A DNA stretch of 28,169 bases from assembly GCA_017558545.1 (NCBI GenBank), contig JAFYUG010000218.1, positions 1 to 28,169 on the forward strand, read 5' to 3'. A model generated the notes under the pieces. The model saw only the letters and a program-made list of their open reading frames with translations. It searched no databases and was not told the DNA's origin. Position numbers and translations under genes: made by a program. Of this stretch, positions 1 to 28,169 are shown in pieces (the first letter of the stretch is position 1; each line of letters starts with the position of its first letter). This DNA comes from Oscillospiraceae bacterium (GTDB lineage: Bacteria; Bacillota; Clostridia; Oscillospirales; Oscillospiraceae).

Positions 1-1
1 T

Positions 2-1147
2 ACCGTAACCGCCGCCGGTCACACCGAGGGCAAAGAAGTAGTAGAAAACGAAGTAGCCGCCACCTGCACTGTAGACGGTAGCTACGACACCGTGGTCTAC
101 TGCTCCGTTTGCGATGCAGAGCTGAGCAGAGTTCCCACTAAAGTACCCGCCGCCGGCCATACCATCGTAAAGGTAGAGGCAAAGGCACCCACTTGCACCG
201 AGGCTGGTTACGAAGCATACGAGTACTGCACTGAGTGCGACTACACCACTTACGTTGAGATTCCTGCCGCACATAAAATGGTAGATGTAGAGGCAAAGGA
301 AGCCACCTGCACTGAGGACGGTTATACCGCCCACAAGGCATGCTCCGAATGTGACTACACCGTAGGCAAGGAAGTAATTGCCGCCGGTCACACTATCGCT
401 CAGGGTGATGCCCAGACCAAGACCTGCGAACAGGATGGCTGGGAAGCCTATGAGTACTGCACCGAGTGCGACTATACCACTAAGGTAGTTATCCCCGCCG
501 GTCACACTATCGCTCAGGGTGAAGCCCAGACCAAGACCTGCACTCAGGACGGTTGGGCAGCATACGAGTACTGCACTGAGTGCGACTATACCACCAAGGA
601 AGTCATTCCTGCTGGTCACAACTATGTAGACGGCAAGTGCGATGCTTGCGGCGAAGCTGATCCCGATGCTTTCGCACCCGATATCGGTAACGGTAGCACC
701 ATCGTCGCTCCTGATGAAAACGGCACTGTAACCGTTAAGGCAGGAAACACCAGCATAGTTGTTAATGCGCCCGAAGGCGGTTGGAAGATTGGTGAAAACA
801 CCTTCACCGTATCTAGCACCAATGACGTAGCCTGCGTTGTTCTTGTCAAGACCGGCGACAGCTACAAGGTGCTCTCCGCAACTACCGATGAAAATAGTAT
901 TCATAGCTTCACTGCAACTCTTGACGCAGACAGCGAAATAGTAGTTGCAATGAAAGGTGACATAGATGGAAATGGACGACTGTCAGCAACTGAGGTCACC
1001 CAGATCAAATATGCTCAGCTTAGAAAGGGAAGCTTGGATACACTTCAGACCCACATCGCAGACGTGGATGGCAACGGACGACTGTCAGCAACCGAAGTCA
1101 CCCAGATAAAGTACGCACAGCTTAGAAAAGGCTCGCTTTCTTGGTAA
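2..1147 (+). CDS. 5'-truncated cell-surface protein: Cys/His-rich repeats, a beta-rich module and a C-terminal dockerin
   Basis: The frame is open from base 2 (TVTAAGHTEGKEVVENEVAATC...), so the true start is upstream of the window. Repeats have the form TC-x11-12-CxxC-x9-15-(G)H. The C-terminus has two EF-hand-like dockerin segments, GDIDGNGRLSATE and ADVDGNGRLSATE. Confidence 0.85.
   Translation, partial: TVTAAGHTEGKEVVENEVAATCTVDGSYDTVVYCSVCDAELSRVPTKVPAAGHTIVKVEAKAPTCTEAGYEAYEYCTECDYTTYVEIPAAHKMVDVEAKEATCTEDGYTAHKACSECDYTVGKEVIAAGHTIAQGDAQTKTCEQDGWEAYEYCTECDYTTKVVIPAGHTIAQGEAQTKTCTQDGWAAYEYCTECDYTTKEVIPAGHNYVDGKCDACGEADPDAFAPDIGNGSTIVAPDENGTVTVKAGNTSIVVNAPEGGWKIGENTFTVSSTNDVACVVLVKTGDSYKVLSATTDENSIHSFTATLDADSEIVVAMKGDIDGNGRLSATEVTQIKYAQLRKGSLDTLQTHIADVDGNGRLSATEVTQIKYAQLRKGSLSW
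11..650 (+). repeat. Intragenic tandem Cys3-His repeats (about 38 aa); five full units plus a terminal H-x5-CxxC cap
   Basis: The units starting at 383 and 497 are near-identical at DNA level with a 114-nt period (gccggtcacactatcgctcagggtga...). Confidence 0.85.
956..1144 (+). repeat. Dockerin duplicated segment: 24 identical aa at a 102-nt period
   Basis: 965-1036 and 1067-1138 both encode DGNGRLSATEVTQIKYAQLRKGSL. Confidence 0.85.
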
Positions 1148-1162
1148 AAGGAGAAGATTATT

Positions 1163-3265
1163 ATGAAAAAAATACTTTCCGTTTTTCTGGCAATAGTCAT
1201 GATTATGTCTCTCTGCAGCGGCATCATTGTTAATGCAGCCGGAGACGATGCAGTTATTGCCGTGGCACAGGGCAATTACACCCAGAGCGCTGATGCACAG
1301 GATATCACCATTCGCATTTCTACCCCCGGTGTAGGAGAAGCATACTGCACCTTTGGTATTTATGAAACTGTTCTTCCTGAAGGTTTTGTGGTTAAGAGCA
1401 TTACCAACAACAATACTAATCAGCCCATCGTTGAAGATGATGTAAATCTGGATTATGGTGCACTTACCTATTTCTCCACCAGCGATAATATCCCCGCTGA
1501 TACTTACTACGATGTAGTTATCTCTGCTCCTGCTAATGCTATTGGCGATGTAGAAGTTACTTTTGTTGGCATCGAAGTCGCAAAGGATGGCGGTGATACC
1601 ATGCTGGCTGAAATTGATGAACTCACTACCACCGTCACCATCAACGCTGCTCCCACTGCAGCCTACACCGCTGAGCTCGCAGGTCCTGCAGCTGCTCTTA
1701 CCGTAGGTGATGAGTTCACTGTTGACGTTGTTGTTGGCGGTACCACCGGCAATTTTGCATCCTCCAAGGTAGTTCTTACCTATGATTCCAGCATTCTGGG
1801 CTTCGATAAGGCTGATGCAAAGAACGTTCTGAACGGCGCAGAGATCGATGTTACTAACGGCACCATCACTATCATCGACCATGGTGTTACTCAGCAGAAC
1901 GGCACCGCATACACCCTCAACTTTAAGGCAAACACTGCAAGCGAAGGCACTAACGTTGCCCTCACCGCAGCTGCATTCAGCACCGCAGAAAATGCAGATG
2001 ATCAGGACCTCACCCCCGCTGATCCCCAGACCGATACCCTCACTGTAGTTATCAACAAGGCACAGCACAGCGTAGAGCTTCCTGCTATCTACACCGGTGC
2101 TGACAGCGTTGAAGATGGCGCAAGCTATACCTTCAAGCCCGAAACTGCCACCGGCGCATACTACAACTACGGCACTCCCACCGCAACCATGGATGGCCAG
2201 CCTGTAGCTGTTACCGGCGATGCAACCAACGGCTGGACTATCGTAGGCGTTACCGGCGACATCGTAATTAGCGGTACTCGTACTGAGAAGACCTACAACT
2301 TTGATATTACCGGCGAAGGCAGCGAACTCGTTACTGCTTCCGGCATTCCCACCTACAACACCGCATTCAGCTTCACTCTCCCCGAAGGACAGGATGTTGA
2401 AGGCATCAACGATGGTTACCACTATGAGATAGTTTCCGTCACTGTTGGCGGCAACGAGGCTGGTAGCTATGACGCAAACTCCAGAACCTATACCATCGTA
2501 GGCACCGATGTAACCGGCGATATCGCAGTTACCGTTAAGAAGGTTGTCGACAAGGCTAGCACCGTTACTGTTACTGTTAACGGCAGCGATGTTAAGGTTG
2601 ACGGCGCCAGTTCCGTTACCGTTGTAAAGGGCAGCGAAGTTACCCTTACCATGACCCCCGAAACCGGTTACGACTACACTGTTAAGGTTGGCGACACTGA
2701 CGTAACTGCTGATATTGCAGATGGCGAATACAAGTTCAATGCCGACGCATCTGTCACTGTTACCGCAACCAAGACCCTCGACATTGAAAGCGCTAAGGTT
2801 TATGAGTATGTCCAGCTGAACGCTGAAAAGGCTGAGAACGGCAGCAAGATGTGGCTTGTCACCATCAATGGCAACGGCACTGAGCAGATTGCAGGCAAGA
2901 CCTATACCTACGGTGGACAGAATATGCTTTGGTCCGATAAGTATCAGGCCTATGCAATTCTTGTTTGCGCAGATGCAGAGCCCAGTGTTACCGGCGGTTT
3001 CGCTCTGATTACTGTTGATGCTATTCCCACTGTCAACTACGACATGGACGTCAACGGTTCCGGCATCAAGGACGCCAACGATGCACAGCTGATTTACAAC
3101 ATGTACACTGCTGTTTACGGCGGCTTTACCACCAAGGTTCCCATGGAGAAGTTCCTGGCAGCTGACCAGAACGCAGATATCAACAATATCGGTGAGACCT
3201 ATGGTCTGCAGGTAGCTGACTCTCGCGTTATCATTAGCTATCTTATTAGCAATCTCAACGGTTGA
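1163..3265 (+). CDS. Secreted adaptor-scaffoldin-like protein: signal peptide, 1-2 cohesin-like domains, 3 Ig-like/divergent InlB-B repeats, X-like module and atypical dockerin
   Basis: SD aaggag precedes the ATG. Signal peptide is MKKILSVFLAIVMIMSLCSGIIVNA. Cohesin-like pattern GDEFTVDVVV...FASSKVVLTYDSSILGF lies at about 1661-2060. Dockerin-like DVNGSGIKDANDAQLIYNMY...ADQNAD starts at 3041. Confidence 0.75.
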   Translation: MKKILSVFLAIVMIMSLCSGIIVNAAGDDAVIAVAQGNYTQSADAQDITIRISTPGVGEAYCTFGIYETVLPEGFVVKSITNNNTNQPIVEDDVNLDYGALTYFSTSDNIPADTYYDVVISAPANAIGDVEVTFVGIEVAKDGGDTMLAEIDELTTTVTINAAPTAAYTAELAGPAAALTVGDEFTVDVVVGGTTGNFASSKVVLTYDSSILGFDKADAKNVLNGAEIDVTNGTITIIDHGVTQQNGTAYTLNFKANTASEGTNVALTAAAFSTAENADDQDLTPADPQTDTLTVVINKAQHSVELPAIYTGADSVEDGASYTFKPETATGAYYNYGTPTATMDGQPVAVTGDATNGWTIVGVTGDIVISGTRTEKTYNFDITGEGSELVTASGIPTYNTAFSFTLPEGQDVEGINDGYHYEIVSVTVGGNEAGSYDANSRTYTIVGTDVTGDIAVTVKKVVDKASTVTVTVNGSDVKVDGASSVTVVKGSEVTLTMTPETGYDYTVKVGDTDVTADIADGEYKFNADASVTVTATKTLDIESAKVYEYVQLNAEKAENGSKMWLVTINGNGTEQIAGKTYTYGGQNMLWSDKYQAYAILVCADAEPSVTGGFALITVDAIPTVNYDMDVNGSGIKDANDAQLIYNMYTAVYGGFTTKVPMEKFLAADQNADINNIGETYGLQVADSRVIISYLISNLNG

Positions 3266-3352
3266 TTTAGTTCGTTAAGAAACCTGTTCCTTTTCTGACA
3301 GCAGGGGAGGGGCAGACCGCATAATCCACAAGAGTGGTTTGTGAAAGACATA

Positions 3353-3393
3353 CTGCTTGGGCAGAGGGAGATTTTCTCCCTCTGCTCAAGCAG
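3353..3393 (+). other. 19-bp intergenic stem-loop without a U-tract (possible mRNA stability/processing element)
   Basis: ctgcttgggcagagggaga-ttt-tctccctctgctcaagcag, with one G.U pair. Confidence 0.7.
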
Positions 3394-3444
3394 CCCAATA
3401 AAACCTGTATTTATGTTCCAAATTCGAAAGGGGAAGATATTGAT

Positions 3445-4341
3445 ATGAAAAAAAGAATAAGTTTCCTCATTGCGATCTTCCTCTTGCTGTCTGTCATATC
3501 GATTCCGGTGTTTGCGGCCGGAGAGGAGCCAACCTTTGCTTTTGAGCTGAGTGTTGATGGCAGCGATACAAAGGAGGTAAAAACGGGAGATATAATAACC
3601 GTTACTTTGCACCTTGTCAGAACGGATTCTGACGAAGCATACACCATGTATGCCATGCAGGATGAAATTCGTTATAACAGCGAGTTTTTTGAACTGATAG
3701 AAGAAAGTGTCTTGCTCAATGACGGCGTTCAATACACAGACATTTCAGTTTCCGGTGGCTACAGAGAGCTTTATATGACTTTCCTTTCTTTCGGAGAAGG
3801 GGAGAATTGGGATGCAAAGACCCGTTTAGGTTCCTTCCAGTTAAAGGTTAAAGCCGATAACGGAGTTTCTACCATTACCAATGAAGATTTTCTTATATCT
3901 CTGCCCGATGGCAGTGGCGGTTATCCTTGTGAGGCTAATGAACTTACTGTCATCCTTACATCTGAGTGCGTGGTTGGGTTTGAATCTAACGGTGGCACGA
4001 AGATAGATAGTATAGCCGCGGTTTACGGCGAAACTATTAACCGTCCTGTAGATCCCACCCGAGAAGGTAAGACCTTTGAGGGCTGGTATAAGGATATCCA
4101 CCTTACCGAAGCATGGGATTTCGATAATGATACCGTTAAAGGCAATATGACACTCTATGCAAAATGGGCAGATGCGCCGGTGGAGATAGCTCCGGAGGAG
4201 ACTCCCGTAATCCCCAATGATGAGGGAGGGCGTGGCGGCAATGGTATGTCTATATGGCTTTGGATATTGCTTATAATTATCATTATCATTATTTGTTTCC
4301 TTGTCTATGTTCGTAAAAAAATGAACAAAGGAAAACATTAA
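3445..4341 (+). CDS. Cohesin domain + InlB B-repeat protein with a C-terminal transmembrane anchor
   Basis: Start reassigned to ATG 3445 (SD aagggga; signal peptide MKKRISFLIAIFLLLSVISIPVFA). Cohesin-like GDIITVTLHL...YAMQDEIRYNSEFFELI. B-repeat FESNGG...PTREGKTFEGWY...TLYAKW. Hydrophobic helix followed by RKKMNKGKH. Confidence 0.85.
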   Translation: MKKRISFLIAIFLLLSVISIPVFAAGEEPTFAFELSVDGSDTKEVKTGDIITVTLHLVRTDSDEAYTMYAMQDEIRYNSEFFELIEESVLLNDGVQYTDISVSGGYRELYMTFLSFGEGENWDAKTRLGSFQLKVKADNGVSTITNEDFLISLPDGSGGYPCEANELTVILTSECVVGFESNGGTKIDSIAAVYGETINRPVDPTREGKTFEGWYKDIHLTEAWDFDNDTVKGNMTLYAKWADAPVEIAPEETPVIPNDEGGRGGNGMSIWLWILLIIIIIIICFLVYVRKKMNKGKH

Positions 4342-4346
4342 AAAAG

Positions 4347-4381
4347 GGGACTGTCTGAAGCGACAACAGACCATTAGTCCC
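4347..4381 (+). other. Bulged intergenic stem-loop
   Basis: gggact-gtctg / cagac-(catt)-agtccc; no U-tract. Confidence 0.4.
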
Positions 4382-4453
4382 AAATGACCTTGAATAATAC
4401 AGACTATGTGCTGAAAAAATAAAATGATTAAGATGAAGAAAGGGGAAGAAGCA

Positions 4454-6994
4454 ATGATGAAAAAGTATATAAGCTTCCTCCTTGTGCTTATCCTGATGCT
4501 GTCCGCATTTCCTATGAGTAGCTTCGCAGCAAAGGGTGAGCCCGAATTTAACTTTGAACTTTCAATCGACGGGAAAGATACTAAAGAGGTAGTTCCCGGA
4601 GAGATAATAACTGTAAGCCTGCATCTTAACAGAATTGATGCCAATACTCCTTATACTATGTACGCCATGCAGGATGAAATACGCTATGATAGCAACTTTT
4701 TCCGCCTGGTTGAAGGTAGCGCCGTTATGGCAGATGGCATTAACTACACAGATATTTCAATTCTTGGTGGTTACAGAGAATTTTACATGAACTATCTGTC
4801 TTACTCCAACGGCAAACAGTGGGAAGCCAGAAAATTTGTAGGCTCATTTAAACTTGAAGTTATTGCTGATAGCGGTGTTTCCACAATCACCAATGAGGAC
4901 TATATGGTTTCCTACGAAAGTGGTATGGAATTCTATCCCTCTGAGGCCAATTTTCTTACTGTTGTAGTGTCAACCGATTGCACTGTGCGTTTCGCAACCA
5001 ATGGCGGCACTAAGGTTGATGATGTCAGAGCAATCTATGGCGAAAAGCTTTCCCGTCCTGCAGATCCTACCCGCGATGGCAAAGTGTTTGCAGGTTGGTA
5101 TAAGGATGTCCAGCTGACCCAGCCTTGGGACTTCGATAAGGACACTGTGAAGGGCAATATGACCCTCTACGCCAAGTGGAAGGACGCGGAACTTCCTCCC
5201 ACTTACTATACCCTCAGTTTCAACACCAATAACGGTGTACTGAGCTTTGACCCCAGCGGCAGATATGTTGCCGGTACCGAGATTGTGCTGCCCAATGTCA
5301 CCAGCGCTGGTTTTATATTTACCGGATGGGATGATGGCAACAAAATCTATTCTGCTGGAGATAAGTTTATAATTAATTCTACCGTAACTCTGGTTGCCCA
5401 CTGGAAGGCAGCTACCCCTGAAATGGTAGCGATTACATTCAATGGTGGCGGCGGCGTTATCGCAAATGACCCCAGCGGTGAATATAAGGTAGGCACTGAG
5501 CTTGTTCTTCCCACCGCTACCCGTGAGGGTTATACCTTCAAAGGCTGGAACGACGGAAAGAATATACTTGACGCCGGTATAAGCTTTGTAGTAGGGGAGA
5601 GCATTACTTTTGAGGCTGTATGGGAAAAGCTTCCCGAGGAGAAGGTAAATCTTACCCTGAACCCCAATGGCGGTACAGTTAAAAAGAACCCCAGCGGCGA
5701 ATATGCCCCTGGCAGCGAGGTTATTCTTCCCGCTGCTGAGCGCGAAGGCTTCGTGTTCAAGGGATGGAATGACGGAACCAATGTCCATGTAGCCGGAACT
5801 GCAATTACCCTCACATCCGATGTAAGCATGACGGCGGTGTGGGAGAGTGGTCCCGTTGATAAGGTCACTCTTAAGCTCGACCTCAATGGCGGTAAGCTCA
5901 GTTGGGACCCCAGCGGTGAGCACGCAAAGGGCACTGTTTTGAAGCTGCCCGAGCCCAACCGTGAAGGCTTCGTATTCAAAGGCTGGAAGCTGGGCAAGGT
6001 AGTCTACGCAGCAGGGGATGAGGTCACCCTCAACGAGTCCATGACCTTCAAGGCCTCTTGGGAGAAGGCAAGTATAAGCGCTGAAAAGGTTACTTATACC
6101 CTCGATCTTGATGGCGGCACCCTCGCATGGGACCCCAGCGGTGAATATCCCATTGGCACAGTTGTAAAGCTGCCCGATCCTTATCGCGCAGGCTATGTCC
6201 TTGATTACTGGGAGTGCAACGGCAAGATTTATGCCGCAACCATGGAAATAACCTTGAATAGCTCTATGAGCTTCAAGGCTATCTGGAAAGAAGCAGCTGA
6301 CGAGCCCGTATGGAAGCCCAGTTATAATATTGATTCCCTTATTACTGATAAGCATATTAACTATGTTGTAGGTTATTCTGACGGAACAATTCTTCCCAAG
6401 AACAACATAACCCGCGCTGAGGTTGCAGTTATCTTCTATAGACTCCTATCCGAGGACTTCTTGGCTAAGTATGAGTCTACCAACAATAACTACCTGGATG
6501 TTAAGGATGGAATGTGGCATAACAAGGCCATATCCACCCTCAGCAATGCAGGAATACTCACGGGCTATCCCGATGGCAACTTCTATCCCAACAAAAACAT
6601 AACCCGCGCCGAGCTTGCGGCCATAATTGACCGCTTCGCAGTGGCAGAGGGCGGCGAATCCAGCTTCAGCGACGTAGCAGGCCACTGGGCATATGATAAT
6701 ATTGCTACTGCCGAGGTAAATGGATGGATTACCGGATATCCTGACGGTACATTCCAGCCCAATAAGGCTATAACTCGTGCCGAGACCTTTGCAGTTGTTA
6801 ACAGACTCCTTGGCAGATATGTTAATAGCTTTAATTGTCTGCTGCCCGGCATGAACCAGTTCATAGATAATATGAATACTTCTGCCTGGTATTACTTCGA
6901 TGTTCAGGAAGCAACCAATAACCATGATTATACTCGTCTTGAAGACGGCAAGTATGAGAGATGGACCAAGCTCCTTGAGAACATAGTGTATTAA
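4454..6994 (+). CDS. Cohesin domain + six InlB B-repeats + three SLH domains (cell-wall-anchored scaffoldin-like protein)
   Basis: SD aagggga, then ATG 4454 (or 4457) and a signal peptide. The N-terminal ~240 aa are collinear with the 3445 ORF. Six GW...W repeats follow. SLH motifs: GYSDGTILPKNNITRAE, GYPDGNFYPNKNITRAE, GYPDGTFQPNKAITRAE. Confidence 0.9.
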   Translation: MMKKYISFLLVLILMLSAFPMSSFAAKGEPEFNFELSIDGKDTKEVVPGEIITVSLHLNRIDANTPYTMYAMQDEIRYDSNFFRLVEGSAVMADGINYTDISILGGYREFYMNYLSYSNGKQWEARKFVGSFKLEVIADSGVSTITNEDYMVSYESGMEFYPSEANFLTVVVSTDCTVRFATNGGTKVDDVRAIYGEKLSRPADPTRDGKVFAGWYKDVQLTQPWDFDKDTVKGNMTLYAKWKDAELPPTYYTLSFNTNNGVLSFDPSGRYVAGTEIVLPNVTSAGFIFTGWDDGNKIYSAGDKFIINSTVTLVAHWKAATPEMVAITFNGGGGVIANDPSGEYKVGTELVLPTATREGYTFKGWNDGKNILDAGISFVVGESITFEAVWEKLPEEKVNLTLNPNGGTVKKNPSGEYAPGSEVILPAAEREGFVFKGWNDGTNVHVAGTAITLTSDVSMTAVWESGPVDKVTLKLDLNGGKLSWDPSGEHAKGTVLKLPEPNREGFVFKGWKLGKVVYAAGDEVTLNESMTFKASWEKASISAEKVTYTLDLDGGTLAWDPSGEYPIGTVVKLPDPYRAGYVLDYWECNGKIYAATMEITLNSSMSFKAIWKEAADEPVWKPSYNIDSLITDKHINYVVGYSDGTILPKNNITRAEVAVIFYRLLSEDFLAKYESTNNNYLDVKDGMWHNKAISTLSNAGILTGYPDGNFYPNKNITRAELAAIIDRFAVAEGGESSFSDVAGHWAYDNIATAEVNGWITGYPDGTFQPNKAITRAETFAVVNRLLGRYVNSFNCLLPGMNQFIDNMNTSAWYYFDVQEATNNHDYTRLEDGKYERWTKLLENIVY
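4980..6290 (+). repeat. Six tandem InlB B-type (Listeria-Bacteroides) repeats of about 73 aa
   Basis: A recurrent (D/N)PSG motif (ccccagcgg) appears about every 220 nt in repeats 2-6, with conserved W residues. Confidence 0.8.
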
Positions 6995-6996
6995 TT

Positions 6997-7051
6997 AAAT
7001 AAAAATAACTTGATGGAAACACAATTTGTTCCATCAAGTTATTTTTATTTT
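6997..7051 (+). terminator. Intrinsic terminator (bidirectional-type) closing the surface cluster
   Basis: Perfect 22-bp inverted repeat aaataaaaataacttgatggaa / ttccatcaagttatttttattt. Confidence 0.85.
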
Positions 7052-7343
7052 AAAGAGAAGGGGGGTGTTAATAAATATGTGATCAAATATATTAACGCGA
7101 ACGATAATAATTAAATTAATTGATATTATAAAGATAATAGTATCAAAGCATAAAATCAAAGCAACAAATTAAGTACAATATTCCTTAGTCGAAATAATAT
7201 TACGATTTTGTGGAGAGGGGACCAGTAAAAATAAGCAACCTATTAATAATTAGTAAAGAATTGTGAAATACTATTCAAATGTTAAAATTTATCAACAATT
7301 AAACAAAATAAAGATTTTGCGCAAAAAGGGGGAGCGAAATTAA

Positions 7344-7370
7344 CGAACGAGCCGTATTGCAGCCCGTTCG
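7344..7370 (-). terminator. Possible terminator after DUF6873
   Basis: Stem cgaacgagc / gcccgttcg with one mismatch; ttaattt follows on the minus strand. Confidence 0.4.
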
Positions 7371-7386
7371 CTATTAATTAATGATA

Positions 7387-8076
7387 TTATATAACAATGG
7401 CTCCGCCGATATCTATCAGCTTATCATTTAATAGATTAATATAGTTAAAACCGCTATTGTGTATGAATTTAGAGATTTCTTCTCCGTTTGAGTGAGTTTT
7501 TATATTACCAATAAAGTATACAGTATTTTCACATACAAATGACGCGCCGCCAATAAAGCCGTAATTATACCCCGGCAATTCTATTTCTCCGCTCTTAATT
7601 AAAAGAACGTCAAAACCTTTTTCGGTTAATGTATTTGCTATACCGACGTCTGATGTTATTACCGCTTGGTCATTAAGGCACAAAGCTGTACATCTGCAAT
7701 ATCCTTGCTTTACAGAAATAATCTCAGTGCATATATTAAGTATTTCTTCATCTGTAAATTTAGGATTATGTAATAATTTATCACCTATTAATGCGCAGCA
7801 TAAATTTACATCATTCGGGTATTGGGAATTCTGCTTAAATTTGCTATATTCTACGTTATAAGCCCCATTAGTGAAAAAATTAACAAGGTTGTAGCGGCGC
7901 AGATAATCTGCCATAATTATATGATTTTTGTACTTAAAAACGGACAAATCACAGTGTCCGGCTAGTCTTTGGTCTAAATTGGGGTTATCAGGGATGTATA
8001 ATACATCAAAATTTTGATTTTTGAGGGGAATTTCCAGTAATTCCTTATACCTCTCCCCTATTAATACTGTTTTCAT
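7387..8076 (-). CDS. DUF6873 family protein (GME-fold-like)
   Basis: Motifs GHCDL, YPNDV, KQGYCRC, ITSD.GI and LPGYNYGFIGGAS. ATGA overlap with the radA stop. Confidence 0.7.
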   Translation of the reverse strand: MKTVLIGERYKELLEIPLKNQNFDVLYIPDNPNLDQRLAGHCDLSVFKYKNHIIMADYLRRYNLVNFFTNGAYNVEYSKFKQNSQYPNDVNLCCALIGDKLLHNPKFTDEEILNICTEIISVKQGYCRCTALCLNDQAVITSDVGIANTLTEKGFDVLLIKSGEIELPGYNYGFIGGASFVCENTVYFIGNIKTHSNGEEISKFIHNSGFNYINLLNDKLIDIGGAIVI

Positions 8077-9437
8077 ATAACTGCATCAATTGCCTCGCGA
8101 ATATTTTTAACAGGAATCAACTCAAGATTGGCAGGCTTTTTAACTTCACCGCGGATATGCGCAGGAATAACACAATATTTGAAGCCTAGGCGAGAAACCT
8201 CTGTCAAACGCTGATTTATGGCGTTTACAGAGCGAATTTCGCCCGTAAGACCAACTTCGCCTATGGCTGCGGTATCGAAGCTTATAGCTCTATCACGCAC
8301 GCTGGAGGCGATTGCAAGCACTGTGGCGAGGTCTGCGGCCGGTTCATCAAGGTCAAGTCCGCCAATAACATTAATATATGCATCACATCCTGCAATTGAC
8401 ATACCGCCGCGCTTATCCAAAACGGCAAGAAGCAGCATTGCGCGATTATAATCTATACCATTGGCATTACGTCGCGCACCACTGAAACCGGCAGGAGTAA
8501 CAAGCGCCTGTATTTCTGCCAAAATTGGTCTGGAACCTTCCATTACGCAGGTTACGCATGTTCCCGGAATTTTGCCGGGTCTGCCTGAAAGAAGCATTTC
8601 GGAAGGATTTGGAACCTCTTTCAGGCCGTTATCAATCATTTCAAAAACGCCAATTTCATTAGTAGATCCGAAACGATTTTTGGCAGCTCTTAAAATTCGA
8701 TAACTCATTGCTCGATCACCTTCAAAATAAAGCACGCAATCCACCATGTGTTCCAAAACCTTGGGACCGGCAATGGCACCCTCTTTATTGACGTGGCCTA
8801 CTACAAAACAGGTGAAGCCGTTGATTTTTGCTTTCTGCATGATTGCCATTGTGCAATCTTTTACCTGACTGACACTACCCGGACCTGAAGAAAGATCACC
8901 GTTAAACATCGTTTGAATGGAGTCAATAATAACAATATCGGGGTCAAGAGAGTCAACTTCGTTCATTATTGCATCGAGATTTGTTTCTGACAGAACATAG
9001 ATGCTGTCTCTTTCAACTCCAAGCCTTTGAGCTCTGAGCTTAAGCTGACGCTGGCTCTCCTCACCTGTTACATAAAGTATTTTTTCATCAGGCATCAAAC
9101 CGCAAATTTGCAGAAGTAAGGTTGATTTTCCTATTCCGGGAGCACCACCTACAAGAACAAGAGAGCCTCTTACGGCGCCGCCGCCCAAAACTCGGTCTAA
9201 CTCCCCTATTCCTGTGGAAAAACGAAGTTCTTCGCTGCTATCAAGTTCAGTAATAGGTTTAGCAGTGTTAGCTCTGACTCCGGAGACTTTTACCGCTCCT
9301 GATTTATTCTTTGTGTTAATGCTTGCAGCAGGAGCTTCCACTATGGTGTTCCATCTTCCGCAAGCAGGACATTGTCCAAACCATTTTGCGGTTTCGTTTC
9401 CGCATTCGGTGCAATAGAATTTCGTTCTTTCTTTCAT
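8073..9437 (-). CDS. radA: DNA repair protein RadA/Sms
   Basis: N-terminal C4 zinc finger (CTECG...CPACG), Walker A GAPGIGKST, KNRFG motif and Lon-like C-terminus. Confidence 0.98.
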   Translation of the reverse strand: MKERTKFYCTECGNETAKWFGQCPACGRWNTIVEAPAASINTKNKSGAVKVSGVRANTAKPITELDSSEELRFSTGIGELDRVLGGGAVRGSLVLVGGAPGIGKSTLLLQICGLMPDEKILYVTGEESQRQLKLRAQRLGVERDSIYVLSETNLDAIMNEVDSLDPDIVIIDSIQTMFNGDLSSGPGSVSQVKDCTMAIMQKAKINGFTCFVVGHVNKEGAIAGPKVLEHMVDCVLYFEGDRAMSYRILRAAKNRFGSTNEIGVFEMIDNGLKEVPNPSEMLLSGRPGKIPGTCVTCVMEGSRPILAEIQALVTPAGFSGARRNANGIDYNRAMLLLAVLDKRGGMSIAGCDAYINVIGGLDLDEPAADLATVLAIASSVRDRAISFDTAAIGEVGLTGEIRSVNAINQRLTEVSRLGFKYCVIPAHIRGEVKKPANLELIPVKNIREAIDAVI

Positions 9438-9449
9438 TTGTGCCTCCGG

Positions 9450-10163
9450 CTATTGATTAATATAGCTTATGTATGATGAGAAAATAACAGATGCAATTTG
9501 CTTTTGATAGTTCTCATTTAATAATAGAGAAAGTTCGGATTCATTGGAAATAAATCCGCATTCTACCAATATTGCAGGACATTTTGCTTTGTTAATCAGG
9601 TATATATTATCATCAATTGGCGAAGCTACCCTTCGGTTATGCGAACACAAGGTATCGTTTAGCATATTATGGGTAAGCTCTCCCAAAGCCTTGGACTCAT
9701 CGTTTGGAGCATACAGCACCTGGGGGCCTGATGGCCTTGAGTCCGGATACTTGTTTTGGTGAATGCTTATTAATGTTGCGTTTTGAAAAGAGTTAATAAG
9801 CTCAAGCCTTCTGTTTTGATCCCAACGTTTTTTAAGAGCAATGGAATTGGCGTCAGAAGGATAATCCAATTCTTCGCTTATACGGGTCATAATTGGATTT
9901 ACGCCAAATAATTTGCTTAAGGACTCAAGCTTCAATGCAATGGATAAGTTGATAATACTTTCCTTTGTTCCGTCTTTGGCGACCGCGCCGCCATCAGCTC
10001 CGCCATGACCGGCATCTATAATCAATATAGGTTCGGCATTGGTATTGCTAATGTTATTTGCGCTGATATATGCATTGCCATTAGCTCTTATTAAGATTAT
10101 GCCAGTAATAATCAAAAAAAGCAAGGCTGCACTTAGGGAGCTTTTTATATAAATGAATTTCAT
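9450..10163 (-). CDS. cwlD: N-acetylmuramoyl-L-alanine amidase (Amidase_3, CwlD-like)
   Basis: N-terminal TM helix; IDAGHGG, KE..INL, ISIHQN and LVECGFISN zinc-amidase motifs. The cwlD symbol is inferred from the architecture and the spoIVA context. Confidence 0.7.
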   Translation of the reverse strand: MKFIYIKSSLSAALLFLIITGIILIRANGNAYISANNISNTNAEPILIIDAGHGGADGGAVAKDGTKESIINLSIALKLESLSKLFGVNPIMTRISEELDYPSDANSIALKKRWDQNRRLELINSFQNATLISIHQNKYPDSRPSGPQVLYAPNDESKALGELTHNMLNDTLCSHNRRVASPIDDNIYLINKAKCPAILVECGFISNESELSLLLNENYQKQIASVIFSSYISYINQ

Positions 10164-10176
10164 TTATATAAAATAA

Positions 10177-11655
10177 TTAAAGAATTATACAGATTAGTCC
10201 GCCGCTACCTTCGTTAACAATTCTTTGGAGAGAATTTTGCAGTTTATTTTTTGTTTCTGCGGGAAGAGCTTTTAATTTTCCTGTTAGAGACTCCCCTGCT
10301 ATATCGTTTAATGATTTCCCAAATATATTGCTGTCCCAAATTTTGCTCATATCCCCATCAAAACCTTGTATTAGGAAATTTATCATATCCTCTGAGGCTT
10401 TTTCTCCACCAATGGCGGGAGATACCTCCGTTTCGATATTTGTCCTTATTAAGTGTATACTTGGCGCACTGGCCTTTAATTTTACGCTATAACGACCGCT
10501 TTGTTTAATGACCTGAGGTTCTTCCAGTTTCATTTCCTCCACACTTGGCATCATTATGCCATAGCCGCATTCTCTGACTTCTTCCATCGCGTCATGAAAG
10601 CGTTCATACTCGTGTTTTAATCCGCTAAGCGAGGATAATATCTCTACTAAATCTTTATCATTTTTTATAATAAATCCTGATTCACTGCTGAGTGTTTCAT
10701 AATATAGTGCTCCGGGGACAGATATTTTGATATTAACAATTCCGTGGGCAGCATCAGCCAAGCATACTTCTGCTTCTGATATATTCTCGTTCGCAGATAG
10801 GTTTTCTGTTATCTTAAAACGTTGACCCAGCGTTTTTGCCTCGGCGCAAGATTCATATACTGCATTATAGATATCTCTTTTAAGCGTTTTATTGTTGCAG
10901 AGAGCCTCTATCCACTGCGGTATATAGAAACAATATTTTTCTATTGGGAATGAGGTCAGGATGCTATCAAGAATGTATTTTATCTCAATCTCATCCATTT
11001 CCGTACAATTTACCGGGATGCACTTGCAGTTATATTTTTCGCTTAGTTCCTTGGCAAGAGAGGTTGAGCTTTCAGACTTAGGCTCTTTGCAATTAAGCAG
11101 CAAAACAAAGGGTTTTCCGGAGTCCTTCATTTCCGAAATAGTCTTTTCTTCTCCGCGAATATATTCTTCTCTTGGAATTTCGCATATTGAGCCATCTGTG
11201 GTGATAATAATCCCAATGGTAGAGTGATCTCTTATTACTCTTCTTGTTCCCTCTTCTGCTGCGCGGCTGATAGGTACTTCGTGGTCATACCATGGCGTTA
11301 TGACCATTCTTTCCCCGCCGTTTTCTATATTTCCTATAGCACCGTTAACCATATATCCAACGCAATCAATTAGTCTTACGGCGCAGTTTAATCCGTCTTC
11401 CAGTCGGAGATTTATAGCTTCTTCGGGGATGAATTTGGGTTCGGCCGTCATAATTGTTTTTCCGGAGCCGCTTTGAGGGAGTTCGTCTCTTGTTCTTTCT
11501 TTGATGTAAGGATCTTCAATTGTAGGCAAAATCAGCTTATCCATAAAACGTTTAATGAAACTTGATTTTCCCGTTCTAACAGGCCCTACTATACCAATAT
11601 AAAGTTTTCCGTTGGTTCTGATTGCTATATCCTTATACATCTCTGAAACACTCAT
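10177..11655 (-). CDS. spoIVA: Stage IV sporulation protein A
   Basis: 492 aa; GPVRTGKS Walker A, TAEPKFIP and a C-terminal GGLICIIL. Confidence 0.97.
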   Translation of the reverse strand: MSVSEMYKDIAIRTNGKLYIGIVGPVRTGKSSFIKRFMDKLILPTIEDPYIKERTRDELPQSGSGKTIMTAEPKFIPEEAINLRLEDGLNCAVRLIDCVGYMVNGAIGNIENGGERMVITPWYDHEVPISRAAEEGTRRVIRDHSTIGIIITTDGSICEIPREEYIRGEEKTISEMKDSGKPFVLLLNCKEPKSESSTSLAKELSEKYNCKCIPVNCTEMDEIEIKYILDSILTSFPIEKYCFYIPQWIEALCNNKTLKRDIYNAVYESCAEAKTLGQRFKITENLSANENISEAEVCLADAAHGIVNIKISVPGALYYETLSSESGFIIKNDKDLVEILSSLSGLKHEYERFHDAMEEVRECGYGIMMPSVEEMKLEEPQVIKQSGRYSVKLKASAPSIHLIRTNIETEVSPAIGGEKASEDMINFLIQGFDGDMSKIWDSNIFGKSLNDIAGESLTGKLKALPAETKNKLQNSLQRIVNEGSGGLICIIL

Positions 11656-11691
11656 AAATAAGCCTCCGAATTTATTTTCAGGTTTTGTACA

Positions 11692-11720
11692 AGAATATGA
11701 AGGAGAATAATTCCTTATGC
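11692..11720 (-). promoter_or_regulatory. Sigma-E-type promoter of spoIVA
   Basis: Minus strand reads GCATA-N16-CATATTCT, fitting the sigma-E consensus ATa-N16-18-cATAcanT. spoIVA is a known sigma-E target. Confidence 0.65.
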
Positions 11721-11751
11721 AAAAACCTCGCAGTATTAACTGCGAGGTTTT
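11721..11751 (-). terminator. Intrinsic terminator after trmK-nif3
   Basis: 13-bp stem aaaacctcgcagt / actgcgaggtttt with a U-tract. Confidence 0.8.
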
Positions 11752-11758
11752 AATTTAA

Positions 11759-12553
11759 TCATATGAATTGAATTGCCTGAGAATGCACTTTGGAAATAAC
11801 TACATCCAAGGTGGAGAAGGATTTGCTTAGCATTTCCGCCATAACCGGCACAACAACATTTTCAGTGCAGAAATGGTCAGCGTCAATAAGATTAAGACCT
11901 AATTCCTTTGCCAAAAGAAAATGATCATATTTAAGATCGGCGGTTACATAAGTGTCGCAGCCGGAATTAAATGCGGCAAGCATATCACCGGCACCGGCTC
12001 CGCCGCAGCAGGCTATCTTGCGAACATTTTTGCCGCCGCTAACATATCTGAGACCGTTTGAATTGAGACTATTCTTAATGTTGATTAAGAAAGACTCCAG
12101 CTCCATATCGGCCTCCAGCTCGCCTATGCGGCTTATACCATAGGGCGTTCCGTCGGGATGATTGCCGTGAGGTGCCAAAAGAGTGATATTTTTAGCACCC
12201 AGTGCATCCATCAGGGCATCATTAACACCGCCCTTTGCGGAGTCCATATTTGTATGAAGGCAGATGCAGGAAATTCCGTTTTCAATCATCTTGATGATTT
12301 TTCTGCCCTTGGAATCATCAAAAGTGACCTTTTTTATTGCTTCAAATATAAGAGGATGGTGAGAAACAATAAGATTTGCGCCAAGATTGATGGCTTCATC
12401 AATAACATCGTCTGTGATGTCCAAAGCGACAATGACTTTTGCAACTTCGGTTTCAAGCTTGCCTACAAGATGACCGATATTATCAAAGTCAAACTTCATA
12501 TAGAAAGGAGCTACTGTATTAAAATAATCAAGTATATCTTTTACTTTTGCCAT
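11759..12553 (-). CDS. Nif3-like dinuclear metal centre protein (YbgI/YqfO family)
   Basis: Motifs DNIG, LIVSHHPLIF, LHTNMD and DADHFCTE. Confidence 0.93.
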   Translation of the reverse strand: MAKVKDILDYFNTVAPFYMKFDFDNIGHLVGKLETEVAKVIVALDITDDVIDEAINLGANLIVSHHPLIFEAIKKVTFDDSKGRKIIKMIENGISCICLHTNMDSAKGGVNDALMDALGAKNITLLAPHGNHPDGTPYGISRIGELEADMELESFLINIKNSLNSNGLRYVSGGKNVRKIACCGGAGAGDMLAAFNSGCDTYVTADLKYDHFLLAKELGLNLIDADHFCTENVVVPVMAEMLSKSFSTLDVVISKVHSQAIQFI

Positions 12554-13239
12554 TTTTCGGTCTCCTCTTTAAGACGCTTTAATTCTTCAATGAATCCTTT
12601 ATGCTGAATAAACTCTTCCCGGCATACAGATCTGGACTTTTCCATTCCTTTAAGTACTTTCAATTCGCGCTTAATAAGCCCTTCAAGATAAGCGCCAAGA
12701 AGTCTGTCCTGCTTTTCAATGAGATGATTGTCAATAATAAAAGAATCGGGAATTTTTACATTCTCGCAGCCGGATGCATCCCAAACGAGATATATGCGGC
12801 CTGTATCATAAACAAGTTCAGCATCATTAATTGAATAACCGTTTTCATACAGCCATTTTCTCAGTTCGGGAATTTTGGACTGAGGCTGGATAATAAGGCG
12901 CTTTTCTTTAGTCCAAGGTGCTTCTTCCAAGATGCTGATAACGGTTTCACCGCCCATGCCGGCAATGATTGCAATGTCTATTTCATCGGCTGAATATTTA
13001 TTAAGTCCTGCACACAGACGAAAATCTATGAATTTGTCAACACCTGCGTTTGCGGCGGTTTTAATAGCTGTCTGAAGGGGGCCTTCCCTGATGTCGGAGG
13101 CAATAACCTTTGAGCAGATGTTATTTTGAATAAGCCAAGCAGGAATATAGCCGTGGTCAGTTCCAACATCGGCGGCAACACTGCCTTTTTCAACTTTATT
13201 TGCAAGGCATTGAAGTCTTTTGGAGAGTGTAACAGTCAT
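12541..13239 (-). CDS. trmK: tRNA (adenine22-N1)-methyltransferase
   Basis: LSKRL, ADVGTDHGYIP, IIAGMGGETVISIL and LIIQPQS; typical trmK-nif3 pairing. Confidence 0.92.
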   Translation of the reverse strand: MTVTLSKRLQCLANKVEKGSVAADVGTDHGYIPAWLIQNNICSKVIASDIREGPLQTAIKTAANAGVDKFIDFRLCAGLNKYSADEIDIAIIAGMGGETVISILEEAPWTKEKRLIIQPQSKIPELRKWLYENGYSINDAELVYDTGRIYLVWDASGCENVKIPDSFIIDNHLIEKQDRLLGAYLEGLIKRELKVLKGMEKSRSVCREEFIQHKGFIEELKRLKEETEKWQK

Positions 13240-13262
13240 ACCTGAATATCCTCCTATGCTAA

Positions 13263-13286
13263 TCGGCGGAGGAAAACCTCCGCCGA
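13263..13286. terminator. GC-rich 10-bp hairpin between DUF1858 and trmK
   Basis: tcggcggagg-aaaa-cctccgccga; a T-run follows only on the plus strand. Confidence 0.55.
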
Positions 13287-13317
13287 AGCTTTTTCTGATA
13301 TAATTGATATATTAGAC

Positions 13318-13521
13318 TTAGAGAGCAGCGATAAACTCGTTGAGCTTCTTTACGAATGCGTCAGCATCAACACCGTGTGCAGCGCAAGCCTGAGCAACAT
13401 TTTCGCCGGAAGCCATAGCGCATCCCATGCAGTGCATGCCAATGCTTCTGAAAAGGGGCTGAGTTTCGGGAGCATTCATCATAATATCAGCAATGATAGT
13501 CTCTTTGGTAATTTCAAACAT
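13318..13521 (-). CDS. DUF1858 domain protein (hybrid-cluster-associated redox-disulfide-type)
   Basis: ITKETIIADI...GMHCMGC.MASGENVAQAC.AHGVD; SD ggagg. Confidence 0.88.
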   Translation of the reverse strand: MFEITKETIIADIMMNAPETQPLFRSIGMHCMGCAMASGENVAQACAAHGVDADAFVKKLNEFIAAL

Positions 13522-13553
13522 GTGTTTTAACCTCCAATTTTATTGACATATTT

Positions 13554-13581
13554 ATTATACCTTAAATATGCTAAATTTCAA
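13554..13581 (-). promoter_or_regulatory. Sigma-A promoter of the DUF1858 gene
   Basis: TTGAAA-N16-TATAAT on the minus strand. Confidence 0.6.
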
Positions 13582-13607
13582 TATATATTTATTTGTAAGG
13601 AAAGAAA

Positions 13608-13646
13608 ATACAAAAAGGTGCGCTAATAATGCGCACCTTTTTGTAT
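13608..13646. terminator. Bidirectional intrinsic terminator after the zinc-ribbon gene
   Basis: Perfect 16-bp inverted repeat atacaaaaaggtgcgc / gcgcacctttttgtat. Confidence 0.88.
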
Positions 13647-13661
13647 ATGAGCAAACTGAAA

Positions 13662-13940
13662 TTACTCAGCAGCCTTCATCTTTGCAAAGCAATCGCTGCA
13701 GTAAACAGGACGATCATCTCTGGGCTGGAAAGGCACCTTTGCCTCGCCGCCGCAGGCAGCGCAGGTAGCGGTGAAGAACTCACGGGGAGCGCGAGTGGCG
13801 TTCTTGCGAGCGTCACGGCAGCTCTTGCAACGCTGGGGCTCATTCTGGAAGCCGCGCTCTGCATAGAATTCCTGTTCGCCGGCGGAGAAAATAAATTCAG
13901 CACCGCACTCTTTGCAAACTAAAGTCTTGTCTTCGTACAT
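13662..13940 (-). CDS. Zinc-ribbon / CxxC-x17-CxxC domain protein
   Basis: DKTLVCKECG.EF.FS.GEQEFY...PQRCKSCR, then CAACG...PFQPR.DRPVYCSDCF. Confidence 0.92.
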   Translation of the reverse strand: MYEDKTLVCKECGAEFIFSAGEQEFYAERGFQNEPQRCKSCRDARKNATRAPREFFTATCAACGGEAKVPFQPRDDRPVYCSDCFAKMKAAE

Positions 13941-13997
13941 TTTGAATCCTCTCTTTTAGCTAATGTTTTGCCCAATGGGCTGTATATGCGTCAGCAA

Positions 13998-14612
13998 TCA
14001 GCTGAAATCGCCAAGGTTAAGGTGTCGCGCCAGTTTGCTCCTGATGCGTTGTACAGCATTATCCACAGATTTGACATTCTTGCCGCATTTTTCGGCAATT
14101 TCGATGTATGAATAACCGTCAAGGTAATAATCCAAAACTAAAATCTCAAATTTGGATAAATGCTTTGAATTAGCAGAAATAAAGTCGTTTTTGCTCTCTC
14201 TGGCAAGAACCTGCTCCTCAGGTGAGCGGCTGAATGTTTCAACGCTGTAAGCCGTAAGGTTATTGGATTCTTCGGAAAGTATCTCGTCGAGGGACACACC
14301 GTCATTAAGAAAAGCGTGCTTTAATCTGGTTGCGCTTTTAACAGCGCTTTGAAGGCGTCTGATTACACACACTTCGGCATAACTCTTGAAAGGAACGCCG
14401 AAATCAGGGTCATATTCACGAACTGCTGATAACAGCCCAAGCATACCTTCCTGGATGAGATCTTCGCTATCCCCTCCTGCAAGAAAATATGGTCTTGCAC
14501 AAATTCTCACAAGACGACGATAGCGGATAACAAGTTCGTTTTCTGCAAAACTGTCGCCCTCTGCAGCAAGTCGCTGAAGCTCGATATCATTAAGTTCGAT
14601 ATAATTGTCCAA
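13998..14612 (-). CDS. sigH: RNA polymerase sigma factor sigma-H
   Basis: ARPYFLAGGDSEDLIQEGMLGLLSAVREY and SY.EIA...KSVDNAVQRIR.KL. The start is uncertain: TTG 14612 has an SD (ggtagga), while GTG 14633 and ATG 14630 have none. Confidence 0.9.
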   Translation of the reverse strand: MDNYIELNDIELQRLAAEGDSFAENELVIRYRRLVRICARPYFLAGGDSEDLIQEGMLGLLSAVREYDPDFGVPFKSYAEVCVIRRLQSAVKSATRLKHAFLNDGVSLDEILSEESNNLTAYSVETFSRSPEEQVLARESKNDFISANSKHLSKFEILVLDYYLDGYSYIEIAEKCGKNVKSVDNAVQRIRSKLARHLNLGDFS

Positions 14613-14641
14613 ATGTAAATTTCCTACCATCACATTATGTG

Positions 14642-14670
14642 ATTATAGTATTAATTAATAAAAATGTCAA
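14642..14670 (-). promoter_or_regulatory. Consensus sigma-A promoter of sigH
   Basis: Exact TTGACA-N17-TATAAT on the minus strand. Confidence 0.85.
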
Positions 14671-14727
14671 GGTTTACACAAGGTCTTATTGAATTTTTAT
14701 AAAATATTTGTGTAAATTTCGCAAGAA

Positions 14728-15768
14728 TTAAAGTTCCATCTGACTTTGTCCGAGAAATTCAATGCCAAGATGCTCATAGGCTTTACGAGTGACACAGCGT
14801 CCTCTGGGAGTTCGTGTAAGAAAACCCTGCTGGAGAAGATAAGGCTCATAAACGTCTTCAAGAGTGATTGCTTCCTCGTTAATAGTGGCAGCAAGAGTGT
14901 CAAGACCCACAGGGCCGCCGCCATAAAAGTCTATTATACTTTTGAGCATGCGTCTATCAATGGAGTCAAGGCCAAGGTGGTCAACCTCAAGTCTTGTGAG
15001 GGCAAGGTCTGCTACTTCCTTGGTAATAACGCCTCCGGCTCTCACCTGCGCAAAGTCTCTTACTCTGCGGAGCATACGGTTTGCAATACGAGGGGTGCCG
15101 CGGCTGCGTTTAGCTATTTCGGCTGCACCGTCGGGCTCGATGACAATTCCCAATATGCCTGCGCTGCGTTCAACAATCAATTGCAGTTCCTCGGGAGTAT
15201 AAAGTTCAAGACGCAGAGAAACGCCAAAACGGTCGCGAAGAGGCGCGGTCAATTGTCCGGAACGGGTTGTTGCACCAATGAGAGTGAATTTGGGCAGATC
15301 AAGACGAATAGAGTTTGCGGAAGGGCCTTTGCCTATAATAATATCAATGGCGTAATCTTCCATTGCGGGATAGAGAATTTCCTCAACAGCTCTATTCAAA
15401 CGATGAATTTCGTCTACAAACAAAATATCGTTTTCCTGTAAATTGGTGAGCAAAGCTGCAAGATCGCCGGCTTTTTCAATGGTGGGGCCGGATGTAATAC
15501 GCATATTTACACCCATCTCGTTGGCGATAACAGAAGCCATTGTAGTTTTGCCAAGTCCCGGAGGTCCGGCGAGCAAAACATGGTCAAGAGGCTCACCGCG
15601 CATTTTTGCAGCCTGGATAAAAACGGTGAGATTATCCTTTGCGATTTCCTGTCCTATATATTCGTTGAGAAAACGAGGACGAAGGGAGCCTTCACCACCA
15701 TCTTCGGGCAAAAGTGAAGTGGATGTGAGAGCTTGTTCAAAACTATCATCAGAGAAATTAATGCTCAT
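14728..15768 (-). CDS. ruvB: Holliday junction branch-migration helicase RuvB
   Basis: [26 protein letters not shown] and RGTPRIANR. Confidence 0.98.
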
Positions 15769-15784
15769 TTATACCTATCCCCTT

Positions 15785-16390
15785 TCACTTAATCATCTGT
15801 TTGAGAGAAGCTTTGATTATTTCCTCAAGGCTGAGATTTTCAACATCGATTTTCTTGAATGCAGCTGAAATTTCAGAAGAAGAATATCCCAAAACAGCCA
15901 AAGCGGCGCTGGCGTCATTGAGCTTGCTATTTCCGCTTTCAGCGGTAGTGTTGAATGCAGGAATATCTGCAAAGGAAATTTCGGCAGTTTCTTTGGCGAG
16001 TTTATCCTTGAGCTCCAAGATGATGCGCTGAGCTATTTTTTTGCCTATTCCGGGAGCGGCAGTGAGGGCTTTTTCGTTTCCGGAAACAATGTTCATAACA
16101 AGGTTTTCGGGAGAGCCCGCAGACAAAATGGCGATGGCAGCTTTAGGGCCAACGCCGGAAATACCTATAAGCATTTCAAAACAGCGCTTTTCACTCTTGC
16201 TTACGAAGCCATATATGTCCATGCAATCTTCGCGAATATAGGTATATGTATAAAGTTTGCCTTTCTCTCCGGTTTTAAGCTGGCTTAGACTATAGTTTGA
16301 GGTATTAATTTCAAAGCCAACACCACCGCAATCAATTACAGCGATATTAGGAAGAATATCGGCAACTACACCGTTTATATAGTGGAACAT
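15785..16390 (-). CDS. ruvA: Holliday junction branch-migration protein RuvA
   Basis: IDCGGVGFEI, IRED...YGF, ISGVGPKAA and PGIGKKIAQRIILELKDK. Confidence 0.97.
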   Translation of the reverse strand: MFHYINGVVADILPNIAVIDCGGVGFEINTSNYSLSQLKTGEKGKLYTYTYIREDCMDIYGFVSKSEKRCFEMLIGISGVGPKAAIAILSAGSPENLVMNIVSGNEKALTAAPGIGKKIAQRIILELKDKLAKETAEISFADIPAFNTTAESGNSKLNDASAALAVLGYSSSEISAAFKKIDVENLSLEEIIKASLKQMIK

Positions 16391-16890
16391 ACGTTGTTAT
16401 TTCCTTTCAAACTAAGTAATGAAGTGGAGCTTCTTGCGTGGCATATAGCAAGGGCAACTGCATCGGCGGCGTCATCGGGCTTGGGTGGTGCGCTCATATT
16501 AAGAATGCGCCTTACCATGTCTATAACCTGCTTTTTTTCGGCTCTGCCATATCCGACAACAGCCTGCTTAACTTGGAGGGGGGTATACTCAAACACCGGT
16601 ATACCGGCCTTATATGCGGCGAGAAGAATAACTCCTCTGCCGTGAGCCACGGAAATACCTGTGGTGATATTGGTGTTGAAAAAAAGTTCCTCAATGCTGA
16701 TGACATCAGGTTTGAAGGTTTCGAATAGCTGGTTCAGATCGTTATAGATGAGATCCAAACGATATGAAAGAGCAGTTTTTGCGGGAGTTGAAATAATGCC
16801 GCAGGAAACATAGGATAGTTTGGAGCCGACGAAATCAACAACACCAAAGCCAACAGTTGCTATTCCGGGATCTATGCCCAAGACGCGCAT
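16375..16890 (-). CDS. ruvC: Crossover junction endodeoxyribonuclease RuvC
   Basis: VLGIDPG, IEELFF, GYGRAEKKQV and PDDAADAVALAICH. Confidence 0.97.
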   Translation of the reverse strand: MRVLGIDPGIATVGFGVVDFVGSKLSYVSCGIISTPAKTALSYRLDLIYNDLNQLFETFKPDVISIEELFFNTNITTGISVAHGRGVILLAAYKAGIPVFEYTPLQVKQAVVGYGRAEKKQVIDMVRRILNMSAPPKPDDAADAVALAICHARSSTSLLSLKGNNNVCSTI

Positions 16891-16925
16891 GATTTATCTC
16901 CTTTCAAAACATTAATTTTCATATT

Positions 16926-16954
16926 ATTTTACCACAGCAAATATTTCTCTGCAA
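16926..16954 (-). promoter_or_regulatory. Sigma-A promoter of ruvCAB
   Basis: TTGCAG-N17-TAAAAT with an extended -10 TG. Confidence 0.55.
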
Positions 16955-16955
16955 T

Positions 16956-16990
16956 AAAAAAAGCGTCACTTCGCAGGAAGTGACGCTTTT
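16956..16990 (-). terminator. Intrinsic terminator after xerD
   Basis: 14-bp stem aaaagcgtcacttc / gaagtgacgctttt with a U7 tract on the minus strand. Confidence 0.85.
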
Positions 16991-16998
16991 GCGACATA

Positions 16999-17898
16999 TC
17001 AGGCTCTGGGATGAGCTTTGTTATATACATCTTTCAGCTGTTTTTTCACAAGCTGAGAATAAATCTGGGTAGAACTGATGTCAGCATGGCCAAGCATTTC
17101 CTGAATGGAGCGGAGATCGGCTCCGTTTTCAAGAAGATGTGCAGCAAAGGAATGACGAAGAGTATGGGGAGTGATTGTCTTTTCTATGCCGGCCTTAACC
17201 TGATAGGATTTAATAAGCTTCCAAAATCCCTGTCGAGACATTCTCTCTCCGCTGACGTTAACGAAAAGGGCCTTCTCGTCGGGTGTGGCTATCATCTGAG
17301 GTCTGATGAACTCAACATATTCGTTGAGCGCTCTTATGGCGGCGGGATAAAGAGGGATAGCTCTATCATGCTCACGGCCATGGCAGGTGATAATTCCTGC
17401 TGCAAGGCTGAGATCGGAAAGGTCGAGAGATATAAGCTCGCTTACTCTAATTCCGGTGGCATAAAGCAATTCCAGCATAGCTCTGTCGCGATAGCCCTTA
17501 GCATCGATGCACTCGGGCTGCTCGAGCAAAAGCTCAACTTCCTTGCTGGTAAGAATCTGAGGAAGTTTCTGAGTTGTTTTATCAGGAACGAGAACGTTTG
17601 CGGGATTGGACTCAACAAGACCCTCGTTAAGAAGGTAAGAATAAAAACCCTTTATAGATGCAATTGCTCTGGAAACAGTTGCAACGCTTTTGCCTTTTCC
17701 CTTAAGCCAATTTATGTATTCACCGAGAACGTCCTCGTCAGCGGTGATAAAAGTACAATCAGTGTGCGATTCAAGAAAATCGCTGAGCTGTCTTATGTCT
17801 CTGAGATATGAACTCAGAGTATTAATAGATGCTTTTTTAACATCCTTGAGATAAGACTCATATTTTTCCAAACAAATCTTATCATTCACTTTGGTCAT
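16999..17898 (-). CDS. xerD: Site-specific tyrosine recombinase XerD
   Basis: N-terminal SAM-like domain; RDRAMLELLYATGIRVSEL, HTLRHSFAAH and LGHADISSTQIY; located downstream of a spoIIM-like gene. Confidence 0.88.
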   Translation of the reverse strand: MTKVNDKICLEKYESYLKDVKKASINTLSSYLRDIRQLSDFLESHTDCTFITADEDVLGEYINWLKGKGKSVATVSRAIASIKGFYSYLLNEGLVESNPANVLVPDKTTQKLPQILTSKEVELLLEQPECIDAKGYRDRAMLELLYATGIRVSELISLDLSDLSLAAGIITCHGREHDRAIPLYPAAIRALNEYVEFIRPQMIATPDEKALFVNVSGERMSRQGFWKLIKSYQVKAGIEKTITPHTLRHSFAAHLLENGADLRSIQEMLGHADISSTQIYSQLVKKQLKDVYNKAHPRA

Positions 17899-17920
17899 AT
17901 CCCCCTTTCGATAGTATTCT

Positions 17921-18466
17921 TTATATGAAAAAAAGCGGCAAAAGATATTTATAGTATAAAATCTCTGCGGCGCAAAGTGGTATGCAGTACACTATATATC
18001 TAACAAGTGTAAAATCATCCTTAACAAAACCATAACTCCTGCCAAGGTTTAATCTATATGATGACGAAATGCTTTTGGAAGCCAAAATAAAATAACATGG
18101 TAAAAATAAAGCTGCACAAATTGCTTCGCCAAAAATAAAACGTAAAAGTCCGGAGTTAACAGCTAAGATAGATGAGGATAAAACAGCCGAAAAAATAAAA
18201 CCTCTAATAAAGAGTGCCGCAGGGATTAATATAAATCCCAAATAACTGGTGGAGAGAAATATAGTAAGAATAATAACTCCTATATCCAACCAGAGTCTAA
18301 AGCTATGATCGCTATATGGAACGTCTTGAAACAAAGGACTTGAAGCCATACTGCCGAAGAACATTCCGGATATAAAGCATAGAAAAACGGAAAGATAAAG
18401 GTTTTTAGCTTTGGCTGCGTAACCACGTCTTACAGCTTTGGTTAATGTTTGAAAATGCTTTTTCAT
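17921..18466 (-). CDS. Membrane protein, probably a divergent stage II sporulation protein M
   Basis: Several TM helices. FLSTSYLGFILIPAALFIRGF resembles the SpoIIM G...IP...F.RGF motif, and spoIIM-xerD synteny is typical of Firmicutes. Confidence 0.6.
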   Translation of the reverse strand: MKKHFQTLTKAVRRGYAAKAKNLYLSVFLCFISGMFFGSMASSPLFQDVPYSDHSFRLWLDIGVIILTIFLSTSYLGFILIPAALFIRGFIFSAVLSSSILAVNSGLLRFIFGEAICAALFLPCYFILASKSISSSYRLNLGRSYGFVKDDFTLVRYIVYCIPLCAAEILYYKYLLPLFFI

Positions 18467-18746
18467 TATTATTATATTGATTCCTTACGAGTTGCATAAT
18501 TCGGCAATTTACATAATAATGAGTATACACAATATAATACAAAAGCCATCAGTTATCAAGTGATTTGACGAAAAAAATTGATTTTTGTTAATTATGACCA
18601 CATATTATGTAAACGCAATTATGTAAACTAGCAAACCTGAGCTGATTACAGAATGATTTCATCCCCTAAAATGAGGCTTGGCAACCAATATATAGGCGTA
18701 AATTAAGCTATCTAAACTATATATTGGTTATCGCACTTAAATTATG

Positions 18747-19196
18747 TTAACCCTCTCTTTTGATTACTCTTTGTATATGCGCGTGCGAATTTTTATTTCT
18801 TTTATGCAATTTGCTATTTTTGTTTTTATTAATAGATATAAAAACGCAACTTAACATACATATAATCAGGCTAATTATCGCTCCCAATACATCCATTTCT
18901 TTTTCCGGAAATGCGATGGAGATAGCAATAGAAAACGCAAATAAGATTATGGCACAGCATAAAGTGTTGATTCCGGCCTCTCCCCTCCCCTTCGATGCAT
19001 ACGAGCATGATATCATTGCCGTTAGTAATAAAATGATTTTGGGATATATGTATATTAGTTCGTATGGCAATAATTCTTTTTGGATGAGAAAAGCAATTAT
19101 TGCACTGCCGAAGAGATATATTAAAATACCAATAATAACTGCAATAAATATTGTTTTGATGTCTATTATCGATTTTGACGTTTCGCATTTGGCCAT
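18747..19196 (-). CDS. TIGR04086/YrzE-like (DUF3792) membrane protein
   Basis: Four hydrophobic segments; position downstream of yajC is typical. Start reassigned to ATG 19196 behind ggagg. Confidence 0.6.
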   Translation of the reverse strand: MAKCETSKSIIDIKTIFIAVIIGILIYLFGSAIIAFLIQKELLPYELIYIYPKIILLLTAMISCSYASKGRGEAGINTLCCAIILFAFSIAISIAFPEKEMDVLGAIISLIICMLSCVFISINKNKNSKLHKRNKNSHAHIQRVIKREG

Positions 19197-19250
19197 AATA
19201 AAACCTCCCGGGATCAAGCTTTATCTAAGCCTATTCCGGGAGGTTTTATT
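19197..19250 (-). promoter_or_regulatory. 15-bp hairpin after yajC that contains the SD of the next gene
   Basis: aataaaacctcccgg ... ccgggaggttttatt, directly followed by ATG. Confidence 0.7.
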
Positions 19251-19265
19251 TAATTCATATATTTG

Positions 19266-19658
19266 TTATTTGCTTTCGCTATCGTTCTTCTGAACACCGT
19301 TGGTGGAAATTGCCCACTTGGTGACCTGGATGCGAACGCGATCTTCACCGGTTTCAAAGGTGATGAGGTCGCCGCTGATGTGAACGATCTTGCCAACGAG
19401 GCCGCCGATGGTGGTGATCTTATCGCCACCTTCAAGGCTGTTTCTCATCTCTTCAGCCTTTTTCTTCTTCTTGTTCTCGGGACGGATGAGGAAGAAGTAG
19501 AAGACAACGATGAGAACAACGATCATGATGATAGAAGAAGCGCCGCCGGCGGTACCGCCTTCAGCAGTAGTACCGGTGGTTGCGCAGCCGGTGAACATCA
19601 TGCAAGCAAGAGCTACAACAAGGATAATGCTAAAAATCTTTTTAATGTTTGCGTTCAT
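19266..19658 (-). CDS. yajC: Preprotein translocase subunit YajC with an N-terminal signal-like extension
   Basis: SD aggagg precedes ATG 19658. FYFFLIRP...GDKITTIGGLVGKI...ETGEDRVRIQVTKWAI. Confidence 0.93.
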   Translation of the reverse strand: MNANIKKIFSIILVVALACMMFTGCATTGTTAEGGTAGGASSIIMIVVLIVVFYFFLIRPENKKKKKAEEMRNSLEGGDKITTIGGLVGKIVHISGDLITFETGEDRVRIQVTKWAISTNGVQKNDSESK

Positions 19659-19688
19659 TTCGAACCCTCCTAAAGTAATACGAATGAT

Positions 19689-19717
19689 AGTATATAGTTT
19701 ATTTGGACAAATTGCAA
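19689..19717 (-). promoter_or_regulatory. Internal sigma-A promoter of yajC
   Basis: TTGCAA-N17-TATACT. Confidence 0.6.
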
Positions 19718-19722
19718 GAGTT

Positions 19723-20853
19723 TTATATTCTCTTTGCAAGCAATTCGCTGTAATGATTTCTGAAGGCGGTAAATTCGCCGGCATCGAGAGCGTCGCGAAT
19801 TTTCTGCATAAGTTCGTTATAGAAATAGAGGTTATGCATTACCATGAGGCGCAGGGCAAGAGGCTCCTGAGCTTTGAGAAGATGACGAATATAGGAGCGG
19901 GAGAATCTACGGCATACGGGACAATCGCAATTGGGGTCTATGGGAAGTGTGTCGCGCTCATATTTCTTGTTATTCATATTCATAACACCGTTCCAGGTGA
20001 ACAAATGACCATGACGGCCGTTTCTGGAAGGCATTACGCAATCGAAGAAATCAACGCCGCGATAAACGGCCTCAATAATATTGCTGGGTGTTCCAACGCC
20101 CATAAGATACCTTGGTTTATCCTTAGGCATGAATTCTTCAACACTCTCGATAGTGTCATACATCTCTGCGTGAGTTTCGCCAACAGCGAGACCACCTATT
20201 GCATATCCGGGCAAATCAAGTTCGGCAATTTTAAGCATATGGTCGCGTCGAAGATCATGGAAGGTAGTTCCCTGGTTTATGCCAAAAAGTACCTGACCGG
20301 GGTTGATGGCGTCGGATTCGCTGTTATACTGGGTAAGAGCTGTCTTGCAGCGCTCAAGCCATCTATAGGTGCGGTCGCAGGATGCTTTTACATATTCATA
20401 GGGAGAAGGAATCTTGATGCACTCGTCAAATGCCATGGCAATATCGGAGCCAAGATTGGCCTGAATTCTCATGCTTTCCTCGGGGCCCATGAAGATTTTC
20501 TTTCCGTCGAGGTGGGAGTTGAAATATACGCCCTCCTCCCCTATCTTTCTGAGAACTGCAAGAGAAAATACCTGAAATCCGCCGCTATCGGTGAGTATGG
20601 GTTTTTCCCAAGTCATAAACTTATGAAGTCCACCCATGTCCTTTATAAGCTCATCGCCGGGACGAACATGGAGATGGTATGTGTTGGAAAGCTCGACCTG
20701 GCAGCCGATGAGCTCCAAATCTTCGGCGGACAGACCGCCCTTAATCGCGGCCTGAGTGCCAACATTCATAAATACAGGAGTCTGAATAACGCCGTGAGGT
20801 GTGGTGAACTCGCCTCTTCTGGCCTTGCCTTCAGTTTTAATTAATTTGAACAT
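19723..20853 (-). CDS. tgt: tRNA-guanine transglycosylase (preQ1-inserting type)
   Basis: TP.FMNVGT, TDSGGFQVFSL, FDEC, GGLAVGE and the zinc site CDCPVC...H. Confidence 0.98.
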   Translation of the reverse strand: MFKLIKTEGKARRGEFTTPHGVIQTPVFMNVGTQAAIKGGLSAEDLELIGCQVELSNTYHLHVRPGDELIKDMGGLHKFMTWEKPILTDSGGFQVFSLAVLRKIGEEGVYFNSHLDGKKIFMGPEESMRIQANLGSDIAMAFDECIKIPSPYEYVKASCDRTYRWLERCKTALTQYNSESDAINPGQVLFGINQGTTFHDLRRDHMLKIAELDLPGYAIGGLAVGETHAEMYDTIESVEEFMPKDKPRYLMGVGTPSNIIEAVYRGVDFFDCVMPSRNGRHGHLFTWNGVMNMNNKKYERDTLPIDPNCDCPVCRRFSRSYIRHLLKAQEPLALRLMVMHNLYFYNELMQKIRDALDAGEFTAFRNHYSELLAKRI

Positions 20854-20861
20854 ATTAGCTC

Positions 20862-21884
20862 CTATTCTATCATCATGGCATCGCCGAAGGAGAAAAAGCG
20901 GTATTTTTCGCTGACGGCGTTGTTATATGCGTTAAGTATATTCTCGCGTCCTGCCAAGGCAGATACGAGCATAATCAGGGTGCTTTCTGGAAGATGGAAG
21001 TTTGTTATAAGGGCATCGATGCATTTGAATTTATAGCCGGGATAAATAAATATCTTTGTCCAGCCGCTTTTTGCTTCCATTATACCGCTTTCGCCCATAA
21101 AACTTTCCAAAGTGCGGCAAGAGGTTGTGCCAACGGCGATAACACGTCCGCCTGCGGCTTTGGTATCGTTTATTGCTTTGGCGGTTTCCTCGGGAATCAT
21201 GCAAAATTCGGAATGCATTTCATGGTCGAGAATATCCTCTTCCTTCACGGGACGGAAGGTTCCAAGACCAACATGAAGGGTAACAAAATGCACCTTCACA
21301 CCCATAGCTTTAATTTCCTCAAGAAGTTCCTGAGTAAAGTGCAATCCTGCGGTGGGAGCTGCTGCAGAGCCGATTTCGCGGGAATATACTGTTTGGTAAC
21401 GCTCTTTGTCCTGAAGCTCGGCTTTGATATAGGGAGGCAGAGGCATTTTACCCAAACGGTCGAGAATTTCGAGGAAAATTCCTTCATATTCAAACTGGAG
21501 AATTCTGTTTCCGTCTTCGATTACATCGGTGACAGTTGCTTTAAGCTCTTTATTGCCGAAATATATTTCGGCGCCGGGACGGGTCATTTTGCCGGGACGG
21601 GTAAGGCATTCCCATTTTCCTTCTCCAAGGTCGCGAAGAAGAACAACTTCAATGCTGCCGCCGGTGCTGCGCTGGCCATAAAGTCTGGCAGGCATAACTC
21701 TGGAGTCGTTGAGGACGAGACAATCCCCTGCACGGAGATGTTCCTTAATATTGAAGAAATGCTCATGGCTTATTGCGCCGGTTTCTTTATTGAGGTGCAA
21801 AAGCTTGGAACTATCGCGCTTTTCCAGAGGGGTTTGCGCAATCAGTTCTTCGGGAAGATCAAAATAAAAATCAGATTTTTTCAT
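20862..21884 (-). CDS. queA: S-adenosylmethionine:tRNA ribosyltransferase-isomerase
   Basis: [36 protein letters not shown] and [10 protein letters not shown]. Confidence 0.98.
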
Positions 21885-21889
21885 TATGC

Positions 21890-23311
21890 TTAAGTTCCGT
21901 AACCGAGACCTACTCCGGTATAGTAGAATCCCAGAATCTCCTTATAAGATTTATCGAAGTATCTGGCCATTGAATAAGCTCCATACTGACTCATGCCAAG
22001 GTGGTGACCATATCCTTTGCCTTCAAAGGTAAAAGTGCCGGGTGTTGCGGATTTAACGGTATAGTGCATACTGTATAGGCCTAGAGCAATTCTGCAATTA
22101 GCTTGGTACAAAGTTTTGCTCTCGCCGGTGACAGATGTGAACTCGATAGCTATAATATTGCCGTTGGCAGAGGATTTTGTTTGAACGCGGGTGATTCTGC
22201 TCATTCCCAGCATTTCTCCAAGCTCGGTGCCTGTATAGCTTACAGACCAGTTTGCCATGGGATTCATGAAGTCAACAAAGCTGTCATAAGGGTCGGCTTT
22301 GCCCTTCAAATAAGGGTGTGAATAACTGCCGTTGACGTTGTAGTTATCTTCGCTGGCGCCTCCGTTGGAGGAACAATACAAGGTGTCTGCAAGAGAGCCG
22401 TTATATATGATATACTGGTTTGCTGTGCTTTTAACCGCAAGGGTGATATTGTCATTAACCTTGCTATTGCCTTCATAAGCTTGGAAGTATGTATCTCCTG
22501 TTACATCAAAACCGCAACGGGTGTAATAATTGGTGTTCATGATATGCTTTTGTGCATATGTTCTGGCTGCAACAGCCTGAGCCTTCATGGTTTCAAGAGG
22601 CCAATCGGCATCCATTTCTGCGGCACATACGCCCATAACATAGCTTTCAAGATCAACAACATTGATTACACTGATTCTTCCGCCGCCTAATACGGCAAAT
22701 TCAAATCCGCCGCGATAAAGGCCGTTTTTGAATTTAATTCCGCCCTCTTCATTCTCGGTTATGGGACGAATAGCAAGCTTTATATCCTTGTCGGTGTAAT
22801 CGAGCTCGTATACTTTTTCTCCGGTGATGCTGTCATATACTGCAATACCGCATTCCTCAATTACTTTGAGGGTAAGATACTGAGCTTCGCATGTTGTTTT
22901 GGGGTTAAAGCCCCTGCCGGAGTCATAGTAGCCAAAAGTGAAACCAAGTCCTTCGGGATTTTCAAGGCGTACCTCGATAAGACTGCTGTCTTGCAGATAA
23001 GAGTAATAGTAATTAAGGCCAACTTTGATAACGGTGGACTTAATTTTGATTTCTCCGTTATGGAATAGAAGTCCGGTTTCCGACTCGTCCTCCCCTATTG
23101 CTTCGGTTCCGTTGGAAGTTATGGCATAAAGCTCATTGTTCCCAAGAGAAGCAATACCATTAGCTCCAATTGCAAATAGATCGGAAAGATTGCCGCTATA
23201 TGTGTTTTCGGGAGAATTGATACTAATTATTCCTGCAGCAAAAACGGCAGTGCATAAGAAAACAAATATCAACAAAATGGTAATAAAAATTAAAATAAAT
23301 CGTTTATTCAT
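21890..23311 (-). CDS. SpoIID/LytB domain protein (lytic transglycosylase-like)
   Basis: Signal/TM N-terminus; [10 protein letters not shown]...[11 protein letters not shown] and [14 protein letters not shown]...IL.FYY. Start is ATG 23311 or TTG 23329. Confidence 0.9.
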
Positions 23312-23329
23312 TAAATCACTAAATTCCAA

Positions 23330-23358
23330 TTGAAATAATAAAATAGAAGTGCTATAAT
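23330..23358 (+). promoter_or_regulatory. Sigma-A promoter of asd-dapA
   Basis: TTGAAA-N17-TATAAT with an extended -10 TG. Confidence 0.7.
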
Positions 23359-23392
23359 ACGGAAATTAAGACCCCGCATAAGCCGCTGCGTA

Positions 23393-23421
23393 ATTATATA
23401 GTATTTTTAAGATATTATCAA
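23393..23421 (-). promoter_or_regulatory. Sigma-A promoter of the SpoIID/LytB-queA-tgt-yajC operon
   Basis: TTGATA-N17-TATAAT on the minus strand. Confidence 0.65.
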
Positions 23422-23498
23422 GTGCATTTGTCGGAAGTAATATTTATCGGGATCTAAGCATACATTTTATTCAGGCGGCAGCCGGAAAGGATGCAAGT

Positions 23499-24587
23499 AT
23501 GGAAAAATATAAAGTTGGCGTTATTGGCGGAACCGGTATGGTTGGACAGCGTTTTGTCTCTTTGATGGATGGCCATCCTTGGTTTGACCTCACAGTTATT
23601 GCTGCAAGTGCAGGCAGCGCCGGTAAAACCTATGAAGAAGCAGCCGGAAAACGCTGGGCCATAGAAACGCCCATGCCCGAACAGTTTAAGGGTATTATAG
23701 TTAAAAACGCCGTTGAAGATATGAAAGAAATTGCTGATGAAGTTGATTTCATTTTCTGCGCCGTTGATATGAATAAGGAAGAGATTAAAAAGTTTGAGGA
23801 AGCTTACGCAAAGCTTGAGTGCCCTGTTATCTCCAATAACAGCGCTCATCGCTGGACCGAAGATGTTCCCATGGTTATTCCTGAGGTTAACCCTGAGCAT
23901 CTCGAAGTTATTCATGCTCAGCGCAAGCGCCTTGGCACCAAGCGCGGTTTTATAGCTGTAAAGAGTAACTGCTCCATTCAGAGCTATGTTCCCGCGCTTA
24001 GCCCCCTCCGCGAAAAATATGGCCTTACCAAAGTTCTTGCCTGCACTTATCAGGCTATTTCCGGCGCCGGTAAAACTTTCGAAACCTGGCCTGAGATGAT
24101 AGATAATGTTATTCCCTACATAGGCGGAGAGGAAGAAAAGAGCGAGCAGGAGCCTCTCAAGGTTTGGGGTAAGGTTGAAGATGGCGTAATTAAGGCTGCG
24201 TCTGATACTGCAATTACCGCCCAGTGCATCCGTGTTCCTGTAACCAACGGTCATCTTGCAGCTGTTTTTGCAAGCTTTGAGAAAAAGCCCGAAAAGGAAG
24301 AAATTCTCAAGATTTGGGAAGAATATAAGGGCATTCCCCAGCTTCATTCCCTTCCCACCGCTCCCAAACAGTTCCTTAATTATTTCGCAGAGGACAACAG
24401 ACCTCAGACCGGTGTTGACCGCAACATGGAAGGCGGCATGGCAATTTCCGTTGGCCGTCTGAGAGAAGATAGTCAGTATGACTATAAGTTCGTATGTCTT
24501 AGCCATAACACTCTTCGCGGTGCTGCAGGCGGCGGCGTTCTGCTTGCCGAGCTTCTCTGCGATCAGGGTTATATAACCAAAAAATAA
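23499..24587 (+). CDS. asd: Aspartate-semialdehyde dehydrogenase
   Basis: GGTGMVGQRF...HPWF, catalytic SNCS, RVPVTNGH and SHNTLRGAAGG. Confidence 0.96.
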   Translation: MEKYKVGVIGGTGMVGQRFVSLMDGHPWFDLTVIAASAGSAGKTYEEAAGKRWAIETPMPEQFKGIIVKNAVEDMKEIADEVDFIFCAVDMNKEEIKKFEEAYAKLECPVISNNSAHRWTEDVPMVIPEVNPEHLEVIHAQRKRLGTKRGFIAVKSNCSIQSYVPALSPLREKYGLTKVLACTYQAISGAGKTFETWPEMIDNVIPYIGGEEEKSEQEPLKVWGKVEDGVIKAASDTAITAQCIRVPVTNGHLAAVFASFEKKPEKEEILKIWEEYKGIPQLHSLPTAPKQFLNYFAEDNRPQTGVDRNMEGGMAISVGRLREDSQYDYKFVCLSHNTLRGAAGGGVLLAELLCDQGYITKK

Positions 24588-24605
24588 TTCCGAAAGGAGC
24601 TTTCT

Positions 24606-25490
24606 CTGAAAATACCTGTATTTGAAGGCGCCTGCACTGCCATCATAACCCCCTTTTGCGCCGATGGTATAGATTACCCTGCATTATCAAAGCAACTGGA
24701 TTTTCAATTGGTAAATGGAATTGAAGCCATTGTTGTGGCAGGAACAAGCGGAGAGAACTCTACTTTAGAAATCCACGAGCATGCTCAGCTCGTGGATTTT
24801 TCTATCAGAAAATGCGCCGGAAAGGCAAAGGTTTTGGTTGGTGTTGGAGGAAACAATACTTCCGCCTGCCTTAAAAAAGCAAAAAACGCCGCCGAAGCCG
24901 GAGCGGATGCAGTTATGATGACCGCTCCCTACTATAACAAATGCTCAAAAGATGGTATGATAAAACATTTTAAGACCATTGCCGATGAAGTGGATGTGCC
25001 TCTGATTTTGTATAATGTTCCCTCCCGCACGTCCATAGGAATAAGCTTTGAAGTATATAGAGCGCTGCATCGTCATCCCAATATAAACGGAACAAAAGAG
25101 GCCTCCGGGGATATTTCGCTGATAGGAAAAATTATTACAGAGCTGGGAGATAATTTTAACCTTTGGAGCGGAAATGATGATAATACTATTGCACTTATGA
25201 GCATGGGAGCAAAAGGGGTAATTTCTGTTGCGTCGAATATAATTCCTGCCGAAATAGCGCAGTTATGCTCCTTGTGCGGCGGAGGAAATTACAAGGCTGC
25301 ATGGGAAATATTCAGAAAATATAGGCGTTTGATGGAATTGATGTTTATTGATGTTAACCCAATCCCGGTAAAAACAGCTATGAAACTGATGGATATGGAT
25401 AAAGGGCACCTGCGTTTGCCGCTAACGGATATTGAGGCATCAAAGGAAAATCTAATCAAAGCAGAGCTTGAAAAATTAGGGCTAATTTAA
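24606..25490 (+). CDS. dapA: 4-hydroxy-tetrahydrodipicolinate synthase with a CTG start
   Basis: The frame extends 34 codons upstream of the ORF-track start, to CTG 24606 behind SD aaaggag. Motifs AIITPF, GTSGE, LYNVPSRT, KEASG and NPIPVK. Confidence 0.93.
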   Translation: MKIPVFEGACTAIITPFCADGIDYPALSKQLDFQLVNGIEAIVVAGTSGENSTLEIHEHAQLVDFSIRKCAGKAKVLVGVGGNNTSACLKKAKNAAEAGADAVMMTAPYYNKCSKDGMIKHFKTIADEVDVPLILYNVPSRTSIGISFEVYRALHRHPNINGTKEASGDISLIGKIITELGDNFNLWSGNDDNTIALMSMGAKGVISVASNIIPAEIAQLCSLCGGGNYKAAWEIFRKYRRLMELMFIDVNPIPVKTAMKLMDMDKGHLRLPLTDIEASKENLIKAELEKLGLI

Positions 25491-25491
25491 T

Positions 25492-25531
25492 AAAAAGCAT
25501 CCCGCGCTAAAATGTGTCGGGATGCTTTTTT
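25492..25531. terminator. Bidirectional terminator between dapA and glpK
   Basis: 13-bp stem aaaaagcatcccg / cgggatgcttttt. Confidence 0.88.
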
Positions 25532-25532
25532 C

Positions 25533-27038
25533 TTATTCGGTTGCCCATACAGCGGCTCGTTCCACAGCTCTTTTCCAGTCTTTGAGATACTTTGCAGCTT
25601 CGGCCTGGTCCATAGAGGGAGTGAAAATACGCTGGGACTGTCTTATAGCGCTTATATCGCTTATATCGTCCCAAACTCCGGTTGCAAGACCTGCAAGAAA
25701 AGCCGCGCCAAAGGCTGTTGTTTCAACCATTTTAGGTCTATCAATAGGCTTATTAAGGATATCGGCCTGGAATTGCATCATAACATCGCTGACAGAAGCA
25801 CCGCCATCAACCTTGAGTACAGAAAGAGATTTTCCACAATCAACTTCCATGGCATCGAGAAGGTCCTTAACCTGATAAGCAATGCCTTCTAAAGTTGCTC
25901 TGCAAATATGGGCTTTTGTGCAGCCGCGGGTAAGGCCAACAATGGTGCCTCTTGCATACATATCCCAGTGAGGAGCGCCGAGACCTGTGAATGCAGAAAT
26001 AACATATACGCCGCCGTTATCGCTGACGGTTTGAGCAAGATCGCTGCACTCTTGACTTGAGCCTATTATGCCAAGCTCATCACGAAGCCACTGAATACTG
26101 CTGCCTGCATTAAATACGCTGCCTTCGATGCAATAATTAGTTTTACCCTTAATGGACCATGCCACAGTGGTCAAGAGACCCGATACGGAGCGAACAGACT
26201 TCTCGCCTGCGTTAAGCAAGGCAAAACATCCTGTTCCGTATGTATTTTTGGCATCTCCGGGATTTATGCAGCCCTGACCAAGCAAGGCGGCTTGCTGGTC
26301 ACCGGCAATGCCGCAAATAGGAGTTCCTGCAAGGGCTGTAAGACCGGGAATTCCGCTTGCAACATAGCCATAAACCATGGAATTGGGAACAGGCTCGGGC
26401 AGCATGGACATAGGTATTCCGAGATGTCTGCATAGTCCTTCGTCCCAAGTGAGAGAATCAATGTCAAAAAGCATTGTTCTGCTGGCGTTGGTATAGTCTG
26501 TCACATGGACTTTTCCACCGGTCAAATTCCATATCAGCCAACTATCAACAGTTCCGAAAAGCAGCTCACCCTTCTCGGCTCTTGCTCTTGCGCCTTCCAC
26601 ATTATCAAGAATCCATTTGATTTTAGTTCCGGAAAAATATGCATCAATCAAAAGACCGGTTTTATCTCTGACATAGGATGCAAGACCGTCGCTTGTGAGC
26701 TTGTCGCATATAGAGGCTGTGCGTCTGCACTGCCATACAATTGCGTTATATACAGGTTTTCCGGTTTGCTTATCCCAAATAATTGTGGTTTCACGCTGGT
26801 TTGTAACGCCTATGCCGGCAATATCAGTTGCGGATAATCCACTCTTTTCAAATGCGGCAGAAAGAGCATGGAGCTGTGATGACCAAATAACCTCGGGGTC
26901 ATGTTCAACCCAACCGGGTTTGGGATATATCTGGGGGAACTGATATTGAGCAACGGTTTTAATATTGCCATGAGCATCAAATATTATTGCTCTTGAGCTG
27001 GTTGTTCCCTGGTCAAGGGCTATTACATATTGATTCAT
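25533..27038 (-). CDS. glpK: Glycerol kinase
   Basis: ALDQGTTSSRA, TNQRETT, YFSGTKIKW, GDQQAAL, KNTYGTGCF and PHWDMYARG. Confidence 0.97.
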   Translation of the reverse strand: MNQYVIALDQGTTSSRAIIFDAHGNIKTVAQYQFPQIYPKPGWVEHDPEVIWSSQLHALSAAFEKSGLSATDIAGIGVTNQRETTIIWDKQTGKPVYNAIVWQCRRTASICDKLTSDGLASYVRDKTGLLIDAYFSGTKIKWILDNVEGARARAEKGELLFGTVDSWLIWNLTGGKVHVTDYTNASRTMLFDIDSLTWDEGLCRHLGIPMSMLPEPVPNSMVYGYVASGIPGLTALAGTPICGIAGDQQAALLGQGCINPGDAKNTYGTGCFALLNAGEKSVRSVSGLLTTVAWSIKGKTNYCIEGSVFNAGSSIQWLRDELGIIGSSQECSDLAQTVSDNGGVYVISAFTGLGAPHWDMYARGTIVGLTRGCTKAHICRATLEGIAYQVKDLLDAMEVDCGKSLSVLKVDGGASVSDVMMQFQADILNKPIDRPKMVETTAFGAAFLAGLATGVWDDISDISAIRQSQRIFTPSMDQAEAAKYLKDWKRAVERAAVWATE

Positions 27039-27059
27039 AATATTACTCCCATAAGATTA

Positions 27060-27088
27060 TTGACTATGATTTAAATCTTAAATATAAT
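27060..27088 (+). promoter_or_regulatory. Sigma-A promoter of the hydrolase gene
   Basis: TTGACT-N17-TATAAT. Confidence 0.75.
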
Positions 27089-27102
27089 TGATTTACATCA
27101 AT
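27087..27102. promoter_or_regulatory. Palindromic operator ATTGAT-N4-ATCAAT (FNR-consensus-like)
   Basis: attgat-ttac-atcaat overlaps the -10 element and the expected +1. Confidence 0.55.
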
Positions 27103-27128
27103 AATAACATTTGAAGGAGGTATTTTCA

Positions 27129-28067
27129 ATGTTTCGATTTGAAGATTTCACATTTCCTTCCTCTGCGGGGAATTTGGATATTCATGTAAGGTGCTGCATA
27201 CCCGATGGACCTATAAAAGCATGTGTTCAAATTGCTCACGGAATAGCTGAGCATGCAGAGCGTTACGATGAGTTTGCCTCCTTTCTGGCCGAAAAAGGCA
27301 TCGCTGTTTATACAAATGACCATATGGGCCATGGTAAGAGCATTAATGACAGCTGGCCACTTAGCTATTTCGGAGAAGAAAATGGCTGGGAAAAGACTAT
27401 CAGGAATATGCGAAAGCTTAGAGAAATAATTATCAGCAAGCATGACGCTCTTCCCATTTATCTTTTTGGACATAGTATGGGAAGCTTTCTCGCCAGAACT
27501 TATATTATAGACTACCCTGATGATTTTACCGGAGTGATATTATCCGGAACAGGTCAGCAGCCCAAAGCCCTTGTTAAAGGCGGCAAATTGATGGCCAAAC
27601 TTGAAATAAAGAAACATGGCAGCGCATATCAAAGTCCCCTGCTTAATAATCTCGCTTTTGGCAGTTATAACAAGGCCTATGAAAATCCCGGAACGGATTA
27701 TGATTGGCTTAGCAGAGACAAGCTTTGCGTTGATAAATATATTGCCGATCCTCTTTGCGGTTTTATTCCATCTGCCGGTCTTTTTTATCAGATGATGCGA
27801 GGTATAGACTATATTACCGACGCAAAAAATCTAAAGAAAATGAACAAAAACACCCCGGTATATTTCATGTCCGGAGATGCCGATCCCGTTGGAGATAACG
27901 GTAAAGGAGTTAAAAAAGCCTATGGAAATTTTGTTTGCGCCGGCATGAAAGATGTGTCAATTCGCCTATATAAAGAAGGCCGTCATGAAATGCTCAACGA
28001 GCTAAATAAAACAGATGTATTTGATGATATTTACGAAGTTATTGCCGATTGGTCAGAGGCAAAATAA
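27129..28067 (+). CDS. Alpha/beta hydrolase (lysophospholipase / monoacylglycerol lipase family)
   Basis: SD aaggagg precedes ATG 27129. HGIAEH, DHMGHG, nucleophile GHSMG, GDADPV and RHEMLNE. Confidence 0.92.
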   Translation: MFRFEDFTFPSSAGNLDIHVRCCIPDGPIKACVQIAHGIAEHAERYDEFASFLAEKGIAVYTNDHMGHGKSINDSWPLSYFGEENGWEKTIRNMRKLREIIISKHDALPIYLFGHSMGSFLARTYIIDYPDDFTGVILSGTGQQPKALVKGGKLMAKLEIKKHGSAYQSPLLNNLAFGSYNKAYENPGTDYDWLSRDKLCVDKYIADPLCGFIPSAGLFYQMMRGIDYITDAKNLKKMNKNTPVYFMSGDADPVGDNGKGVKKAYGNFVCAGMKDVSIRLYKEGRHEMLNELNKTDVFDDIYEVIADWSEAK

Positions 28068-28121
28068 ATGAAAAATTTTGTTTGGATTACCCATAATTTT
28101 TCATACCATAATAAGGAAAAA

Positions 28122-28164
28122 TGTCGAAACAACAATTGACACTTTTTGCTCCTTAATATATAAT
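28122..28164 (+). promoter_or_regulatory. Consensus sigma-A promoter with an upstream Spo0A box, for a gene beyond the window
   Basis: TGTCGAA at 28122-28128, then exact TTGACA (28136)-N17-TATAAT (28159). Confidence 0.75.
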
Positions 28165-28169
28165 AAACA

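Follow-up and report, generated by a model that had tools for sequence, protein, structure and literature searches.

The window analysed here, 28,169 nucleotides long, is the whole of contig C197 of an Oscillospiraceae bacterium. At positions 2-6994 the ORF read-out gave four co-oriented plus-strand frames, g1 to g4, the first of which is cut at its 5' end by the contig start. The genes, their modules and the associated hairpins are as follows.

2..1147, plus strand: g1, last 381 aa of a giant secreted cargo, 5' end lost at the contig start
2..652, plus strand: g1 Cys/His repeats, five ~38-aa units (GH...C...CxxC) plus an H-x5-CxxC cap, read from the translation
953..1144, plus strand: g1 dockerin Doc1, 'W-end' type, Dockerin_1 match, two identical 24-aa halves
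1163..3265, plus strand: g2, adaptor scaffoldin, 700 aa
1247..1651, plus strand: g2 cohesin D1, residues 29-163, from the family profile; proposed socket for the cargo dockerin
1652..2062, plus strand: g2 cohesin D2, residues 164-300, from the family profile
2063..2782, plus strand: g2 stalk, three Ig-like beta-sandwich domains, residues 301-540, from AF2 secondary structure (pLDDT mostly 78-96)
2783..3262, plus strand: g2 X module (residues 541-617) and dockerin Doc2 (618-700), from profile, hhalign and AF2
3353..3393, plus strand: perfect 19-bp hairpin in the g2-g3 spacer, -37.1 kcal/mol, z -9.2, without a U-run
3445..4341, plus strand: g3, membrane anchor with signal peptide, cohesin, one Flg_new B-repeat and C-terminal TM helix
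4454..6994, plus strand: g4, wall anchor with signal peptide, cohesin, six Flg_new B-repeats and three SLH domains
4538-4990, plus strand: g4 cohesin
~4979-6292, plus strand: g4 six Flg_new B-repeats, 189.6 bits in six stretches
6317-6811, plus strand: g4 three SLH domains, 118.7 bits in three stretches
6997..7050, plus strand: terminator hairpin and U-run, -25.6 kcal/mol, z -8.8, between convergent genes

An earlier note on this DNA had described four co-oriented genes closed by one terminator: Cys/His repeats with a dockerin; a signal peptide, cohesin(s), an Ig stalk and a different dockerin; a cohesin with one B-repeat and a TM anchor; and a paralogous cohesin with six B-repeats and three SLH domains. 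The four plus-strand frames bear out the number and orientation of the genes. The architecture given for each is upheld, for g1 by the translation and the Dockerin_1 score, for g2, its second dockerin being a probable one, by profile matches to solved structures and the AF2 model, for g3 by Flg_new, the TM helix and a fold search, and for g4 by its Flg_new and SLH scores and its identity to g3. The hairpin and U-run at 6997..7050, not picked up by the consensus scan, do end the cassette, but a second, stronger hairpin lies between g2 and g3, and the single terminator of the earlier note is therefore an approximation. The starts of g3 and g4 had to be corrected to ATG 3445 and ATG 4454; the same ribosome-binding site precedes both, and the g3 start was chosen from it.

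The g1 dockerin belongs to Dockerin_1 (PF00404), with a score of 24.6 bits (cut-off 22.9; 28.4 bits when the genome was searched), and shows the duplicated calcium-loop and helix, with D-x-D-G-N-G loops in both repeats. Of the 24 codons in each half (965-1036 and 1067-1138), 12 are not the same in the other, through 15 nucleotide changes that are all synonymous. The Cys/His repeats matched no Pfam family; their neighbours in the Atlas, unnamed clusters from Bacillota, bear weak labels of a zinc-ribbon-like type, which we record as a lead only. No contig overlaps the cut start of g1. An identical cassette on ENA contig L102 adds 500 residues, lengthening g1 to 881 aa with the 5' end still open; the earlier note had proposed recovery of this upstream part. 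Collinearity extends to a 2607-aa relative, P0124 (41% identity over 498 aa). The 881-aa g1 yielded just Dockerin_1 and a weak Flg_new match, with no enzyme domain, and no enzyme domain was found in P0124. On contig C135 the terminal ORF is open and encodes a transglutaminase-like core together with Big_2 and Cys repeats; as a candidate for the missing 5' part it cannot be linked to g1, since the Cys repeat is present on at least five further contigs.

The adaptor g2 carries a signal peptide. Searched as a single sequence, it gave no Pfam match and no CBM; several of its relatives, which number at least 143, carry precomputed Cohesin and/or Dockerin_1 matches. Three Ig-like domains and the X module are visible in its AF2 model (mean pLDDT 78). 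A Foldseek search with the whole 700-aa model returned mostly any strings of Ig-like domains, with cohesin dyads third and fifth and uninformative TM-scores, and domain profiles were therefore used to assign the g2 modules. The D1 family profile matched almost the whole of the solved cohesins 4ums (7e-9) and 1g1k (4e-8), and the D2 profile matched the type II cohesin dyad 3l8q (5e-10, first half only) and NagJ cohesins; D2 is homologous to D1 (hhalign probability 94%). The C-terminal family profile matched the solved dockerins 1daq (2.6e-4) and 4uyq, and Doc2 aligned to Doc1 with an hhalign probability of 96% at 17% identity. Its second calcium loop carries a 7-residue insertion common to P0007 and P0011. 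The Doc2 region of the AF2 model lies below pLDDT 50 and has no single-sequence Pfam match, though relatives of g2 do have PF00404.

The two anchors share an N-terminal part that is ~60% identical over ~255 aa. Their cohesins scored 21.6 bits (g3) and 19.9 bits (g4) as single sequences, below the PF00963 cut-off of 24.1; searched with neighbours in frame, the g4 cohesin reached 25.4 bits. A relative, P0126, scored 25.6 bits. Anchor relatives fall into at least 769 clusters, and many carry a precomputed PF00963 match. A whole-protein profile of the anchor family, compared with PDB sequences, recovered InlB B-repeats alone and no cohesin, so that a fold search was needed. With the AF2 model of g3 (pLDDT 89), the top 33 PDB matches in Foldseek were all cohesins, with E-values down to 7e-9 and TM-scores of 0.35-0.74. 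The earlier note had held that cohesins failing to fold as jelly-rolls would undo its reading; the g3 model instead matches cohesins, and g3 is thus predicted to adopt the cohesin beta-sandwich (jelly-roll) fold. The g4 cohesin probably shares this fold, given its identity to g3. The surface-protein assignments rest on above-cut-off matches, the SLH triplet in g4 and Flg_new in both anchors (70.9 bits in one stretch in g3). The g3 TM helix spans residues 305-326 (nt 4246-4311).

The cassette is widespread among gut Clostridia. We gathered 78 loci from these bacteria for synteny, and gene order is kept across them, the conservation that the earlier note had wanted checked; the adaptor family spans at least 78 loci, with three cultured strains represented. 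Among 82 Doc2-bearing ORFs with downstream room, an anchor-type cohesin gene is next in 46 and within 4 kb in 13, and lies just upstream in 2. A large ORF precedes 36 of 48 adaptors with upstream room, and nearly all such ORFs are dockerin-ended. Twenty-four of the 89 proteins with Doc2 are giants that have Ig-X-Doc2 built in. The 28 cargos of related cassettes contain no glycoside hydrolase, CBM or protease; their repeats are all of a binding type, and they match only Dockerin_1, PQQ_2, Big_2, LRR_5, LRR_8, Cadherin-like, FNIP, Glug and similar families. The cassette was not found in the congeners searched, and the literature searches made returned no description of it. Its own genome, 67% complete, holds three dockerins, a count also called for by the earlier note, and five cohesins. 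None of the three dockerins sits on a recognised CAZyme in this partial assembly with its 5'-truncated g1, and within the same limits neither of the marks of a cellulosome or amylosome, dockerins on carbohydrate-active enzymes and a CBM on a scaffoldin, was found. The cassette network is small and closed.

Evidence on which dockerin meets which cohesin came from covariation. At least three widely differing types of cargo dockerin occur. A plain rank correlation between the identity of cargo dockerins and that of each adaptor module gave rho 0.33-0.44 for all modules and did not separate them; we therefore compared adaptor pairs whose X-Doc2 is at least 50% identical, sorted by cargo dockerin type. 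In these pairs, drawn from related loci without phylogenetic independence, D1 identity was 18% where the cargo types differ and 40% where they agree, as against 39 and 50% for D2, 46 and 56% for the Ig domains, and 54 and 61% for X-Doc2. Over all scored locus pairs, anchor cohesins were 45% identical where cargo types differ and 56% where they agree. As judged from these identities, D1 switches with the cargo dockerin type, unlike the other adaptor modules and the anchor cohesin, which supports pairing of the cargo with D1 and of X-Doc2 with the anchor. A four-chain prediction (D1-D2, g3 cohesin, X-Doc2 and Doc1) gave an ipSAE of 0.06 against a mark of 0.32, below the level at which it counts either way.

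Taken together, folds, profiles, synteny and covariation favour the three-tier reading of the earlier note, in which a dockerin cargo, an adaptor and anchored cohesins operate with no enzyme. We propose, with a probability of about 0.7, that the locus is a non-cellulosomal three-tier cohesin-dockerin cassette by which a spore-forming bacterium of the gut Clostridia displays an adhesin-like protein of giant size on its surface. The secreted cargo g1, with B-repeats, a beta-helix-like unit, many Cys repeats, an Ig-like domain and a symmetric dockerin, would plug through that dockerin into D1, the first cohesin of g2. The Ig-like stalk of g2 would end in the X-dockerin unit, and Doc2 would plug into the conserved cohesin carried by g3 or that carried by g4; both contacts may depend on calcium. 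The C-terminal TM helix would hold g3 in the membrane, and g4 would sit on a wall polymer via its three SLH domains, lifted by six B-repeats.

Three other arrangements were weighed against this proposal. Were the dockerins of cargo and adaptor both to bind the anchor cohesins, the adaptor would be a second passenger whose cohesin-like modules bind something else or nothing. The 24 giants bearing X-Doc2 directly need no adaptor, two anchors could serve two passengers, and the Doc1 and Doc2 partners of our own scheme are predicted ones. Yet across at least three cargo dockerin types the anchor cohesins stay 34-63% identical, whereas D1 falls as low as 11-24%, and Doc1 and Doc2 agree at just 17% of positions; we consider the scheme unlikely. 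It is more improbable still that the four products are independent surface proteins, their cohesin- and dockerin-like modules serving as structural spacers of beta-sandwich and EF-hand-like type that have ceased to pair. The sub-threshold single-sequence Pfam scores of the cohesins and the low fold confidence of Doc2 point that way, the pairing itself being predicted, but neither g1 nor g2 has its own anchor, and gene order is retained across distant genomes. Moreover, conservation of the anchor cohesin is strong, at 47-70% identity to g3 in alignment A5, the Doc1 halves have remained identical in protein despite their synonymous changes, and D1 covaries with cargo type.

An ordinary mini-cellulosome or amylosome, with carbohydrate-active enzymes organised by the scaffold and encoded in the missing N-terminus of g1 or in unassembled genes, has in its favour the truncation of g1, the incomplete genome and the small enzyme-bearing cohesin systems with membrane-anchored scaffoldins known in Ruminococcus. 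We regard it as very unlikely given the three genome dockerins, none on a recognised CAZyme, the enzyme-free 881-aa g1 and its 2607-aa relative, the 0 of 28 related cargos with a glycoside hydrolase, CBM or protease, and an adaptor without a CBM. The earlier note's reading of a system with no visible enzyme thus stands in all the cargos searched.

A broader extension of the three-tier proposal is tentative and, on balance, doubtful. The cassette may be a horizontally moving modular platform for giant adhesins, in which Ig-X-Doc2 and the cohesin-B-repeat anchor are kept and the cargo gene and its matching D1 are swapped as a unit. The anchor g3 might capture the adaptor at the secretion site and pass it to the stalked g4, or the two anchors might provide two display heights.

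If the proposed pairing is true, cohesin-dockerin recognition would be, in many gut Clostridia not yet cultured, a general means of mounting very large and variable adhesin-like proteins rather than of organising enzymes, with a bearing on their attachment to particles, mucus or other cells. The covariation provides a falsifiable specificity map from cargo dockerin type to D1 type and offers new orthogonal cohesin-dockerin pairs for protein engineering. With at least 769 anchor clusters and the adaptor in at least 78 loci, three cultured strains among them, the proposal is testable at the bench.

The hierarchy has counterparts in classical cellulosomes. In Clostridium thermocellum the X-dockerin II of CipA pairs with the SLH-anchored type II cohesin proteins SdbA, OlpB and Orf2p, and Acetivibrio cellulolyticus has a chain of ScaA, the adaptor ScaB and ScaC. 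PDB entries 3l8q, 4uyq, 2b59 and 5m0y are among the structure and profile matches of the cassette modules. The order is the same, from dockerin cargo to scaffoldin cohesin to X-dockerin to SLH-anchored cohesin, and an adaptor tier with a cohesin dyad and a symmetric cargo dockerin are also shared. In contrast to these systems, the cassette has no enzymes, no CBM and only three dockerins found in its genome; its anchor stalk is built of Flg_new (InlB B-repeat) units, a membrane-anchored paralogue stands beside the SLH protein, and its cohesins and Doc2 have diverged beyond what single-sequence Pfam searches detect.

For an adhesin held to the cell by an X-dockerin and a cohesin, CttA-ScaE is a published precedent (PMC7456326). 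The X-dockerin of Ruminococcus CttA, bound to the ScaE cohesin, anchors this adhesin; CttA binds cellulose and is part of a full cellulosome, and ScaE is sortase-held (PMC7456326, PMC11001878). Both systems would fix a non-enzymatic adhesin via an X-dockerin and a single wall-bound cohesin, but the present one has an extra adaptor tier, SLH or TM anchors and a cargo that is a putative adhesin, with no cellulosome seen in the organism. The atypical cellulosome-like systems of R. difficilis and the R. bromii-type amylosomes have membrane-anchored scaffoldins and many dockerin proteins (80 in R. difficilis), amylases included (PMC13463774 / 10.64898/2026.02.05.704116, PMC4611034). Cohesin proteins held by a C-terminal TM helix, Flg domains in scaffoldin-like proteins and divergent cohesins found mainly by structure are common to these systems and ours, whereas here they form part of a closed four-gene cassette with an adhesin-like cargo.

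Contig C197, which is the whole window, belongs to a source genome of 1.9 Mb in 413 contigs that is 67% complete. ORF calling placed four ORFs in 2-6994, all on the + strand, which confirms the four co-oriented genes described in an earlier note on this DNA. The elements of the cassette are:

2..1147, + strand, g1, dockerin-ending cargo gene, open at the contig start
1163..3265, + strand, g2, adaptor gene, 700 aa
3353-3393, perfect 19-bp hairpin without a U-run in the g2-g3 spacer, -37.1 kcal/mol, z -9.2
ATG 3445, + strand, start of g3, TM-anchored cohesin gene, preceded by an RBS identical to that of g4
ATG 4454, + strand, start of g4, SLH-anchored cohesin gene, preceded by an RBS identical to that of g3
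6997-7050, hairpin and U-run closing the four-gene block, -25.6 kcal/mol, z -8.8

The spacer hairpin is stronger than the one closing the block. It may stabilise the transcript or partly terminate it, which would set the amounts of cargo and adaptor relative to the anchors. The 3' neighbours lie on the opposite strand and encode housekeeping proteins (DUF6873, RadA, an amidase, SpoIVA, NIF3, TrmK, a sigma factor and RuvABC); they place the cassette in a chromosome of spore-forming Clostridia.

The cargo encoded by g1 carries five ~38-aa repeats of the form GH...C...CxxC and an H-x5-CxxC cap, followed by a beta-rich segment and, at the C-terminal end, a Dockerin_1 domain (Doc1; 24.6 bits against a Pfam cut-off of 22.9). 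The two dockerin halves (965-1036 and 1067-1138) encode the same 24 residues with 15 nucleotide differences in 12 of the 24 codons, all synonymous, a pattern indicative of purifying selection acting on a symmetric, putatively dual-binding-type dockerin. The exact g2 protein is present on four further ENA contigs with the gene order unchanged, and one of these lengthens g1 to 881 aa, its 5' end still open. Besides repeats resembling Flg_new (the InlB B-repeat family), the longer product has a beta-helix-like unit and about ten Cys repeats, together with the beta-rich domain and the dockerin; in Pfam it matches Dockerin_1 and, weakly, Flg_new, and nothing else. Its sequence is collinear with that of a 2607-aa cargo from a related locus (L002), the identity being 41% across 498 residues and 45% across the C-terminus; that cargo has a signal peptide and, at E <= 0.01, matches only the GLUG motif in Pfam. 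No Pfam family matches the Cys/His repeat found in g1, and its Atlas neighbours have weak zinc-ribbon-like labels. This repeat also occurs in other secreted proteins of the same genome (contigs C135, C128, C143, C259, C267 and C349); the C135 protein combines it with a transglutaminase-like core and Big_2 and runs off the end of its contig, and the C-terminal repeats of the C143 protein are SLH-like as judged by eye.

A single-sequence Pfam search with g2 returned no match. The g2 family comprises at least 143 proteins of ~660-740 aa, several of which have precomputed Cohesin and/or Dockerin_1 matches. The AF2 model of g2 (pLDDT 78) begins with a signal peptide, followed by:

residues 29-163, D1, beta-sandwich
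residues 164-300, D2, beta-sandwich
residues 301-540, three Ig-like domains
residues 541-617, X-like domain
after 617, C-terminus (Doc2), helical, poorly modelled

When family profiles were compared with solved structures, D1 matched the cohesins 4ums (7e-9) and 1g1k (4e-8) over almost their full length, D2 the type II cohesin dyad 3l8q (5e-10) and NagJ cohesins, and the C-terminus the dockerins 1daq, 8ajy_B and 4uyq. D1 and D2 are homologous (94%), and both are only distant relatives of the anchor cohesin. Doc2 is homologous to Doc1 (hhalign 96%) at only 17% identity, and its second calcium loop contains a 7-residue insertion also found in two relatives.

Cohesin matches of both g3 and g4 fall below the Pfam threshold. 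The AF2 model of g3 has a pLDDT of 89 overall and >90 across the N-terminal domain, and cohesins make up all of its best 33 PDB matches (E as low as 7e-9, target TM-score up to 0.74). The two anchors share ~60% identity over ~255 residues; g3 has one Flg_new repeat and a C-terminal TM helix, and g4 has six repeats and three SLH domains. Their family comprises at least 769 clusters, with members 47-70% identical to g3 (alignment A5).

Scanning a single genome from each species gave 78 related loci, often several per genome, mostly in MAGs of gut Clostridia (Oscillospiraceae, Faecousia, Vescimonas, Flemingiibacterium, Christensenella and Lachnospiraceae). Three cultured strains are among the carriers: Hominiventricola filiformis CLA-AA-H276, Brotocaccenecus cirricatena CLA-AA-H272 and Marseille-Q4145. 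ORFs were called in all loci and scored with HMMs purpose-built for this analysis, giving 89 Doc2-bearing ORFs. For the 82 with downstream room, an anchor-type cohesin-Flg_new gene lies immediately downstream in 46, within 4 kb in a further 13 and just upstream in 2. On the other side of the adaptor, a large ORF, nearly always dockerin-ending, is found within 300 bp upstream in 36 of the 48 adaptor-sized proteins with upstream room. Giants of >800 aa (~860-3358) that bear the Ig-X-Doc2 tail directly account for 24 Doc2 proteins. In the two-gene cassettes (adaptor and SLH anchor) of L003 and L004, a called 31-aa mini-ORF precedes the adaptor at a short distance (L003 7718-7813 and L004 335-430). 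Additional tiers between adaptor and anchor are present in L005 (10192-13625) and also in L058, L074, L029 and L080, namely a ~550-aa adaptor-like protein with a weaker Doc2 and a ~230-aa cohesin-dockerin protein, which suggests chains longer than that of the window.

Three clear types can be told apart among the cargo dockerins: W-end (g1-like), 'FPAE' and 'VMAL'. When adaptor D1 sequences were clustered at 30% identity, the clusters tracked cargo type, with 14 of 16 FPAE loci in one cluster and all five VMAL loci in another; W-type loci occupy five further clusters, none in common with FPAE or VMAL. The D1 of the window groups with that of L001, the locus with the cargo most closely related to g1.

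Module identity between loci of different and same cargo type. Adaptor modules: pairs with X-Doc2 at least 50% identical, from related, non-independent loci. Anchor cohesin: every scored locus pair, with no X-Doc2 filter applied.
D1: different 18% (max 24%), same 40%
D2: different 39%, same 50%
Ig stalk: different 46%, same 56%
X-Doc2: different 54%, same 61%
Anchor cohesin: different 45%, same 56%

Judged by these identities, D1 is the sole module exchanged jointly with the cargo dockerin, and the anchor cohesin appears indifferent to cargo type. Together with the adjacency of Doc2 and anchor genes, this covariation, drawn from non-independent loci, supports a pairing in which the cargo dockerin would bind D1 and X-Doc2 the anchor cohesin. 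A four-chain complex prediction, in which Doc1 was the partner, reached a score of 0.06 where the mark is 0.32, and speaks neither for nor against it. The three-tier reading of the earlier note, with Doc1 on a g2 cohesin and Doc2 on the g3 and g4 cohesins, is supported in its modules and gene order, and its predicted pairing by the D1-cargo covariation and the Doc2-anchor adjacency.

Within the 67% complete source genome, Pfam and custom HMMs recovered only three dockerins (those of g1, of g2 and of a 969-aa protein from contig C147) and five cohesins (D1, D2, g3, g4 and that of a small protein with an N-terminal TM anchor, encoded beside the C147 dockerin gene). No recognised CAZyme domain was found in the three dockerin proteins. 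The C147 genes form a second cohesin-dockerin pair (L007, 827-4429, minus strand): the 969-aa secreted protein has a sub-threshold prenyltransferase/squalene-cyclase-like alpha-alpha toroid and Dockerin_1 at 24.2 bits, and the small gene after it encodes an N-terminal TM helix and Cohesin at 26.0 bits. The C147 dockerin could be a candidate partner for D2. Pfam searches of 28 cargos from related cassettes found Dockerin_1 in 20, PQQ_2 in 7, Big_2 in 4, BspA-type LRR_5 and Cadherin-like in 3 each, LRR_8 and FNIP in 2 each and a few single matches, all binding-type families, and no glycoside hydrolase, CBM or protease among the 28. The enzyme-free reading has so far held against that of an ordinary mini-cellulosome, the N-terminus of g1 lying beyond the assembled sequence.

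A search of 30 genomes from within the genus, family and order found no full adaptor; only one of the 30, from another genus of the family, has an anchor-type cohesin, adjoining a giant X-Doc2 protein. Two congeners keep the DUF6873-RadA-amidase block with a 337-aa gene 183 bp from DUF6873, and the source genome has an orthologue of that gene with 86% identity on contig C264 (2.9 kb). On these grounds the cassette is most likely an insertion at the DUF6873 site, with the junction in an assembly gap, and is an accessory element that was probably acquired horizontally. Beyond the terminator that follows the 337-aa gene, C264 ends in a GC-rich, repeat-like stretch (2644-2884) that may have caused the assembly to break just before the cassette. 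The DUF6873 protein (7387-8076) is only ~50% identical to those of the congeners (L096-L099), and the genes flanking DUF6873 on the cassette side in congeners have orthologues on C264 and C256 at 65-89% identity. Clostridia-type cassettes are also found in MAGs labelled Coriobacteriaceae and Alloprevotella (L017, L030, L031, L038, L046, L053, L081 and L082); the eight Coriobacteriaceae-labelled loci come from one bin (two on L081), and these records are probably mis-binned or mislabelled rather than products of cross-phylum transfer.

The observation first made in the window is confirmed and its overall reading supported, with the pairing a prediction from sequence, and our searches of the literature brought up no account of this cassette. 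It follows the logic of CipA X-Doc II with SdbA-type SLH anchors in C. thermocellum and of the adaptor chain in A. cellulolyticus. The ruminococcal CttA-ScaE system is a precedent for an X-dockerin and cohesin holding an adhesin (PMC7456326). Ruminococcus has also been noted to have scaffoldins with a TM anchor and scaffoldin-like proteins with Flg domains (PMC13463774). Unlike these known systems, the window cassette is closed and enzyme-free, uses a cohesin-B-repeat anchor family with a paralogous pair of anchors, one membrane and one wall, and belongs to a family in which D1 appears to be swapped jointly with the cargo.
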